From a virus, in IMG/VR virus record IMGVR_UViG_3300010399_000038, positions 7,741 through 71,740 of that record: 64,000 bases of DNA. One strand, 5' to 3'. This document shows, in pieces, positions 1 to 64,000 of this stretch. The position numbers and the translations under genes were made by a program. Within the stretch, counting starts at the first letter, position 1. Each line of letters starts with the position of its first letter. Below the pieces are notes generated by a model. That model made no database searches. It had not been told where the DNA came from and saw only the letters and a program-made list of their open reading frames with translations.

Positions 1-403
1 ATTGGGCGTCTTTCCATTTTGTTTTCCATCCGTTCCTTGCAGGATCAAGATCAACAGGCAGACCCCATGCGTGGCGGCTCAGACATGAATAAGCAGTTTT
101 ACTATCCCCCGCTTTAATCGCTTTGGCATATTTAGCCTCCATACCTCTTTTTGGCCTCATATTTACACACCCACCGAATAAATCTATGCCCAGCCTTTGA
201 AGTTCTGGCAACCCGTAGTGGGAAAGTAGGTCATTGAAAACGGCCGTTAAATTAGGCGCTATTAGCTTGTGGCAGCTTATTTTTGAAACTATTTTTGATA
301 AGTCCCATGCAATGCGCATAGGATAGGGCAATTGAATTACCGTTAAATTATCGGGATCGCCCGGTTCGCCATATTTTGCTATTATTTGTTGGTCTGTTAG
401 CAT
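1..403 (-). CDS. Endolysin, M15-family Zn peptidase (C-terminus runs off the window)
   Basis: Not in the ORF track. Manual translation from ATG 403: MLTDQQIIAKYGEPGD...LPYPMRIAWD...GIDLFGGCVNMR...SRHAWGLPVDLDP. The SxHxWGxxxD Zn motif is typical of M15 peptidases. Lies at the end of the lysis cassette. Confidence 0.85.
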   Translation of the reverse strand, partial: MLTDQQIIAKYGEPGDPDNLTVIQLPYPMRIAWDLSKIVSKISCHKLIAPNLTAVFNDLLSHYGLPELQRLGIDLFGGCVNMRPKRGMEAKYAKAIKAGDSKTAYSCLSRHAWGLPVDLDPARNGWKTKWKDAQ

Positions 404-406
404 AAA

Positions 407-1240
407 TTATTTTCTAAGTGTTGCAAAAATTACTGCTGTGTCATTTTGAATTACTGTACAACCTAAAGAATTTGCACCGATCCCCCAAACAGGATTAGGG
501 TCTTGATAACTTGCTCCCATAATTAAATTAGCCCACAAGTAATCAGAATATTTATAACAACTTCCGTCTACATTATATCTCCAATCGGATTGATGACGAC
601 AACCGAGGGTATGTCCAGCCTCATGACCGCAAGCGTCGGAAATGTTTTTAGGATTAAAATTAAGCCCTGCACTATTTACAAAAGCAGGACTGTTATCAAA
701 CCAACCAAATGAATTGAGATAAGCAACGCCACCCTGATTTTGAAAACCATCGGGCATTGTTGTGGTGATAACTATTCTCCTTCTTTTGTTGACGGGGTAG
801 GAATTAAAAACATTTTCATCTCGTGTAATAAGAATATAAGGATTAAAAACGGCATAATAATTTACAACTCTATCAAAAACCGTTTGCTCTCCTGTTGAAT
901 TTAATCCTGATGGCGCACATAAGAAATCTCCCCTCACATTCCACATCGTTCCTGAAACATTATGACCATTAAAGTCCAAAAAGAAACAACCGTTTACAGG
1001 AGTTACAACTACAGGCGGCTCTCCCGGCGTGGGCTTAGGCGGTCTTGGTTTACGCCTTGTGTTCTCAGCTATTGAATATTCGTCCATCTGTTTATTTTCC
1101 AACACAGAATCGCCCAAGTGTTTTTTCGTTGTGTCGCCTGTTACGGGTGGCACAGGAGTTGTTGGGTTCTTTGCCTTTGGATTACACCCAAATAAAATAG
1201 ATATGAATGAGATGGTAATTATACTTTTTAAAGCCCACAT
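407..1240 (-). CDS. Lipoprotein zinc metalloprotease (metzincin)
   Basis: Lipobox-like ILFGC, Pro-rich linker, HEAGHTLGCRH (HExxHxxGxxH) and a downstream LIMG Met-turn. Confidence 0.8.
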   Translation of the reverse strand: MWALKSIITISFISILFGCNPKAKNPTTPVPPVTGDTTKKHLGDSVLENKQMDEYSIAENTRRKPRPPKPTPGEPPVVVTPVNGCFFLDFNGHNVSGTMWNVRGDFLCAPSGLNSTGEQTVFDRVVNYYAVFNPYILITRDENVFNSYPVNKRRRIVITTTMPDGFQNQGGVAYLNSFGWFDNSPAFVNSAGLNFNPKNISDACGHEAGHTLGCRHQSDWRYNVDGSCYKYSDYLWANLIMGASYQDPNPVWGIGANSLGCTVIQNDTAVIFATLRK

Positions 1241-1319
1241 AACTTTTATTTTGATTGTTGAAAAACTTTAGTACCTTAACACTTGGATAAGATTTCAATA
1301 AATAAACGCTATTTCTCCG

Positions 1320-1345
1320 AGCCTTGTTTCTACAAGGCTTTTTAT
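1320..1345 (+). terminator. Hairpin plus U-tract (intrinsic terminator, + orientation)
   Basis: agccttgt-ttc-tacaaggct followed by tttt. Confidence 0.6.
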
Positions 1346-1346
1346 T

Positions 1347-1634
1347 TTAATCTCCGGGTGTTCCTGCATCAAGATTAGGCAATGTTATTCCGCTCGCTGC
1401 TGCCGATCCTTCCATTGCTTCTTTTAAGCCATCTACAATAACATCATCGGCTTTTGTTTTTGTTTTATCGGTAATATCTTCTAACTGTACGTCAATAACC
1501 GGGTAAAGACTTACTAATACAGTTCTATACGCTTTTTCGTCTTTTGCTTTTAAGGCGGTAAGGGCTGCTAATAGGCGTATTTTGATTAAATCTTGTAACG
1601 CCTTACTGAACAAGTTTACAAAAAATTCCAACAT
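1347..1634 (-). CDS. Hypothetical protein in lysis region
   Basis: 95-aa ORF, co-directional, with an AT-rich leader. Confidence 0.7.
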   Translation of the reverse strand: MLEFFVNLFSKALQDLIKIRLLAALTALKAKDEKAYRTVLVSLYPVIDVQLEDITDKTKTKADDVIVDGLKEAMEGSAAASGITLPNLDAGTPGD

Positions 1635-1662
1635 GGTATTTTATATTTAAAATGTGAATAAA

Positions 1663-1884
1663 CTACTTTTCGTTGAGATACTTATTTACGTTATGTTCCT
1701 TTTCTTTTCGCTCTGCTTTTCTGTATCTGTAGTCCTCCATTTCTTTTGCACATTTTATAGCTGCATACAACAAACCAATAACTCCAAGTAGGGCTGAAAT
1801 AAAATTATTCCAATTGGTTAGGATGCCTATGATATAGGCTGAAAGGCCAGCGACATTGAATATTATTTTCCCGATTTCTCCCAT
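1663..1884 (-). CDS. Small two-TM membrane protein, holin candidate
   Basis: Likely start MGEIGK at 1884. Two hydrophobic segments and a charged C-terminal tail. Confidence 0.55.
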   Translation of the reverse strand: MGEIGKIIFNVAGLSAYIIGILTNWNNFISALLGVIGLLYAAIKCAKEMEDYRYRKAERKEKEHNVNKYLNEK

Positions 1885-2261
1885 CTTATAGTTACGTAGC
1901 CAAGCACTATCATAAACAATACTCCCATGAGGCTTGCCCAATCGTTTGGCTTTATAATGTTTGTTATAACCATGATCAGGTATGCCATTTTCCATACCGC
2001 TACCAATATCATTGCCTTTTGAACCCATTTATATCTATCCGGCACACTTAATGCCAGAAATGCTAATAGCACAAAAATCCGCTCATTCATCCAATAAACC
2101 TTATCGTACAATTCTCTATCAACTCCAAACAACATCTTACTCGTATAGGCGCATACATTCCATACGATATAAATATTTACAACCCATACCCATCTCTTAC
2201 TCTCCTTTTTTTGGAGCGGGAGGTGGGGCGTGTGATGGGACTTCGATACTTGTTTCTTCAT
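1863..2261 (-). CDS. Multi-TM membrane protein (start uncertain)
   Basis: Several hydrophobic helices; lies in the lysis cassette. Confidence 0.5.
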   Translation of the reverse strand: MKKQVSKSHHTPHLPLQKKESKRWVWVVNIYIVWNVCAYTSKMLFGVDRELYDKVYWMNERIFVLLAFLALSVPDRYKWVQKAMILVAVWKMAYLIMVITNIIKPNDWASLMGVLFMIVLGYVTIRWEKSGK

Positions 2262-2373
2262 CGGCTGCTAATTTAACATCATCGGGGTCGCCATCATAAG
2301 AAAATTTAATTGAGAACGTCCCATCTGGGTTTTCGTTAAAATCAATTATCAATACATCAATGTTGTGAGCCAT
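2197..2373 (-). CDS. Small acidic hypothetical protein (58 aa)
   Basis: Below the ORF-track cutoff. Reads MAHNIDVLIIDFNENPDG...PKKGE* and starts 5 nt after the upstream stop. Confidence 0.5.
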   Translation of the reverse strand: MAHNIDVLIIDFNENPDGTFSIKFSYDGDPDDVKLAADEETSIEVPSHAPPPAPKKGE

Positions 2374-2378
2374 TTTTT

Positions 2379-2753
2379 TTATTTTGGTATGTTATCAATA
2401 GTTGGTAAATCTTGCTTGTCTGAAACTTTTGCTTCCGATGTAGCAGTAAACGGTAATTGTTCTGTATCTGTTTTCTTCATAACATCCCCTTCCTCTGTTA
2501 CGGCTATTGCTCTTGATTGAGATGGTAAAAAAGAAGTTGCAAATACCCCCATGAAAAACGTACCTACATCACTACATAGGTTAATGAATTGTTGACTTGG
2601 TTCTACATTGGTATATCTATCCAAAGCCCACGGTAGCTTCCCTGCAAGTGCTAATGATGCTCCAATAATTTTCATTACAAAGAAGAATTTTGGTGACTTT
2701 GAGCCAATTCTATTCCATGCTTCCTTAAAAAAATTCAGTAATTGTCCGTTCAT
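2379..2753 (-). CDS. Holin-like membrane protein
   Basis: Two hydrophobic segments after WNRIGSKSPKFF; position upstream of the endolysin. Confidence 0.55.
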   Translation of the reverse strand: MNGQLLNFFKEAWNRIGSKSPKFFFVMKIIGASLALAGKLPWALDRYTNVEPSQQFINLCSDVGTFFMGVFATSFLPSQSRAIAVTEEGDVMKKTDTEQLPFTATSEAKVSDKQDLPTIDNIPK

Positions 2754-2770
2754 CTTGGTTCGTTTTTATT

Positions 2771-3175
2771 TTACAAATGCAATTTACTCATTATATAAAA
2801 CACAAGGCCGACTATTATCCCCCATATTGCCCCACCTACTATTACTATTACAGCTATCTTGCCTTGTAATTTGCTTTGCCATAACACCATTGGGGTTATA
2901 GTGGTATTGATTAATTCCTGCTGCTTATCTGCTAATGATTTTGCTGCCGCTTCCGTCTTTTCACTTACCGTCTTTAATGAGTTCTCAAAAACTTCTCTTG
3001 GTATATAAGTAGCCTGAATACTTCTTAGCCTTCCTGCTTCTCCATTTAAATCACTTAATCTTCTTTTGTATTCCTTCGCTTGTAACTTTAATGACTGCTC
3101 TCTTAGCTTTTCAATCTTTTTTATAGATGAAAACTTTTCTTCTACATACTTTCTATACCATTTGTGTTTTGACAA
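2771..3175 (-). CDS. Coiled-coil protein with C-terminal TM helix
   Basis: Charged helical body followed by IAVIVIVGGAIWGIIVGLVFYIM. Confidence 0.6.
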   Translation of the reverse strand: MSKHKWYRKYVEEKFSSIKKIEKLREQSLKLQAKEYKRRLSDLNGEAGRLRSIQATYIPREVFENSLKTVSEKTEAAAKSLADKQQELINTTITPMVLWQSKLQGKIAVIVIVGGAIWGIIVGLVFYIMSKLHL

Positions 3176-3186
3176 CTTTCATTGTA

Positions 3187-3588
3187 TTAGCTGAATGGTA
3201 CATCTTCTAACCAGTTTGAATAAATTTCAGAACTAATAGTAGTAGAGTCCCAATTGTTTTCTCCTACTTTGTTTGCGGTGAAATGAACAACTCTTACACT
3301 CCATGTTCCTGCGGGAATATTTTGATTGCCTACACCTGTATTATTTTCCCACAATGTAATATCTGGGATTTTTTCAATCTGGTAGATTTGAACTCCACTA
3401 TTTTTTGTATGAACTGTTCCATCAAATGTTCCCCAAATTATATAGGTAAATACCAATATTTTTTCAGGAGGTAAATCGGGTAGTGCCCACTCTAAAGTAT
3501 TTGGAGCAGGATTAGTTAATGTAATTGTTGCGGCTGCTACTGCTGCGGGGGCAGATGGTTTGCCGCCCTTTTTTGGCTGTACTGACAT
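3187..3588 (-). CDS. Beta-rich hypothetical protein, possibly virion-associated
   Basis: Likely start MSVQPK at 3588; Ig/FN3-like beta composition. Confidence 0.5.
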   Translation of the reverse strand: MSVQPKKGGKPSAPAAVAAATITLTNPAPNTLEWALPDLPPEKILVFTYIIWGTFDGTVHTKNSGVQIYQIEKIPDITLWENNTGVGNQNIPAGTWSVRVVHFTANKVGENNWDSTTISSEIYSNWLEDVPFS

Positions 3589-3649
3589 AGTTTTATTTTT
3601 TTTGTTAGAAGATTTCTTTTGCATAAAATATATTTTTGAGTTATTAAAA

Positions 3650-4114
3650 TCAGTCGTCTTTAATGATGCTCTTTCCGATACTTAATTGTGAATTATAAAA
3701 AGCAAGTGCCTGTGCATCTACCGCCGCAACTCTTGAAACAATACAAGCATCAACTAAGGCTCTTATGTTTGTGAATATTGTCCTTCTCTCTGCATCGGTG
3801 CTTCCCATATTAAAATATTCTGCAAATGTGTTATTGAAAATGTATTGACGGTATATGAATATTATTACTTCACCGGGAACATTGTTGATAGTTACATTAG
3901 TTGCATCGGTGGCGGGATTAGCTGCCAATACCTGCGCCCTAAATGCTCTTATCCTTGCCCTACCTGTGCTATCAAGGCCATCTCCTATTTTTGATACTGC
4001 CCATTTCCAATGTCGGTATTGAAAAGTTAAATTAGCACTTATACCAGTAAGGTCACATTGACCAAAGATGTTTAGTGAAAAGATTATGCAGATTGATAAA
4101 AGTATTTTTTTCAT
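3650..4114 (-). CDS. Hypothetical protein with Sec signal peptide
   Basis: N-terminus MKKILLSICIIFSLNIFG|Q. Confidence 0.7.
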   Translation of the reverse strand: MKKILLSICIIFSLNIFGQCDLTGISANLTFQYRHWKWAVSKIGDGLDSTGRARIRAFRAQVLAANPATDATNVTINNVPGEVIIFIYRQYIFNNTFAEYFNMGSTDAERRTIFTNIRALVDACIVSRVAAVDAQALAFYNSQLSIGKSIIKDD

Positions 4115-4115
4115 T

Positions 4116-4778
4116 TTAATTAACTATTGGGTTAAGAATTATAAAGCTTGAGCCATCATAAATTAGCATACACCACATCAAAGCTAAAATATCCCCCGTT
4201 GCAGTTGCGGTGCTTACTCTTTTATTTATTGTCTTTACTCCAAGTCCATTTACACTTATGGTGCAACCTGTAGTATTAGCGGTGTTTGCCCGAAACAAAA
4301 CTATCATGCCTGTTGTGTACGATGCTGGTATTGGGCTTGCAGTGATAACATAACTATCATTTGCCCCGGCATCTAGTCCTACGTAATAGGTAGACTTATT
4401 ATTTAATGCAGTTTGGGTAGCATTGCTGATTGGTTTATTTGCATCACTTGTGTTGTCTGCGTTTGGTAATCCAACATCTGCTTGAGTAATACTTATGTTT
4501 GCATTTAATGCCTTCCCATTTACTGTTAATGTATTTGGAACAGGTGTAAAACCAAGTGAGTTTTGTTTTGCTGAAAGCCCACTATTTGTTTCATTTCTTA
4601 ATACCTGTGCTGAATCTTTCAATCTTATTGGAGTAACGGAGGTTGATGTTGCAGAATTTCTATAAGTAATAATCCTTGCTGTATCTCCATTTTCTTTAAG
4701 TGCTAAAATAGTATCAGCAACAACTTGCGAATTTGCTATATAAGAAAAAAACAACGTTATTAATAGGAATAATCTCAT
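4116..4778 (-). CDS. Tail-fibre-like protein with signal peptide
   Basis: MRLFLLITLFFSYIANS|Q, then phage fibre motifs TVNGKALNANISITQADVGL and NTSDANKPISNATQTALN, plus YTTGMIVLFRANTANT. Confidence 0.7.
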   Translation of the reverse strand: MRLFLLITLFFSYIANSQVVADTILALKENGDTARIITYRNSATSTSVTPIRLKDSAQVLRNETNSGLSAKQNSLGFTPVPNTLTVNGKALNANISITQADVGLPNADNTSDANKPISNATQTALNNKSTYYVGLDAGANDSYVITASPIPASYTTGMIVLFRANTANTTGCTISVNGLGVKTINKRVSTATATGDILALMWCMLIYDGSSFIILNPIVN

Positions 4779-7700
4779 TTATTTTTTAGTTGACTTATTT
4801 CTTTTTTTAGTAATTCAATTTGCTCTTGCTGTTGTTGAACAGAACGCACCAATAGGGGAATTATATCTTCCTTATTTATTCCTAACTTCCCAGTTGAAGG
4901 CGTTAGAAATACACTCCCCGGTAATACCTGTTGAACTTCTTGTGCAATGAAACCTATTTGTCTTCCTTCTCCATGATTTTTCCAACCATCAATAAATTCA
5001 AACGATACTGGCTTTAACCTCATCAACTCATTCAATCCGTAATCCAATGGCATGATTGAGGTCTTAACTGTCCGGTCGCTCACTGGCGCTGACAAAACAC
5101 CGCTGGCATCTGCTAATACAGCCCTATCACCAGTTCCAGCTAAATTTAAAGCTGTAATAACACCACCATTTGAAATCTCAATTCTTGCGGTGTTGTTTGT
5201 TCTTATGGTAAACTTATGGTTGCTATACGTTCCTACAATGCCGTTGCTGCTCTCTGCTCCAAAAAATACCTCTGTTGAGGCCGGGCCGAGTCCGGTAATG
5301 TATGTTGCTGAACCTGCATTTGTAAATCCAATTTGTGCAACTCCTGCAAAAGAAAAAGCCGCTCCTGCATCACCGCCAACTTGTAATGTTGTTTGGGGGT
5401 TTGCATCTCCCATGCCCACTGAACCAGTAAATAAAGCCGCAATATTAGCTGTTGTTGCTCCTGATGCCGTGAATGTAGCTGCGATATTTGTACCCGATGT
5501 AGCGTTGGTATTTGTAACTCCAAATTCTGCCCCAATAATAGTTTGTGCGTTACTTGCATTTGCTCCGCTTCTTAATATTCTCAATCCTCTGCTATTAGTT
5601 AATTGCGCTGTTCCTGTTACAGCAATATCATGTATAATACCACTTGTTAATGAAGATGAGTTCCATAATTCAAGAGTTCCTGTTGTTAGCGAATTGGCGG
5701 TAGTTGTTTGAAATGTTTCTGTATTAGAACTAACCGTCCATGCGTTTAATTCCCCATCATCAAAGGTTAAACTTTGCGTTCCTGTTGGATTTGTTATTCC
5801 ATTCCATGTTGATGAACCACCCGCTACCGTAGTCCATGAAGTAACACCACTACCATTTGTTGTTAATACTTGGTCTGCATCTCCATCATTGGTTGGAAGG
5901 GTTAATGACCATGTTCCTGCTGCTGCTGCGGGTTGAATAGTTACTGTACCAGATGTGTTACCAGTTAATGCAATTGAACCTTTATTTGTTCCTGCTACGC
6001 CAAGTGTCATTAAACCATTGCCAGCTAGAGACATTAACTGAAAATTAGTGGCACTATTTACACCCCATATACTATATTCAGCAACTCTTGTGGCATTAGC
6101 GGCTGTTGTTAGTTTTGATACTACTTGGTTTGAAAGATAATTAGTACCATTATCAGCTTCATTATAAAAATCTAATGAGCCGCCTATACCATTTGCCGCA
6201 GTTCCGCTTGTAGCTCTAACTAATTCCGCTACTGTAACAACAGAATTAGTGCTTGAATAAGTGGCGTTCATTTGCACCGATGTAACTCCCGTTGATTGCG
6301 TACTAAGTGCGACACCACCATTATCACTATGTATATATGCGCCAATACCAGTAGTTGCTTGCGCCTCCAACCCATAAGTACCGCCGCTTGATTGAGCGAA
6401 TAACGCCGTTCCGTTTGTAGAAGTAAAATATGCCGTTATACTTGATGCACCCGATGTCTCTCCATATACTGCTCTATTCTGTGCATTTGTTCCTGTGTGT
6501 GTATTGGAAAAATAAGCAGCGTAAGATATTTCGTTATTATTTGCATTCGCCCCACTTAGACTTGCGTTTAATAATTTTTGAGTCCCTCCCGTCGCTGCTG
6601 TTGAAGTAGATGTTATTGATATTGCAGGGTCACCAGCTAAAGTATTTGCAGTAAATAAAACAGTATTTGCTCCAAGTGTTAATGTTCTATCTGTTGATAC
6701 TGTTCCACCCCATACTACCGCACCACCTGTTTCATTAAGACCTTCGCTGAATGTATATGTTGTTCCTGCTGATGCTGTTTTTCTAACTATCTGTCCAAAT
6801 GTAGGGGATAATGCAACTGTATCTATTCCTAATGCTACAATACCTGCTCCACTATTGTATGGAATAGTGCCTGCAAAAATTCCACCTGATGCGTCTAATG
6901 TTAATTCATCAGTAGATGTTATATTTATTGCCTTTGTCGTCCCTAATCTTATACCGTTTGTTGCTGCCGTGTTGTCAATTTCTATGAATGAGTTCTCTGC
7001 CCCATCTTCTGAAAATAATTGAATTAATGCTTGGTGATAAACCCTGAATTGTGTGTTTCCTAATTCTAAGGCATTAAGGTCATCGGGAGCAAAAAGGTTT
7101 GTTGAAGCCTGCAATACTGTTAATCTTTGCCCATTTGTTGCTTGGTCATAAACTCCAAACTCTCCTGCTCCTGTTGATAATCTTGGGTAAATATCATAAG
7201 CCCCTTGATCGGTTAATTGAAAACTATTCCCATTACCATCAAATGCTCTTGCTCCTGTACTTGAATTATCCTGTACTCCAAATAATGAATCTGTATTGCT
7301 TCCACCGCCTGCTGCCATTGTAATTATATTCCCTGTTGCATCAAATCCTAATGCTCCAACTGCTGTTCCTGAAAAAGAAGTGGTAAGCAAATATTTACTC
7401 CAATTCCATTGACCTGTTTGAAGAAGTGTGGCTTGAGTTGCGTATGATTGAAGTGTTGTTCCGCTTGAACCCGCTACTGCTGTTTGGAAATTAATTACAC
7501 TCCCTGATGCCGAATTACCTGTTCCAAGTCCTGAACCAATAGTTAATGCGTGACCTGCTTGGTTTGTTCCTGATTCACCGCTTATTCTCCATGATACATC
7601 TGTTGCTTCTGTTCCTGAAACTCCAACACTTCCTAAATAAAAACTATTGACAACATTTGTTCCTTGAGATGAACCTACGACAAATTGATTGGCTGCTGTG

Positions 7701-9379
7701 CTTGCTCCAAAATATCCAAATACGATTGAGTTATTATGTGCAACCGTTACGTTCTGTCCAAACCCTATACTTTGATTTCCTGTTATTGCTCCATCTTTTC
7801 CAAGTAGTATTGATGAAGTAGCTGATGCAGTTGTTCCCCCAATGGAAATATTTGTTGAGCCTCCACTTCTTGAAAAATAACCAAGAGCAATACCACCTGT
7901 TGAACTTGATTCATCCCCGATAGCCGTACCATTGTTTCCTGTTACTGTTGAATAAGCCCCAACTGCTGTTGCGGCAACTCCGTTGGCTATTGCATTTAAT
8001 CCATATCTTTCTGATAGGTAATAAGCATCGGTTGTTGAAGTGATTCCACCTTTAATTGATGCTGCTCCAAGTATTCTATAATTTGCGGGTTGGTCAAGTG
8101 AATATTGATTCCAAATGTAAAGGCCTGAACTTCCACCAAGAGCCTGATTAATTCCTCCTTGCAACTGAATCCAATCAAGTCTAAATGCTTGTGAAGAAAT
8201 AAATGGTGATGCAAGAGGTTTGATAACTACTGAAAAGAAAATTGAATCTGTGAAAACCCAATTCGCCATTGGTATAGCAGCCACAAAATAAGAACCTGTT
8301 GTCGCCTGATCGAATCCGTAGGAATTATTTGAGAATATTACAGAGTTGGTTACTTTTGTTGCTCCACGATAAAAAGAAATATCTAATCCTTGCCCCGTTA
8401 CCCACGCATCGGTTAATCTTATGTAGAATTTAAAAACATCAAACTGACCATTTCGCATAGTGTCAGTTGTTGTCCATGATATTTGAGATGTTGAACCTGT
8501 TGTACCTGAAACTAAATCTGATTTTGTTAAATGGAAAGGAAAGAATAAATTATCTCTATCACTTGTCCATGCTGTTGCTGCCCCGTTCCATTCTGTTGGA
8601 GTTCCTAAATTTTGATCGTAAATAACAGTTTGCGTTATTCCAAGTTGCGTTGCTGTTGTTGCCCCCGCTGGAACTAAAAAAGTAACCAATGAAAGTTGAG
8701 ACGCAGGATTTACCTGTGGTTCTTGGGGATTAGCTGATGGTGTTCCCTGCAAGACTGAAACAGTATTATTTGTATCAACAATTATTCTATCAAATCTTCC
8801 AAAGGTTGCATCCCCATTGGCTAATGTTACTTGTGATAAATCAGTATGAAAAGCCCTACATCCAATAGTATAATCTGCTGCTGTAACATCCATTACTAAA
8901 TTAACTGTTGGATTAGCTGCTGTAACTATACCCCCACTTAATAAATTATTACAACCTCCAAAAGCATTATTTACTGTTACAAATGTGTTGTTGTTGTTAA
9001 ATGGAATGGTATCACAGCTCCCCGACGCATAACATATAATTACAAGACTATCATTATAAAAGCTAAATGAAATAATGTCTCCCGCTCCTGCTCCACCAAC
9101 TCCCACCCATCTTGTCTTAACTTCGTTACGTTTCCAAAACAAACCATCACTTGTAGTTCTAATCATTGCTCCCGGTGTGTATTTTACATAGGGAACTGCA
9201 TTTGCTGCTGTGGTATCAACGAAAGGTGTAGCAACTAATACCGCTTGCAATCCACCATTGACGGGAACTTTTACAAGTGTTGTTTGTGAACCAAGCCCCT
9301 GCGTTATGGGGTAAGTGGTTTGTGATTTTGCAAAAAAAGCAATCGTTAGAAATAATAATATGGATAATATTTTTCTCAT
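4775..9379 (-). CDS. Long tail fibre/spike with YadA-head-like repeats and C-terminal intramolecular chaperone (peptidase S74)
   Basis: G/T/S/A-rich. AxAxG repeats (ATAVGAYS..GTAIGDES..GIALGYFS). C-terminal SDRTVK..LKPVSF..IGFIAQEV and a coiled coil. N-terminal signal peptide. Confidence 0.85.
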   Translation of the reverse strand: MRKILSILLFLTIAFFAKSQTTYPITQGLGSQTTLVKVPVNGGLQAVLVATPFVDTTAANAVPYVKYTPGAMIRTTSDGLFWKRNEVKTRWVGVGGAGAGDIISFSFYNDSLVIICYASGSCDTIPFNNNNTFVTVNNAFGGCNNLLSGGIVTAANPTVNLVMDVTAADYTIGCRAFHTDLSQVTLANGDATFGRFDRIIVDTNNTVSVLQGTPSANPQEPQVNPASQLSLVTFLVPAGATTATQLGITQTVIYDQNLGTPTEWNGAATAWTSDRDNLFFPFHLTKSDLVSGTTGSTSQISWTTTDTMRNGQFDVFKFYIRLTDAWVTGQGLDISFYRGATKVTNSVIFSNNSYGFDQATTGSYFVAAIPMANWVFTDSIFFSVVIKPLASPFISSQAFRLDWIQLQGGINQALGGSSGLYIWNQYSLDQPANYRILGAASIKGGITSTTDAYYLSERYGLNAIANGVAATAVGAYSTVTGNNGTAIGDESSSTGGIALGYFSRSGGSTNISIGGTTASATSSILLGKDGAITGNQSIGFGQNVTVAHNNSIVFGYFGASTAANQFVVGSSQGTNVVNSFYLGSVGVSGTEATDVSWRISGESGTNQAGHALTIGSGLGTGNSASGSVINFQTAVAGSSGTTLQSYATQATLLQTGQWNWSKYLLTTSFSGTAVGALGFDATGNIITMAAGGGSNTDSLFGVQDNSSTGARAFDGNGNSFQLTDQGAYDIYPRLSTGAGEFGVYDQATNGQRLTVLQASTNLFAPDDLNALELGNTQFRVYHQALIQLFSEDGAENSFIEIDNTAATNGIRLGTTKAINITSTDELTLDASGGIFAGTIPYNSGAGIVALGIDTVALSPTFGQIVRKTASAGTTYTFSEGLNETGGAVVWGGTVSTDRTLTLGANTVLFTANTLAGDPAISITSTSTAATGGTQKLLNASLSGANANNNEISYAAYFSNTHTGTNAQNRAVYGETSGASSITAYFTSTNGTALFAQSSGGTYGLEAQATTGIGAYIHSDNGGVALSTQSTGVTSVQMNATYSSTNSVVTVAELVRATSGTAANGIGGSLDFYNEADNGTNYLSNQVVSKLTTAANATRVAEYSIWGVNSATNFQLMSLAGNGLMTLGVAGTNKGSIALTGNTSGTVTIQPAAAAGTWSLTLPTNDGDADQVLTTNGSGVTSWTTVAGGSSTWNGITNPTGTQSLTFDDGELNAWTVSSNTETFQTTTANSLTTGTLELWNSSSLTSGIIHDIAVTGTAQLTNSRGLRILRSGANASNAQTIIGAEFGVTNTNATSGTNIAATFTASGATTANIAALFTGSVGMGDANPQTTLQVGGDAGAAFSFAGVAQIGFTNAGSATYITGLGPASTEVFFGAESSNGIVGTYSNHKFTIRTNNTARIEISNGGVITALNLAGTGDRAVLADASGVLSAPVSDRTVKTSIMPLDYGLNELMRLKPVSFEFIDGWKNHGEGRQIGFIAQEVQQVLPGSVFLTPSTGKLGINKEDIIPLLVRSVQQQQEQIELLKKEISQLKNK

Positions 9380-9951
9380 CGTGTTGGTAATATTCTGAAT
9401 AACTCGGTTAATTGTGCTGCTCCAAATGGTGTTGAATCGGCTAATAGCGTAAACAAGCCCGTCGCTCTATCCCATGAATAGTAAGTACTGAATCCATCCA
9501 AAGGAGCAGTTGTATTTTGAGTGATATTGTTTCTTGTGAACTGTATATTGTAGCCAATAAACTGAGAAAGCGTAACTGATAAATCCCCTTCTTTTAAAGG
9601 CGTACTGTCTGCTGTAATTTCCCAATCTAATGGATAGGGCAAAGTACCTCCTGCTGGTGTTGGTGTAACACTACCGCCGCCATCTCCATCAATTATTTGT
9701 TGTGCTTCTAATTGAAATTTTCCGCATAACCAATAAAGATAATTTGATGTTGAACGAAGGGAAGCATCTGTTTGCGCACCACCGTCATAACCCCATTCCA
9801 AAGCATCGGTAACAAAGGCAATTTGAACAGGTGGCGTTGGCTTAATAACTGTACCACCAAATAATCCTTGCCTACTTATATAGTTGGCAGATAAGTATGT
9901 TGAAACCTTACCTAAGTCAATAATATCCGCTACTGATAAAATGGTTGCCAT
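9376..9951 (-). CDS. Putative virion/tail protein
   Basis: Translationally coupled to the tail fibre gene; no recognised motif. Confidence 0.6.
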   Translation of the reverse strand: MATILSVADIIDLGKVSTYLSANYISRQGLFGGTVIKPTPPVQIAFVTDALEWGYDGGAQTDASLRSTSNYLYWLCGKFQLEAQQIIDGDGGGSVTPTPAGGTLPYPLDWEITADSTPLKEGDLSVTLSQFIGYNIQFTRNNITQNTTAPLDGFSTYYSWDRATGLFTLLADSTPFGAAQLTELFRILPTR

Positions 9952-10464
9952 TTAAAAAAAGTTAGCCTGATTTTGTTGCATAAATGTTGCTCTATTCAAA
10001 CAATTTTGAGAGGCATTTATATCAGCCCCAATTTCTACTGCGTTAATTGCTCCAATAATATTCATCCAATAAGTTGCGATATTTGAAAAATAATTTGTGT
10101 CCTGTATAATACTCGGTGTCAGGGCTTGATTTTGGATTAAATAGTAAAAGAATTGCTTGTTGAATTGTGGCAGGCAAAAGACTTGAGTAAGTGATTCCAC
10201 CACTACATTTGAAACATTCAGCCAATCAACACGAATACTTAATGCTTGGTCTGTTGTCAAAATACTCCATGTGTCGGAAGAATCTGCCAATGCCCATTGT
10301 TCATAATCAGTTGTAGTTCCTGATTCAACTAAAAACTCCCCACTTGTTGTCTGAAAATATACACGGCGTTGTGTTATTGTCCCCGTTATTGACGTTGAAG
10401 TGTCCGCAACCGTAACGGCTTCGGGTGAAATAGCAGACTGGCTAACCGTAAAGGCTGGTGTCAT
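9952..10464 (-). CDS. Putative virion/tail protein
   Basis: Beta-rich N-terminus; first gene after a promoter. Confidence 0.6.
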   Translation of the reverse strand: MTPAFTVSQSAISPEAVTVADTSTSITGTITQRRVYFQTTSGEFLVESGTTTDYEQWALADSSDTWSILTTDQALSIRVDWLNVSNVVVESLTQVFCLPQFNKQFFYYLIQNQALTPSIIQDTNYFSNIATYWMNIIGAINAVEIGADINASQNCLNRATFMQQNQANFF

Positions 10465-10484
10465 TTTGGATGTTGGGCGTTTAT

Positions 10485-10517
10485 CAAAATTAGATAATAA
10501 TTCTGTTTATATTCAAA
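10485..10517 (-). promoter_or_regulatory. Bacteroidota housekeeping-type promoter
   Basis: Minus strand TTTG (10517-10514), 21-nt spacer, TAATTTTG (10492-10485). Confidence 0.6.
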
Positions 10518-10524
10518 GTTATTT

Positions 10525-13500
10525 TTATTGGTCGTTTTCAATGGGGTTTTCGTCTTTTATTCCTTGCTTAAATTCATTGAATAATTCATCAAATTCCTGT
10601 TGGTTTTCTGTCTTTCCTTTTGGTAAAAATTGGGGGTAATCTGAATAGAATTTCCTTAATCCTAACAGCCTTCCATAGTCGTATAAATAGTCAAGTACCC
10701 TCTTTTTAGCTTCATCGTCTTTTAATTGGCTGTACCTTTTACCAAACCCGTCAATGATTGCCATGTCATTGATATATGGCTCTACCAATCGTTTTCTTTC
10801 CTGACCTACATACTCTTGGAGTCTTTCGGATTCTTTGGTATTAAGTTTCTGCCCATTTAGCGTCGGGGAAATAGCAGGGGGTAAAAATCCTGCATCATTG
10901 GTTCTTAGGAAATCGTCATAGAGTGGCCTTGCAAATAATTGTGGATCGGCTTTAGATATACCAAACATTCTGGATAATATATTGCCTCCCTTTGGTTGTT
11001 TTTCCCCCCATAAGTTTCTCTTGTACTTTATCTGGACATCAAATAATTTTCTATACAATACTGACCTTTGAGCAAAGTTCTGATTGACGGTATCTAAAAA
11101 AGTATCTCCTTTTGATGTAGGTACTTCATCAAGTGCTGCTCTATTAAGTTGTGCAAGTGATGCAGGTTGAATAATATTTGTAAATAGATTTGTAGTGTTA
11201 GTAAAGTATCTATTCAAATCTCCTTTGCCAAACCAATATTGAAGCAATGATGAACTGTTGCCAAATACTCCGTTCTCTAATTCCTGCAATCCTTGTTTTT
11301 CCATACCACCCAATACCACATTCCAAAACTCATCCATGTTTTCTCTTTGTTCGGGAGTTAAATCTTGGTGTTGCTTTGCTATTTGATTTGCTAACATTCC
11401 GAATTGCCCTAACCATCGGTTTGAAACTTTCAGGTTTCCTATCTGCATCGTTCCCTGCTTATCAAAATAATTTACGGCTTCTCTTTCTTTCTTTGGGTCA
11501 TCATCATCTAAACTTGGAGTGAACAATCCTTGTTGAACAAGTGCAATAACTGCGGCTCTTGTACCCATTCCCACAATAGCGTGGGCAAGCCAATACCTTG
11601 CTTCCCTTAGTTGAAGTTTGGATTTATTGACATCCCCTTTTTTTGAGGCAATACCCGACCTTGCACCATGAACCGTTGCTTGGAGTATTGCTATCTCTGG
11701 ATTAAGAAGATTATACATACTCCAAAAGGCATTGGATGGAATTTTTATGTAAGGTGAAATCGTTAATGTTTTTGCAAGTGCTGCTGCTCCGGTATCTTTC
11801 CCACCAAACAGTTTTCCGAATGCTGCCGATATTACATCGTTGAGTAAATTATCTTGCTGAAAGGTTGAACGCTGTCCCTCTTTCTCCATTACTTGTTTTA
11901 TGTAATCTGCTTTTTGTCCTGCAACTGCATCACCCAATCCTTGTGCTTTATATGCACGATAGGCTTCCTCTCTTGGAAATTCCATGAACAGTTTTTTGTC
12001 CATTTCTTTTAGCCCAAGTGATTTTGCAAACGCTGCACCTTGCGCCCCACCTGCCGCAAATCGTTGTGGCTTGTCACCAATGTTAAGCATCCTTGCTACT
12101 GCTTCGGCAGGAATACCAACCGTCCCTTGCAGCATCTTATCTATCTTCTGCCTCTTAGTTAATTTTTTCTCCCCCTTGAATGATGCCCATAGTTCACGCA
12201 AAGCCTTGAATGGGCGTATCTGTTCAGAATAAAGTTCTTTTTGAGTATAGTCGCTTCTGTTTAATCCCGTTAGTAATTGCTCTGCGGCTTCTTTGCCACC
12301 TACACCAACCATTTCCCAAAAATCTTTTTGGGTTTCAAATGTATTATACTCTTGTTCGTAGTTCTTATCAATTAGTTTTATACCTCTATCCGCTAAATCA
12401 TTTATGACTCCAACCGGAAATCTTACACCTGCTTGGTTCATAATGTTGTAAACCGGGTTATTGATTAACGAAACTATCCCAAGTGTGTTTAACTGCATGA
12501 TACCCGTAATCCTTCTTATAATGTCAGGCTTATTAAAGAACATATCGTTTAACACCCGTGTTGCTTTTGCTGTTCTTACCTGTTCGTCCCTATATGCCTG
12601 AAACGCTGCGGGCGTTCTTTCTTCCCTTGCTCTGTTTGCTGCTTCTTCTAATTTATTTGTTTGGGCAACGAGTTCTTTCATTCGGTTGGCTTCTTCAACT
12701 GATAACTCAGTTCTTCCAACAACTCTTGCGATTATATTTTTAAAGTCCTCGAAATCCAATGCCCCATTTTCTATAAGTTTTTTATGGGCTTGCCTGATAA
12801 CATCGTCCTTTTGATCTTCGGTTAATCCTTTTAATTTTTTTCTGAACTTATCAAGCACCTTCGCTTTTAAATCTTCGTCTGAAATCTTTTCTTTGGGTAT
12901 TCTGTCTTTGAGTTTTTCTTCCCATTCTTTTCTGAATTTTTCTTTGTCCCACGGAGCAGTACCCATTTTTTCAGAAATAAAATCAATAGCATCTTGGACA
13001 AGTTCGGCAACTTTTTCTCCTGCATGATACGCCTTTCTCATTCCTTCAATAGCGGCATCTATGAACGGCTTGGGAATTATGGTTGCGTACAAAGCATCTT
13101 TACCTTTTGCATCATCGAAAAACTTATCGGCTTTATCTTTCCTTGTTTTCCTTGCTTCGGCTCTTTCTTTTTTGAGTTCTGTTTTTACTTCCTCTTTAAA
13201 CAGTTTTTCAAATTCTGGTTCTTTAACAAGTTCATCAAAGAACTCTTTCCATGATTTATCTTTTGGTTTTGCCCACTCTTCAAAGTTTTGTTTTCTTTTT
13301 GCGTTCTCAATCATCACAACACCTAATGGAGATTTTTTATAGAAGTAATTTATAGCAGAACTAAACCTTCCCCCTTTTCTTCCTGCATTGTCATACATGA
13401 TACCAACTTCTGCAAACTGCTTTGCTGCTTCAAGTTTCTCTTGTGGCGTTTTTGCGCTTGCTTCTTTTTCTGCTAACCTATTTAATGATTCTGCATAGAT

Positions 13501-16500
13501 GAGTGAATTAACATCTCCATCAAACTTTTGCGCCTCTGCCAAGTTTACGGCTTCATCAATACCCAATTCATCAATTACCGATTTTGCTACCTGATGGGCT
13601 TCTTCCTGACTTGCTGTTTTATACTCAAGTCCTTCTTTTTTGAAACCCTCTCTTGCTGATTCAGGAATATTTTCGGCAGTGTACAAATGATTCAGAACAC
13701 CCTTCTTTTGCCCACCTTCGTTTTCTTTTCCTGATGCCTCTACTGTGGGCGGTTCTTTCGGGGGTTCTGCTCCTTGATTTTCAACTTGTTCTGCGCTTTT
13801 TGAAGGTTCAGTAGCTCCCTTTTTTGTTGATGGCTCTTGGACTGAGGGGATTGATTCAGGGCTTTCAGAAGATTCTTTGGTAATGGTTTCATTGGTTATT
13901 TGTTTTGGGGGAACGGCTTCTGTTGGTTTAATTAATTTATCAAAAATAGTTTTGGCTAAAAAAACTGCATCTGTTTTATCTGGTAAGTCTTTGGCAATAT
14001 TGTTAAGAGACTTTTTAATTAAATCCTCTGTTGATATTCCGAGTTCTTGTGCTTTTTTATTGGCAGCACTTAACATCGTTAATGATTCAACACTTGGTTC
14101 TTTACTTTTTGAAAATTCAAGCAATGGAAGTTTTAATGAACGAGCAATATCCTGAACGTTTTCTGCTTCTTCAATTAAACGAACTTTTGACGCTAAGTTG
14201 GATATTTCGGCTGCATCATACAATCCGTTCTTATCAAATCCGATTCCGAAAAATTCATTTTGTTGCGCTTCGGTCAAAGATTCTTCCATTTCCTTCATCA
14301 CTCTATCCGCTTCCTTTGCATCTTCCCTGCTTGAAGTTGGGCTATTTGAAATTCGTCTTGCTTCCTTGTACTTCCTTGCGCCTTCTTCACCAAAATACTC
14401 CTTCTCAAGATTCTTACCATACTCCATTACCGTGTTGCTATACTCATATAGTTCATCGCTGCTTAATTCATTTATTGGTTTACTTGGTTTTGGAAACTTA
14501 CTCACTCCTTCTCTTTCAGATACAGTAGATGGGGATTTAATTTCAGATTCGATAACGTTGGTAAATTCTTTTTCCATTGCGTCCCAATCGCCTCGACCAG
14601 ATATACTACGGTCATACTCTTGTTCCCTTCTGTACTTATCAACGGCGGCTAATAAATTCTCGTTACCATTTTCTTTTGCATAAGATTCTACTTGTTCAAC
14701 CAAATCCCCGAATGAACCAATATCACCATTATCATACTTATCATATAAGTCTTTTAACGAAGATGGTTTTTCTTCTGACGTAACTTCGGTTTTATTTTCA
14801 TCACTTAATTGTTTTAAATAAGCGGCCTTATCTTTTGGGATAGCCCCCTTAGTTCCATCTTCAAATTCAACTTTCACCATTGAATCTCCAATACTTTTAC
14901 CGATAGTCTTAATCTTCTTTTCAGGTCTTTGTTGGTCTGCTGGTAAAATATCTCCAACTTCCCATCCTGATACAGTAGATGTCTTGGATGGGTCGGTTAC
15001 TTTTTCTTCCGTTTTGATTTCTGTTTTTTGCGAGGACGGAATATCTTGAATCGTGGCTTGTTGGTCATTTAGTTTGGATTTTTCTTTTTCAAAATCTTCT
15101 TTTGCTCTTTTCTTTTTTTCATTGAGTTCTTTTAATTTGATGCGGTTTTCTTCTGACTCCCTTCCATCTGTTTTTTCTATTTGTGCATCAATTTTTTCAA
15201 GTTCTAATTTATGGTCAACCTCTAACCTTTCCAGTTCTATTTTTGCTTTCTTTTGTTCTTCGATTTCTTTTTGTTTGGATTCGGGAACAATTTCTTCCGA
15301 TGTGTTTCCTTTTAAAATTTGCTCCTTTACACTTTTTGCATCTTTGGCTTTTTGGATGTACTGTTCTTTTAAATTAGTGTCGGTTGTAGCTTCTGCTTTT
15401 TTCTTCCAAATGTTTTCAACTACTCCATGAAGAACGTATTTATCTTTTTGTTTTTCTGAAATGTTCAAATCTTTTACATCATTATTTATCCCTGCTGCTA
15501 CATCAAGATTTCTTATTGCCTCTGTTTTTTCAGGTGCGGATTGCGGGTCAAGTGCTATATCATCATGCATCTTCTCTTTAAAGTAGTCTCTATTCTGTGC
15601 TGCCTCTCTTAATGTTCTTGCTGTTGTTTTACTATATTTACCATATACTGCTGCTGCACTAAGGGGAGTTGCAGCTAATAAATTAACTTTAAAACTTTCT
15701 GTGGCTTCATGCGCTGCATCGTCAAAACTTACATCTCTTCCGCCAAAAGCTGCATCAACTCCATTATGAAATACATTAAATGCTCCTAATACCGTTGCTG
15801 TTTTTACATTGCCTTTTGCAAGGTCGGGTACATATTTCTTTAGAATATCTTCTCCAATTTTTAATGCGGTTGTTTTTGCTGTGGCTGCATCTAATTCTTT
15901 ATTAGAAAATTTATTTATTAGCCCACTTATCTCTTTTGAAAACTCGCTTTTAGCATTACCTAAAATATTTTTAGGAAGTAAATATTTTCCCGCAAATACA
16001 TCAAACCCTGTTGTTAATGCAGTATAACCCGCTTGCTTTAGTTTATTGTCAGGGAACATTCTTAATGCAGCATCTTCATTAATACCTCCAAACGTTAATG
16101 CGCTTGTCACTAATTCAGGAATCTTAGCTTCGCCGCCAAGTATCATTGGCACTACAAAACCAGTGAGATGCCCAGCCCCTTGAAACGCCTTACTTAAATC
16201 TCCTTTGGCTTCGACTGTTGGAGTTAAATATTCTCTGTTTATTATATCATCGGTTCTTGCTTTGGTATCAAATTGAATCGGGTTGGCTGGATTAAGATTT
16301 ACTATATCTTCTACGGAATGAGCCATGCTTCTTACTGTATTCTTATAGCTATCTTGAAGTGAGCCAAGATAATCTGTTGTTTGTATTGGCGCATCACTGG
16401 TAAACGCAGGAATGAATGTATTTCCGAATCCACGAAGTATTGATTTGCCAACTCCAACGTCAGGGCGAATTTCTTTTTGATATATTCCCAATTCTTTTTC

Positions 16501-17433
16501 ATCCAACTTCCCATCAGCCATCATATCTGACACCAACCGATCTAATCCTTCTTTACTTGGTATATCTACAAGTAACCCGCCTACTCCTTTATCTTCTCTA
16601 TATTGTCCTATTTTTTGAGATACTATTTTCTTTGCTAATGTTGGGTATTCATCAAATAACTTTTCATTCTTTTCAATCCATTTTTGTTTTAATTCAGGAT
16701 TTTGTTCGGCCATCTTAACCACATCTTCGTCATATAAAAAATCCATCATCTTTGAACCAACAACCGATTCTAATTTCTTTCTTGACACAAGTGGCTTTTG
16801 CAACATTCTCGCTGCATCTTTATCACCTTGTGATGCGGCGTACCTTAATGCAGCGTCTTCGGTTATACCATATCGTGTTACGGCTGCTTTTTTATTTCTA
16901 TCTTGTTGGTAAATATCAAATGCTTTCTTCTCTACGTTATCTTTTAATGATTCGCTAATGTCTCCCAAATCAAATTCATCAAGGGTTCTACTTGTAACAT
17001 CTTCTGGTTTTCTAAATGTTTCTTGTGTTATGTTAGTGGCAAGTTCTTTTTTAGGACGAAGTTTTGCTTGCTTCTCTACAAGTCTTGTAGTTAAATAATC
17101 TTTTGCTTCATCTGCTGTCTTAAATGGAAGTTCTCTTTTTTGCGTTTGGGCTTTTTGCAAATCAGCAAGCATTGATTCTTTTGATTCGCCATCTCCTGTT
17201 GCTAATGAAAAATCAATCCCCTGTTTTTTTTGTGATGGTAATTTTGATTGAGTAGGGGAATATTGCTTTCCAAATTCTGCGAAGGAGCCTAACGAAAAAC
17301 CACCATATTCTTTTTTTTTTTCAAGTCCGGGCAATTGTGGTTTACCTCCCATTCCCGGAAGTTTTGGCTTAGGCTTTGGATCACCAGTACCCTCATCAAT
17401 ATCTTGTTCTATATCTATAAATTCCTCTGCCAT
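10525..17433 (-). CDS. Very large internal (ejected) virion protein, polyvalent-like
   Basis: 2302 aa, helical and charged. Third of three genes after the tail stabiliser, the usual position of podovirus cargo proteins. Confidence 0.65.
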   Translation of the reverse strand: MAEEFIDIEQDIDEGTGDPKPKPKLPGMGGKPQLPGLEKKKEYGGFSLGSFAEFGKQYSPTQSKLPSQKKQGIDFSLATGDGESKESMLADLQKAQTQKRELPFKTADEAKDYLTTRLVEKQAKLRPKKELATNITQETFRKPEDVTSRTLDEFDLGDISESLKDNVEKKAFDIYQQDRNKKAAVTRYGITEDAALRYAASQGDKDAARMLQKPLVSRKKLESVVGSKMMDFLYDEDVVKMAEQNPELKQKWIEKNEKLFDEYPTLAKKIVSQKIGQYREDKGVGGLLVDIPSKEGLDRLVSDMMADGKLDEKELGIYQKEIRPDVGVGKSILRGFGNTFIPAFTSDAPIQTTDYLGSLQDSYKNTVRSMAHSVEDIVNLNPANPIQFDTKARTDDIINREYLTPTVEAKGDLSKAFQGAGHLTGFVVPMILGGEAKIPELVTSALTFGGINEDAALRMFPDNKLKQAGYTALTTGFDVFAGKYLLPKNILGNAKSEFSKEISGLINKFSNKELDAATAKTTALKIGEDILKKYVPDLAKGNVKTATVLGAFNVFHNGVDAAFGGRDVSFDDAAHEATESFKVNLLAATPLSAAAVYGKYSKTTARTLREAAQNRDYFKEKMHDDIALDPQSAPEKTEAIRNLDVAAGINNDVKDLNISEKQKDKYVLHGVVENIWKKKAEATTDTNLKEQYIQKAKDAKSVKEQILKGNTSEEIVPESKQKEIEEQKKAKIELERLEVDHKLELEKIDAQIEKTDGRESEENRIKLKELNEKKKRAKEDFEKEKSKLNDQQATIQDIPSSQKTEIKTEEKVTDPSKTSTVSGWEVGDILPADQQRPEKKIKTIGKSIGDSMVKVEFEDGTKGAIPKDKAAYLKQLSDENKTEVTSEEKPSSLKDLYDKYDNGDIGSFGDLVEQVESYAKENGNENLLAAVDKYRREQEYDRSISGRGDWDAMEKEFTNVIESEIKSPSTVSEREGVSKFPKPSKPINELSSDELYEYSNTVMEYGKNLEKEYFGEEGARKYKEARRISNSPTSSREDAKEADRVMKEMEESLTEAQQNEFFGIGFDKNGLYDAAEISNLASKVRLIEEAENVQDIARSLKLPLLEFSKSKEPSVESLTMLSAANKKAQELGISTEDLIKKSLNNIAKDLPDKTDAVFLAKTIFDKLIKPTEAVPPKQITNETITKESSESPESIPSVQEPSTKKGATEPSKSAEQVENQGAEPPKEPPTVEASGKENEGGQKKGVLNHLYTAENIPESAREGFKKEGLEYKTASQEEAHQVAKSVIDELGIDEAVNLAEAQKFDGDVNSLIYAESLNRLAEKEASAKTPQEKLEAAKQFAEVGIMYDNAGRKGGRFSSAINYFYKKSPLGVVMIENAKRKQNFEEWAKPKDKSWKEFFDELVKEPEFEKLFKEEVKTELKKERAEARKTRKDKADKFFDDAKGKDALYATIIPKPFIDAAIEGMRKAYHAGEKVAELVQDAIDFISEKMGTAPWDKEKFRKEWEEKLKDRIPKEKISDEDLKAKVLDKFRKKLKGLTEDQKDDVIRQAHKKLIENGALDFEDFKNIIARVVGRTELSVEEANRMKELVAQTNKLEEAANRAREERTPAAFQAYRDEQVRTAKATRVLNDMFFNKPDIIRRITGIMQLNTLGIVSLINNPVYNIMNQAGVRFPVGVINDLADRGIKLIDKNYEQEYNTFETQKDFWEMVGVGGKEAAEQLLTGLNRSDYTQKELYSEQIRPFKALRELWASFKGEKKLTKRQKIDKMLQGTVGIPAEAVARMLNIGDKPQRFAAGGAQGAAFAKSLGLKEMDKKLFMEFPREEAYRAYKAQGLGDAVAGQKADYIKQVMEKEGQRSTFQQDNLLNDVISAAFGKLFGGKDTGAAALAKTLTISPYIKIPSNAFWSMYNLLNPEIAILQATVHGARSGIASKKGDVNKSKLQLREARYWLAHAIVGMGTRAAVIALVQQGLFTPSLDDDDPKKEREAVNYFDKQGTMQIGNLKVSNRWLGQFGMLANQIAKQHQDLTPEQRENMDEFWNVVLGGMEKQGLQELENGVFGNSSSLLQYWFGKGDLNRYFTNTTNLFTNIIQPASLAQLNRAALDEVPTSKGDTFLDTVNQNFAQRSVLYRKLFDVQIKYKRNLWGEKQPKGGNILSRMFGISKADPQLFARPLYDDFLRTNDAGFLPPAISPTLNGQKLNTKESERLQEYVGQERKRLVEPYINDMAIIDGFGKRYSQLKDDEAKKRVLDYLYDYGRLLGLRKFYSDYPQFLPKGKTENQQEFDELFNEFKQGIKDENPIENDQ

Positions 17434-18813
17434 TTATTTTTGCTTTATTCCATACTTTTTAATATACGCTTCTTTTGATAACCCAACCGCTTTCGCTGCT
17501 TCTGTGATTTCCTGTTCTGTGTAATCGTGACTTTGATAGTTATACGTAATTCCCTGTGGCTTATTTCCACTTTGTTGATTCTTTGGCGTTCTTGTTCCAA
17601 CCGGGTTTTGCATTGTTTCTATGAATTTAACATCAATACCCGGATTATTTGTTTTTACATCTTGGATGAATTGTACGAATGGTTTTTGTACGGCTACTTT
17701 TTCTACAGGGTCAAAATATGTGAACACTTGTGTTTGTGGATTGTAAAGAACTTTATTTGAATATAAAGACGTTCCTTGTTTTGTTCTGTTTAATGCTACA
17801 CCTTTTAATGGTTGGGTAATGTCATACTGTCCATCGTCTGTTACTGTATAGCTGCTTAAATCAAATGGAGTGTTTGGCGAAACCCCTCTAAGGAATAATC
17901 CAAGTCTTATGTTTGATTGCTTGAATTTTTGAAGGTAATCTTGTTTTTCTTGCCACAATTCTACTTTCTGCGGTTTCCCTGTTACGGTTGGTTGTAATTC
18001 TTGGAATACTTTAGCTGCTGCATAGTCGGACATTGATTGCGGCTGCGTCCCAAACGCATTGAAAAAATCTTTTTCAAGTCGCCCCCTTGTAACAGGGTTA
18101 TTGAAGTCTTCCTGAACGGACATTGCAAACCCGTCATTGCTATCATACAGGTCATGCGCCCTTGCCGCTATTGTCTGCCTTGCGCCAATATCAAATTCTT
18201 CATCCACATATTTCATTCTATTAAACTTGTCGCCGGGGATATTTTCAAATCTCGCTGCGCCGGGAGTACGTTTTATATCTTTAAATAAATCTATTGTCTT
18301 TTTGGGGTCATACTTCACTTGGTTTTGAGACATGAATTTTGGAAGGTCGAGTTCGGAAAATTTCTCATCCCATATTGGAGTGTCTTCATGTTGAGTGTAT
18401 TCATTGAACCAATCTTCGGGGGTGTTTCTTCCAAGTTTTTGTCTTTCGAGTCTTATCTTATTAAATGTCTCTGCTCTTGCTGTTGCATTTTTACTTTTAC
18501 TTACTCCACCTAATGTATCACGAAACATTTTTTCATAGTTGTATGCTTCGGGAGTTCCGCCTTTTCTTATTTTATCTTTGTTGGCTTTGTAGTAAGTTTT
18601 CATGTCAATCACTTTCGCATCTAATCCCGGTCTATCAATATCCCTCACCCCTTGTTCATTCATCCTATTGATACGGTTCATTTCATAGGCATCTAAGGCT
18701 TCTTCTCTTGCTTGTTTTCTTTGCAAGTGTTGGGCATAAATATTGACACTTGGTTGAGAATTTAATTCAACTGCGCCAAAGGTGTAAAGATTGGATGGAT
18801 TGTGAACTGCCAT
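17434..18813 (-). CDS. Putative ejected virion protein
   Basis: Synteny and helical composition. Confidence 0.55.
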   Translation of the reverse strand: MAVHNPSNLYTFGAVELNSQPSVNIYAQHLQRKQAREEALDAYEMNRINRMNEQGVRDIDRPGLDAKVIDMKTYYKANKDKIRKGGTPEAYNYEKMFRDTLGGVSKSKNATARAETFNKIRLERQKLGRNTPEDWFNEYTQHEDTPIWDEKFSELDLPKFMSQNQVKYDPKKTIDLFKDIKRTPGAARFENIPGDKFNRMKYVDEEFDIGARQTIAARAHDLYDSNDGFAMSVQEDFNNPVTRGRLEKDFFNAFGTQPQSMSDYAAAKVFQELQPTVTGKPQKVELWQEKQDYLQKFKQSNIRLGLFLRGVSPNTPFDLSSYTVTDDGQYDITQPLKGVALNRTKQGTSLYSNKVLYNPQTQVFTYFDPVEKVAVQKPFVQFIQDVKTNNPGIDVKFIETMQNPVGTRTPKNQQSGNKPQGITYNYQSHDYTEQEITEAAKAVGLSKEAYIKKYGIKQK

Positions 18814-19469
18814 TACTTTCCGTAAATTTTATTTAGCATCCTTGTTTGGTCGTATGATTGTAAGCCACCCGCAACATTACCTATCCCTGCATTACCGACC
18901 TGATTACCGCCAGCCGCTTTCATCGCTAACAAATTATATTTTCTTTCAAATGGTTGTTGTTTGTTTATATCAAATTCCTTTGCCTCTTCGTTTGCTTTTA
19001 ATTGTGATGCCTGACCTACCCTTGATAAATCTTGACGACTTATATCTTCTGCCGTTGCGCCTGCTTTTAATAAAGCATCGCTATTCCGCTGAACTAAATC
19101 ATTTACTCCCGCAAGGGCTTGTCCTCTTGATTGTAATGTGCTAATTCCTGATGCCATAGTTCTATTCCCTAATTTTTCTTGCATCCTATATAAGTCTGTA
19201 TTATATGGATTGACGTTATACTTTGCCAATGACTTATTGTAATAATCAAGAATAGATTTGTTTTTAGTGTACGTTGGAGATTCTAATTTTTCTAAAGCCT
19301 TAGTTGCTTTGTGCTGTTGAATCCAACCGCCGATTGTTTGTGCGAGGCCAACCGCCGTTTGGCCGATAGCTCCCCACGGCGTTGATCCTGCGGCTGCTCC
19401 GCCAAGTCCACCACCAACCGGATTTTCACCTACGCCCATTTCAAGTTTTGGCAAAAAATCTATTCTCAT
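18813..19469 (-). CDS. Putative ejection/pilot protein
   Basis: Gly/Ala-rich hydrophobic termini with a Q/A-rich helical middle. Confidence 0.6.
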   Translation of the reverse strand: MRIDFLPKLEMGVGENPVGGGLGGAAAGSTPWGAIGQTAVGLAQTIGGWIQQHKATKALEKLESPTYTKNKSILDYYNKSLAKYNVNPYNTDLYRMQEKLGNRTMASGISTLQSRGQALAGVNDLVQRNSDALLKAGATAEDISRQDLSRVGQASQLKANEEAKEFDINKQQPFERKYNLLAMKAAGGNQVGNAGIGNVAGGLQSYDQTRMLNKIYGK

Positions 19470-19482
19470 ATTAATATTGGAT

Positions 19483-22400
19483 TTATGTTACCGTTAATGG
19501 ACTATCAACAAATTTACAACTTACCATGTTTATACTAATTAAATCTGACGCATTTTGTCTTCTTAATTTTACTTTTAGCCAATTACCTTTCATTATTTGT
19601 CCGTTCCACTTGCCTCCATTCGTGTTGCTTGAGCGTTTAATAGAAGCCGAAAACATAGATTCGTAATTTGTGAACTCTGCTGCTGTAATATCTGTTAATT
19701 GTGCCGTATTATTAAACGCCATAACGTTGCTTGTGATTAAGGGACAGTCCCAAACTTCCGTAGATACTAAATTAACAGATTGCCATGTTTTCTTTTCCAA
19801 TCCCGGCTTTGAAAACACAGGAGTAATATTGCTTTCATAATCTACTCCAAAGAATGAATTGTATCTCGTATTATCATGCGTCCACAAAGCACCATCTTTG
19901 AAGCTAATAAATAAATTACCAAGCGTTACCATCATTTCAGGGTGGAGCGACCAAAAGCTACCAAAACAAGGTCTGTCTTCGCCACTGTCGCTTCCCTCTA
20001 CAAAGTTTATAGTTTGGGCTTCGCTGTCATCTGTCGCTTCTACTGCAAGAATGTAATCATTTAGTTTTTGATCGAAACAACCGTAACAAAAAGAAGTTGT
20101 GCCGTTTCTTAATGGTAACTCTTCGCTTGCCCATGAATTTACTTTATATAGAACTGAAATTATATGTATGCCGTTATTTGACCATCTCCAAATTAATCCT
20201 CTTCGGTTATCTATCCCGTATGCTGACCAATTAAAAAATGCTACCGCTTCCGGGCAATCCCCTACTCCAACTTGGTCAATATAATATTGAACTGTGTTTA
20301 GTAATTGATCCGATGCTGTTAATTGGCCTGTCTGGTCAACAGTTTTAACAATCTGTAAATTTATTGGTACGCTGCCTATTTTTAATTGTTGCCCCAAGAA
20401 CATATACTGATTAATGATCCACATCTTTAAAATGCCTCCAAATACCCTATTGTAATCTTGAAAGTTGCCGGGGTAGAATCTTGGTAGGTTATTAATCGTT
20501 GTGTTTGGTTCAAACTCTTGCCCAAATCTTACGGTTGCCGGATAATAAGTTTGCGCTGCATTTACTTCTACTACTTCTGCCCTTCCATTCCCATTTACTG
20601 CACTCACGTAAAAATCTGAATAGTTAGCATCGAATAACAGAAGATTTGTGCTTGTTACTGTTGGCACAAGCCGGGTGAACATATTCCTGCTCCTGTAATA
20701 CATATCTCCATTTACAAATCTGAATGTAGCGGGTTGGCTTACTGTTTGGTTTTGTAATTCTCCCATGTGAAACCCGCCTGTTATATCATAGAATTGAGAG
20801 AACTCCCAATAAACTGTTTTGTCTTCTGTTACATTGTTTGTTATTGGAGTGTAGATAAGTGATAGCATGGGAACGCTTGCTTGAAAAACTGGAGAAGGTG
20901 CGGCAACAGGTTTCTTTACTTTCACGTATTGTCTTTCTTCTGCGCCACCTGCTTCTACTCTTGTCACCACTCCAAGTATTTCATAATCTTCATTTGTCCA
21001 AACCGTACCCGTATATCCTGATACATCTGCTGATGCAATTATTTTTATTCTGTCTCCTCTCTCTGGATTAACTACTGAATCAATGCTGTTGTAAATAAAT
21101 TTATTGTTGTTGTCGAAGTAATATTGAATGTTTCCAAGTCCAAAATAATAATAATCGGTATCACTTTGGAAATCACAAGTAACATAATAAAGTTGCCTAT
21201 CGAATGTTCTGTTGTTGCTTCTTACCCAACAATATTTTGTTGCCCAATCGGGGGGAAGGTGATTTATTTCTGCATTGATAACGGCTGTTTTTGGAATACC
21301 TGCATCAAGTTCAAATGCCCCTGTTTCAATTTCAAAGTCTCCATCATCTGCTGGCTGATTCACGTATGTTTGTACTCCGGGGGTTCTTCCTTTGGTATCA
21401 AAATAAACGAGTCCATATCTATACCTGCTATACCAAGGCCATCCTGTTGCGCTTGCGATGCTTGTAGAACCTGTGCCGGGAGTTACTGTTACTTGAAGGA
21501 TATATGCGCCTACCGGGAGATTAGCGGTGAATGTATTTCCACCAACGGATATTGCATAAGAAGAATGGTTGGCTAAAATATAATTGAACATTCCCGTTGC
21601 TACGCTACTTGAAGTATCTCCCCCTATTGAAGTGTACGTTGCAAGGGTTATAACTTGTGGTGGGGTTGATGGTGGAATAAAAGGAATAAATGCTCTCACT
21701 GTATAAACCGTTCCCGTTGGTACATTTGCTCCAACGGTAAATAAAAAGTTTAAATTATCCTGAATATAAGTTAATGACGGGTCGCCAAGTTCAACCCCCG
21801 TATTTTTAATCATGGTAACGGTCATCTCTACATCTAAAACATCTTGCCCTAAATTATCATACCCTTCCGTTATTGCTCCATATACTAATACATTACCGTT
21901 TGCAAGCACCATAGATTTTGCAAGTAATGGGAAGTAATCAAATAGTTGATTTGATTCTCTGGTGTCAAGTGAAGTTGGTATATTATCATTGTAAAAATTG
22001 TATTGATACTGTGTTTCATCGGCTATACCTAACTGTTCTTTATTGAGTGAAATGGTTAGCAGCATATCGTTCCATCCGTTACCTGCAAGTTCCCTGAATC
22101 CAATTTCAATATCGGTTACATTTTTTTTACCTGTTGTTATTGTGGTGGCTATGAAATTATTTTTTGTTGGGTCGCTATCATCATCTGTCCCTACAAGTCC
22201 TGCTGGAAGTGGTGTATCTGACCAAGGCGACCATGTACTACGGGAAAAATCATCATACTTCCAACGGTATCTTAATTGGTAAAGTTTTTTTCTAAGCCCA
22301 TTGGTACTTCTATTTGAATCGTTACCATAAGCAACAGTAGCGGGTTGAAGTGGTGGAGATTTTGCGGCTGTGATAAAATCAAGTTCAACATCCCCATAAG

Positions 22401-22887
22401 TTCCTGCTTCTACTTTATCAATGATTAATCCTTTTGGTGAAACATTACCGTCTGTCCAATAAAGCAAATCCCCTTCTTCCCTATGAACAATTTCAATATG
22501 AAGTATTTTTTTAAACCTGCTAAATGCTAAAATATCTACGTTGTCGGTATCGGTTAAGTTCTCAAGTATCTTGGTTATTGTTGGAGTTGTTGAAGGATTT
22601 GTAAATTGGCATCTTAAAATAGAATGATTTCCGTTTGAGTTCCAAACAAAATAAATAACTCTTTTTCTTATCAAGTCCCCAGTTGCCCCGATAGTAACGT
22701 TAGTCCCATTAGGCAAATCGTAATCAACAAGTCTATTCCCCACCATATTTGTTGCTGCATAATCTTTATTTCTTGCTACTGCATCAATGGTAATATTTAA
22801 GGCATCCAAATAACTATCGGGACGCATTGAAAATATTTCATCGTCAAGATTCAATCCACTACGAAAGCTATTTTGTACGTTTAACAT
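19483..22887 (-). CDS. Tail stabilisation (muzzle/nozzle) protein
   Basis: 1134 aa, beta-rich. N-terminal FRSGLNLD..YLDALN and C-terminal MKGNWLKVKL, as in Bacteroidota podovirus stabilisation proteins. Confidence 0.75.
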   Translation of the reverse strand: MLNVQNSFRSGLNLDDEIFSMRPDSYLDALNITIDAVARNKDYAATNMVGNRLVDYDLPNGTNVTIGATGDLIRKRVIYFVWNSNGNHSILRCQFTNPSTTPTITKILENLTDTDNVDILAFSRFKKILHIEIVHREEGDLLYWTDGNVSPKGLIIDKVEAGTYGDVELDFITAAKSPPLQPATVAYGNDSNRSTNGLRKKLYQLRYRWKYDDFSRSTWSPWSDTPLPAGLVGTDDDSDPTKNNFIATTITTGKKNVTDIEIGFRELAGNGWNDMLLTISLNKEQLGIADETQYQYNFYNDNIPTSLDTRESNQLFDYFPLLAKSMVLANGNVLVYGAITEGYDNLGQDVLDVEMTVTMIKNTGVELGDPSLTYIQDNLNFLFTVGANVPTGTVYTVRAFIPFIPPSTPPQVITLATYTSIGGDTSSSVATGMFNYILANHSSYAISVGGNTFTANLPVGAYILQVTVTPGTGSTSIASATGWPWYSRYRYGLVYFDTKGRTPGVQTYVNQPADDGDFEIETGAFELDAGIPKTAVINAEINHLPPDWATKYCWVRSNNRTFDRQLYYVTCDFQSDTDYYYFGLGNIQYYFDNNNKFIYNSIDSVVNPERGDRIKIIASADVSGYTGTVWTNEDYEILGVVTRVEAGGAEERQYVKVKKPVAAPSPVFQASVPMLSLIYTPITNNVTEDKTVYWEFSQFYDITGGFHMGELQNQTVSQPATFRFVNGDMYYRSRNMFTRLVPTVTSTNLLLFDANYSDFYVSAVNGNGRAEVVEVNAAQTYYPATVRFGQEFEPNTTINNLPRFYPGNFQDYNRVFGGILKMWIINQYMFLGQQLKIGSVPINLQIVKTVDQTGQLTASDQLLNTVQYYIDQVGVGDCPEAVAFFNWSAYGIDNRRGLIWRWSNNGIHIISVLYKVNSWASEELPLRNGTTSFCYGCFDQKLNDYILAVEATDDSEAQTINFVEGSDSGEDRPCFGSFWSLHPEMMVTLGNLFISFKDGALWTHDNTRYNSFFGVDYESNITPVFSKPGLEKKTWQSVNLVSTEVWDCPLITSNVMAFNNTAQLTDITAAEFTNYESMFSASIKRSSNTNGGKWNGQIMKGNWLKVKLRRQNASDLISINMVSCKFVDSPLTVT

Positions 22888-22888
22888 A

Positions 22889-23164
22889 TTATAAAGGCGG
22901 ATTATCTTTTGTTGCTAATCTTGCAGGAACAATCGTATATGGAATATTTTGGCTGGCTATTCTGCACACTACATCTGATTCTTTGAACATCACAGTATCG
23001 CCACCATATATATACGTTGCCCCACCATCCCAAACCTGATAAATACTTCCCCATCTTAAAATACCATTTGGTGCTGTATTGGCTACCCCAGATGAACTCA
23101 CCATTGTTCCCGTCCCATATATTGCTATATGCCCTATTGGTAATACTATTGGTAAATTCGGCAT
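22889..23164 (-). CDS. Small virion-module protein
   Basis: Tightly packed in the operon. Confidence 0.6.
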   Translation of the reverse strand: MPNLPIVLPIGHIAIYGTGTMVSSSGVANTAPNGILRWGSIYQVWDGGATYIYGGDTVMFKESDVVCRIASQNIPYTIVPARLATKDNPPL

Positions 23165-23461
23165 CTATGGTATTTCTAAATTATTTATTTCAAAATCATA
23201 ATCAACCAACCCGGATGTAGCAAGTTTTATTTGCTCCCCCTTCTCTAACACTCTTGGTATCTCACTTGTATAAATTCCATTCGCATTTATCGTCCCTCCA
23301 TAGGGAGCAATCACAACCGTTCTGCTATCCTTAATCAAATACACATTGCATACAACAGAACCTCCCGTCATATTTACCAAAGTAAAATTCTCTATTACCA
23401 TTGGTAAGTCTTGCGATTGGCTTAACACTACCCCGTTTATATTTCCACGAAAAGGCCACAT
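23165..23461 (-). CDS. Small beta-sandwich virion-module protein
   Basis: Contains the PRVLEKGEQIK-type motif seen in small structural proteins. Confidence 0.55.
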   Translation of the reverse strand: MWPFRGNINGVVLSQSQDLPMVIENFTLVNMTGGSVVCNVYLIKDSRTVVIAPYGGTINANGIYTSEIPRVLEKGEQIKLATSGLVDYDFEINNLEIP

Positions 23462-23467
23462 TCATTT

Positions 23468-24238
23468 TTATGTTTTAATTGCCTGCCTGCTTGACTCCTG
23501 ATGAATTTGATATTTTTCAAAAATCGTACTCCCCTTCCATTGGGCAATAGCATTTCTTCTCTCATTATAAAATTCATGCTTGGCATCTCTCGCTGCTCCA
23601 AGTTGCATATGACTTCTCACCGATCTTGCCTTACCATCTTTCCACCAAAGCCATGCGATTACCGCTTCCCTGAATTGAACGGGTACATAATAATCTTGCC
23701 CTTGTTGTGGTGAAGCCACATATTCAACCATCAAATAATCTTCTTGGTAATGTTCGTCTAAAAGAATAACTCCATTATCAACATCAACTTTAAAACTTCC
23801 TGCGAATGGTGCGCCACTTGGAACTCCATAAATATTTGTATAAACATTCCCGTTCCAATAGTTGTACCATACGTTTTGTCCTGAATTAAAATCTGCACCT
23901 ATGGTAGTGTCATCTTGTGTTACGGTTATTCTATCAGGCCATAGGTCGGCAAATGTTGTTAGTTTATCATTATACCAAAGTGGGATGATTTCACCCCTGC
24001 TATTTAATCTTCCAATCTTTGTCCATTTGATATAGTTGGCAGGAAGTGTTACTGTTTTATTTGCATTGACGGGAAGTTTTACCGCCTGCACTTTATAAAA
24101 GAAATCCAACCCAAGATTTTCCATCCCACGAAAAGCTATATGAAAACTTTTAAAGTAATCATTATTACTCTTACCTGCTTCCAATAGATAATCCTGAATG
24201 ATTGAATCCAATGTTATATATGCTTGGTGTTGGCTCAT
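23468..24238 (-). CDS. Tail tubular/ring (adaptor) protein
   Basis: TVTLPANYIKWTKI and YYVPVQFREAVIAW motifs typical of ring proteins; synteny. Confidence 0.65.
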   Translation of the reverse strand: MSQHQAYITLDSIIQDYLLEAGKSNNDYFKSFHIAFRGMENLGLDFFYKVQAVKLPVNANKTVTLPANYIKWTKIGRLNSRGEIIPLWYNDKLTTFADLWPDRITVTQDDTTIGADFNSGQNVWYNYWNGNVYTNIYGVPSGAPFAGSFKVDVDNGVILLDEHYQEDYLMVEYVASPQQGQDYYVPVQFREAVIAWLWWKDGKARSVRSHMQLGAARDAKHEFYNERRNAIAQWKGSTIFEKYQIHQESSRQAIKT

Positions 24239-25428
24239 TAGTATGCTGATATTTTTGACATCCCTCTTAAATTTAATCTATTGTGATTCGTGTTATTGTA
24301 ATGCAATCCATCGGCTGCAAAGCCTGCTGGTATAATTTCCATCTCTGCCGGGGTTGCTGAATTTGTCTCGGCAAGTGCTATTGGAAGATTTGGCCTCACA
24401 TCTGTTAAGTTTGCTATGGCTTCTCTTATTTCCAAATTGATATTATTAATTGCTCCGTCTGAACCCATGTTATACGGAGCGGGTTGAGCATAGTTTATTA
24501 CCCTTGTTACATCAAAAATTAAAACTCCTTCACTATCGCTACTATCGGTTGCTAAGTGTCCGAAGTAATCAATGATGCAGCAATTGGCCGGATTAGTGGT
24601 TGCTCTTATTTCGATAGTATGCGAAGCATTAGTTAATCCACCATAAATTTTTACTCTTGGTTGATAGTCGCCAAATGCTCCGCCTTCCCAACCGGGATAT
24701 GTTTGTTGTGGTGCAATGGTGGATGTTACTGTTTCTTGAAATACGCCGTCTATTCTTACCTCAAAATCTCCAAGATACACGCCGGGATTACTTGTTGTAA
24801 GGCACTGCATATATCCAAGTACCACATGGTCATTGGTGAATGTATAAGACATTGTTCCTGATGTTGGATAAACATTACTGCCGAGTGCAGTTTTGTTTGA
24901 TACACCAAACTGATGTGCTTTATTAAATCCATCAGAAGGGTTGAATGTTTTTAACCATTGCCCCGGAACGGTATATGTTGCCGAACCAGCAGGGATGCCA
25001 GTTTTTAAAAATAAACTACATAGTGTAGCAGTTAATTGGTCTTTGTATGAATCATGGAAAGATGACACATCGCCATTAAGATTTACATCATTTAGCCCTG
25101 TCATTATTGTAACCCCTTTATCTCTATCTATGGCTTGCCCATTTACTATCTCTCTTTGATAGGCTGTTGCAATCCCCGTCCCTGTACCGCCTCTATTAGT
25201 AAGAGCTTTCCCCATCGTGGCTATCATTTTATTGATATAGCTATTTGATGCTGGTATGGCTTCCAACCCCGGATCGGTGTAACTGTCGCCGTAAGCTACA
25301 ATATCTGTTACTCCTGAAAAATCAACCGTCCCATCATTCCCGCTTGACTCTTCAAAATAATCCTGCCTTCTTCTTCCGAAGCCGGATGTTTTCTGTTGTA
25401 ATATTTTTGTTGCCGAAATGCCTAACAT
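24238..25428 (-). CDS. SGNH/GDSL hydrolase in tail module
   Basis: Blocks GDSY, G, GLND and DGLH are present. Likely start MLGIS at 25428, overlapping the groES stop. Confidence 0.85.
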   Translation of the reverse strand: MLGISATKILQQKTSGFGRRRQDYFEESSGNDGTVDFSGVTDIVAYGDSYTDPGLEAIPASNSYINKMIATMGKALTNRGGTGTGIATAYQREIVNGQAIDRDKGVTIMTGLNDVNLNGDVSSFHDSYKDQLTATLCSLFLKTGIPAGSATYTVPGQWLKTFNPSDGFNKAHQFGVSNKTALGSNVYPTSGTMSYTFTNDHVVLGYMQCLTTSNPGVYLGDFEVRIDGVFQETVTSTIAPQQTYPGWEGGAFGDYQPRVKIYGGLTNASHTIEIRATTNPANCCIIDYFGHLATDSSDSEGVLIFDVTRVINYAQPAPYNMGSDGAINNINLEIREAIANLTDVRPNLPIALAETNSATPAEMEIIPAGFAADGLHYNNTNHNRLNLRGMSKISAY

Positions 25429-25673
25429 AATGCTAATATTGCATCTTCTTCCATTATAAAATGTGATTCCCCATTGATAATAAATTCTTCCCCCCAATCC
25501 TTAACCCTGAATCCAACATCTCCAATCTTTACTTTTGTTACCTTATCTCCTACATCTACTATCTGCCCCTTGTTACTTAATTTTTGTGCGCTATCAGGGA
25601 TTATCAAACCGCCTTCTGTTACCGAACTTCCTTTGAATGGTTTGAATAATATTTTTTTGTTTACTGTTTTCAT
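25422..25673 (-). CDS. groES: Co-chaperonin GroES-like
   Basis: TEGGLIIPDSA mobile loop, GQIVDVG, VKIGD and MEEDAILA. Confidence 0.9.
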   Translation of the reverse strand: MKTVNKKILFKPFKGSSVTEGGLIIPDSAQKLSNKGQIVDVGDKVTKVKIGDVGFRVKDWGEEFIINGESHFIMEEDAILALC

Positions 25674-26312
25674 TTACTGAAAATTTGTTGCCCCAGAACC
25701 GTCATTTACAACGTCAACAGGCTGACCTTTTAATATCATTAATTGTTTTATAATCCAATCTTGCATTATAGGTAAATACGTTGGTGGTACATTTAATTCG
25801 CTATCAAAATCTGTTTTATCGCCGCCGCTTATCATTGTTACTTGCCCCGTAAATGCTGATAATAATAATGTACTTTCTATGTAAAGCAACTTACCCTCTG
25901 GATAACCAATTACCTTATTTGGAATTGGCCTCATGCCTCTTTGTATGCTTACCTGATTTTCTGAAAGAAGTAAAACCGGATAACTTATTTGTGGTGAACT
26001 GTCATCCTTAATTACGAATCGTGAAATCCCATCAACTGCTCCAAGTCCTTGTGGTATTTCTGGAAGTTCTGTTTTCCAAAGAAAGTTTCCATCTTGTGTA
26101 ATGGATAAGTTTTTGAAGGTGATATAAAAACCATTGTTTACATACCCAACTCCGTCCATTTGGTAATTACCATCGTAGCACGTTTTTGCTGCAATCCCAA
26201 TAGCGGGTTCAATTAAAGTATTAATATAATTGTTGGTAATTGGAGTGTCATCACTTGCAAATCCTCCATGAATTTGTCTTGAAATTGTCTCTATGAAAAA
26301 ATCTCTCCGCAT
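25674..26312 (-). CDS. Putative tail ring protein
   Basis: Synteny; C-terminal ELNVPPTYLPIM..QPVDVVND. Confidence 0.55.
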   Translation of the reverse strand: MRRDFFIETISRQIHGGFASDDTPITNNYINTLIEPAIGIAAKTCYDGNYQMDGVGYVNNGFYITFKNLSITQDGNFLWKTELPEIPQGLGAVDGISRFVIKDDSSPQISYPVLLLSENQVSIQRGMRPIPNKVIGYPEGKLLYIESTLLLSAFTGQVTMISGGDKTDFDSELNVPPTYLPIMQDWIIKQLMILKGQPVDVVNDGSGATNFQ

Positions 26313-26315
26313 TTA

Positions 26316-26993
26316 TTATTGGCCTGTGTTTTTAATGTCATTTGAATATTGCAACACAACCCCAAGTTGAAGGTTGACACCAACGATTGATAATGCCCTG
26401 ACGATTATATTAAGCATATCCACATCATCCCATACGGGTTGTGAACTTGTTATTGCGTTATACTCTGGTATTCCTGTTACTGGATTATTAGTGTACCCCC
26501 ATCTCATTGACGGCGGATTTGAAACATAACTCATCCTTACATTTCCTAATGTTGGAGGGAAGAACTGAAATCCTTCGTGCCTTATTAAGTAAACAGGATT
26601 TGTTTGAACGGGGTCAATAACAGAATGATAATTGCTTGCCAACCTATCCTGTTCTGTGAATCTTATATTGTAATAACCGTACTGCCCCCACATAGCATCA
26701 ACTTGTATGAATCCATACGGGAAAGTTCCAATTCCGGTTGTGCTATTAATAGGAATTATGGTTTCATAAATTAGTGGCGCAAGGGAAGTTCTTACTCTTT
26801 CGTTCTCCCCGAACGCCACTATTGGTATTGGTCTTCTGACCTGATATTTTTGATACTGACCTAAAAGATAATCAACGTAACTAACTTGTGCCTGATTAAT
26901 GCAGGTTTCAAAATCCGAACTTGATAAAAATCCTTGAGCCGTGTTCTTAGCTACGGCATACTGCATTAAAATATAAACTTCGTTGATGTTCAA
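26316..26993 (-). CDS. Putative head-tail connector/ring protein
   Basis: GFLSSSDF..INQAQ and YVSNPP...WGY motifs; synteny. Confidence 0.65.
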   Translation of the reverse strand: MNINEVYILMQYAVAKNTAQGFLSSSDFETCINQAQVSYVDYLLGQYQKYQVRRPIPIVAFGENERVRTSLAPLIYETIIPINSTTGIGTFPYGFIQVDAMWGQYGYYNIRFTEQDRLASNYHSVIDPVQTNPVYLIRHEGFQFFPPTLGNVRMSYVSNPPSMRWGYTNNPVTGIPEYNAITSSQPVWDDVDMLNIIVRALSIVGVNLQLGVVLQYSNDIKNTGQ

Positions 26994-26994
26994 T

Positions 26995-27912
26995 TTAAGT
27001 AGCTATTGTTTTTAATTGTTCTAAAAACCTCCTTCCTTCATCACTATTGGTCATTGCAAGTTCTGATAGATACTCATACGGCTTTCTTGTGCTTGGTATT
27101 TTAGTTATAAACCCTTTGCCATTCGACCATGTTACACTTTTACTCTCCCCGCCTAAATCTATCTTATTTTCAACAATGGCCTTCCTTACCATCCATGCAA
27201 TTTCTACTTCTTTTGAATCCACATACTTTTGAAACGTTACAGGATCGGTGTCTGCTTTTAACATCAATTCTGTTTGGATTTCTTGCGGCTCTTTTGGTAT
27301 TCCAATTTCTTGGTCAGTCATTTTTATTCCTAAGAACGCTGCCAGTTTTCTACCAATTCCATTCTCACTACAATCCATTTCTCCTGCTTTCAACACCATC
27401 TGAACTTTCAAAAGTTGTTTCTTGTGTCTTTCTTGTTGTTCATCTGCTGGACTGTACTCGTAGAAATCTAAATTTCCTGCTCCTGCCCTTGCCTTCCCTA
27501 CATTCTTTTTATGAACCCTCATGAACTCAAGAAATCTTTCGTCTGAACTCTTTATTCTGCAAACCCCATCTACGAAAATTATATCCATCCCCCGTCTCGC
27601 TCTATTATACCTGTCTTTGTCTTTTAAGATATTTTCAATTTCGCTATCCCAAATACTATGCGCCCCATTGAGCAACCATATTCTTTCCGATTTACCCGTT
27701 TTGGGATTTTTTACATTATCACAACAGTTGTCGAGCCATGTCCTCCCTTTCTTTGGTTTGACTAATTTGAAAATAACATTGTAGTCCGTTTTCGGTTGAG
27801 CTTTTTCTTCCTGAAAAATATCTGGTGGAAGTTTTATCGCATCAAGTTCATCCAACTTGTTTTTTGTTTTGGCTTCCGTATTAGCGGAGTTAGCCAATTT
27901 TGAATCAATCAT
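26995..27912 (-). CDS. Hypothetical protein downstream of the major capsid gene
   Basis: IIFVDG..FLEFM..H pattern; position next to the capsid gene. Confidence 0.6.
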   Translation of the reverse strand: MIDSKLANSANTEAKTKNKLDELDAIKLPPDIFQEEKAQPKTDYNVIFKLVKPKKGRTWLDNCCDNVKNPKTGKSERIWLLNGAHSIWDSEIENILKDKDRYNRARRGMDIIFVDGVCRIKSSDERFLEFMRVHKKNVGKARAGAGNLDFYEYSPADEQQERHKKQLLKVQMVLKAGEMDCSENGIGRKLAAFLGIKMTDQEIGIPKEPQEIQTELMLKADTDPVTFQKYVDSKEVEIAWMVRKAIVENKIDLGGESKSVTWSNGKGFITKIPSTRKPYEYLSELAMTNSDEGRRFLEQLKTIAT

Positions 27913-27985
27913 TTTTTTGATTTTTTAAATTTGAATAAATGTTTTAAGGCTTTTGTAGCCTCCTTAATAAAGGATGTATTAAAGT

Positions 27986-28016
27986 TAGTGGTGGCTACTA
28001 ATTTTCACCACCACTA
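27986..28016 (-). terminator. Stem-loop after the major capsid gene
   Basis: tagtggtgg...ccaccacta inverted repeat just after the capsid stop. Confidence 0.55.
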
Positions 28017-28022
28017 TAAAGA

Positions 28023-29471
28023 TTAAATATTAGCAGCAACAGCCAAAAATTGATTTGCGCCTGCTGTTCTTACAGAACGATAAGTTACCATTGTTATCTT
28101 ATCAATTAAAGTCCCGTCTGTTGGGTTCATTGAACCACCACCATAAGGCCATACCCTGATGCCATTACCAACTGTACCACCACCTTGCGGCTGCATATAC
28201 ATTGTTGTAATGTTCTTCAACGGGGTGTATGTTTTAGCATCCTGAACACCGTTGTTACCAATTGGTGATATGATTCCGAAATCACGGAAGTAATCAACCG
28301 AAGGTGTTAACCCTGTTTGTACTTCTGTGTTCCACGGGCTGTATTTCTTAACTTTAAGAAGATAGCCGTCAATAAGGATTTCTTGGAAACCATAGGCCAC
28401 TGATGCTTCTTTTGACTTCTCGCCTGTTCCGTAAACAAATGCACCTGCTGGATATTCCTTGAAAATTCCATCACTGAAATCTTGTCTTTGGAAAATATCC
28501 ATCAACCATGCGTTTTCTTTAGCACAACCGTTTACGTCCATAATACGGGTGATTTGGTGCAGTTTGGCAATATCCAAAGTACCCGGAGTGTAGTTTACTG
28601 TTTCTCCGTTTGCAAGTACAGATGGAATGAAACCCTGACATCCTGTACCCACATTTGTACCAAGCAAACCTGTATTGGTTACTTGGTCACCACGCATCAG
28701 TTTTGATTCAATTGAGTTTAAGAAACGACGATCCGTTTTAACAAGTGCCTTATGCGTAAAGAATGAAGTACCTGATTGGTTTACTCCGTTAAGGGCAGTA
28801 CCAGATACGCCAGTGTCATACCACACTTCGCTCATTTCTGCGAAGTCTGTTGCAGCATAATCTTCCCTGATCGGAGTGATGTTGTTGTCAAGTCTTACGT
28901 CCAAATGTGTTTGGGTGTTTCTTGAACCTGATGCTTCACCAACATCTGTTAATCCACCAAAGATTAAGATTTCCCCCGCAAGCAAGTGTGTTGAACCTGC
29001 GGAAACAAATGCGTCTGCTACTTGCTTTGGACGAATTGTTGCTTGGTCAACTGCCGGTACTGTTTCGATTTCACCCTCGATGTTTGAAGATGCGATATAA
29101 ACAGTTTCGCCAACTCTTAGTGGTGAATAAGTACCGGAACTATAAAGCTGTGAGGCCGGAATGTTTACTGTTACTGTTGCGCCTGCTGCCGGAGATGTTA
29201 CTTGAGTCAGGTTAGTAACTGCAATTTGGTTTTTACCACGGCTCTCGTACCAAAAGAAGTTTTGATTCTTTACGAGTTCCATGCCTCCAAATGTTGCTAA
29301 CCATTGAAAAAAGTAGTCATACGCCTCCGAGCCATAGCGTTCAACATACTTGTTCCAATACTGTGGAGTGAGAAGTTGTAGGCCGCTTATAATTGATAAG
29401 GGCGTACCACTACTTCCGGGATTTATTACTCCCGGCTGATTAATGTTTGAGGTCGGTATTCCTGTTGACAT
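28023..29471 (-). CDS. Major capsid protein
   Basis: 482 aa, following portal and scaffold genes; F.WYE motif and capsid-like composition; followed by a hairpin. Confidence 0.8.
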   Translation of the reverse strand: MSTGIPTSNINQPGVINPGSSGTPLSIISGLQLLTPQYWNKYVERYGSEAYDYFFQWLATFGGMELVKNQNFFWYESRGKNQIAVTNLTQVTSPAAGATVTVNIPASQLYSSGTYSPLRVGETVYIASSNIEGEIETVPAVDQATIRPKQVADAFVSAGSTHLLAGEILIFGGLTDVGEASGSRNTQTHLDVRLDNNITPIREDYAATDFAEMSEVWYDTGVSGTALNGVNQSGTSFFTHKALVKTDRRFLNSIESKLMRGDQVTNTGLLGTNVGTGCQGFIPSVLANGETVNYTPGTLDIAKLHQITRIMDVNGCAKENAWLMDIFQRQDFSDGIFKEYPAGAFVYGTGEKSKEASVAYGFQEILIDGYLLKVKKYSPWNTEVQTGLTPSVDYFRDFGIISPIGNNGVQDAKTYTPLKNITTMYMQPQGGGTVGNGIRVWPYGGGSMNPTDGTLIDKITMVTYRSVRTAGANQFLAVAANI

Positions 29472-29506
29472 TGAATTTTAAATTTAAAGTTGTTTGGAAA
29501 TTATTC

Positions 29507-30697
29507 TTAGCTATTCCAGAATACTTCCTGCAACTGCTCCGATTGTGTTTTTTTAAACTCTCCCTCACCAAAGTTTTTGCCACCTGACCCATCTACGTTA
29601 ATGTTTTTCTTACCTTTTAAGTAAGTTTCCATTCGTTGTTCATGAGCTTCGTTAGCGAATTTTTGAGCGGCTTTTTCTCCAAATAATAACCATGATAAAT
29701 CTTTTACCACTTGGTCTATTTTGTCATTGCCGTCTTTGTCAACCCACCTGTCTTTAAGGACTGACATTGCATTGAATCCGCTTTCTACAAACTTTGATAC
29801 GTTTTCATTCACAATCTTTTTTTCATCGGTAGATAGCCCATAGTTGACAGGGATTTCGACATCTTTGCCGTTCTCCTTGTATGTAGCAACTGTGGAAAAT
29901 CCATCGAATTTTGTTGCAAACTCTGTTGCCGATTTCGTCCAATCGTCTTTCAACTTTCTGTCAGCCGCCAGTTCTTCCGGCGTTGGTTGACGCTCGTTGT
30001 TAGCGTTTGAATTAATCGGTATATCTGGTAAAACTAATTCTGATTTTATCTTTTCTAAGGTTGGTTTAAGTTCTTTCGCATCCAAAATCATATCAGCTTT
30101 TATTTCTGATACTTTTTCTTTCCACGCTTCATGCTTTTCTTTGAACTCATCCTCTGTTTCTTTTAACTCATCATAAACTGGTTCTTTTGGGATGGCGTAC
30201 TGTCTATTAAACTTTCTCTCTACGTCTGATTCGGTAAAATCTTTTTTAGTAGAAAGATTGAATTTGATTATCTCTGCTGCTTTCTTTTCATCTATATCAC
30301 CATCCAAAAGCCTTGAAACTGTGTTTTGTGTTTGGTAAAGGTCAACCACTTCTTTAACCTTCCCTTCTTTTAAATAATCAAAAACCTTTTTACTGTCATC
30401 ATTAGCAAACTTTAATTCTTCCTGCGGCTTTGCTTCTTTCAGTTTAGGAATTTCAGCTTTTGCCGCATCTTCATTCTCCCATCCAAAGTTTTTCCACCAT
30501 TCATTTGCCTGTACTTGTGGTTCATCTTTTTTTTCTTCTGTGATAGTTGGTACTATCTTTTTTTCTTCTTGTTGAGTAGGAAGAGGTTTGTCTTCCCAAA
30601 ATGCAGCCTGCAACTGTGTGCTTTTAGCGGCTGCTTCGTTTGTTTGTTCGGTAGCCTTTTCTGTTACTACCTCATCTTGTGTTATTGTATCTGCCAT
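29507..30697 (-). CDS. Capsid scaffolding protein
   Basis: Acidic, helical, 396 aa; directly upstream of the capsid gene. Confidence 0.65.
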   Translation of the reverse strand: MADTITQDEVVTEKATEQTNEAAAKSTQLQAAFWEDKPLPTQQEEKKIVPTITEEKKDEPQVQANEWWKNFGWENEDAAKAEIPKLKEAKPQEELKFANDDSKKVFDYLKEGKVKEVVDLYQTQNTVSRLLDGDIDEKKAAEIIKFNLSTKKDFTESDVERKFNRQYAIPKEPVYDELKETEDEFKEKHEAWKEKVSEIKADMILDAKELKPTLEKIKSELVLPDIPINSNANNERQPTPEELAADRKLKDDWTKSATEFATKFDGFSTVATYKENGKDVEIPVNYGLSTDEKKIVNENVSKFVESGFNAMSVLKDRWVDKDGNDKIDQVVKDLSWLLFGEKAAQKFANEAHEQRMETYLKGKKNINVDGSGGKNFGEGEFKKTQSEQLQEVFWNS

Positions 30698-30699
30698 TT

Positions 30700-31071
30700 T
30701 TAACTGATTTTACTATTGAATTGCCATAGGCCATAAATATCCCCTCCGCCACCAAGTTTTAAGTATGGGAAATTTACCGGAACAGAATATATACCTGCTG
30801 CCGTTATGCTATTTACTGCGCTGCCTGTTGCAAGGTTTACGGCTTGTACACTTGACCAGTTTCTTATATTATCGGGATCATAGTTATTATTTGGTGATAA
30901 CAACTGACCTTGCGGCATATTATCATCCAATGCTCCATAGATATAAGTAGTTCCTGCTACGGGAGCAATTACCTGAAACGATACAGTGTCCCAACCAGAA
31001 ACATTCAATGCTATATTGTATATGTTCTGTTTGTACTTTTTTGTTAAATCTGCATTATAACCTACTGACAT
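30700..31071 (-). CDS. Small virion-module protein
   Basis: Beta-rich; lies between portal and scaffold. Confidence 0.55.
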   Translation of the reverse strand: MSVGYNADLTKKYKQNIYNIALNVSGWDTVSFQVIAPVAGTTYIYGALDDNMPQGQLLSPNNNYDPDNIRNWSSVQAVNLATGSAVNSITAAGIYSVPVNFPYLKLGGGGDIYGLWQFNSKIS

Positions 31072-31084
31072 TGCATTTTAAATT

Positions 31085-33562
31085 TTATGCCGCTAATTGT
31101 TCTTGCGGTGGTTGATTAATATTTTCCTGCATTGGTTGTTGTTGCTCTTGTTCTCTTGCCGCTTGCATTTGCTGAATAATTGCCGCCTTTTGTTCTTCGC
31201 TTGCCGCCACTGCGCCAACCATTATGTTTTCCTGTACCGCTTGCCATAATGGTTTTAATTCATTCGGTATCGTTGGTATAATCCCGGTTTCACCCTGCGG
31301 CTTCATTATGGAAGCGAACATATTCAACACTGCACTTTGATTATTTGCAAGGGCGGTTATTTTTGATTTTTGTTTTTCTATCTCCATTTCTTCCTGCATA
31401 GTCTTTCTCTTTTCCTGCTCTGTTATTACTGCTGAATCTTGCTGCCCCTTAATGGTTCTATTGAGATTATCCGCTTGCATTTGTTGTTGATGTTGTATTG
31501 TTTTCCGTTGGCCATTCCTAAAAATACTTTCAGCAAGTTTAACGTCTTCCTTTGCTATCCTCGTTAGTTGCATTGGGTCAACATACAAAACCAAATCAGG
31601 AGATGTAGCAATAGTCTGCTGCACCATCATTTCAAACTTCTGTATCTCTAATTCTGTTGGGAGAAATCTTATGTGTGTTGTAAATACTCTGCTTTGCACA
31701 TCCTCTTGTTTTAGCAAGTGTCTGTAGGCTTTGCTGCCGTACTGAACCGAATCTTTTAACAAGCAAGATATTTTTCTTGCTGTCATCTTCATGCAATCTG
31801 AATAAGCCCTATAATATTGATCGGTTGCATATTCGGCTTGTATCTGTGATGCTTCTACATTTCCTGCCGCTACTCTCGGTTGGAGTGCTTGTGAAATTAA
31901 ATTAGGGTCTTCGCCTAATTCGTCTTTTAAAGTTTGATACCAGAACTGATACGTCTTCATGAAGGCCTCCACATGAACAGCAAAACCGCTATTAGCGATT
32001 TCTGTGATGGGTACAGGTACTCGGTTTCCTTCCGCATCAAGCCCTTTATAAAAAAGTTTCCCTGTTTGGAAAAACAGTCTTTGATGGTCAACATCTTTAT
32101 TTACAGCTTGCCCTAAACCATAATCAATTTGTTGGAGTGCTGTTTCGTCAATAACCCATCCGGGAGGTATAGCAAGTGAAATATCCTGCTGTATTTTTAA
32201 ACAGGCAAGTATCATCCCATCAACGGCTGCTTCTATTTTTTCAGGGATGGCTAAGTTCCGCATTAGATAGTTTTGCGGCATTACAAATGAGTAAGAGAAC
32301 TCTGCATTACCAATTTCTTTTGGGTCTTGTGGTCTTACCATGTTATCCTTTAACCCCCATTGAAGAAGTAAATCACAATCGGGTAAGTAAACGCAACGAT
32401 ATATATTCCAATTTGTGTCGCCGATAACATTTTGATTATCGAGCGGCTTATCTCTTTGCTTTCCTGATTTAGTTGTTGGAAGACCTTTTTGGGTATATGT
32501 AGAATTAGATGTTTTTGTTTTTGTAACCGTATATGGTTCGGTATCTACTGTTTTTACTTCGAATTGAATTGATCTTACATTCCATTCATCGTATGGTCTG
32601 ATGTAAGCATTAACCCATCCTTCCGTCCATGTAAGCATATTGGTTTGGTAGTTCCATTCTTTTGCTTGTGGTACTACTTTCTCCCAAATTTCCTGTTCGG
32701 TTAATGCAAAAGGATTTTCGGGATTAAACTCTTTACCCCATTGCCTTCTTATCTCACTTAATTTAAGAGATGGTGCTTCTCCTCTCCATGAAGTATCTCT
32801 AAGATCATTGTTGTTTAAGGCATCGTCTGAATATATTGCATTTTCTGGCTTTACTATTTTTACATGAACAACCCCGTTGCTATCCATCCAAGTGTATGTG
32901 CCTACAAAAAAGACTTCAAGTGAATCATGGAGCATTTTTTCTTTGAGTACATCAAACCACCCATTGCTTACAAGCACATCATTGCAACCCATTTCCGTTA
33001 CAATTTCTTCTGGTAGTTGTTGGAATTGATGCTTCCAAAGAATAAGCTCGTCTTCGTCTGCCGGAAGTCCTGTTTTTGGAAGTTGTTGCACCCCTGACTC
33101 TTGTTCAAGTTGCATTAGCCTTCCCTTATTATCTACATAAAACTCTATTTCTTCGTATTGTTCTTTCTTTTGAGTTTGAGAAAGATCATCAATAGCTTGT
33201 ACTACCACCTTCTCGTTTCTTTTCATGAATCTTCCCACAAGCCCGGATATTATTCTATTTACTATTTGGAGTGCATTAAAGTTTAATGCTATGTAGTTTT
33301 GCTTTGCATTGAATTGAAACCTGTCACGGAACATTGCCTCAATATCTATTATTCCATTGGCATAGTTTCTATTCTTTAAAAATCTTGCGTTCCTTGCGTA
33401 GTAATAACCACCAACATTAAATTGACAAGTTGAAGCGATATATTTTGAGATAGAAAGCCCGTACTCTTTTGAGGATTTGTCTTTAATACTGGTAACATCA
33501 AGCTGGAAATGCTTCATTGCGTCACCCGTACCTGATATATTGGTTTGGCTGCCTTGCGACAT
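31085..33562 (-). CDS. Portal protein
   Basis: 825 aa immediately after terL. RNYANG and LQIVNRIISGLVG, with a Q-rich coiled C-terminus. Confidence 0.8.
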   Translation of the reverse strand: MSQGSQTNISGTGDAMKHFQLDVTSIKDKSSKEYGLSISKYIASTCQFNVGGYYYARNARFLKNRNYANGIIDIEAMFRDRFQFNAKQNYIALNFNALQIVNRIISGLVGRFMKRNEKVVVQAIDDLSQTQKKEQYEEIEFYVDNKGRLMQLEQESGVQQLPKTGLPADEDELILWKHQFQQLPEEIVTEMGCNDVLVSNGWFDVLKEKMLHDSLEVFFVGTYTWMDSNGVVHVKIVKPENAIYSDDALNNNDLRDTSWRGEAPSLKLSEIRRQWGKEFNPENPFALTEQEIWEKVVPQAKEWNYQTNMLTWTEGWVNAYIRPYDEWNVRSIQFEVKTVDTEPYTVTKTKTSNSTYTQKGLPTTKSGKQRDKPLDNQNVIGDTNWNIYRCVYLPDCDLLLQWGLKDNMVRPQDPKEIGNAEFSYSFVMPQNYLMRNLAIPEKIEAAVDGMILACLKIQQDISLAIPPGWVIDETALQQIDYGLGQAVNKDVDHQRLFFQTGKLFYKGLDAEGNRVPVPITEIANSGFAVHVEAFMKTYQFWYQTLKDELGEDPNLISQALQPRVAAGNVEASQIQAEYATDQYYRAYSDCMKMTARKISCLLKDSVQYGSKAYRHLLKQEDVQSRVFTTHIRFLPTELEIQKFEMMVQQTIATSPDLVLYVDPMQLTRIAKEDVKLAESIFRNGQRKTIQHQQQMQADNLNRTIKGQQDSAVITEQEKRKTMQEEMEIEKQKSKITALANNQSAVLNMFASIMKPQGETGIIPTIPNELKPLWQAVQENIMVGAVAASEEQKAAIIQQMQAAREQEQQQPMQENINQPPQEQLAA

Positions 33563-33624
33563 TCATTAGATATTGGATGAACCAAAATTATACAAAAATT
33601 TAATACCCAAACCAAAAATAAAAA

Positions 33625-35745
33625 TTAATTCATTATTGGTTGGCCGCTCGGACTGAAAACCTGAATGAGTGGTTTAGTTTTTTGTGGAGGTCTTGGTGTA
33701 ATGTTTAGGGATGATACCAATGCAATCATAGCTGAAACAACACAGTCACTTGCTGTTCTATCCAACGGGTCAAATACAAGTAACTGTTCAAGAAGTTTAT
33801 CCCAATAAATTTTATCACAAAAATCTTCCACATAGCTAATCATTGAATCTGTTTGCTTAGTCATAGCAAACGGGGAAATTGGAAACCCGAAAAACCTATC
33901 TACGTGTTCTTTGTTTCTTTTCTTATGGTCAATAGCGTTTAACGGGTATCTTCCTAAGTACCCAGTTTTCCCCCTCGCTCTAAAATAAGATAGGTAATCA
34001 TCTGCTGTGTGTTCTATAAAAACTTCATAGCCGAACCATTCTGCCGCTAACAAAAGTTGGTCATAAAGAATCTCCTTTCTTGACGGCCTACCATAAATCC
34101 ACCCTCCAAATAGTCCGGTATTTTGCGGGTCAGCCAAGTCGTATTTAATATACATTAACCCACAAGCCTTAGAACCATATTTTCTGCCTCCTTGCTCGTT
34201 GCTATACCCGTCAACTCCAATTATGCCACTCGTTGCGTTTGAGGGTTTTTTTGCACTATTATCATAATAAAATTTATTACTTCTCTCTGTTGATAAATCA
34301 ACTATTGGCAAAAGTTCCCAATACATTTCATCGTTTTTGTTTGCATCCCTCCATCTTGCGTGTTGACTTTCTTCATGCCTTGTAAAAACAACTTTCCTTG
34401 TTTTTGGCGGGTCATCTGCTAATTTTTGTCTTTGGTCTGTTATCTTTAAAGAATTAAAAACGCATCCTTCGTTGGCCGCCATGAACATTTCAACCTCGTT
34501 AAAAGGATATTTTCTTATTTCTTCTTCAAGCTTTTCTCCTTTTAATTTTCTTCTTCTCTTTAGCAGATATGCCTTAGCCCCAAATCTTAATTGCCCATGA
34601 AATTTCTTTTCACCATATTTTGCTATTAAATACGCAGCTTGGCTTTCTGTTGGCGGCTCTATTATTGATTCCCCAAACTTTCCAACAAAACCCGGAAGCC
34701 CATCATAAGCAGGGCAAAAATATCTTACAAATCTATTAGCGGTTTCTTCGGTATCTTCATATTTATGATCTTCGCTTTCTTCTTCGTCGTCAGGCTCTTC
34801 TAAATCATCTGGCTGAGTCCATGTTGCTCCATCCCACGCTCTTTTAAATTCTGCACCACCCTTTCTTGTCATTTCGTTTACGGTAGACGGAAACTCACCA
34901 AACCCTGTCTTATCAGCACCTTCAACAAATGTTTCTGCAACGATTGATAAGAATTGAGAGAATGGAACATCTGTCGGCCACTTTCCCCCTTCATCAGCCA
35001 GAAGCCAAGTCAATCGTTCCTGATCGTATGAGTTTAACGCTGTTGATTGATAATCTATTCTTGAATTTAATCCCTCTATCTCGTCAATGAGGGACGCTTT
35101 TTTATTTTTCTTGTCGAGAGGAACAGCAAACACTAATTCTGTTTTACTATCTCTGTCGTTTGCTAACGTAGGTTGCAAGAAAAATGGCAAATGCCTAAAT
35201 CCGAATTGAAGTCTATAAAGAAATAATTTTCTTGCATCGGTATTTGTTTTTGAAAGAACGCCGCATACGCTATTCTTAACAGTAGTGGCTTCATAAATCC
35301 CGTTTGATGTACTCTCAGATGTTGCGCCAGTTCGCCGCCCTTTGCCTCGCAGCACTCCAAGACACCAATAAATATTTCTCCAATATTCAAGGTATAAAAA
35401 ATAACGTCTACTCGTATCTCTATACTCTGGACGTTTTTTATTTTCAAGAACCCAATATTGTAAGTAGTAATAATTCCTACCCGTTATGTATATAGGTTCG
35501 CCATCCTTATAAAACCAAAACCCTTCTTTTATTCTTTTTAATTCTGCTTTACAAAAAGCCTCTTGCTCTTCTGTTAATACAATATTTCCTGCACTGTCTC
35601 TTGAAACTGTATTAAATATTTCTGGTAAAGGCTTCCGCCTCCAATACTGCTCATCTTTTAGTTGTCCCCAATCCTCTATTTCATTTTCGGGTGGTACGTC
35701 AGGTAGCGTTACTTTTGTTCCGTATATTTCAATTATTTCTCCCAT
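33625..35745 (-). CDS. terL: Terminase large subunit
   Basis: YITGRNYYYLQ, Walker A variant KGRRTGAT, Walker B LLADEGGKW, nuclease IIGVDGY and SDCVVS. Confidence 0.9.
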   Translation of the reverse strand: MGEIIEIYGTKVTLPDVPPENEIEDWGQLKDEQYWRRKPLPEIFNTVSRDSAGNIVLTEEQEAFCKAELKRIKEGFWFYKDGEPIYITGRNYYYLQYWVLENKKRPEYRDTSRRYFLYLEYWRNIYWCLGVLRGKGRRTGATSESTSNGIYEATTVKNSVCGVLSKTNTDARKLFLYRLQFGFRHLPFFLQPTLANDRDSKTELVFAVPLDKKNKKASLIDEIEGLNSRIDYQSTALNSYDQERLTWLLADEGGKWPTDVPFSQFLSIVAETFVEGADKTGFGEFPSTVNEMTRKGGAEFKRAWDGATWTQPDDLEEPDDEEESEDHKYEDTEETANRFVRYFCPAYDGLPGFVGKFGESIIEPPTESQAAYLIAKYGEKKFHGQLRFGAKAYLLKRRRKLKGEKLEEEIRKYPFNEVEMFMAANEGCVFNSLKITDQRQKLADDPPKTRKVVFTRHEESQHARWRDANKNDEMYWELLPIVDLSTERSNKFYYDNSAKKPSNATSGIIGVDGYSNEQGGRKYGSKACGLMYIKYDLADPQNTGLFGGWIYGRPSRKEILYDQLLLAAEWFGYEVFIEHTADDYLSYFRARGKTGYLGRYPLNAIDHKKRNKEHVDRFFGFPISPFAMTKQTDSMISYVEDFCDKIYWDKLLEQLLVFDPLDRTASDCVVSAMIALVSSLNITPRPPQKTKPLIQVFSPSGQPIMN

Positions 35746-36074
35746 TAAACATTTCTATCTAAGAATGATGGTCTGTTCTGTGTGTCTTTTTCCTCGTTGC
35801 CAGATACGCCAAGCGTTGATTTTAATTCATTAACTCTTGCTAAATTAACAGGTAGTTTTTCCCATAACTCCGAAGCCCTATCGTAAACTTTGTCGTCTTT
35901 TGAGAACGTCTTCAATTCTTTTTCCAATTCAAATTTGTTTAAAAAATCAGCCTGTTGATTTAATATTTTTTGCATAGCGTAGTAGCCCCTCATTTCTCCC
36001 GGCAATTCATATAGGCGAAGCCTTTGCTCTAATACACTTACTTGTTTTTTGTAATCTTCTACTGTTTCTGACAT
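35745..36074 (-). CDS. Terminase small subunit candidate
   Basis: Small helical gene coupled to terL; position only. Confidence 0.45.
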   Translation of the reverse strand: MSETVEDYKKQVSVLEQRLRLYELPGEMRGYYAMQKILNQQADFLNKFELEKELKTFSKDDKVYDRASELWEKLPVNLARVNELKSTLGVSGNEEKDTQNRPSFLDRNV

Positions 36075-36862
36075 TGTTTTCCATCTTTTATTGAAACTCC
36101 AATAAGATATTTCCCTGATAAAACTTTTTCAGTTACGTCATGTAGTTCTGCGACTGCTTCTTCTTCCATTTTTTTTTCTGGATGACCAAAGGGGCGAAAG
36201 CGAATCAAATTCCCTTCACGGCCATTTTTATCCATGAAGACAATTTCGTAGTCACAAGCCTTTAGTGTTTTCACGGCATTACCCGCAAGCGTACCCGAAG
36301 TTACAAATAAGGTATCAATAAGTTGTCTTGGTTCTATCCCTTGAATCTTTCCTTCGTATGGAATAAAAACTCTCAAAGCAAATTCATACGGGTAAATCGC
36401 TTTCCACTCTTGGCCGTCATGCCATGCAAAACACATTTCTGTATGGATGGAATAGTACCTTATATTATCGTTGTAATCTTTGTAGTCAAATATTCGGTTG
36501 CTGTCGTGTACGGCGTTGGGATGTATTAATATTTCTGCACCTTCCTGAATGTTTTCTCCTGAAATTACGATGGCGTTAACAGGGGAAACTTCTCGCTGGT
36601 TAAGATTATCAAACCTTCGCTTCCTTTCTATTCTCATCCCGCTTTCAAAAACATGAAAATCTTTACTGTCCATGTCTATTTTTATCACCACCCTTCCTTG
36701 TATGTATTTTAGGTTATCCTTTTGTAAAAGTTGGGCAAGTTCTTCTTCGTCTTTTTTGTCTTCAGCATTGAGTTTAGTCATGGCTTTCTCCATCATTAAT
36801 TCACCCAATAACCCTTTGTCGGTGGCTTTAATATTTGGATTGACTAAAAAATATTTCCCCAT
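36059..36862 (-). CDS. Hypothetical protein with possible GroES-like fold
   Basis: RVVIKID...AIVISGENIQEGAEILIH resembles the GroES beta-barrel. TAAATTTG promoter element at 36877-36870. Confidence 0.5.
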   Translation of the reverse strand: MGKYFLVNPNIKATDKGLLGELMMEKAMTKLNAEDKKDEEELAQLLQKDNLKYIQGRVVIKIDMDSKDFHVFESGMRIERKRRFDNLNQREVSPVNAIVISGENIQEGAEILIHPNAVHDSNRIFDYKDYNDNIRYYSIHTEMCFAWHDGQEWKAIYPYEFALRVFIPYEGKIQGIEPRQLIDTLFVTSGTLAGNAVKTLKACDYEIVFMDKNGREGNLIRFRPFGHPEKKMEEEAVAELHDVTEKVLSGKYLIGVSIKDGKQCQKQ

Positions 36863-36929
36863 ATAACTACAAATTTATATAATTTTACTCCCGACAACAA
36901 ACATCCAATCATCCTAACATTAATGTCAA

Positions 36930-37235
36930 ATGGCAGCAGCAGCACACGTTACTTCAAACATCTATGGTCAAGTTTATGGTCAGCCTCCTTATCAGGGAAG
37001 CAATACCAGAGATGCGTTCTCAAACTTCGTAGTATGGGATTCTCCAACGTCAATGAGTTTCCCAACAACAGGCACAATTTTTCATCCGGTTTCCCCCGGC
37101 CAACAAGTTGGTAATACATCCAACTATATTTATTCAGTTATTGAGGTTATCCCTTCTGGTCTTGTCCCCGGTGGGGAAGGCAACAAGTACGCCTCAAACC
37201 AGTCGGTTTCTACTTTAGCAACTAACGCTGGATAA
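36930..37235 (+). CDS. Small hypothetical protein in opposite orientation
   Basis: 101 aa, S/T/G/N-rich, followed by a hairpin at ~37261-37281. Confidence 0.6.
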   Translation: MAAAAHVTSNIYGQVYGQPPYQGSNTRDAFSNFVVWDSPTSMSFPTTGTIFHPVSPGQQVGNTSNYIYSVIEVIPSGLVPGGEGNKYASNQSVSTLATNAG

Positions 37236-37338
37236 TAACCGAAATCTAAAGAACTTATTTAAGCCTCTGCGAATGGGGCTTAATTTGTTTTCACTATATT
37301 TGACTAACGGTTTTTCATAGGATATGAATTTAAAAGCG

Positions 37339-37358
37339 ACCCCTCTTTCCAGAGGGGT
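37339..37358. terminator. Bidirectional intrinsic terminator
   Basis: acccctct-ttcc-agaggggt between convergent genes. Confidence 0.7.
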
Positions 37359-38303
37359 TTATTTTGCTGTCTTGTTATACATCGTGCGAAAATGATATTC
37401 TGCACCTGTTTGGTAATAATACCCTACGCTTTCACCACCTATTCCCGGTTGACAATTATCTGCCCACTTACATACCTCAAGAACTCTATTAAACTTTGCC
37501 GCATCGCAAATGTTCCATGCAAAACTCTGATTACTTAGAAGAAATCTACACGCCTTTAACGCATAAGCATATTCAAGAAAATCAGAAACTTCAAGTCTTT
37601 TTATTGATAGCCGCCATCTGTTGCAAAATAGCCAATGTTCTTTTTCGGTTCCTGCAAATATTAAATCGGGGGCATAGTTCTTTAAAAAGAAATAATCAAG
37701 TTGTGCGTGGCTTCTATACCTTTCTGTAAAGTTTACAATCACTTTGCCCCTCACATATTTTTCCAAATCGGTATCTTCTCTTTCGGGTAAGATAATCCAA
37801 GGCTTTGACAGGTCACACCAAAGATCAGGATAGGCATACATTACCCATGCCGATAGCATTCCGTGTGGCATATTAACATCTGTCTTTCCTCTTATCACAT
37901 CAAAATCCAAATCTATCCTTTGTCCATCATATCTGACAAATGAATGTATGTATGGTTGACTTTCTACAAGCGGCCTAACCATATCAAACAATGTTTGATT
38001 AAGCGTTACCATTGTACCATTAGAATCAACTGTGCCATGAACTGCGCCGGGATAGTAGGCGGCGGGGTGATCAACGTACTGACAAAACATGATTCTTCTT
38101 CCTGTGATTTCCCAATATCTTTTACAGGCGGCTAGTGATGCAACAATATCTCCCATGTTCGCCATGTGCTTAACAGTGGTAAACATCTCGTCTGGCTGTA
38201 CCGTTTCACTACTTGCTATTTCGGCTTCTAATCTTTTAGGAATTTCATGCAGTTTTACAGTAGTTGGTTTTGTCCTAGTTTTGGAATTTACTTTTTTCTT
38301 CAT
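37359..38303 (-). CDS. Glycosyltransferase, GT9/heptosyltransferase-like
   Basis: NMGDIVASL, PLVESQPYI, and FLEYAYALKACRFLLSNQS. Confidence 0.65.
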   Translation of the reverse strand: MKKKVNSKTRTKPTTVKLHEIPKRLEAEIASSETVQPDEMFTTVKHMANMGDIVASLAACKRYWEITGRRIMFCQYVDHPAAYYPGAVHGTVDSNGTMVTLNQTLFDMVRPLVESQPYIHSFVRYDGQRIDLDFDVIRGKTDVNMPHGMLSAWVMYAYPDLWCDLSKPWIILPEREDTDLEKYVRGKVIVNFTERYRSHAQLDYFFLKNYAPDLIFAGTEKEHWLFCNRWRLSIKRLEVSDFLEYAYALKACRFLLSNQSFAWNICDAAKFNRVLEVCKWADNCQPGIGGESVGYYYQTGAEYHFRTMYNKTAK

Positions 38304-38524
38304 AAGTTATCATTGAGCGCTTTTAGTATTTGCTTCCATTTTTCAACACTATCAAACTCTGTTCTTAATTTATTTGTCTTGGTTATATATTCAATTACAC
38401 ATAAGGTCTCGCAGTCATAATAGCTATGGATTCCTATAAACTCATCCCTTTGCAAACAAACATGAAGTAGCTCATCTATCATGACCTTAAAGTAATAATG
38501 CCCAACTTGGACTTCTACTTTCAT
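38300..38524 (-). CDS. Small hypothetical protein
   Basis: Likely start MKVEVQ at 38524, with an ATGA overlap. Confidence 0.55.
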   Translation of the reverse strand: MKVEVQVGHYYFKVMIDELLHVCLQRDEFIGIHSYYDCETLCVIEYITKTNKLRTEFDSVEKWKQILKALNDNL

Positions 38525-39228
38525 TTTCTTTTTACCGCTCCTACAAATTTTGGGAACTCTTCGCTTCCTTTTTCGTGCCATGAGTTGTTCCCTTCTTCCA
38601 GTTCATTTTCTCTTACATAGTTAAAGATCAAGTCCCAATCAATAGGCACATCTTCATACTCTCCCGTATTTATTAGATATTGATGGGCTTCTCTTGGAGC
38701 AATATATTGGTTTCCAAAATCGTGAAAAGCAATAATACCTCCTTTGACCATTTTACCTGCTACAATATTTATTTCTGCAAAAACTCTTTCTGGGGAATGA
38801 TTGTCGCTGTCTATGAAAACAAAGGAATATCTACCATGTAGCGGGAGTTCTTTTTCTGAATAGCTACCAAGTAAAATAGGAACTACTTTATGATCTGATG
38901 CGAACAATATTCTTTTTTTTACCCGTTCCTTAAAATCGCTTTGGCTTGCGTACTCCCATGCAAGGTTTTTTGGATGCCCCTGTATAGTATGTTCCCATGC
39001 TTCAAGATTTTCTAAATCAAAGATTGGGTCAATCATATAGAAATTTCCTTTTGGAAGTCCGTAAGCGGCTGACATGCCCGATTTCCCTGCGTTACTTCCT
39101 GCTTCAATAAAATTTCCCCCTTCCGGGACTTGTGAAGTAATATTCATTAATGCAATTGATTCACATACGGAAAATGCGCCGGGGCACTTTTTGAATCTGT
39201 CTATAAACTCTTGGCTTGGTGGTATCAT
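38521..39228 (-). CDS. Class I SAM methyltransferase (Methyltransf_24-like)
   Basis: IEAGSNAGKS, FVFIDSDNH and GGIIAFHD. Likely start MIPPSQ with an ATGA overlap. Confidence 0.8.
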   Translation of the reverse strand: MIPPSQEFIDRFKKCPGAFSVCESIALMNITSQVPEGGNFIEAGSNAGKSGMSAAYGLPKGNFYMIDPIFDLENLEAWEHTIQGHPKNLAWEYASQSDFKERVKKRILFASDHKVVPILLGSYSEKELPLHGRYSFVFIDSDNHSPERVFAEINIVAGKMVKGGIIAFHDFGNQYIAPREAHQYLINTGEYEDVPIDWDLIFNYVRENELEEGNNSWHEKGSEEFPKFVGAVKRK

Positions 39229-39998
39229 GCGTTGCAATTGTTTGGGTAAAAGATAGGATGTGTATTGTGCCAATTATATATTTCTTCGTATGAAAATTCG
39301 TTTAATCTTCTTAGGGTATAGGTTTCATATTTTTCCCATGTGAATATGGTGAATCTTTCTGTTTGTATTGGTGGATAATAAACAGAATTATTATTCGATA
39401 GAGTAAGGAAATGCTCAAGCCAATTACACCTTCTTGCGACATCCCCAAATGTTTTATAAGCCCATTCGGGTTCTTCAATACAGTTTCTTAACACATCAAA
39501 TTTCAGCGTTTCTCTCTTGCACATAAAGAATCGTGTGCTTGCCCACATCCGTCCTTTAAACGTCGGGTCATCTACTGCATTGGGTGACCATATTGATGGG
39601 TAAGAAACAAATTTATGTTGCTCTAATAATTCCATTAAATACAATACCGAATCGGGAGTGGAAGTAAATGCTGCTGTGTCTTGGTCAAAATGTGCAACGT
39701 ATTCTCCTCTTGCAAGTGATAACGCCGAAAGGTAATTATAATCGTTAAATAAGTTTTCATGTGTATGCTTTCGGATTACAACACAATCCGATATTGACCG
39801 CAAATATTCTAATGTCTTTTCTTGTACTTTTAAGTGTTCATCAATAAAAACAATTACTTCTTTTTCAAACCCGTCAAAGAATTTTATTTTATTAAATACG
39901 CCATCTGTAATAAAATCTTCATTGCAAACCCCACCAAACAAACCCGTTTGTTCATTCTTTTCTCCTCTTGTGTCGCAGTTAATTACTATTGAAATCAT
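39225..39998 (-). CDS. GT-A fold (GT2-like) glycosyltransferase
   Basis: MISIVIN N-terminus and ARGEYVAHFDQD (DxD). Confidence 0.75.
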   Translation of the reverse strand: MISIVINCDTRGEKNEQTGLFGGVCNEDFITDGVFNKIKFFDGFEKEVIVFIDEHLKVQEKTLEYLRSISDCVVIRKHTHENLFNDYNYLSALSLARGEYVAHFDQDTAAFTSTPDSVLYLMELLEQHKFVSYPSIWSPNAVDDPTFKGRMWASTRFFMCKRETLKFDVLRNCIEEPEWAYKTFGDVARRCNWLEHFLTLSNNNSVYYPPIQTERFTIFTWEKYETYTLRRLNEFSYEEIYNWHNTHPIFYPNNCNA

Positions 39999-40609
39999 AC
40001 GTTACCATACTTTTTTAGTACAACAATGCCTCCAGCCTCGTCACTGGGGTCGGCTTCATCAAAAATCAATCTCCATCCATACAATTCATCATTCAATACG
40101 CCTATCTTGGTTAATGCTTTCCTTACAGAGATGTACATATCGGGGTCTAACTCGCTCCCCATTCTTTGATAATCCTTATTCGCCTTTATATGGCTACCGC
40201 TATCATGAAACGCAAAATAGCCTCCCCGTTTTACTTTGCTTTCGTAACAAAAGAAGTCTGCTACGACTGTTGGGAAAGCGTGTCCTCCATCAACAAAAAT
40301 TAAATGCTGCGAATTATCTTCAATTTGGTTGTACACTTCATTACTATTACCTATGATTAAATTACAGGTGGAAAACGGTAATAATATTGGCTTATCTTTT
40401 TCATTATCTATTGCTGTGTGATTGTTAGAACGGCCTTTGTCTAAAACATATTCGTGTATTCCTCTATCAGTTTGCCCATCGAATACACCTATCTGACAAG
40501 TGTTTATTTCAATCCCTTTAAATTCACTGAGTATCAAATCAAGCGTCTTTTCTATACAATCTGCATCCACCTTTGATATTAAGCCGTATTGTATCATTTT
40601 TGTTTCCAT
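39995..40609 (-). CDS. Class I SAM methyltransferase (Methyltransf_24-like)
   Basis: QIGVFDG, LIFVDGGH and GGYFAFHD. Confidence 0.8.
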   Translation of the reverse strand: METKMIQYGLISKVDADCIEKTLDLILSEFKGIEINTCQIGVFDGQTDRGIHEYVLDKGRSNNHTAIDNEKDKPILLPFSTCNLIIGNSNEVYNQIEDNSQHLIFVDGGHAFPTVVADFFCYESKVKRGGYFAFHDSGSHIKANKDYQRMGSELDPDMYISVRKALTKIGVLNDELYGWRLIFDEADPSDEAGGIVVLKKYGNV

Positions 40610-40710
40610 GACGATTTGTGTAGGTCTATTACCAGAAAAGTAACATACGCCAAAATATACAACATAAAAATTGATGCTGTAATAACTCCTAATATATCAA
40701 CCAGTTTCAT
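40594..40710 (-). CDS. Small single-TM peptide (38 aa)
   Basis: Manual translation MKLVDILGVITASIFMLYILAYVTFLVIDLHKSSWKQK; ATGA overlap with the upstream gene. Confidence 0.5.
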   Translation of the reverse strand: MKLVDILGVITASIFMLYILAYVTFLVIDLHKSSWKQK

Positions 40711-41615
40711 ATAATGCCATTTTGTTTTAAAATATCAAGTATGTATAAACTCCTTGCTTCTTTCGTATAATACGTTTTCATGTGGGCAACCCCTTCTTCA
40801 TAAATCTCGTACAAATACTCTTTGTCGCTTATTATTGATTTTATATTACTTACTTCTTCTTGTGTTGGATGTTCTGATATTTCAATGCAATTAACACAAT
40901 CTGAAAATGGGTTGGCTTGGAGATGATTGTTCTTTTGACGAAGCATTGGAGAAATGGTAATTAATTGTTGGCTTCGCTCATCACTGAATCCTCCCCCGTC
41001 TGCGGTTAAAAACAATTTTGAATTTCTATGCCTTTGCAACCATTCATCGTTGGGAAGTTTTTCTTGCCCCAATCTGAAATCACACATAAAATGCCGTTGC
41101 AATTCATTGCACACAGAGATTCTTTGAGGACTTACATTTCCTAAAAAAGAAATTTCAACGGGTCGTGAAAATAATTCATCGGGATTAGCAAGAGGGAGGT
41201 CGTTCATTATACATTTCTCGTAGGGGTAAACCCATTGGGGGAATTTAATTGTTTTATCCATTTTCCGCATGAAATAAACAATACCCTTATCGTTAAATAT
41301 TTGCCTCAGTAACCAATATTGAACATAAGACAGAACTTCTGTATTATGCCTATTGTAAAACCATCTTTCTTTAGACATGCCGCCAAAATCCGTTTCATCA
41401 AACACACAAATTTGGATAGTCTCGTTGTCAACAAATCTTAGTACCTCTTCATCATACTTCCCAACCCCGCTGTACATATCAAATAACACAACATCTGCCT
41501 CCGATATATCATTTACTTTTGAATGCCCTTGTTCAATGAATGTCTTCTCAAACGATGGATAAAGGTCTGGTGAACTACGTCCAATTGGTGATATGAAAAA
41601 AAACTTTGAGATTAT
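40707..41615 (-). CDS. Putative GT-B glycosyltransferase; frame extends upstream to an ATA at 41615
   Basis: RPVEISFLGN..RNSKLFLTADGGG..R pattern. The frame is open 42 codons upstream of the track start. Confidence 0.6.
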   Translation of the reverse strand: MISKFFFISPIGRSSPDLYPSFEKTFIEQGHSKVNDISEADVVLFDMYSGVGKYDEEVLRFVDNETIQICVFDETDFGGMSKERWFYNRHNTEVLSYVQYWLLRQIFNDKGIVYFMRKMDKTIKFPQWVYPYEKCIMNDLPLANPDELFSRPVEISFLGNVSPQRISVCNELQRHFMCDFRLGQEKLPNDEWLQRHRNSKLFLTADGGGFSDERSQQLITISPMLRQKNNHLQANPFSDCVNCIEISEHPTQEEVSNIKSIISDKEYLYEIYEEGVAHMKTYYTKEARSLYILDILKQNGII

Positions 41616-42337
41616 AAAAGATTTAATTTTTTAAGTATTGGCTCCCTGCTCCACTTGTCTTTGCTGCCTCCGTTCCAATGTATTATCGAAGGTGTTGTGC
41701 CGATTTCTTTATTTACTATCCGTTGCCCCGAAAAATCCAATTCGCTCTCTAAAACATTTTGCATATTTTGGACTATAAAACAACCATAATCAAGCTCTAT
41801 CGGAACAGGTTGCCTTAAAAACAAATCCATGTAATATGCTTGGTCATTAAAATGATAATTGTGTCCTTTCCTTCCATCGTGGTAATCTACTGGTAGGTTG
41901 GGCGCATCCATTGCTTCAAGAACTTCTAATATCGCTTCTGTTTCTCCAATGATAACCCCTGAGTTTAGATAGCGATAACTGGTTCTACAAGGAAGCCTAT
42001 CATACTCTTTTTGGAAACAAGCCGGAAAACAGTTTTTTTCTGCACCGATTACTATTGATGTTTGAAATGATTTATATTTTTCAATAATGCTCTCTAATGA
42101 ATCTGAAAAGACAACATCCCAAGCGTCTACAAAAACGGTTATTCTTTCTTTTATTTTTCCTTCGGTTATTGCCTTGTGTAAAATTCGTGGCTTATCTGAA
42201 AGCCCCGTATATTCTCCCGGCTCTTGCCCCAATACAAGTATCTCGTTATCTCCAACAGATTTGAATAGCTGATGATATGTGTAATACCATTCATGCGGGA
42301 TGCGGTTTGAAATTGTTACTATTTTATACTCGCTCAT
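41612..42337 (-). CDS. PLOD/LH3-like glycosyltransferase domain
   Basis: FVDAWDVVF, IVIGAEKNCFP, YRYLNSGVIIG, NDQAYY and IIHWNGGSK match the PLOD GT-domain motif series. Confidence 0.8.
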   Translation of the reverse strand: MSEYKIVTISNRIPHEWYYTYHQLFKSVGDNEILVLGQEPGEYTGLSDKPRILHKAITEGKIKERITVFVDAWDVVFSDSLESIIEKYKSFQTSIVIGAEKNCFPACFQKEYDRLPCRTSYRYLNSGVIIGETEAILEVLEAMDAPNLPVDYHDGRKGHNYHFNDQAYYMDLFLRQPVPIELDYGCFIVQNMQNVLESELDFSGQRIVNKEIGTTPSIIHWNGGSKDKWSREPILKKLNLL

Positions 42338-42960
42338 TTAAGTATCGGTGTGTTTTTCAAAATATTTATCCTTTCATTTACTCCAAGTCCAGGCAAGTGC
42401 AATAGCAAATGCTCCGGCTTCCAATCCCCGTCACTTCCAATTCCTTCTGGATATTCTTTATACAACTCGTACTTTATAGAATTAATCGTAGGGTGGGGTA
42501 GAAAACAAATCTGTGGGTCATCTTTAATTGTTCTGATATAGTGGCTCATGGCATCTTGTTCACAATACATTCTTTCTTTTCCTCTTTGATCTAAAGCAAA
42601 ATCAATAAAATATTCCGACCAATCAGATTTTCTCAAGGCAAAACTTCCTGCATTTATACCATTTGGATAATTACAAATAAACAAATCGTGGTAGTCGTCA
42701 AAACAATCTTTTACGTTAATTGTGTGATTCGTTATTAAACAATCCAAATCCAAGTTCCAAACAATTCCGCTTCCTGATTCGAATAGTTTTCTTGTTTCGG
42801 CCAATTTTTCATACCCTGCATCACTTTCCCAATTATCATATTCTTTTACAAACAATCCGAACTTCCATCTATCACAATAATTTTGAATAATAGGAAGAAC
42901 TATTTGTGCGATATTTCGCCAAGCCTTATCGTGTAATATTAATATCGTTAGTCTTGACAA
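42334..42960 (-). CDS. GT34-like nucleotide-diphospho-sugar transferase
   Basis: WNLDLDCLITN, INAGSFALR, EQDAM and HLPG. Confidence 0.75.
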   Translation of the reverse strand: MSRLTILILHDKAWRNIAQIVLPIIQNYCDRWKFGLFVKEYDNWESDAGYEKLAETRKLFESGSGIVWNLDLDCLITNHTINVKDCFDDYHDLFICNYPNGINAGSFALRKSDWSEYFIDFALDQRGKERMYCEQDAMSHYIRTIKDDPQICFLPHPTINSIKYELYKEYPEGIGSDGDWKPEHLLLHLPGLGVNERINILKNTPILK

Positions 42961-43896
42961 TTACAACCTTGCTTTTATTTCTTTCTCAATATATTCCTTA
43001 CAATATACATCAGGGCGGTACTTGTTTGCATTGTGAACACACTCCAAGTAAACATCAAATAATTCCTTTTTGTTAAGCCACTCAATTATAGTTTCCACCT
43101 CTTTACCTATTTCGCTTTTTATACAGTTTTCCCCATGAAGCCATGGATACGCCCATGCAAAATTATCTTCCCAAGTAAGCATACAACAGTTTACCGATGA
43201 TTCAAGATGCCTGAATGTTTTTCTTCCTGCTCCAAACGGGGCTAATGAAATCTTTGATAGTCCGTTGATGGATAGCAACATTGAAATATCTATTCTTTTG
43301 TAATGCGGCATCCACAAACTACACCATTTTTTCCCTTGCTCGTTATTCACAAAGTCTTGAAGGAACATGAAATTATCACAAACTGAATAGCCGTGTTGTG
43401 TCGCCCCCTTCCAAATGTCTCCGTGGATTTGTAGTCTTCCTTCGTGGCTTCTTCCCCAAAAAAAGAAGGTATCAAAGATTCTTTTATTAAATTCTTCTCT
43501 CGTTTGAATGTTAATTCTATTAATCCAATTAAAATAATCTATTGGAACCACTGCTTCGGTTATATCTTTTTTAAGAAGTTCCCTTTTAAAGTATATGGTT
43601 GGAGGATTGTCTGCAACCCACTCATCAAATCTTAGCCATTCAATGCCATCAAAGTGCGGGAAGATTTTCGTGTTCTTACCGAACAAATGTGTCCCTGTTT
43701 GTTCGTAAGGCGTGTTCCAATCTAATTCTGTCATATCCAAAAGAACGTAGTCTTTCACCTGCAACAAATCGGTATTAAACTTAAAATTCCGCACCCTTGA
43801 TATTGGGACTATAGGAATCTTTGGCGAACTAATTTGTTCAGCCATCCTCATAAGAGAACCATCCAAGCCTTCGCCAACATGAGGCGCTATTATCAT
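42961..43896 (-). CDS. Putative GT-B glycosyltransferase
   Basis: YFKREL, RIFDTFFFWG and SKISLAPFGAGRKTFRHLES; resembles 40707-41615. Confidence 0.55.
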   Translation of the reverse strand: MIIAPHVGEGLDGSLMRMAEQISSPKIPIVPISRVRNFKFNTDLLQVKDYVLLDMTELDWNTPYEQTGTHLFGKNTKIFPHFDGIEWLRFDEWVADNPPTIYFKRELLKKDITEAVVPIDYFNWINRINIQTREEFNKRIFDTFFFWGRSHEGRLQIHGDIWKGATQHGYSVCDNFMFLQDFVNNEQGKKWCSLWMPHYKRIDISMLLSINGLSKISLAPFGAGRKTFRHLESSVNCCMLTWEDNFAWAYPWLHGENCIKSEIGKEVETIIEWLNKKELFDVYLECVHNANKYRPDVYCKEYIEKEIKARL

Positions 43897-44264
43897 TTAA
43901 TTTTCTCCTTATAGTTTTGTTCTGTTAATAATTCGCCATCAAGAAACCAATTCACGCCATTATACAAAATAGTGCAGCCCTCCCTTTTATACGTTGAACT
44001 ACCCGTTTTTGCCCACCCATTTTGCAATAGGGTTGTAGTAGATAGCAAATTAATTCCGCTATTGCTTCTTAATCTTGCCAATCGCTCAATAGCTGCTTTT
44101 TCGTAGAACTTCCCGATATGAAATTCATCTTGCTCTTCTAAATAGTTCTTTACTTCTTGGAGATTGTTTTTATGAACGCATACATTTGTGTAGTCGGCAT
44201 TATTTCTTTTTGGCTTTTGCGGCTCTGGCATTTTAATTTTAAGAGGTTTTGCAAACATTTGCAA
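43893..44264 (-). CDS. Hypothetical protein
   Basis: First gene of the GT operon. Confidence 0.55.
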   Translation of the reverse strand: MQMFAKPLKIKMPEPQKPKRNNADYTNVCVHKNNLQEVKNYLEEQDEFHIGKFYEKAAIERLARLRSNSGINLLSTTTLLQNGWAKTGSSTYKREGCTILYNGVNWFLDGELLTEQNYKEKIK

Positions 44265-44425
44265 AATATTTCAAATAACAATATTTTAGTTTTCCACATT
44301 TGTTAATATAACTTTACTGCTTAGAACCGTTTTTAGTCGAATCCAATATCCATTTTATTTATGGCCGTTACTAATCCTTTTGTACGAATGGGTATGAATT
44401 TTTAGTAGCGGCATTTTTATTAACC

Positions 44426-44833
44426 ATGCTTAACATATCTGCAACACGGATTTTAAAAGAGAAAACAGCAGGCTTCGGGAGGAGAAGACAAGACTATTTT
44501 GATACAGCCCCATCATCAATATCCTACACAGCAGAGATTGATCCGGGCATAGGTGGTACAAAAGTTTTTTCAAGTGTAGCGGGGTGGACGCCTGACTCTC
44601 CTTTTAATTTCCCAACGGCGGCAGGAGACCCATTGCAAACACGAAACGCTAATGATGCAAGCCCGATTACTATGATAGCCGGGTATAATAATGCTGCGAA
44701 AAGTTCAGTAGTTATATTGTTAAAAAACGGAGTCATACAACAATCAAAAGCAGTAACCGGCGTATCCCCGCCACAGACATTTGATCCTTTAGCAATAACC
44801 AATGGAGATACTGTAACACTAAGAGGGAATTAA
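44426..44833 (+). CDS. Hypothetical protein sharing its N-terminal peptide with the SGNH tail-module protein
   Basis: Starts MLNISATRILKEKTAGFGRRRQDYF; beta-rich C-terminus. Confidence 0.7.
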   Translation: MLNISATRILKEKTAGFGRRRQDYFDTAPSSISYTAEIDPGIGGTKVFSSVAGWTPDSPFNFPTAAGDPLQTRNANDASPITMIAGYNNAAKSSVVILLKNGVIQQSKAVTGVSPPQTFDPLAITNGDTVTLRGN

Positions 44834-44936
44834 GATTCTTTTGCCGGAAGTTTTTTCTGTTGCTCTGAAAGGGAATTTATTTCTTCCATTTTCTCCAAGA
44901 TTGAATTGATTTTATCTAATTGCTTTGTCATTGTTA

Positions 44937-45275
44937 TTATTTTTTGTTTTGATTCGGTGGAGTGGGAAGTTTCCAGTGGGTTACATGAAATAGATAATCG
45001 CCTGCATTACTTCTGAAACGTCTTGCATCGAAATCATAATACCCGCTTTCATAATTGTCAATTGATTCGCTATACAGCCAATAGTAATATTTAGGATTAT
45101 CCGGCGGGAAGTTTTTACCGTCAACACTTACCCACCCATCATTATCTTGGATGGATTTGAGTTTGGGGATTATGTGCGATAAAACGGTTTTGATTCCTTC
45201 CTGAAACGGGTTGGTGGCGGGAGTACATCTGTTTAGATTTTCTTCGGCCTCTTTTATTATATCTGCTAATTCCAT
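44937..45275 (-). CDS. DUF551-like phage protein
   Basis: GWVSV...PP and VTHWKLPTPP. Confidence 0.65.
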   Translation of the reverse strand: MELADIIKEAEENLNRCTPATNPFQEGIKTVLSHIIPKLKSIQDNDGWVSVDGKNFPPDNPKYYYWLYSESIDNYESGYYDFDARRFRSNAGDYLFHVTHWKLPTPPNQNKK

Positions 45276-45290
45276 TGTAATGATTTTAAT

Positions 45291-45650
45291 GGTAAAAAAA
45301 CTTTACTATACTACGCATCACACTGCTAAACCGAGCGTCACATGACGTTACGAGACGTTACTTTGCTGGACAGGGCGACACCACGCATGACTTGACATTA
45401 CTTTGCTTTGCCATGAAAAAATATCTTTGTCGGATTAAAAGAACTTTACTTCGCAAAACTGTGCATTTACGCAACTATGCTGTGCCTTACCAAACACGAC
45501 TATACATTGCTATACCCCACAAGACAATACTTAATTTTAATAATATTACGGATTAAAAGAACTATACTAAACGCTACTGAGCAAGACACTACGGCACGTC
45601 GCCTCACGATACCAGACGGTGCTCCACTCCGCAGAACACCACCATGCTAC
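45291..45650 (-). ncRNA. Array of three putative guide-RNA units with 5-nt NNN-GY periodicity (VIPR-like)
   Basis: On +, RC recurs every 5 nt at 45300-45414 (23 periods), 45443-45533 (18, one of them 6 nt) and 45561-45650 (18). Two units abut an identical cggattaaaagaac; the third abuts a degenerate ggtaaaaaaac. Confidence 0.85.
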
Positions 45651-46216
45651 AATGTTTTTTCTAATGATATTAATTTAAATCTTCCAAAATACCCGTTGTT
45701 CGTTGGCCTGTAACTTCCGATGCCTACATAATTCCCGGTTGTTTCAATGAGTTCTGTAATCATTTCCTTTGTCAAAGTTCCGTTATCCAATATCATATCA
45801 AACTCGGCTTTCCATGTTGACCATTTAGGGCGGATAACCATTACCCTTGCTTTGACGTTTTTGTTCACGGCTGATCGCTTATCAATTTCATCATACTCCG
45901 GCATCGTTATTTCTTCCGGGGAAACTCTCAACACGGCAGCGATAACGCCTTTCATACTTCTTTTGGAATTTCCGACTTTACTTTTCAGATAGCCGCCACC
46001 GTTAATGAAAGCGATTCTTAGCTGTTCTGCGGGGATGAAACATTTGTCGGCCTTATTGCGGTAGCAATGAAATTCAGCCCGTACAGCATCTTGCTGATTA
46101 ACGTCAGGGCGTTCTATAATGTGCTTCCTGTTTTTCTCCCATTCTTCTAACTTTTGGTCATCCATGCGATGCTGCATGTAGGGAGTGATTCCTTCGATTT
46201 TAACATTGTAAATCAT
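45647..46216 (-). CDS. Stand-alone Cas7/RAMP-like protein (189 aa), putative RNA-guided effector
   Basis: Likely start MIYNVKIEGITPYMQH (RRM beta1). FIPAEQLRIAF (IP...LR helix), thumb region IDKRSAVNKNVKARVMVIRP, and a G-rich loop GNYVGIGSYRPTNNGYFGRF at the C-terminus. Confidence 0.8.
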   Translation of the reverse strand: MIYNVKIEGITPYMQHRMDDQKLEEWEKNRKHIIERPDVNQQDAVRAEFHCYRNKADKCFIPAEQLRIAFINGGGYLKSKVGNSKRSMKGVIAAVLRVSPEEITMPEYDEIDKRSAVNKNVKARVMVIRPKWSTWKAEFDMILDNGTLTKEMITELIETTGNYVGIGSYRPTNNGYFGRFKLISLEKTL

Positions 46217-46330
46217 GTCTTGCAAGTTTAAGATTATACGGCGCAGGGCTGCAAGACACACGGTTTCCCGTTGGGAGGAATCCCACTACGCCGTAAATAT
46301 GTTTATTGATTTTAAACGTGTCTTGCATAT
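46216..46330 (-). promoter_or_regulatory. Structured leader with an antisense element and two complementary target sites
   Basis: Stem 46237-46246/46286-46295 encloses tgcaagacac (46250-46259). This is the reverse complement of gtgtcttgca (46318-46327) and of tgtcttgca (46216-46224, at the start codon). Confidence 0.65.
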
Positions 46331-46342
46331 TGTAAATATAAA

Positions 46343-46663
46343 TCATTTCTTGATAAGAGAAAATTTTGATTTAAGAATATTAAACGAATGATGCCGCTTC
46401 TGCATATCGTGGTCGGTTAAATCTTCCCACGTTTCTGATAACTCATTCCACAATTCATCCTGCTCCTCAGATACAAACTCATCGAGCCACATAAGAACGC
46501 TGAAATCAGTATCGGAGACTTTATCACTCGTACCAATCCAAAGCCAATTATCCCCATCCCAATAAACAGCATCTTTTCGATTATACACTTTAACACTAAC
46601 TGAATTTTTAGTTGTGTCGGTTTGTTTTTCCGGTGGTCGTTCTGACCAGTTTATCCATTTCAT
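46343..46663 (-). CDS. Hypothetical phage protein
   Basis: MKWINWSERPP and WLDE; small accessory ORF. Confidence 0.6.
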   Translation of the reverse strand: MKWINWSERPPEKQTDTTKNSVSVKVYNRKDAVYWDGDNWLWIGTSDKVSDTDFSVLMWLDEFVSEEQDELWNELSETWEDLTDHDMQKRHHSFNILKSKFSLIKK

Positions 46664-46689
46664 ACCTACTTATTTTAATGGTTTATCTG

Positions 46690-46941
46690 TTAAAGTTTTT
46701 TGATTTCTTCTTTCACTTGCTGCCAGTATTCTTTAAACACTTGTCCGACTTCAATATGTTGATTCGGATACGCTGTTTTTTCTGAACCCAATATTTCGTC
46801 ACAGCATATCGAAACCGCTTTTTTGGTATCTCTTTTATTCAAATGCTCATAACTCACGGGTTCTTCCGAACCTCTATCAAAGTATGCCGCCAACGGGTAA
46901 AACTTATCGTAAAGTTCTTTTGCCTTTTCTTTAGGTGTCAT
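46690..46941 (-). CDS. Hypothetical phage protein
   Basis: MTPKEKAKEL...YWQQVKEEIKKL, a pattern I recognise from Bacteroidota phages. Confidence 0.7.
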   Translation of the reverse strand: MTPKEKAKELYDKFYPLAAYFDRGSEEPVSYEHLNKRDTKKAVSICCDEILGSEKTAYPNQHIEVGQVFKEYWQQVKEEIKKL

Positions 46942-46962
46942 TGTCTTTGTATTTACATGTAC

Positions 46963-47301
46963 TTAGAGATTGTTTTCTTTAGCGAACTTTTTAAACCCAT
47001 ATATCCCGGTATAGCCGTCTAAGAAACCAGTGAATGAAGGTTTGTGCCTATCTTGTTCATATTTTTCACCGGCTTCAAACGCTCTTTCAATCAATCCTTT
47101 CAACTTCCCAATCTCTGCTTCTTTTTCTTTTAGCTCTGCTTGTCCAAGTAAATAATATTTTTCAGCTGCATGATGATATGCCATAAGTCCTGCAAGGCTG
47201 TATTCTTTATGACTAATAACCACATCTGGGTTCAGCGGCTTCCTACAAAATTCCTTTGCTTCCTCGGTAATTTTATCCTTTATCTCTTTTGGTGTATTCA
47301 T
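46963..47301 (-). CDS. Hypothetical protein
   Basis: Co-directional and overlap-coupled ORF. Confidence 0.6.
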   Translation of the reverse strand: MNTPKEIKDKITEEAKEFCRKPLNPDVVISHKEYSLAGLMAYHHAAEKYYLLGQAELKEKEAEIGKLKGLIERAFEAGEKYEQDRHKPSFTGFLDGYTGIYGFKKFAKENNL

Positions 47302-47609
47302 TTTTCAGTTTTATTTTGAGTGTTATTGTACCAAGTGATGAATTGGGTGACCGCTCCCCATACTAATTCTTTAGTTGCAAAAATTCCTAAGTCAAAGAGA
47401 ACTACGTTAGCATTTTTTAAACTCCACATTGAAATATTTTTGCCGTCATATAGCTTACCTATCTTCTCAACCACCTGCATCAACTTATTCCAGTCATCGT
47501 GATAGTTGTGAATGTCTAATGATAACTTCCAAACCTCATTATTCATGTCGGGGTAATTAAACCCGTAGAACTTTGCTATCAAAAAATTCCCTTCAATTAT
47601 ATTATCCAT
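47298..47609 (-). CDS. Hypothetical phage protein
   Basis: NFLIAKF..YHDDWNKLMQVVEKI..FITWYN. Confidence 0.65.
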   Translation of the reverse strand: MDNIIEGNFLIAKFYGFNYPDMNNEVWKLSLDIHNYHDDWNKLMQVVEKIGKLYDGKNISMWSLKNANVVLFDLGIFATKELVWGAVTQFITWYNNTQNKTEK

Positions 47610-47640
47610 AAGTTTTTTTTGTTTACCAGCTTTTGAAATT

Positions 47641-47961
47641 CTATTTACTCAACATTTTTTGAACGGTCATGATAATATCGTCCATTTCTGATTTAAGCAA
47701 AACCTTATTGTGTTCCTTGCTCATCAAATTAAATAACGGCTGATACCAATAAATTGTTCCGGGCTGCACTATTGTTATAAATCGCTTTTTGCCTCGAATA
47801 TATTTTACCAACCCTTCATTCTGCAATTCCTTTATCGGGATATATACCGAGCTTGTCGGGCAACCAAAATGTTTGGCGACATCTTCAATCATACATTCTT
47901 CTCCCGGCTTATCCTGTATATATTCACGAAGTCTTTCTCTTATTGGAACGCCTTTCGCCAT
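47641..47961 (-). CDS. Winged-helix DNA-binding protein
   Basis: IEDVAKHFGCPTSSVYIPIKELQNEGLV. Confidence 0.6.
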   Translation of the reverse strand: MAKGVPIRERLREYIQDKPGEECMIEDVAKHFGCPTSSVYIPIKELQNEGLVKYIRGKKRFITIVQPGTIYWYQPLFNLMSKEHNKVLLKSEMDDIIMTVQKMLSK

Positions 47962-48147
47962 ATCAATCTTTTTTAAGTATTAAGGTTGTTATTCTTCCAT
48001 GCCAAATTCTTCCAAAGTATATCCTTGTTTTTCGATGAAGTCTTTAAAACTATAGTAGTTGCCGGATTCGTTTAAGAAGTCTGTAAACACCCGGATAATT
48101 TCTTCGAGTTCTAATTTTTTCTTTGCCATAACTTTTATTTTTGTTGA

Positions 48148-49023
48148 TTAAATAATACTATCGTTGTCTGTTTGTTCGCTATTGGGCTTTTCTGTTCCAC
48201 AAAATCCATTGCACTCCATTAATGATTCCGGTTGCCTTCCTTTTATCATTGAAATATCTTTCATTAATGGGTAATTAGGATGCGGTAAAAGAAAAACAAG
48301 TTCTGATTTGCCATTGTTTCTTTTCTTTGCGTCAACCGATTGATCTTTACAAATGGTCACAGGCTTCCCTTTTTCATTAGTTAAATCATGTTCAATTTTT
48401 GCCATTGCTTCAAACCTGTCAGGAAAATCATTCTTGAATTTTTGCCAGTAACCTATGCCGCCCTGAACGCATCCTGTTTTTAAACAGTTATTGTTTGAGT
48501 ACCCGAGTTTGTAACTGTTCGGTAATTCTACTCCTGCTTTTTGGAGCATCTTTATACAATCTTTTTTATCAAGCAATTCATATATAAGCGGGAATATTGG
48601 TTTTGAGTCTGGATAATTTCGTCTCATGTTTTTAGCCCGGTTAATTTCTGAAACATCAAAACCAAAAGCCTGATACGAAAAGATGTTTTTATTCTGGTAA
48701 TCCTGCCTTACAGCCCTCTTTAATTCCGATGAGCATATTGCGCCAGTTGCGCTATTAAGAGAGAGGAATTTATACCAAACCTCTTGTATGTTATCGTAGT
48801 TCTTGTTTGTGATCGTCAAAATTTGTGTGCCAAACCACTTCTCGCAATCAATCCTGAATCGTTCCGTATCGTCATCCTCATTACGAGTGCCTATTAATAT
48901 GACAGCCACGTTTTCGAGGCCAAACCAATCAATACAAAGTTTACAAGTGATTGCAGAAGTTGCGCCGCCACTCCACCATGCAATAACCGGATTATCCTTA
49001 TTGATGTTTTTTGTATCAAACAT
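48148..49023 (-). CDS. PAPS-reductase-like (PP-loop) protein
   Basis: IAWWSGGATSA PP-loop, C..ELK, NNNCLKTGCVQGG and C-terminal ECNGFC. Likely start MFDTK at 49023. Confidence 0.75.
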   Translation of the reverse strand: MFDTKNINKDNPVIAWWSGGATSAITCKLCIDWFGLENVAVILIGTRNEDDDTERFRIDCEKWFGTQILTITNKNYDNIQEVWYKFLSLNSATGAICSSELKRAVRQDYQNKNIFSYQAFGFDVSEINRAKNMRRNYPDSKPIFPLIYELLDKKDCIKMLQKAGVELPNSYKLGYSNNNCLKTGCVQGGIGYWQKFKNDFPDRFEAMAKIEHDLTNEKGKPVTICKDQSVDAKKRNNGKSELVFLLPHPNYPLMKDISMIKGRQPESLMECNGFCGTEKPNSEQTDNDSII

Positions 49024-49279
49024 TGTCAATGATATTTTTAACCGCTTCAAGACATTCGTCGGTAATCCCGTTTTTCAAAGCGTACTCAATGCCATACTTA
49101 CCTGTCAGGTTTATATTAACGTCTTTATAATCTTCTCTCCTATCCTCTCCCGATTCAATAAACCCTTGTATCAACTTGTGATTAAACAGCGTTGACTTTT
49201 TCCCGCTATTCCCAAATACAAACCACAATCTTTCCAGCTTTGCTCTCTGGTCGTCTGTTATTGTTACTTTTTTACTCAT
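49016..49279 (-). CDS. Hypothetical protein
   Basis: Co-directional ORF. Confidence 0.55.
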   Translation of the reverse strand: MSKKVTITDDQRAKLERLWFVFGNSGKKSTLFNHKLIQGFIESGEDRREDYKDVNINLTGKYGIEYALKNGITDECLEAVKNIIDNV

Positions 49280-49415
49280 GTTTAATAGAATTACTTTTTG
49301 TCAAACGGAGCGTCGCAAGTAAAGCCCAATCAAGGCTCGTCCCTCTGCTCCATAATTTCAATACCAATACATTTTCTTCTTTCAATCCATGATGCCTAAG
49401 TAGGGAATGAAAGGA

Positions 49416-50000
49416 TTACGCTTTCACAAACTCGAAAGACTTTTTCCTTTTTGTTTTCCCGTTTAACATTCTCGAAATAGTTCCTACGTCCGTATTATGT
49501 TTTCTTGCTGCTTCCGAATAGGACATTATTTCCCCCGTGCTTACTTCTTTGCATCTTTTTGCGTTCCACATTTTCAATCCCGTTTTACCATAGTTAGGAT
49601 GATCTTTGCCCCATCTTACTTTCACTAAACCAGTATCAACCGCATGATGCCTATTTTCTGATTGTGTTGCCCATTCGAGATTGGTTATTCTGGGGTCTGA
49701 TTTAATGCCGTTCTTGTGGTTAATTTCGGGCTTGTTTTCTGGGTTAGGAATGAATATTGTTCCGACCAATCTGTGCAGCGAAACGGTTATCTTGCTGCCG
49801 TCGGCACTCATAAGCGTGTAGTATATGTAGTTTACTTTCGTTCTATTTGTAAGAATCTTCTCATTGACAATATACGGATGCCCCTCTTTTATAACCGTTC
49901 TCTTTAAAGACTTAATCCGGCTGTGATTGCTTACCTGATAAAAGCCCTCAACGTTTGGAATGTCAACCCAAACCCCTGGATCGTTTTCCGTCAGTCCCAA
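49416..50000 (-). CDS. NUMOD4-HNH homing endonuclease
   Basis: WVDIP..YQVSN..RIKSL and HRLVG.FIPNP.NKPEINHKNG..NLEW. Confidence 0.85.
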   Translation of the reverse strand: MGLTENDPGVWVDIPNVEGFYQVSNHSRIKSLKRTVIKEGHPYIVNEKILTNRTKVNYIYYTLMSADGSKITVSLHRLVGTIFIPNPENKPEINHKNGIKSDPRITNLEWATQSENRHHAVDTGLVKVRWGKDHPNYGKTGLKMWNAKRCKEVSTGEIMSYSEAARKHNTDVGTISRMLNGKTKRKKSFEFVKA

Positions 50001-50033
50001 ATAACCATTGTCAAGTAAGAGTTGTTTTATGGT

Positions 50034-50432
50034 TTAAGATTTTGCTGTTTCAAATTTGCTATGGTAAGTATCTGATACGATAACAGCCGAGCGGGTAACA
50101 ATGTTGATTGCTTTCCATTTGCTGTTGCCACCAGCGATTGTGCCACGAAACTCGTTTTTAGCTTTGAAACAAAAACAGCCGTCTAAAAATATTGCTTTCA
50201 TTTTTTCTCTGGCATAGTTCACTATATCATTCTCAAATATGTCTCGTTTCTTCTTATCAGTAAATCCAGTGAATTGATCTTTGCCAATAAGTTTCCACAA
50301 TTTATTATGAAGCATATTATAAAACCCTTTGCTTCCTTTTTCAATGCTTTCCAAACTCCAAACAGACTGATAAAGTTTGTCGTCCTTTAGTCTTTGAAAT
50401 GTGTACCTGAATTTTATAATTCTATTTTCCAT
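50034..50432 (-). CDS. YopX-family protein
   Basis: RIIKFR and QFTGFTDKKKRDIFENDIV. Confidence 0.75.
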   Translation of the reverse strand: MENRIIKFRYTFQRLKDDKLYQSVWSLESIEKGSKGFYNMLHNKLWKLIGKDQFTGFTDKKKRDIFENDIVNYAREKMKAIFLDGCFCFKAKNEFRGTIAGGNSKWKAINIVTRSAVIVSDTYHSKFETAKS

Positions 50433-50466
50433 TACCTATATATTTAAAGTGTTTGCTTGTGACGGG

Positions 50467-50778
50467 TTATTCAGTTATATCTACATAAGCGGCAAAGACA
50501 ATTTCACAAAGTATATCCCAAAAATCTTTTGTTATTTCCATACCACTTGCACCGCCGATCACGAACCCTTCCATTTTCCAGTGACTTAATATTTTTCTTT
50601 CCTCCTCATTGATTTTATTCGGGTCAAGTTTTTGACTATTCATCATAACGTGCATGATGTATGGCATTAACCTAAGTTCCGTTACCGAAATCTCATACCC
50701 AAATTTTCTTGTAGCAATTAACTGAACATATTCGGTTAACTGTCCTCTGCCTTGTTTTTCCTTAATGTCTTTTCCCAT
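50467..50778 (-). CDS. Hypothetical phage protein
   Basis: RGQLT..ELRLMPY..KINEEERKIL. Confidence 0.6.
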   Translation of the reverse strand: MGKDIKEKQGRGQLTEYVQLIATRKFGYEISVTELRLMPYIMHVMMNSQKLDPNKINEEERKILSHWKMEGFVIGGASGMEITKDFWDILCEIVFAAYVDITE

Positions 50779-50818
50779 TCTTAATTAATTTTAATGATCT
50801 GGTTTAAAAAGTTGGCGG

Positions 50819-51100
50819 CTAGTATTCTCGGTATAAGTGGCTTTCGATTTCTATTTCAAACTCTGATTCTGGAAATAGTTTTTCTCCAAGTTTTGTCAGG
50901 CGATCTCTCATTCTAAGCGCAAGCCGTTGCCCCCTATCGCTATAAACAAAAGTCCAGCTTTCATCTACGGTATCATCCTCTTCAATATCTCTTATTAACC
51001 CGGTCTCCTTTGTGAATGATTGTAAAAACGCTTCCCATATATCAATAGCGTAACCAACGTAATCGTCGGCATCATTAATTTGCTTATCCTGATTTATCAT
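50819..51100 (-). CDS. Hypothetical protein
   Basis: Co-directional acidic ORF. Confidence 0.55.
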   Translation of the reverse strand: MINQDKQINDADDYVGYAIDIWEAFLQSFTKETGLIRDIEEDDTVDESWTFVYSDRGQRLALRMRDRLTKLGEKLFPESEFEIEIESHLYREY

Positions 51101-51147
51101 ACATTTAATTTAAACCGCCAATATATTTATAAGAGCTTTTGATGTTA

Positions 51148-51438
51148 CTAATACGTTTCTTGGATGCAGGTTTTTAGAAACTGGATTCTAACCTTCCATC
51201 CATCTTGTGTGCGGGGCGGCCACCTATAATCTTTCTTTGCTTCCAACTCAGGGAATAAATCTTCTATAACCCCGCCGAAATAAGCGACAAAATCATCCGG
51301 TACAATACCAAGTTTATAATAAATAAGATTACATAATCCGCAATCAAAACTTTTATATTTCTCGGCTTCGGCCAACATTAAAATGTAGGCGGTGTGCCGC
51401 TGTTGCTTCGTTAATATCATTCCATCAATTAGTTTCAT
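51148..51438 (-). CDS. Hypothetical protein
   Basis: Co-directional ORF. Confidence 0.55.
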   Translation of the reverse strand: MKLIDGMILTKQQRHTAYILMLAEAEKYKSFDCGLCNLIYYKLGIVPDDFVAYFGGVIEDLFPELEAKKDYRWPPRTQDGWKVRIQFLKTCIQETY

Positions 51439-51492
51439 AACCTTTCCATTTTTTTAAATTACTCCCCCGCAACGAATAGAGGGGTTAGGGGA

Positions 51493-51900
51493 TTAGAGTT
51501 TTACGGTTTTTGTTTCACCTTTTAAATAAGAAATAAGCTGCTTGTTTTTTGCTCCTTTCATCAAAATGTATGTTTCTAATGCTGATAAAAACTTATACAC
51601 CCTATCGTCGTCAATTGTTTTCCCGTTGACGTTCGGAGGTATTTCTTGGAACTCAATTGTGTTTCGTTCCATTGGGCATAAATTCTCAATGCTTCTTTGG
51701 CAACATTTTTTTATTAGTTCTATTGCTCTTTCGCTTCGACAGTTTCCAGTCATTTGACCATAAACACATTCGTCGTAGTTTGTTGGACGCAACTTTATAA
51801 AACTAAGTTTGTCTATCTCTTCTCCCGTTGCGTGTTTTTTAATAAGAGACGCTTCTTTTTTAACGTCCAATATAAATTGAGATTTAAGATATTTTTTCAT
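51493..51900 (-). CDS. Hypothetical protein
   Basis: Contains CVYGQMTGNC; co-directional. Confidence 0.6.
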   Translation of the reverse strand: MKKYLKSQFILDVKKEASLIKKHATGEEIDKLSFIKLRPTNYDECVYGQMTGNCRSERAIELIKKCCQRSIENLCPMERNTIEFQEIPPNVNGKTIDDDRVYKFLSALETYILMKGAKNKQLISYLKGETKTVKL

Positions 51901-51934
51901 GCTGTTTATTTTTAAAAAAATTGAATTGAAATGG

Positions 51935-52162
51935 TTAGGGGTTGTATTTTTTTATGAAAAATGAATCAATAGGTTCGTTTATCCAATGGCAAACTACTGC
52001 AAGCGTCTCAATGTCGGGTGTTTTCCCATTCTCAATTCTGGACAAGGTGGCTGCACTAATTTTTATCTTTTTAGCCGCCGACCTTATATCCAAATCTAAG
52101 TCAATAATCCTTTTTGTTTTTACCAACTTGGATAATCTTTCGCTGTCGTATTTTATTTTCAT
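51935..52162 (-). CDS. Cro/CI-type HTH regulator
   Basis: IRSAAKKIKISAATLSRIENGKTPD. Sits at a divergent switch, with a TATTTTTG element at 52174-52167. Confidence 0.85.
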   Translation of the reverse strand: MKIKYDSERLSKLVKTKRIIDLDLDIRSAAKKIKISAATLSRIENGKTPDIETLAVVCHWINEPIDSFFIKKYNP

Positions 52163-52249
52163 GGCTCAAAAATAGGGAGTTTTAGATATAAAACAACTAT
52201 TCTTTAAAAAATATTTTGAGATACCAAAGAAACACCCCATATTCGCACA

Positions 52250-52762
52250 ATGGAAGAACAAAATCTAAGTTATTTTGAAAGGTTTCGTAAAATAAAACTT
52301 GGGCAGCTACCGAAAGAAGCAGTTCCTAAGCCTAAAAAAAGAATAAACCCTATATCTCCGAAGAAAGCACAAGAGCTAAAGGATGCGAAGCTGGTTGGAA
52401 GTGCTGATAGTTTGGATGAATGGTTTGAAGGTATTAAAAATAGACATTGGGGACTACTTAGTTATTGCCCATGTATGGAGTGCGGGTTGGCTATTCCAGT
52501 TGATTTTTCTCGTCATGCAACGGCTCATTTATTGCCGAAGAAAATTTTTAAATCTATTTCCACTCACCCACTTAATTATTTAATCCTCGGTGCGGGGTGT
52601 GGTTGCCATGACAAGACACACACTATAAGCAAATTTGTGAAAATGAAAATATGGCCTTTGGCAAAGCAAAGAATCTTAGAAATGATGCCCCTCTTACCCG
52701 TTGATGAATTGAGAAGGATTTCTAACCAGATGTTGATTGCTTTGGATATGACTGAAAAATAA
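52250..52762 (+). CDS. Zn-binding HNH-like (NinG/Ref-like) nuclease
   Basis: CMECG, AHLLPK and HPLNYLIL..CGCHD. Confidence 0.6.
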   Translation: MEEQNLSYFERFRKIKLGQLPKEAVPKPKKRINPISPKKAQELKDAKLVGSADSLDEWFEGIKNRHWGLLSYCPCMECGLAIPVDFSRHATAHLLPKKIFKSISTHPLNYLILGAGCGCHDKTHTISKFVKMKIWPLAKQRILEMMPLLPVDELRRISNQMLIALDMTEK

Positions 52763-52962
52763 AAGCTCCGGGGGTGTGGTGGATATTAACAGGCGTGTAG
52801 AACTTTTTCGGCATAGTGGGGAAAAGTTTGCAAGAAAAAATTAGGTGGTTTGAAAATTAGTTTAAACATTCGTATCGCAAAATTTAATTTCATGGTTAAT
52901 AAAATATTTTATATACTTGGGATAGTAACCCAGTTTTCAATTTCCATAAATTGAATTTTGCA

Positions 52963-52995
52963 GCCGTTCCCGGTTCTCCGGGGGCGGTTTTTTTA
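52963..52995 (+). terminator. Intrinsic terminator upstream of the replication gene
   Basis: gccgttcccgg...ccgggggcgg followed by ttttttt. Confidence 0.65.
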
Positions 52996-53028
52996 TTACA
53001 AGCAACCAAATAAAATATCAAATGAGAA

Positions 53029-53769
53029 ATGGCAATATTTAGAAAAGTCCATGTCCAATTTTGGGGAGACATATTTATCCAATCCTTGACACCGGAGCAA
53101 AAGTTTTTTTTCTTGTACCTACTGACAAACGAGAAAACAAAGCAATGCGGAATCTATGAGATCACTACCCGTCAAATATCCTACGATACAGGGTACAATG
53201 TGGAAACCATAAACAAACTCATTGACTTCTTTACTGACTCAAAAAAAATACTTTATTCAAGGGATTCTAATGAAATGGCTATTAAAAATTGGGAAAGGTA
53301 TAATGGGAGTAGAAGTCCAGACGTTCAAAACCTTGTAAATAAAGAACTTAAACTTGTAAAAAACCAAAAACTAACAGAGTGGGTACAGAGTGGTAGCAGA
53401 GTGGGTGGACAGTCTAAAAAGTCCTTACGGGAAGAACCAGAACCAGAAGAAGAACAAGAAAGAGAACCAGAACCAGAAGAAGAAATCGGTAGTAAAAAAG
53501 TCAAAGAAATCGCAAATGAAGTTTGGAAAGATGAAGATTGGAAGAATAGTGTTTGTATTGGATTGAATTTAACAACAGAGGAATTAAAAAAGTGGTTAGC
53601 CCTTTTTAATTCAAGTGTCGCTACCACTAAGGATAAAAAGTTTGATAAATCGGCGTACAAAAGAATGAGTAGGGGTTGGATTTATAACAAACAAGCAAAA
53701 GGAGAAAAGGTGGAAACCGGAATAACAAGGAAATCGGATTCAGCACCATTAAAAAAGTTAAATCCATGA
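53029..53769 (+). CDS. Replication initiator (replisome organiser, lambda-O-like)
   Basis: FRKVHVQFWGD..KFFFLYLLTN..CGIYEI wHTH-type N-terminus, EPEPEEE linker; directly upstream of DnaB. Confidence 0.8.
   Translation: MAIFRKVHVQFWGDIFIQSLTPEQKFFFLYLLTNEKTKQCGIYEITTRQISYDTGYNVETINKLIDFFTDSKKILYSRDSNEMAIKNWERYNGSRSPDVQNLVNKELKLVKNQKLTEWVQSGSRVGGQSKKSLREEPEPEEEQEREPEPEEEIGSKKVKEIANEVWKDEDWKNSVCIGLNLTTEELKKWLALFNSSVATTKDKKFDKSAYKRMSRGWIYNKQAKGEKVETGITRKSDSAPLKKLNP
53433..53484 (+). repeat. 22-bp direct repeat x2 inside the initiator gene (possible origin/iteron region)
   Basis: agaaccagaaccagaagaagaa at 53433 and 53463. Confidence 0.6.
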
Positions 53770-55175
53770 TGGAGTTTAAAAAAGGAATACACTTCTCACA
53801 AGAATTAGAATCTGCAATACTTGGGGCTTGTTTATTAGAGAAAGAGGCATTAGGAAGAATTTATGGAACTATTGAGGAAGAATGTTTTTATTTCGAAAGC
53901 CATAAGACTGTTTTTGCCGTATTGAAAAAAATGTATCAGGAAGGAATAATGATTGATATTTTAACGGTTTCTGATTATTTACTTCGTGTTAAAAAAGTTG
54001 AAATATTGCAGAATTACGATGTTATTTACTTCATTACATCATTGACAAATTGGGTTGTTAGCACAGCGCATTTAGAATTTCACTCTTACATCATCAAGCA
54101 AATGTGGATGGAAAGAGAAGTTATGCGGCTTACGTTAGGGGGCGTTCAGGGAGATAATGTTCAAGAACAAATAAAAACCATCAATCAAAAACTTCAATCA
54201 CTCCAACAAAAAGCAACCGAACATGATTGGCAGGATATGACGCAGCTTATGGTGGATTTGTATAGGCATCAGGAAGAAATGAAATTGACAAAAGGAATTG
54301 GTAAACCAAGCGGAATTGGTTCTTTGGATAGGGAGAACGGCGGCTTTCAGAACGGACAACTTATAGTGGTTGGAGCAAGGCCATCAATGGGAAAATCTGC
54401 ACTTGTTTCAGGGATGGCTATTGAAATGGCAAAAAGAAATTCAACCATAGGAATTGTTTCATTAGAAATGTCAAACACGGAAATAGCAGCAAGGTTAGCT
54501 GCTTATGATACCGATACGGATTTTAATGTGGTTTATCGTGGACTTTACAAAGACATGGAAGAAACTCATAGGTTGTATAACAAGATTGGTAATTCAACCT
54601 CAACACTCCCAATTTATGTAACCGATAAAACCAAAGTAAATATTCCAGAGATAAGAGCGAAGGCAGAAAAATTAAAAGCACTTCATGGTCTGGATTGTTT
54701 GATGATTGACTACTTGCAATTAGTTTCAGCCATTGGTGGAAGCTATACAAAGAACCGGGAAAATGAAATTGCAGAAATGAGCCGGGGCTGTAAAATAATG
54801 GCGAAAGAAATGAATATCCCCGTAATACTTCTTTGCCAATTAAACCGGGAAGTAACCAAGAGAAAGGGTGGTGACAGATACCCGCAACTAAGCGATCTAA
54901 GAGAATCAGGGGCAATAGAACAGGATGCAGATGTTGTAATGTTTTTGCATAGGGATTACTTAATGGGAATTGAAGTTGATGAAAACGGAACAAGTACAGA
55001 GAAGCAAGCGGATTTGGTGGTAAGAAAATGGAGAAACGGGAAAAGCAATTTCATTATTCCATTGGATTTTGACCCGCCAAAAATGAAGTTCACAGAAAGA
55101 ACCGGACAACCAAAATTCACCCATGCAGCACCAAGCCCTTACGAAAAAGATGATAAAGAAGAAATGCCATTTTAA
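53766..55175 (+). CDS. dnaB: Replicative DNA helicase
   Basis: GARPSMGKS, SLEMS, IDYLQL, QLNRE and SDLRESGAIEQDADVV. Confidence 0.95.
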   Translation: MMEFKKGIHFSQELESAILGACLLEKEALGRIYGTIEEECFYFESHKTVFAVLKKMYQEGIMIDILTVSDYLLRVKKVEILQNYDVIYFITSLTNWVVSTAHLEFHSYIIKQMWMEREVMRLTLGGVQGDNVQEQIKTINQKLQSLQQKATEHDWQDMTQLMVDLYRHQEEMKLTKGIGKPSGIGSLDRENGGFQNGQLIVVGARPSMGKSALVSGMAIEMAKRNSTIGIVSLEMSNTEIAARLAAYDTDTDFNVVYRGLYKDMEETHRLYNKIGNSTSTLPIYVTDKTKVNIPEIRAKAEKLKALHGLDCLMIDYLQLVSAIGGSYTKNRENEIAEMSRGCKIMAKEMNIPVILLCQLNREVTKRKGGDRYPQLSDLRESGAIEQDADVVMFLHRDYLMGIEVDENGTSTEKQADLVVRKWRNGKSNFIIPLDFDPPKMKFTERTGQPKFTHAAPSPYEKDDKEEMPF

Positions 55176-55177
55176 TT

Positions 55178-55435
55178 ATGATAATACCAAACTTAATAGC
55201 ACTTGAATATTCAGTAAGCCAAAATTGCTTTCATATTCAAACATTAAAAGAAACAATTCAAGAAAACATGATGAACGCTTTTAACAGAGGGAACAATGAT
55301 TATGTGTTATTAGCCGTTTTCGAGAATGAATTAGATGCTCATGATTTTTCCGAAAAGTTCAGGGCTGCAATGGACGAACAAAACAGAAAAGATGTTAATA
55401 AACTTATCAACGACATTTTAAATAGCAGCGAATGA
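55178..55435 (+). CDS. Hypothetical protein
   Basis: Operon-coupled ORF. Confidence 0.55.
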   Translation: MIIPNLIALEYSVSQNCFHIQTLKETIQENMMNAFNRGNNDYVLLAVFENELDAHDFSEKFRAAMDEQNRKDVNKLINDILNSSE

Positions 55436-55617
55436 CGCCCTCCGAAAAACAAGAGTATTTGGATAACCTGAAAATTCTATGCTGCGTTGTTGGATTTTTA
55501 AAAAGTAATGGAGAACTTGATGGAGCAATAGTTTTAGATATGGAAAGTTTGGAAAAAATAAAAAAGAAGTTCGATAGATATAAAGTATTTTTTATTGATA
55601 AATTGGGAACACCATGA
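55432..55617 (+). CDS. Hypothetical protein
   Basis: ATGA-coupled ORF. Confidence 0.5.
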   Translation: MTPSEKQEYLDNLKILCCVVGFLKSNGELDGAIVLDMESLEKIKKKFDRYKVFFIDKLGTP

Positions 55618-55841
55618 ATCATAAATGGAAAGATAATGTTTGTGTGAATTGTGGAATTGAAAGAACAAAGAAAGATTATCGTCAAGTTGTAAGCACTTAT
55701 TCAAAGTTGGGAAATGATGGATGCTTTCATGATGTTCCGGTTTACAGATATGGCAAAGCATGGTGTTATGGAAGACCACATGAATTAGATAAAGATGTTA
55801 TTGTTACTATTGGATTTGAAAGACCAAGTTGTAAAAAATGA
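55614..55841 (+). CDS. Small Cys/His-rich hypothetical protein
   Basis: HKW...CVNCG; ATGA coupling. Confidence 0.55.
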   Translation: MNHKWKDNVCVNCGIERTKKDYRQVVSTYSKLGNDGCFHDVPVYRYGKAWCYGRPHELDKDVIVTIGFERPSCKK

Positions 55842-56125
55842 TTGTTATGCCAGTAAGGATTCAAAGAAAAAGAACGAAGGGCTGGAAGATGCCGGATAAT
55901 ACTGTTTATGTTGGCAGGCCAACTAAATATGGAAATGAATGGACAATAAAAGCAGGAAGGACAAGGGAAGATTGCGTGGCTATGTACGAAAGAACAATCA
56001 ATGCTTATAAGCCAGAGGTAATTGAAGAAATTAAAAAAGAACTTGGTGGGAAAGATTTAGCGTGTTGGTGTCCTTTGACGTTGCCATGTCATGCAGATAT
56101 TCTTTTAAAAGTTGCTAATTCCTAA
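55838..56125 (+). CDS. DUF4326-family protein
   Basis: RIQRKRTKGW, VYVGRPTKYGN and GKDLACWCP..CHADIL. Confidence 0.85.
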   Translation: MIVMPVRIQRKRTKGWKMPDNTVYVGRPTKYGNEWTIKAGRTREDCVAMYERTINAYKPEVIEEIKKELGGKDLACWCPLTLPCHADILLKVANS

Positions 56126-56138
56126 AACTAAAACAACA

Positions 56139-56327
56139 ATGAGTGACGAAAATAAAAATTTGGTTGAACCTGATTGGGATGACCGGGAATTTGAAGATGA
56201 TGACGATAATGAACCAGACGAATATGATTACTACTATTGCTATGGGTGTTTCTTTTCAAGTGTTAGGGATTATGGTGGATGGGGATGCCCTCATTGTGGA
56301 GCAATAATGTCGGGAGAGTATTATTAA
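56139..56327 (+). CDS. Small acidic Zn-ribbon protein
   Basis: Likely start MSDENK; CYGC...CPHCG. Confidence 0.5.
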   Translation: MSDENKNLVEPDWDDREFEDDDDNEPDEYDYYYCYGCFFSSVRDYGGWGCPHCGAIMSGEYY

Positions 56328-56338
56328 AATAATTTTTT

Positions 56339-56554
56339 ATGGCTATAAAGAAGAAAGATGGCGGTAGGGTTCCAAGAGGACGCTTTTTGATTGCCTTCGA
56401 TAATAACGGGATTCATATAAGAAAAACCGTTTGTGTAACTCATCATGGAGAAAACGGGGAAGTGTCCTACGATGCGAAACCATTGTACAGTTTAAAAAAT
56501 CAAGAGATTAAAAAGCAGATTATTAAATTAATCACCAAACCAAAACAACCATAA
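56339..56554 (+). CDS. Hypothetical protein
   Basis: Co-directional ORF. Confidence 0.5.
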   Translation: MAIKKKDGGRVPRGRFLIAFDNNGIHIRKTVCVTHHGENGEVSYDAKPLYSLKNQEIKKQIIKLITKPKQP

Positions 56555-56557
56555 TTT

Positions 56558-56890
56558 ATGAAATGGATAGTACGACTTGAAATCACAGTAAATGAAAGCA
56601 AAGAACAGGGGCTTTCTATGATGAACAACGATGGAACGGAAACCTTTTGTAAGCACGGTACTATTTGGAGATTGCCAAAAGCAATAAATTTTTACAAGAC
56701 AAAGTACGGGACTATAAAATGGAAGGCTGTTTTGTTTCCGAGGCTTCATTCTTTCTTTACTTTTTTTATGAAGCAGAATGATTACTTGTTTCCACCAAAA
56801 GGAGAAGACCCAGAGGGCTACCCATTTAAGAAACCGCATTTATGGAAAACACGAATTGGATTTAAAACAGCATGGGATTTGTCAAGGTAA
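56558..56890 (+). CDS. Hypothetical protein
   Basis: Co-directional ORF. Confidence 0.5.
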   Translation: MKWIVRLEITVNESKEQGLSMMNNDGTETFCKHGTIWRLPKAINFYKTKYGTIKWKAVLFPRLHSFFTFFMKQNDYLFPPKGEDPEGYPFKKPHLWKTRIGFKTAWDLSR

Positions 56891-56918
56891 TATAAACTTT
56901 TAAATTCAACAACCATGA

Positions 56919-57380
56919 GTGATGCCTAAAAAACTAACCGACGATAAAATAAACGAGTTACGAGAGTTCTGCCGAACAAATACTAAAAGCGACGCACGAA
57001 CTAAATTTGGGTATTCCAAAGGGCTTGTTTGGAAATATACAAGGGATATTTATACCGTTAGCGAAGAAGATGAAAAATATTTAAGCGAGTATTTGGGTGA
57101 ATGGAGGCCAATTCCAAGTTTAAAAGGAACATATATGGCTAATGAAGTCGGCAGGATTATTAGTGTCGAAAGAAGAATTTTCTATAAAAATGGAACAAGC
57201 AGATTAATACCAAAAAAGTTGTTGGGTGTGTATTTAAACACTCATGGATATTATACAGTAAGCGTTAAAGGAAAGCGGAAGGCAGTTCATAGATTGGTTG
57301 CCGAAGTTTTTATCCCGAACCCAGAAAAAAAGCCATGTATAAATCATAAAAACGGCATCGAAATCATACAAGAAACATAA
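56919..57380 (+). pseudogene. NUMOD4-HNH gene truncated within the HNH motif
   Basis: [15 protein letters not shown], then [23 protein letters not shown] and a stop 8 codons later; lacks the N..NLEW half. Confidence 0.6.
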
Positions 57381-57389
57381 CTTTTAAAT

Positions 57390-57686
57390 ATGAAAAGCAG
57401 CACAATATTGCACGAAAGAGAGACAACCGCCGAAACAGAGGCGTGGCTTAAAGCCAATGGAGAAAAACTAAACAACCAGTGTATAATGGTTTTAAAACTT
57501 CTCTATTCTGTTCCGGGAAAAAAATATACAGCTAAAATGGTAAATGATATTTTGGATATAGCTGATGGAGGAAGACGTTTAAGAAATTTATTTGCTTTCA
57601 GAAACGACGTTAAAAGAGAATGGGGCGAACACGGTAAATATTATTGGCTGGAAATTCCCAATCGTCACCCAACCAAAAAGATTTAA
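57390..57686 (+). CDS. Winged-helix-like hypothetical protein
   Basis: QCIMVLKLL..YTA..RRLRNL..KYYWL. Confidence 0.5.
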   Translation: MKSSTILHERETTAETEAWLKANGEKLNNQCIMVLKLLYSVPGKKYTAKMVNDILDIADGGRRLRNLFAFRNDVKREWGEHGKYYWLEIPNRHPTKKI

Positions 57687-57774
57687 CCCGATGGTACGAT
57701 GAAGCAAAAGAAACTGGCAAAGTAATTTTTATGGAACAGAAACTTTTTGATTAAATTTAATAAACCAATCCACC

Positions 57775-57993
57775 ATGACACCGAGAAGTACACCGCAAGA
57801 GGCTTATGTTTGGGTATGTAATGTTCTTCATTCGTGTGAGAATGATTTTCATTTTGAGAGTGCTGGAATTTTAATAGAATTATTCAGAAGAAAATATCCA
57901 GATGAGCGGGAGCGAAAGCAGATGCTGACTGATTTACTTTACGATAAGATACAAGATAAGAACCCACCATTAAAACGCACCCACGAAGCATGA
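57775..57993 (+). CDS. Hypothetical protein
   Basis: Co-directional ORF. Confidence 0.55.
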   Translation: MTPRSTPQEAYVWVCNVLHSCENDFHFESAGILIELFRRKYPDERERKQMLTDLLYDKIQDKNPPLKRTHEA

Positions 57994-58220
57994 ATACCGT
58001 AGACCAACAACTTGAAACATTCAGAATAAATTTCCCGTTGACAAGGGTTAGGGTTGAGGAAAATTATATGACGTATCGTGTGAGAAGAGGGCTGGCAAAA
58101 AGTTTATCGCAGGACGCAAATGAATTAATAAAAAGATTGGATTTGGATTTAGTTGCACTTCCAACGCCTTTGTCAGCCGATGATTCGATAGTCATTCAAC
58201 CTCAATGGATGCAATTATGA
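57990..58220 (+). CDS. Hypothetical protein
   Basis: ATGA-coupled ORF. Confidence 0.55.
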   Translation: MNTVDQQLETFRINFPLTRVRVEENYMTYRVRRGLAKSLSQDANELIKRLDLDLVALPTPLSADDSIVIQPQWMQL

Positions 58221-58474
58221 AGTTGGAAGGGAGACATCTTGTAAAGCAAGTTGATGAAAAGGTATGGGAAAAATATTTGATTAAAGAAACAGAGATACCA
58301 GAGGACAAACAAAATAAAAAAAGATTTGTGTATATGACAAACGAACACAAGACCGAGATCGTAGAACCAACAATTTGTAAGACCTTTGGTTGTGGCAGAA
58401 CCCTTTCATCAAAAGAAACTCTTTATAGTGAGCATTGTTATAAACATCAAAAATATTTCGGAAATCCAGAGTAA
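58205..58474 (+). CDS. Hypothetical protein with Cys/His cluster
   Basis: CKTFGCG...CYKH. Confidence 0.5.
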   Translation: MDAIMKLEGRHLVKQVDEKVWEKYLIKETEIPEDKQNKKRFVYMTNEHKTEIVEPTICKTFGCGRTLSSKETLYSEHCYKHQKYFGNPE

Positions 58475-59596
58475 AATTTAGAAATGTGTATTTATGATTA
58501 GAACGTATAAAAGGAAGTTAATTATAAATAAAGAACAAGAGAAAAGAATTAACTCTTGGATTGGGGCTTGTCGGTGTGTGTATAATATGTCTCTTGAAAT
58601 TCAGATTTCTGCAAAAAAGGCTGGATTTCCGTATGTTAACAAGTATGAGCTTATGCGTCAACTAACTACCATCAAGGACATAGCATGGATTTCAGACGTG
58701 CCGTCTCAATCTCTTCAAAACGCCGTCGAAAGATTAGATAGGTCATATAAATCCTTCTTTGGTGGTGGTGGATTTCCAAAGTTTGCAGCCAAACGAAAAT
58801 ATAAATCCATACTTATAAAATCAATTAAAATAACTAACGGTATTGTGACTGTTCCTAAAATAGGCAGCGTAAAATTTTTCAAAGACTCTGAAATAATAGG
58901 TATACCAAAAACAGCAACTATAAAAAAAGAGCCAACGGGCTATTTCATTTGTATCGTATGCGACAATGTCCCAAAAAAGTTTGATAGCGAGAACCAAACT
59001 ATCGGACTGGACATGGGCTTGTCGCATTTTTGTGTTGATAGTAATGGAGGGTTTATTTCCAATCCCAAGCACTTCAAAAAATATGAGCGTCAATTACGAA
59101 TCGAAAACAGGTCTTTGGCTCGAAAAAAGAAAGGCTCTAACAGTTGGAAGAAACAAGCTAAACGTTTGTCGTTGCTGCATCACAAAATAGGAAACGTTCG
59201 AAGGGATTTTCTGCACAAGGAAAGCACAAGGATCGCTAAGTCCAATTCAATCGTCTGTTTGGAAGACTTGAATATTGTAGGGATGGCAAGAAACGGCAAC
59301 CTTTCCAAGCACATTCTTGATGCGGGTTGGGGATTATTCAGAACAATGCTTGAATATAAAACAGCCGTTGTTCGGGTAAATCCAAAGCACACTTCCCAAG
59401 CCTGCTCAAAATGCGGCCACGTTGATTCTGTAAGCCGTTTAAGCCAGTCAAATTTCACCTGTACCAATTGTGGTCATTCAGAAAATGCGGACGTAAATGC
59501 CGCTAAAAACATATTACGCAAGGGCATTGCGTTAGGTCGCCAACGTGAGCCAACAGGCTGTGCGTTGACTTTAAATCTTTAAAAGAAGTATGTCAG
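58475..59596 (+). mobile_element. TnpB-only (IS1341-like) element; probable right end at ...GTATGTCA(G)
   Basis: No tnpA nearby. GC-richer structured 3' region ending gaagtatgtca at 59595. Boundaries are approximate. Confidence 0.55.
58494..59582 (+). CDS. tnpB: IS200/IS605-family RNA-guided nuclease TnpB
   Basis: RTYKRKL HTH, RuvC-I IGLDMGL, RuvC-II LEDLNI, CxxC...CxxC Zn finger and RuvC-III NADVNAAKNI. Confidence 0.95.
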   Translation: MIRTYKRKLIINKEQEKRINSWIGACRCVYNMSLEIQISAKKAGFPYVNKYELMRQLTTIKDIAWISDVPSQSLQNAVERLDRSYKSFFGGGGFPKFAAKRKYKSILIKSIKITNGIVTVPKIGSVKFFKDSEIIGIPKTATIKKEPTGYFICIVCDNVPKKFDSENQTIGLDMGLSHFCVDSNGGFISNPKHFKKYERQLRIENRSLARKKKGSNSWKKQAKRLSLLHHKIGNVRRDFLHKESTRIAKSNSIVCLEDLNIVGMARNGNLSKHILDAGWGLFRTMLEYKTAVVRVNPKHTSQACSKCGHVDSVSRLSQSNFTCTNCGHSENADVNAAKNILRKGIALGRQREPTGCALTLNL

Positions 59597-59625
59597 TAAT
59601 CATTCATCAATAAAAAATCAATTTT

Positions 59626-59916
59626 ATGTACACAAGTAATCTCGCTTCTCAAGAAGTAGAAAAACAACCGTCAGAAATTAAAAATCTCTTTATTATGTTG
59701 CAAGACCAAAATGAAAGATTCTTTCAATTAATATCTGGATTTGAAAACATTGGAAACAAGTTAAAGAGTAATAACGACGCAAAAGAATCAGCATTGAATC
59801 AACCCAAACCTATTTCTAATGGATTAATTTATGACATTGGAGAGCAAATAGACAGATATAGGCAGTTGAATAATCGTTTGGACGAACTTGGAAATAAATT
59901 CAATTCACTCATTTAA
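59626..59916 (+). CDS. Coiled-coil hypothetical protein
   Basis: Heptad-like N/Q/L pattern. Confidence 0.55.
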   Translation: MYTSNLASQEVEKQPSEIKNLFIMLQDQNERFFQLISGFENIGNKLKSNNDAKESALNQPKPISNGLIYDIGEQIDRYRQLNNRLDELGNKFNSLI

Positions 59917-59928
59917 ACATTAAACATC

Positions 59929-60123
59929 ATGGCAACTAAAAAAATGTCAGCTACAAAGAAAAAGAAATCCAAAAAGATGGATAGAAAACTTCAAAGTAAT
60001 CAAAAGCATGAGATTAAGCATACGGCTAAGGTTACTGGAAAATCTCAAAAGGCAGTTCGTGCCGCCAAAGCAAAAGTTGGAAGAAGTCGCAAAGCGGTAA
60101 TCAATGAACTTAAAAAATCCTAA
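59929..60123 (+). CDS. DUF3606-like small basic protein
   Basis: DRKL..QKHEI.....G.S...VRAA..KVGRSRKAV. Confidence 0.7.
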   Translation: MATKKMSATKKKKSKKMDRKLQSNQKHEIKHTAKVTGKSQKAVRAAKAKVGRSRKAVINELKKS

Positions 60124-60128
60124 CCATC

Positions 60129-60500
60129 ATGCACATAGTACGAAAATATCCAGCAAGCGGATGCCTTGCAAAAATAGTCGTCCTCGGTATTGTTGCTTTG
60201 CTTTTGTGGTGTAACAAGGGATTTGGGCAAACGGGAAGATTGGTAGCAGATACTTTAAATAAAAAACTTGATACCATTTACTTCAAAGGAATTATGTATT
60301 GGGATTTTAGTAAGGGAGCAACGACAAAAATAGATTCAGGATATGCTATTGTAAAAACAGCCCCAATGGTTTTTATTGGAGAAAATAATGTAAAAGCAAG
60401 AACAGATCAGGTAGCAACCCTTGAAGAAAAATGGTTCATATTACCAAAGAGAACATCCATTGAAGGGAGACATATTATTTCTGCTTTGAGAAAAGAATAA
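60129..60500 (+). CDS. Secreted/membrane hypothetical protein
   Basis: Hydrophobic N-terminal segment ending ..GFG|Q. Confidence 0.55.
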   Translation: MHIVRKYPASGCLAKIVVLGIVALLLWCNKGFGQTGRLVADTLNKKLDTIYFKGIMYWDFSKGATTKIDSGYAIVKTAPMVFIGENNVKARTDQVATLEEKWFILPKRTSIEGRHIISALRKE

Positions 60501-60547
60501 CCAAAACCAACTGCTATTTTTTTTCATTTAATAGTTAGTTTTTGACA

Positions 60548-60581
60548 AGTCCCTGAATATTCCTGTTTAGGGGCTTTTTTT
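60548..60581 (+). terminator. Intrinsic terminator at the convergence point
   Basis: aagtccctgaa...tttaggggctt followed by a T-run. Confidence 0.6.
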
Positions 60582-61022
60582 GTTTTTGTTAATCAGCTTT
60601 TATTTAGCCATCTTTTGAATTACTATCATCGTCTGTTGTGTCACTCACTGCATCGTTCTGATCGCTATTCGGCTTCGTTTCGTGAATATGTTTGATAAGT
60701 GAATTAATTTGGTCGCCGTTTTTCCTTATGGTTTCAAGTTTTCCCTGATGTAATTGTAATTCCGTTATTAACGAGGATAGCATTTCCGGCGAAACAATAA
60801 GTCTTATCTCGTTCAATTTTGCTTCGGTAGTTAAATTCTACTTCCCCCATTTATAATTCTTGCCGTCAGTATGGATAATCACAAGTTCTAATCTCGGACT
60901 AACCGAAAACGTTTTGCCGTCCTCTGGGATAGAGAACATACAGTTTGACCTAATTGATAAGAGTTCTTTCATGTATAAGTTTTTTTAAAATAGAATTAAA
61001 ATATTAGTTAAACCCACGATGC

Positions 61023-61306
61023 TCAAGATGTTCGTGATTGATATTCGGCAACAAATTTATCTGCTGCTGATTTTGGTAATTTCAATATCCATATTTTATG
61101 TTCTTGCGGATCGTATTTTGCTTCTACTTTTTGATACGGGTCGATACCGCCAACATAGTTATAGGTTACATATTCCAACCTAATTGGTATGTCAACCATT
61201 TCTTCTTCGCAAACTTCCGGCAATGTTGGCTGTAATATTTTAGGTAGTATTGTTGCCGCAATTCCTAAAACGATATTTCTTAAAAAAGTGTTTCTATTCA
61301 TATTCA
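61023..61306 (-). CDS. Hypothetical protein with N-terminal hydrophobic segment
   Basis: Likely start MNMNRNTFLRNIVLGIAA. Confidence 0.5.
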
Positions 61307-61345
61307 TTAATTTTTTCAAACCGCAAACCGAGATACCCAAGAGGC

Positions 61346-61876
61346 TTATGCCGATACGCTTTTTATAAATCCTCTATGTTCTTTTAACGTTAATAGATTC
61401 CCTGTTTGCTGATAAATTTGCTGCGACCTGTGGAATAAGACAACGTTAATGGCTGCTGCTAAATTCAAACAATGCTGAGTTGGTATCTTAACGAACCTGT
61501 GGCAATGTTGAAGGATTGACCTATCTAACCCACCATCTTCCGGCCCAAAAATATACATAGCGTTTTCGGGGTGAACAAAGTCAAGCAAACATTCTGCGTC
61601 CTCTAACAATTCAACCGCAACGGGAGTATAACCTTCGAGAATAATGTTTTTAAATTTATCGGTTCTTATCCTTTCAACGTCATAATAACCCTTCATCCTT
61701 TCTTCTCTTGGTAATCTGTATTGCGAAAGTTCAGGATCATTTTTCCATTCATCCTGATGCGGCACACGGTTGCCCGACCAAATAAGTTTATTTACGCCCC
61801 AACAAGAGCAAGCCCTTATCGCCGCCCCTACATTCTGCCGATACTTTGGATTCGTTAATGCTATTGCTACTTTCAT
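61346..61876 (-). CDS. SpoU/TrmH-family SPOUT RNA methyltransferase
   Basis: NPKYRQNVGAAIRAC, IFGPEDGGL and VKIP..CLNLAAA. Likely start MKVAI at 61876. Confidence 0.85.
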   Translation of the reverse strand: MKVAIALTNPKYRQNVGAAIRACSCWGVNKLIWSGNRVPHQDEWKNDPELSQYRLPREERMKGYYDVERIRTDKFKNIILEGYTPVAVELLEDAECLLDFVHPENAMYIFGPEDGGLDRSILQHCHRFVKIPTQHCLNLAAAINVVLFHRSQQIYQQTGNLLTLKEHRGFIKSVSA

Positions 61877-61933
61877 ATAAACATTTTTTAATTTCAAAAA
61901 ACAATCCCCACCGAGATACCCAAGACTACGGGG

Positions 61934-62176
61934 CTAATCTTGTGGTTGATATTTATGAATGGTGCTTGTAATTAAATTTATATCGGCTAATACCGTTTCG
62001 TATGCTGATTTATATTGATTCAATTGGGCGGTTAATGATTTGATTGCGCCCTCGTAAAAGACCTCTGATTTTTTAAAGGCCACGCTGCTCCCAATCATGA
62101 AACTTTCTTTGTTTGAGGCTTCCGCATACCCAACGGTGTCTTTAACTGATTCCCTTATTTGCTTTGTAATTTCCAT
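61934..62176 (-). CDS. Hypothetical protein
   Basis: Bounded by the repeat motifs. Confidence 0.55.
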   Translation of the reverse strand: MEITKQIRESVKDTVGYAEASNKESFMIGSSVAFKKSEVFYEGAIKSLTAQLNQYKSAYETVLADINLITSTIHKYQPQD

Positions 62177-62216
62177 AAAATCTATTTTTTAATTTTCAAA
62201 AAACCACCCGCCAAGA

Positions 62217-62765
62217 CTACGGGCTTAGGGTTTGTGAATTAATTTTTGTTTTGTCAAGGGCAAGACCAGCTTCAATTAATCCGAATAGGTCAAAGTGTTT
62301 TGATAAGAGATAGCGGGTAATCTCATGTTGGTTTCTCATTGGTAAGCTATGCGCCCCATCTTCTCTGCAATAGAAAGAGTAACAACTAAAGTCTTTATAT
62401 ATTTCAACCATCAGATTTTCTATTTTATCCGCAAACACAGCCCCTTTAAACCTTACCCTTACTAATTCTGCCGCATCTTCATACATTTTAGCATCGTATG
62501 GTTGGAATGAAAATACATAATCAGTTCCGTTGGGTGAGTATATCAGTTTTGCGACACACACAGCCACTTCCTCTGTCATATCTGATAAGGGGCGAAGGAT
62601 TGGTGTTGGATTTCGCCAAACTGTTCTGTATAATTCAGACAAGGCGTGTGCATCTATTGCAGTTTCTCTCGGCTTGCTCCAATTATACCCCTCATGGTCA
62701 ATAATTTCAACCAGCATTTTCGCACCCAAATACAAGTGTAAATAATCTTTAATTTCCTTATTCAT
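62217..62765 (-). CDS. Hypothetical phage protein
   Basis: YLHLYLG, PILRPLSDMTEE and YLLSKHFDLFGLIEAGLA, a pattern I recognise from Bacteroidota phages. Confidence 0.7.
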   Translation of the reverse strand: MNKEIKDYLHLYLGAKMLVEIIDHEGYNWSKPRETAIDAHALSELYRTVWRNPTPILRPLSDMTEEVAVCVAKLIYSPNGTDYVFSFQPYDAKMYEDAAELVRVRFKGAVFADKIENLMVEIYKDFSCYSFYCREDGAHSLPMRNQHEITRYLLSKHFDLFGLIEAGLALDKTKINSQTLSP

Positions 62766-62806
62766 AAAAACAATTTTTTAATTTTCAAAAACTCCAAGAG
62801 TGCAGG

Positions 62807-63028
62807 CTACTTTAGTTTTTCAGGTAAGTCTTTTTTCTTCCAAATTTGTTTTTCTCCAATAAAATCTGGGTGGTTTAAAAACTTGGAATGACAGCAATAG
62901 CCACCGCCTGTTTCTCTTTGGTCAAATTCTACCCAATCAAACCACCCTTTAGTTTTAGAACGAGTCCATAATCTACCATTCCTTTCTAAGATTGCAATAG
63001 GCCATCTTTTATATTTTTCAAGTACCAT
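62807..63028 (-). CDS. Hypothetical protein
   Basis: Co-directional ORF. Confidence 0.5.
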   Translation of the reverse strand: MVLEKYKRWPIAILERNGRLWTRSKTKGWFDWVEFDQRETGGGYCCHSKFLNHPDFIGEKQIWKKKDLPEKLK

Positions 63029-63165
63029 TACCTTTCAACTTTTCATTAATTATAATTTGAACATATTACACTGATATACTCATGGTGGATGCTATTTCTT
63101 CTATTTTCATTCCGTTTCTAAAAAACCCGATTATCATTGCCTTTTCGTTATCTGTCATTAACGCC

Positions 63166-63681
63166 TCATTGTTTAAGTCCCTGAATTTGTTCTTGGATTT
63201 CATCTATTCTCATGGATTGGTTTAAAATAAAGATTTTTGGATTACCCGCCATTGGACTTTTTTCTGCCTTTATTTTATCAATCTGTTTTTCAAGTTCGGA
63301 AATTTTTGCCGTTTTTTGTTCTTTGGTCAGTATTGGGACTTCGGATATTGGTTCGTCCTTTCCCCAAGTTTTTTCTAAAGAACTTTCAGATGCCGCCATG
63401 CCTTGTTGAGTTAGTTCTTTGTCCGATAAATCAGTAACAACAACTACTTTTTTTTTCTTTTCACCCTTCTTTAATCTAACGCCTTTAGGAGCGTTTAAAT
63501 CAGGTATTTTTTGACCCTTACTTTTTGCCAACAAAATAAATTCAGGTCGTTTATGGGCAGCTTTAATACGTGCTAATGCGGTTCGACAAGCAGGGCTGCA
63601 AGTTTTGGCCGCAGCCGTTCCTTTAAACCCGTTTCCACACACCACACATATCTTATCTGTTTTTCGTGATTCCTTTTTCAT
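63166..63681 (-). CDS. Zn-finger protein, possible regulator
   Basis: CVVCG..F......KTCSPACR; C-terminal coiled coil. Confidence 0.65.
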   Translation of the reverse strand: MKKESRKTDKICVVCGNGFKGTAAAKTCSPACRTALARIKAAHKRPEFILLAKSKGQKIPDLNAPKGVRLKKGEKKKKVVVVTDLSDKELTQQGMAASESSLEKTWGKDEPISEVPILTKEQKTAKISELEKQIDKIKAEKSPMAGNPKIFILNQSMRIDEIQEQIQGLKQ

Positions 63682-63682
63682 A

Positions 63683-63743
63683 GTAACGATAATGTAACAC
63701 TTTTGTAACGCAAATGTAACGATAACTAAACGGTATTTCCAAA
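63683..63743 (-). promoter_or_regulatory. Bacteroidota-type promoter overlapped by four phased GTAAC repeats
   Basis: TTTG (63743-63740), 21-nt spacer, TACATTTG (63718-63711). GTAAC at 63683, 63694, 63705 and 63716. Confidence 0.7.
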
Positions 63744-64000
63744 TTTTAGTTATTTTTCGTCCGAAATCTTCCCTCCCTCATCCAACAATCCTTTCCCAAC
63801 GATAAAGTAATAAAAGGGGACAAGAGAAGCCCCCCCCCCCCAACCAGAACAACATTCAAGCCTTCAATAAAAATCCACCTCACAGCCATTTGCAGCCTCA
63901 CCACAGCCATTTCTCCCATTCAAACAACATAAGCGAAGCAATTCCCTTACATAGCCAGCAATCGCCTCAGAATAGATCACAGAACTACTTTCAAAGCCAA

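Follow-up and report, generated by a model that had tools for sequence, protein, structure and literature searches.

A stand-alone phage VIPR system whose NNN-GY guide repeats appear to carry target triplets

INTRODUCTION

A minimal locus in a 64,000-nt stretch of phage DNA (hereafter the window) encodes a small RAMP protein followed by three guide units built from NNN-GY repeats. The reading we favor, and hold with fair confidence, is that of a stand-alone phage VIPR in which every repeat consists of one target triplet plus GY, the guides have been copied from their targets, and unit 3 is aimed at DUF2188 genes. VIPR systems perform RNA-guided DNA silencing with guides of the form GGY/NN (10.64898/2026.04.26.720920), and the accessible parts of two reports describe type II from Escherichia phage SUSP1 and a Pseudomonas fulva prophage (10.64898/2026.04.26.720920, 10.64898/2026.04.26.720927). 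The VIPR system and the YNNNG repeat consensus are thus already published. What appears to be new here is the register in this branch, the informative third base of the triplet, and the link between an Asp/Ser exchange in the protein and the first G of the repeat; the target class is probably new as well.

LOCUS AND SOURCE GENOME

The virus record is complete (71,740 nt, with inverted terminal repeats). Its terminase matches 87 phage records, at best with 26-27% identity and nearly all in phages of Flavobacterium, Cellulophaga, Tenacibaculum, and Maribacter. The genome collection contains three homologous loci, each in a Bacteroidota MAG, so that the host is most likely a member of the Bacteroidota. 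No close cultured phage was found, the best Vipr match being at 27.5% identity. A preliminary description of this DNA had reported a 189-aa ORF with RAMP/Cas7 hallmark motifs and an absence of CRISPR and cas genes. The ORF was found again with all the motifs cited (Table 1), the complete 71.7-kb genome contains neither Cas1 nor RVT_1 (RT), and none of the 20 largest of its 46 direct-repeat families is a CRISPR-like array. Searches of Pfam, PADLOC, and Rfam gave no family that names any part of the locus.

Table 1. Features of the VIPR locus in the window
Feature	Position	Strand	Remarks
Promoter-like site and structured leader upstream of vipr	46217..46336	-	site at 46336-46309, 10/12
vipr gene	45647..46216	-	189-aa RAMP protein; G-loop GIGSYRP; Ser in place of SUSP1 D177
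Guide unit 1	45561..45650	-	18 NNN-GY periods; begins inside the vipr stop codon
Unit 1, triplets 1-9	45601..45645	-	tentative match to a T4-like terminase gene motif
Unit 1 U-rich 3' tail	45549..45562	-	identical with unit 2 tail; direct-repeat family D8
Guide unit 2	45443..45533	-	18 periods, one 6-nt step
Unit 2 3' tail	45431..45444	-	same as unit 1 tail
Guide unit 3	45300..45414	-	23 periods
Unit 3, triplets 1-9	45370..45414	-	match to the first nine codons of DUF2188 (PF09954)
Unit 3 U-rich tail, degenerate	45288..45301	-	degenerate

The leader (46217-46330) has a folding z of -3.24 (0/200 shuffles), and a 10-nt segment within it can pair with two alternative partners, one of which adjoins the vipr start codon. 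It belongs to no Rfam family, with two weak matches far below threshold. It is retained in the 96%-identical relative L001, and five other relatives have an upstream guide in its place.

VIPR PROTEIN AND ITS G-LOOP

The window protein matches SUSP1 Vipr (PDB 36pp_D) over residues 2-182 with 27% identity (E 4.3e-9), and this is its sole structure-chain sequence match below E 0.7. A predicted model (pLDDT 82.8) resembles chains of Csm3, Cmr, and type VII Cas7 with TM about 0.5 in a structure library that ends before the Vipr entries. Homologues make up 798 of 823 candidates, a profile search returned 4,442 representatives (27 at E <1e-30), and a gene-strand NNN-GY array lies at most 1.5 kb from the gene at 77 of the 79 distinct loci with at least 45% identity. 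The likeness to VIPR that the preliminary description had noted, and the two checks it proposed, a comparison with Cas7/RAMP proteins and a search for periodic arrays beside homologues, are therefore borne out. A small RAMP protein homologous to Vipr and built of an RRM core, a thumb, and a G-loop, a virus-borne minimal locus without CRISPR or cas genes, adjacent pentanucleotide guides of a listed consensus, and a 3' tail after the repeats are all present, and on sequence grounds membership in the VIPR family is supported, in a type other than type II.

SUSP1 residues H17, E71, R138, and R179 are retained in the window protein, W178 is replaced by Tyr, and, in the alignment with 36pp_D, D177 is replaced by Ser. 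According to the accessible part of the SUSP1 cryo-EM study, D177 of the G-loop reads the first G of GGY (10.64898/2026.04.26.720927). Ser stands at this place in 119 of the 120 top homologues, the remaining one not having been parsed. The mean frequency of G at repeat position 1 is 0.14 (0-0.29) over 82 loci of the window's branch and 0.89 (0.17-1.0) over 50 distinct Asp-type viral loci (of 80 retrieved, 51 were distinct and had a motif that could be parsed), a contrast that is essentially one between two clades. In a quick tree, which serves for orientation, the window protein falls in a group of 29 rows (SH-aLRT 93), and Ser is found beyond this group as well. L303 is an exception to the link, as its Asp-type Vipr is accompanied by arrays with only 17% G at position 1. 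Overall, the correlation between the Asp/Ser exchange and the first G of the repeat fits what the SUSP1 structure would suggest.

GUIDE ARRAYS

On the minus strand, G-Y recurs at 5-nt spacing in runs of 18 (45647-45561), 13+5 (45530-45443), and 23 (45411-45300), the second being interrupted by a single 6-nt step. No further 5-periodic G-Y run of at least 6 occurs anywhere in the window, and the longest runs in order-2 Markov simulations of it were 4-6 in 30 of 30. The 58 of 59 exact periods reported at first correspond to 55 of 56 inner steps once the leading triplets are counted, and the shared 14-nt tail of units 1 and 2, with a degenerate tail behind unit 3, is as had been described. The tails are short and U-rich, and the guides themselves fold no better than shuffles (z 0.23, -1.45, -0.51). 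In the sub-branch of L006, L007, L038, and L045, the tails are longer, GC-rich, and self-complementary instead of U-rich.

The base preceding GY is A in 21, T in 16, C in 11, and G in 8 of the 56 repeats. The GY/NNN repeat, put forward earlier as a possible distinct subtype, is real and extends over the branch, but it is not unreported, because YNNNG is named once as an alternative in the Methods of the discovery paper (10.64898/2026.04.26.720920). Non-canonical repeats such as WGT/NN appear in the accessible part of another report (10.64898/2026.10.21.760802). The YNNNG and WGT/NN loci resemble the present one in having the same or a close repeat consensus beside Vipr proteins; however, the accessible text gives the consensus only, without a targeting rule, targets, or a residue link.

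Our guide set comprises 198 guides from 82 loci, with a few overlapping chains remaining in it; the median length is 14 repeats, 10 guides have at least 40, and the longest has 150. Guides of up to 30 repeats are mentioned in the accessible part of the structure paper (10.64898/2026.04.26.720927). In-phase arrays of 70-150 repeats were noted at L088:2225-2972, L092:2485-2961, L020:4580-4951, L010:3610-3961, and L095:1685-2031, that of L088 with about 110 stop-free triplets and an internal duplication. Vipr relatives at 85-97% identity have no guide in common with the window, which points to wholesale guide replacement. Among 631 flanking ORFs of the branch loci, no neighbor and no accessory or acquisition gene is conserved.

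TARGETS OF THE GUIDES

Taken in order, the variable triplets read as protein-like text, and this reading of triplets as target codons is absent from the preliminary description. Unit 3 resembled the start of DUF2188, which was then tested, the family thus being chosen on this resemblance and not blind. The DUF2188 genes came from Bacteroidota (54 of 301 genomes and 12 of 251 genomes), and 35 loci were used. At a step of 3 target bases per repeat, triplets 1-9 of unit 3 match two of these loci at 18/18, beginning at the start codon, one at 17, one at 16, and six at 15; steps of 2, 4, and 5 reach at most 14/18, and 300 shuffles of the triplet order reach at most 16/18. The two 18/18 targets (G274 and G534) are the same element in two genomes. 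Five of the 198 guides match this DUF2188 start at 14/14, at step 3 and at none of the other steps, and they come from four phages (records: window, L002, L029, L030, and L031). L002 carries a second, shorter guide to the same start, and in L029 and L030 the DUF2188 block is nearly the whole guide. In 3.2 Mb, 68 matches at step 3 compare with 17, 25, and 20 at other steps; no such excess was seen in another 1.68 Mb (7 matches at step 3 vs. 9, 7, and 5). These matches, all to non-cognate targets, indicate that a register of five guide bases to three target bases applies to the window's branch. The position of the DUF2188 block is a difficulty, because it occupies the 5' end of unit 3 (9 of 23 repeats) and SUSP1 complexes, according to the accessible part of the structure paper, engage first at the guide tail (10.64898/2026.04.26.720927).

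Of the ten DUF2188 loci scoring at least 15, nine lie within 1.5 kb of a defense-annotated gene, and only L125 has no annotated defense neighbor. These neighbors include type I R-M subunits, PDC-S06, QatA, PDC-S34 with Dsr2, an E1-like ThiF, a pPIWI-associated nuclease, and PDC-S46 with a PDC-M36A-like gene, and DUF2188 loci of lower score precede CBASS. The accessible part of a preprint on CBASS regulation describes DUF2188 as uncharacterized and as earlier linked to defense (10.1101/2022.04.27.489752). As to purpose, we lean slightly towards unit 3 serving anti-defense and not the silencing of a rival mobile element.

A possible though tentative alternative is that this is an ordinary inter-element VIPR, with its DUF2188 target on a rival prophage, satellite, or island and not in host immunity. 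VIPR targets in print are satellites, prophages, and other VIPRs, as far as the accessible texts go (10.64898/2026.04.26.720920, 10.64898/2026.10.15.759431), DUF2188 genes occur on four to five viral contigs, and other guides of the branch match phage genes. However, against unit 3 no viral DUF2188 start scores above 14/18, two of the three annotated viral genes stand directly before Thoeris or CBASS genes, and the cellular matches are found in type I R-M loci and defense cassettes. Separately, in the type I R-M loci L122, L127, L130, L134, and L137, DUF2188 lies between hsdS and a variable defense gene (PDC-S06, QatA, PDC-S34, or CBASS), as if it might mark an insertion hotspot.

Further guides in the branch have matches in rival vipr genes, in an exonuclease gene of a phage, in a polymerase-X-like gene, and, in another phage, in a non-coding stretch. 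Together with the DUF2188 start, these matches bear out the early guess that competing elements or host genes are targeted. The guide L012:4565-4616 has its matches in the stretch that encodes the G-loop, both in four rival vipr genes and in its own vipr, and the guide L006:4561-4617 matches the exonuclease gene directly behind it (L006:4657-5268).

In unit 1, triplets 1-9 match a T4-like terminase motif, kept in the close terminase family, at 18/18 NN and 5/9 third bases. This is one of two exact matches in viral contigs (the second is in 60% GC DNA and does not extend), about one being expected by chance in a rough estimate with an assumed collection size, and over the whole of unit 1 the terminase match reaches only 24/34. 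A terminase target for unit 1 is accordingly tentative and may be due to chance. The idea that unit 1 represents a type I methyltransferase motif was rejected, with no match in 30 HsdM loci. For the unit 1 motif in 401 Bacteroidota genomes, the two one-mismatch matches equal the two control matches and are ascribed to chance. Unit 2 has no match at 15/16 in 3.8 Mb. As for self-targeting, the window's three guides reach at best 14-15/18 in their own genome.

INFORMATION IN THE THIRD BASE

Ten guide-target pairs offer 52 sites that are not four-fold degenerate, and at 51 of them the third base leaves the amino acid of the target codon unchanged (25.9 expected). The effective sample is smaller than these counts, because six of the ten pairs lie on one and the same DUF2188 site, perhaps through common descent, and because the pairs were hand-picked from NN matches (17-18/18 matches plus two shorter DUF2188 guides). 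The sole non-synonymous site is the first triplet of one guide, and when one pair with a target outside any clear ORF is left out the count is 45 of 46, with about half expected. That pair is also the closest, with 20/20 NN and 8/10 third bases identical (binomial p 0.0014). Over all pairs, whose targets are non-cognate, 40 of 83 third bases are identical, and between unit 3 and its best DUF2188 match, likewise non-cognate, 4 of 9 differ.

A signal is also seen in the guides by themselves. Across 155 blocks, the codon score in the triplet frame is 0.004, compared with -0.047 +/- 0.009 when third bases are shuffled (about 5.7 s.d.), and stops make up 4.3% compared with 5.5 +/- 0.3% (about 4 s.d.). 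Three other frames likewise lie 1.5-3 s.d. above the shuffle in the codon-score test, and the codon signal is individually significant in 7 of 15 long blocks and not in the other 8. Because third bases are synonymous, 8/10 identical in the closest pair, and accompanied by stop depletion, the freed base, judged from the sequences, carries target information, and each repeat represents one target triplet plus GY.

The third base was probably copied from the target when the guide was made and is weakly read, since the coding targets are wobble-aligned and the third base changes faster. Among related guide copies, of which only five pairs were usable and too few to separate pairing from copying, the third base changes more than NN, with 6 transitions at 24 sites in three pairs. 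In class 1 crRNAs, the flipped sixth base equals the target since spacers are copied from the target.

It is rather unlikely, although several observations speak for it, that the code has no skip, so that the third base pairs, each protomer reads three contiguous bases with only GY looped out, and selection for pairing with tolerance of transitions keeps the third base. Loss of the Asp that reads the first G would free this base, and the closest pair has its 8/10 identity. The L012 guide matches its own vipr at 18/18 NN with third bases at 2/8, compared with 6/8 in a rival; there its own gene shows a shift in GC3 (6/9 vs. 28/160, p 0.0015), as does that of L095 (7/9 vs. 49/160), as if by escape through synonymous change. 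The L006 guide is similar, matching its own exonuclease at 17/18 NN with third bases at 2/8, all differences being synonymous. However, the accessible account of SUSP1 describes a pocket into which the skipped base is flipped by the thumb, and thumb residue R138 is retained here. In addition, all identified coding targets are wobble-aligned, which full pairing would not need, the third base changes more than NN between related copies, and there are only two cases of self-avoidance, L012 and L095 possibly representing one event. A combination in which the full triplet is read without a skip, GY is inserted in a templated manner, and DUF2188-directed guides provide broad anti-defense in Bacteroidota phages is unlikely.

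That the third base is simply neutral, a relaxed position (NGY/NN) without information, is very improbable. YNNNG stands in print as a mere alternative consensus, the third bases are A/T-rich like the genomes, and 8 of 15 long blocks are without significant codon signal, but the 45/46 synonymous sites, the 8/10 identity in a 20/20 match, and the stop depletion disfavor it. Finally, a repeat of microsatellite type, or an orphan Cas7 with repeats nearby by chance, which the lack of database families for the parts might suggest, can practically be dismissed in view of runs beyond those of simulations, the SUSP1 Vipr match, the DUF2188 matches, and the arrays beside nearly all close homologues.

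PROPOSED MECHANISM

In the copied-triplet reading that we favor, the locus would be transcribed to give three guide RNAs, and Vipr would polymerize with one subunit per 5-nt repeat, both by analogy with SUSP1. One sequencing run, sampled to a small share, covered parts of related vipr genes and no part of the array, and nothing is concluded from it. One protomer per 5-nt period, as the preliminary description had proposed, is what the SUSP1 cryo-EM shows in its accessible part (10.64898/2026.04.26.720927). Vipr would then align the guide with double-stranded DNA, each repeat covering three bases of the target, and would presumably block transcription without cutting, because there is no nuclease partner. 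With Ser in place of Asp in the G-loop, the protein would no longer hold the first G of the repeat, and the third base of the target would stand there instead. Guides would most likely be made by copying target triplets, the third base being tolerated or weakly read, so that the register would still favor the wobble positions of codons.

The guides may be pieced together from blocks, each about 8-10 triplets long and directed at a conserved motif. Unit 3 would aim at the DUF2188 start; this small gene lies in or at the head of many Bacteroidota defense cassettes, and because DUF2188 heads many different cassettes, one guide could dampen whichever system follows. For other guides of the branch, the targets would be rival phages and the vipr genes of rivals.

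COMPARISON WITH KNOWN SYSTEMS

The window system exhibits considerable similarities to type II of SUSP1, but there are also clear differences. Both are phage-borne and have a homologous RAMP protein with the four retained residues and an aromatic residue at W178, several guides of about 100 nt made of 5-nt repeats behind the gene, and, by the matches above, three target bases per repeat. The published system needs no PAM, according to the accessible texts (10.64898/2026.04.26.720920, 10.64898/2026.04.26.720927). Unlike SUSP1, where G stands at position 1 in 39 of 50 repeats of four arrays and Asp is found in the G-loop, the window has G there in 8 of 56, Ser in the G-loop, and an NNN-GY repeat whose freed base follows the target. 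SUSP1 also has vap1 and a pseudoknot tail, whereas the window has a short U-rich tail and its branch has no conserved vap neighbor in the 631 flanking ORFs; guides of 18-23 repeats, or up to 150 in relatives, and probable Bacteroidota hosts are further differences. The lack of vap would fit one of the seven VIPR types, the one without a described vap.

Class 1 CRISPR Cas7/Csm3 backbones share the RAMP fold, with TM about 0.5 for the predicted model, but the window differs in that it lacks CRISPR repeats, Cas1, and any other cas gene and has a 5-nt period with interspersed scaffold. Vipr-targeting and solo vrRNAs are described in the accessible part of the competition paper, where host targets are REP decoys and not defense operons (10.64898/2026.10.15.759431); guides against rival vipr genes together with self-avoidance are also seen in L012. 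The accessible main text of that paper mentions neither DUF2188 nor restriction-modification or CBASS (10.64898/2026.10.15.759431), and the supplement of the discovery paper contains no mention of DUF2188 or Bacteroid (10.64898/2026.04.26.720920). A literature search outside subscription journals found nothing on third-base information in vrRNAs and nothing on VIPR aimed at host defense operons.

IMPLICATIONS

The accessible parts of the VIPR papers leave the origin of the guides unexplained (10.64898/2026.04.26.720920, 10.64898/2026.04.26.720927, 10.64898/2026.10.15.759431). The making of canonical guides would leave no trace, because the skipped base is overwritten by G. In the window's branch a guide apparently discloses its entire target, an indication of templated writing or of a three-base code. 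With a third base that can be read, both the skip rule and the way in which guides arise become open to direct test. Targets should also be easier to find, because the guides translate into protein motifs. That four phages carry guides to the DUF2188 start suggests an RNA-guided form of anti-defense able to act on unrelated immune systems, and it hints at DUF2188 as a shared control point of defense islands. In addition, a 189-aa Vipr without an accessory gene and with relaxed repeat rules might, by analogy, provide a small programmable DNA binder.

OTHER REPEAT MOTIFS AND NEIGHBORING GENES

Further repeat motifs were seen beside distant Vipr homologues. CTC/NN arrays lie behind those of L015 (5065-5260), L016 (5065-5200), and L019 (4856), which have about 25% identity and Arg at the D177 place, and L021 has GAC/NN arrays. 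An apparent reverse-strand array in L021 was rejected and not counted, as it is the GAC/NN array on the gene strand. In the window, the ORF at 44426-44833 (+), just past the array on the opposite strand, and that at 24238-25497 (-) have a similar N-terminus with a triple-Arg motif and otherwise differ. An IS200/605-type transposase-like gene (phrog_506) is located at 58494-59582 (+), and an ORF of similar size is found outside the window at G000 3952-5082.

What the first reader, a model, noticed from the sequence alone, without database searches (positions are those of the whole stretch)
45300..45650. Removing the GY scaffold gives natural-looking sequences, including a gene start MKKNQHVVP
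Seen, by concatenating the variable triplets on the minus strand. Unit 3 (45414-45300) gives ATG AAA AAA AAT CAA CAT GTG GTC CCT CCA AAA AAC CTC AAC CAT GAC TCG TTA AGT GAT GTA ATA AAA, a stop-free MKKNQHVVPPKNLNHDSLSDVIK that starts at the first triplet. From memory, KNQHVVP is the typical N-terminus of DUF2188-family proteins, though the rest does not follow that family. Unit 2 read on + gives TTTTTCAAATGTATTTGCATATTGTCTTCAAACGTATATTTATCCCAAGAATTTA, resembling a Bacteroidota promoter (TTTG-N17-TATATTTA). Unit 1 gives GTAATGGGTTCTGGAGGAACCCTGATCGAGGACGCCAGTCTTTCAAGCTTAATA, with an emergent GGGTTC/GAACCC inverted repeat. Inference: all three variable bases may carry target information, and targets may be promoters and translation starts, which fits CRISPRi-like silencing. 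I found no full match in this window by eye.
Basis: partly seen in the sequence, partly recalled or inferred. Interest (0 to 1): 0.85.

Follow-up and report, generated by a model that had tools for sequence, protein, structure and literature searches.

The report
Phage VIPR guide array, triplet code
This stretch is a soil phage's array of VIPR guide RNAs, a recently described phage relative of CRISPR, and its three variable bases per five-base repeat spell codons of target genes, one of them the start of a suspected bacterial defence gene.

Summary
Window 45300-45650 (minus strand) holds three units of 18, 13+5 and 23 five-base repeats, NNNGY. They lie directly behind a 189-aa gene (46216-45647) whose family profile matches the solved SUSP1 Vipr protein (E 5e-17). 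So this is a VIPR system (Viral Interference Programmable Repeat; bioRxiv 10.64898/2026.04.26.720920) with the non-canonical 'YNNNG' repeat that paper mentions only in its methods. The kind is already published.

Dropping G-Y gives real coding sequence. The first nine triplets of unit 3 match the start of a Bacteroidota DUF2188 gene at 18/18 first-and-second bases. Five other guides in four related phages spell the same K-N-Q-H-V motif, differing only synonymously at third bases. DUF2188 matches PADLOC's candidate defence family PDC-S16 (E 1e-35).

Whether the third base is actually read is suggested, not shown. The promoter reading of unit 2 and the hairpin in unit 1 have no support. No exact ten-triplet target was found in IMG/VR or GTDB. 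Units 1, 2 and the second half of unit 3 have no identified target.

The parts
45647..46216 (-). vipr gene (189 aa, ATG at 46216). It encodes a minimal Cas7-like RAMP protein that should coat the guide RNA, one protomer per 5-base repeat.
   Evidence: A profile of 20 relatives matches PDB 36pp_D 'SUSP1 Vipr protein' at E 5e-17 over the full length. It also matches phrog_4652 at E 2e-21. The AlphaFold model (pLDDT 78.3) has Csm3/Cas7 chains as its best Foldseek matches (E 2e-6, TM 0.5-0.59). No Pfam or PADLOC family was found.
45561..45650 (-). vrRNA unit 1: 18 NNNGY repeats. The first pentamer overlaps the vipr stop codon and the first free triplet is ATG (45645-45643). The triplets are stop-free in sense. 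Target not identified.
   Evidence: There is no related guide or local target above chance.
45549..45560 (-). Short conserved 3' tail of unit 1 (12 bases, U-rich as RNA), followed by an AT-rich spacer at 45534-45548.
   Evidence: The same 12 bases follow unit 2. Relatives end their units the same way, with a T-rich run after the last G-T.
45443..45533 (-). vrRNA unit 2: 13 + 5 repeats with a one-base register slip at 45468. Target not identified.
45431..45442 (-). 3' tail of unit 2, identical to that of unit 1.
45355..45414 (-). vrRNA unit 3, first 12 repeats. The triplets spell the start codon and first codons of a DUF2188 / PDC-S16 gene (M-K-K-N-Q-H-V-V-P-P-K-N).
   Evidence: The first 9 triplets match the start of a Bacteroidota DUF2188 gene (L287) at 18/18 first-and-second bases and 5/9 third bases. 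For triplets 1-12 against the IMG/VR alleles L236 and L203, 10 of 12 match at first and second bases. Five further guides in L129, L130, L131 and G001 spell the same motif.
45300..45354 (-). vrRNA unit 3, last 11 repeats. This is a separate segment with no match to DUF2188. Its last two or three triplets are of the kinds that commonly end units in relatives.
   Evidence: One search shows no match from triplet 13 on. One search shows which triplets commonly end units. One search finds no related guide.
45291..45299 (-). T-rich tail of unit 3. The next ORF (45275-44937, 112 aa, weak match to phrog_7704) starts 16 bases later.

Best explanation
The interval is the guide-RNA (vrRNA) array of a VIPR system. 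It is carried by a complete 71.7-kb tailed phage from a soil metagenome that probably infects Bacteroidota.

Inferred mechanism, by homology to the SUSP1 system:
- The three units are transcribed from the minus strand, behind vipr.
- One Vipr protomer binds each 5-base repeat and holds the fixed G-Y.
- The variable bases are presented to double-stranded DNA at a ratio of 3 target bases per 5 guide bases.
- The resulting filament blocks transcription of the target.

What differs here (shown): only two positions are fixed and three are hypervariable. The variable triplets, read one after another, are therefore a gapped copy of contiguous target sequence, usually in frame with codons and in the sense of the coding strand.

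For this window (shown at the sequence level): the first 9-12 triplets of unit 3 are aimed at the 5' end of a DUF2188-family gene. That family sits in prophages and defence islands and is PADLOC's candidate defence gene PDC-S16.

Inferred function: the phage silences that gene in a host or a resident element.

Not resolved: the targets of units 1, 2 and the second half of unit 3.
For: Identity of the system:
- Vipr homology at E 5e-17 to 36pp_D and a Cas7-like fold.
- NNNGY arrays lie on the vipr strand, directly up- or downstream, in 15 of 15 IMG/VR relatives with 48-96% identical Vipr and in 3 of 3 Bacteroidota MAG contigs.

Three variable positions: entropy is 1.89, 1.90 and 1.84 bits at N1, N2 and N3, against 0 and 0.53 at G and Y (713 repeats).

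Stride of 3, in frame:
- A guide of phage G011 spells the Vipr G-loop peptide. It matches vipr genes at 21-22 of 22 first-and-second bases in G011 itself, G009/L198, L197 and L201.
- A guide of L201 matches G009 at 25 of 27 contiguous bases.
- A guide of G009 spells 10 of 11 residues of the gene just upstream of its own array although only 22 of 33 bases agree.

DUF2188 as target:
- 15 guide pairs share 6 or more first-and-second-base-identical triplets, against 0 in the shuffled control. 11 of the 15 belong to the K-N-Q-H-V cluster of six guides from five phages.
- In 30 Bacteroidota DUF2188 loci chosen by the Pfam model alone, the only runs of 9 or more triplets are these guides on the gene start: L129 with 10, the window with 9, L130 with 9. 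My own estimate of the chance expectation is about 0.03.
- DUF2188 equals PDC-S16 at E 1e-35 to 1e-37 over the full length.
- Defence-type neighbours in 4 of the 7 loci whose ORFs I listed; I scanned 10 proteins from 6 of them: ThiF/E1-E2 with DUF6527, HTH-M78 with a pPIWI-associated nuclease, HsdS, and a patatin effector.
- Passages calling DUF2188 'previously linked to bacterial defense' (10.1101/2022.04.27.489752) and a putative Thoeris effector (10.64898/2025.12.03.692087).

Host: 86 of 87 cultured-phage relatives of the terminase infect Bacteroidota.
Against: - No expression, processing or binding data exist for this locus.
- No allele matching all of unit 3's first ten triplets exists in IMG/VR or in 185,579 GTDB species genomes (0 hits each). 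The best natural alleles miss triplets 2 and 10, or triplets 10-12.
- In the local 1.68-Mb set, seed hits of guides were not more numerous than for shuffled guides (56 against 66-84).
- A stride of 3 was not clearly better than 2, 4 or 5: 10 hits against 4-6 in controls. The rule therefore rests on a handful of strong pairs.
- Neither the window's genome nor 15 related phage genomes carry a DUF2188 gene. The target must lie in an unsampled host or element.
- PDC-S16 is a candidate defence gene. I saw no experimental test of it.
- No conserved accessory (vap) gene was found within about 3 kb in 29 loci, unlike typical VIPR loci.
Confidence: 0.8

Rival explanations
1. It is a VIPR array, but the third variable base is not read. 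The canonical one-base-skip rule applies: two bases are read and the target's third base is flipped out. N3 is then only a relaxed scaffold position, as in the 'WGT/NN' reading of such repeats in 10.64898/2026.10.21.760802. The codon-like look of N3 would be a leftover of how guides arise, or of general sequence bias.
For: - This is the only rule shown experimentally, for SUSP1 and P. fulva.
- N3 is A/T-rich: 72% A+T.
- Against natural DUF2188 alleles, N3 agreement is only 3-6 of 10-12 while first and second bases are perfect or nearly so.
- The depletion of in-frame stop triplets comes from TAG, CTA and TAA only. TGA, TCA and TTA are not depleted, so it may be ordinary k-mer bias.
- The purine/pyrimidine class test on aligned columns is only p 0.06.
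Against: - N3 entropy equals that of N1 and N2.
- Under the two-base rule the G011 guide would match its own vipr gene at 22/22, while its third bases agree at only 3/11. Against other phages' vipr genes third-base agreement is 7/11 for L197 and G009 but 2/11 for L201. The authors report no self-targeting, and lower self-scores, in the canonical systems.
- Third-base differences among the six K-N-Q-H-V guides are all synonymous.
- A non-coding target matches at 7/9 third bases.
- The Asp that contacts the first G in SUSP1 (D177) aligns with an invariant Ser in this clade.
- Inference: no simple copying process could insert G-Y after every third base, so third-base agreement suggests selection for pairing.
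Confidence: 0.4
2. The ORF-like reading of the concatenated triplets is chance, and the units carry no image of any gene.
For: - A stop-free run of 18-23 triplets is not rare (my estimate, no call).
- Units 1 and 2 have no match anywhere I could search.
- ATG is not enriched at guide 5' ends.
Against: - Six guides in five phages spell the same DUF2188 N-terminus with synonymous variation, while the shuffled control gives 0 shared runs.
- Runs of 9-10 triplets fall exactly on DUF2188 start codons in loci chosen without reference to the motif.
- The G011 guide matches vipr at 22/22.
Confidence: 0.03
3. The guides act on the phage's own genes, as autoregulation of vipr or neighbouring genes, rather than on foreign DNA.
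For: In relatives, three guides match genes of their own genome at first and second bases:
- G011 against its own vipr, 22/22.
- G009 against the gene upstream of its array, 18/22.
- G005 against a downstream PDDEXK-like gene, 19/22.
Against: - For this window no self-match was found, and the phage has no DUF2188 gene.
- In the three self cases the third bases agree at only 2-4 of 11. In G009 synonymous codons differ even at first bases. That looks like aiming at other alleles while sparing self.
Confidence: 0.07

Closest known systems
Type II VIPR of Escherichia phage SUSP1 and the Pseudomonas fulva prophage (bioRxiv 10.64898/2026.04.26.720920, also PMC13142463; 10.64898/2026.04.26.720927; 10.64898/2026.10.15.759431). 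I read results and selected methods sections.
   Same: - A homologous Vipr protein: E 5e-17 over the full length, with the G-loop Arg, the aromatic residue, the thumb Arg and the N-terminal His all aligned.
- Five-base tandem repeats with fixed and hypervariable positions, in arrays flanking vipr on its strand.
- Phage-borne.
- Guide-to-target ratio of 5:3, in register with codons.
- Guides aimed at rivals' vipr genes near the gene's end and at early codons of target genes.
   Different: - The repeat has two fixed and three variable positions (G-Y / NNN) instead of three and two (GGY / NN).
- The Asp contacting the first G is Ser in all 15 clade members.
- The tail is a short U-rich stretch, not a pseudoknot.
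- No conserved vap gene in 29 loci.
- The hosts are soil and freshwater Bacteroidota rather than Enterobacteria or Pseudomonas.
- The recurrent target is a defence-linked host or prophage gene family rather than a satellite recombinase or lysis-lysogeny regulators.
Non-canonical VIPR repeats already listed in print: 'NNNGG, YNNNG, NNNNG' (methods of 10.64898/2026.04.26.720920) and 'WGT/NN, TGH/NN, GAC/NN' clusters (10.64898/2026.10.21.760802, passages).
   Same: NNNGY read in another register is YNNNG. With the A/T-rich third base it would also look like WGT/NN.
   Different: Those texts give the motifs only. In what I could read, no targeting rule, targets or protein correlates are given for this class.
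Cas7 backbone of class 1 CRISPR effectors (Csm3, Cmr4, type VII Cas7, Csf2).
   Same: Fold similarity (Foldseek E 2e-6 to 1e-4, TM 0.5-0.59). The principle is shared: one RAMP per fixed step of guide, with a thumb that interrupts pairing.
   Different: - A 5-base step with 2 bases withheld, instead of a 6-base step with 1.
- No CRISPR repeats, spacers, Cas6, large subunit or adaptation genes.
- A single small protein.

Membership tests
VIPR system | A Vipr protein: a minimal RAMP with an RRM core, a glycine-rich loop and a thumb. | tested here: met
   Profile hit to PDB 36pp_D 'SUSP1 Vipr protein' at E 5e-17, residues 1-187 against 1-191. The glycine-rich loop G-x-G-S-x-R-P...G-x-F-G is invariant. 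The model has Cas7-like matches.
VIPR system | Tandem pentanucleotide repeats next to vipr, with fixed G/Y positions alternating with hypervariable positions. | tested here: met
   The consensus is the published alternative YNNNG, not the canonical YNNGG.
VIPR system | Repeat tract followed by a conserved 3' tail (a pseudoknot in the SUSP1 clade). | tested here: inconclusive
   An identical 12-base tail follows units 1 and 2, and a T-run follows unit 3. Relatives show T-rich ends, or hairpin-like tails in some subclades. I did not fold them. No pseudoknot is evident.
VIPR system | vrRNAs are expressed as roughly 100-nt RNAs and bound by Vipr. | not testable with these tools
   Needs small-RNA sequencing and a pull-down.
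VIPR system | Non-contiguous recognition at 3 target bases per 5 guide bases. | tested here: inconclusive
   Strong individual pairs exist at stride 3. The global comparison of strides 2-5 in 1.68 Mb did not separate them.
VIPR system | An accessory vap gene beside vipr (described as typical, not universal). | tested here: not met
   No protein family other than Vipr is shared by 4 or more of 29 loci within about 3 kb at blastp E 1e-5. The exceptions are antisense ORFs inside vipr.
VIPR system | Carried by a virus or other mobile element. | tested here: met
   G000 is an IMG/VR record of 71,740 bases, 100% complete by CheckV, with terminal repeats. It carries a terminase, a virion protein and a DnaB-like helicase.
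DUF2188 (Pfam PF09954) / PADLOC PDC-S16, as the family of unit 3's target | The target sequence belongs to a gene that matches the family model. | tested here: met
   3 of 3 scanned IMG/VR ORFs (out of 60 look-alikes) match at E 1e-23 to 1e-25. The L287 and L283 proteins match PDC-S16 at E 1e-35 to 1e-37. 30 Bacteroidota loci were chosen by the model itself.
DUF2188 (Pfam PF09954) / PADLOC PDC-S16, as the family of unit 3's target | The guide matches such a gene over its whole length. | tested here: not met
   Only triplets 1-9 (L287) or 1-12 with two mismatched triplets (L236, L203) match. Triplets 13-23 do not. There were 0 exact ten-triplet hits.

The most novel reading that the evidence does not exclude
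In this YNNNG class of VIPR, the position that is the first fixed G in canonical systems has become a third reading base. Each protomer would then read a whole codon.

Two consequences would follow:
- Wobble-position mismatches are what let a phage spare its own alleles while silencing a rival's. Its own vipr matches at 22/22 first-and-second bases but only 3/11 third bases.
- The system is used as an RNA-guided anti-defence weapon that shuts off a DUF2188 / PDC-S16 defence gene of the host or of a resident prophage.
Probability: 0.35. Interest if true: 0.75.

Novelty: new variant of a known kind. Interest (0 to 1): 0.55.

Why it matters
VIPR was described only in 2026, and its rule (two bases read, one skipped) has been worked out for one type.

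If three bases are read in this class:
- The code becomes contiguous at the target while staying gapped in the guide.
- That changes how targets of such arrays must be predicted.
- It changes how specific a reprogrammed guide can be.
- It offers a simple explanation of how self is told from non-self among closely related phages.

Separately, guides from five phages converge on the first codons of DUF2188. That is independent genomic evidence that this small protein of unknown function matters in phage-host or phage-prophage conflict. It also makes its proposed defence role directly testable.

Tried and rejected
- Tandem Repeats Finder reported nothing at the locus.
- Rfam gave no match at E up to 1.
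- blastn of the locus against GenBank phages found no match.
- Two literature searches by motif strings led nowhere. The system was found through the PDB name.
- All-against-all search of 248 guides in 1.68 Mb of related phages: seed hits were not enriched over shuffled-triplet controls.
- Strides 2, 3, 4 and 5 were not separable.
- The translated-guide search gave only three or four guides better than the best control E of 0.02.
- Stop-triplet depletion against third-base shuffles is significant (100 against 120.7 in sense, 94 against 113.4 in antisense). It is carried by TAG, CTA and TAA only, so I do not count it as evidence of coding frames.
- ATG is not enriched at guide 5' ends.
- The purine/pyrimidine class test of third bases in split against four-fold codon boxes gave p 0.06.
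- No conserved accessory gene was found.
- There is no DUF2188 gene in the window's genome or in 15 related phage genomes, nor in the three MAGs that carry the clade.
- Sequencing runs: no RNA holder listed. One DNA run, a soil metagenome, may be the source of the contig.
- A link between G-loop residue and repeat motif across distant Vipr clades gave no simple code.
- Supplementary files of the VIPR papers were closed. They may already give the type and targets of this class.
- I did not search units 1, 2 and the second half of unit 3 against the public collections, because that needs joined sequence that I could not hand in.

Full report
WHAT IS THERE. On the minus strand of window 45300-45650 lie three units of a five-base repeat, three free bases followed by G and a pyrimidine.
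- 45650-45561 has 18 repeats.
- 45533-45469 has 13 repeats, then one extra base, then 45467-45443 has 5 repeats.
- 45414-45300 has 23 repeats.
- Units 1 and 2 are each followed by the same 12-base U-rich tail (45560-45549 and 45442-45431). Unit 3 is followed by a T-run.

Nothing like it occurs elsewhere in the 64 kb. Tandem Repeats Finder and Rfam see nothing. The array starts inside the stop codon of a minus-strand gene at 46216-45647, which encodes 189 aa.

WHAT IT IS. The protein has no Pfam family but belongs to phrog_4652.
- A profile of 20 relatives matches one solved structure, 36pp chain D, named 'SUSP1 Vipr protein', at E 5e-17 over the full length.
- The AlphaFold model (pLDDT 78.3) resembles Cas7-type RAMP subunits such as Csm3.

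The name led to three 2026 preprints on VIPR, Viral Interference Programmable Repeat systems. I read the results and selected methods of the first, the results and discussion of the second, and the abstract and one results section of the third. They describe the following:
- A phage-borne Vipr protein coats a vrRNA made of 9-16 repeats, with GGY fixed and NN variable.
- One protomer binds each repeat.
- The NN pairs read double-stranded DNA while skipping every third target base, so 5 guide bases cover 3 target bases.
- Skipped bases fall on codon wobble positions.
- The complex silences transcription of satellites, prophages and rival VIPR loci.

NNNGY is YNNNG in another register. A fourth preprint lists non-canonical motifs such as WGT/NN.

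CONSERVATION.
- All 15 IMG/VR relatives with 48-96% identical Vipr carry NNNGY arrays of 6-32 repeats on the vipr strand, directly before or behind the gene.
- Three Bacteroidota MAG contigs do the same.
- In 16 full phage genomes, all 58 runs of 7 or more repeats are at these loci.
- Over 713 repeats the three free positions have 1.89, 1.90 and 1.84 bits of entropy. G has 0 and Y has 0.53, being T in 88%.
- Phages whose Vipr proteins are 96% identical to the window's (L001, L122, L123) share none of its guides.
- No second protein family is conserved near vipr in 29 loci.

DOES DROPPING G-Y GIVE NATURAL SEQUENCE? Yes, in the cases that can be checked.
1. A guide of phage G011 (11 triplets) spells the Vipr G-loop peptide. 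It matches vipr genes in frame at 22/22 first-and-second bases in its own genome, in L197 and in L201, and at 21/22 in G009/L198.
2. A guide of L201 matches G009 at 25 of 27 contiguous bases, in a stretch with no ORF of 40 aa or more on that strand.
3. A guide of G009 spells 10 of 11 residues of the gene just upstream of its own array, although only 22 of 33 bases agree. The differences include Arg and Leu codons from different boxes.
4. 15 guide pairs share 6 or more triplets identical at first and second bases, against 0 after shuffling triplet order.

Eleven of those 15 pairs fall in one cluster of six guides from five phages: window unit 3, L129, L130, L131 and two in G001. All spell x-K-N-Q-H-V, and every third-base difference among them is synonymous.

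THE TARGET OF UNIT 3.
- A motif for ATG-x-K-N-Q-H-V-V-P found 69 places in IMG/VR. 60 of them are the start of a 73-77 aa ORF.
- 3 of 3 scanned ORFs are Pfam DUF2188 and phrog_3220.
- Against those alleles, unit 3 follows the gene for 12 triplets, of which 10 match at first and second bases. From triplet 13 on it does not match at all.
- As a test free of the motif, I took DUF2188 genes found by the Pfam model in 69 of 401 sampled Bacteroidota genomes.
- One of them (L287) starts M-K-K-N-Q-H-V-V-P. It matches unit 3's first nine triplets at 18/18 first-and-second bases and 5/9 third bases.
- 8 of 30 such loci give a run of 7 or more triplets.
- The only runs of 9 or more, for any of about 260 guides in these loci, are the K-N-Q-H-V guides on the start codon.
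The real target allele is therefore unsampled.

WHAT DUF2188 IS.
- The protein matches PADLOC's candidate defence family PDC-S16 over the full length at E 1e-35 to 1e-37. That 'PDC' stands for phage defence candidate is recalled, not taken from a call.
- Neighbours in the Bacteroidota loci include ThiF/E1-E2 with DUF6527, an HTH-M78 regulator with a pPIWI-associated nuclease, HsdS, and a patatin effector.
- Passages in two papers call DUF2188 linked to defence and a putative Thoeris effector.
- Many IMG/VR hits sit in records numbered like those IMG/VR derives from isolate genomes (how I read those record names is recalled). The family is therefore carried at least by viral or proviral records.

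IS THE THIRD BASE READ? This is open.

For:
- It is as variable as the other two bases.
- The Asp that contacts the first G in SUSP1 aligns with a Ser that is invariant in this clade.
- The G011 guide would hit its own vipr perfectly under a two-base rule. Third bases agree at 3/11 with self, at 7/11 with two rivals and at 2/11 with a third.
- Third-base changes among related guides are synonymous.

Against, or neutral:
- Agreement with sampled DUF2188 alleles is only 3-6 of 10-12.
- The class test gave p 0.06.
- The stop-triplet depletion is a TAG/CTA/TAA effect.

HOST AND CONTEXT.
- The window lies in an IMG/VR record of 71,740 bases that is rated complete.
- It carries a terminase, a virion protein and a DnaB-like helicase.
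- The terminase's 87 relatives among cultured phages include 86 from Bacteroidota hosts, at about 26% identity.

WHAT REMAINS UNEXPLAINED.
- The targets of units 1 and 2 and of the last 11 triplets of unit 3.
- Whether unit 3 is one RNA or two.
- How the RNAs end.

VERDICT. The kind of system is already in print, and this is an uncharacterised variant of it. The open and interesting points are the three-base reading and the defence-linked target.

Noticed in passing
window 46217-46342 (minus strand, between the ORF at 46663-46343 and vipr): There is no repeat array upstream of vipr here, unlike in many relatives. The stretch holds an inverted repeat of about 10 bases, a near-direct repeat of about 11 bases ending at the vipr ATG, and a TATAAT-like hexamer.
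   Followed up: no
window 45468: One extra base breaks the 5-base register inside unit 2 (13 repeats, slip, 5 repeats). The VIPR paper mentions frequent internal degeneracy of vrRNAs.
   Followed up: partly
L001, L122 and L123 against window 45300-45650: Phages whose Vipr is 96% identical to the window's carry four units with entirely different triplets. Guide content therefore turns over much faster than the protein.
   Followed up: partly
L053 12292-12966 (phage G009) and L083 5657-6271 (phage G005): Genes beside the arrays of two relatives are spelled by one of their own guides, with synonymous differences. One is a 224-aa protein with weak DNA polymerase beta palm and thumb matches. The other is a 204-aa PDDEXK-like / exonuclease VIII-like protein. 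Both matches are below the Pfam cut-offs.
   Followed up: partly
L275, L283, L286, L293 (Bacteroidota genomes, beside DUF2188): DUF2188 genes sit next to defence-type genes: ThiF/E1-E2 with DUF6527, HTH-M78 with a pPIWI-associated nuclease, a type I restriction S subunit, and a patatin effector with PADLOC E 2e-97.
   Followed up: partly
L105 5601-7292: A Vipr only 21% identical to the window's is followed by 15 runs of NNNGY repeats (187 repeats).
   Followed up: no
L092-L121 (distant Vipr homologues): Other period-5 motifs sit beside distant Vipr genes. Some are on the opposite strand. They include NNGGY, NNNNG and patterns that read as GAC/NN or GTC/NN. I found no simple link to the G-loop residue.
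   Followed up: partly
L122/L123, about 450 bases behind vipr; L004, L006, L007 tails: The last unit of L122 is followed by a G+C-rich hairpin and T-run like an intrinsic terminator. Some subclades have longer hairpin-like tails instead of the bare T-run seen in the window.
   Followed up: no
all guides of the clade (191 guides, 2161 triplets): Relative to third-base shuffles, the triplets CTA, AGT, TAG, AAT and TGT are depleted (z -4.4 to -2.6). TAT, AAA, GTT and CAA are enriched (z 3 to 4.5). The cause is unknown.
   Followed up: no
window 58494-59582 (+), 48148-49050 (-), 47641-47961 (-): Three other genes were noted in the phage. One is a transposase-family gene (phrog_506, E 8e-104). One is a PAPS-reductase-like gene (phrog_424, E 1e-47). 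One is a small winged-helix protein with weak TrmB and MarR matches.
   Followed up: no
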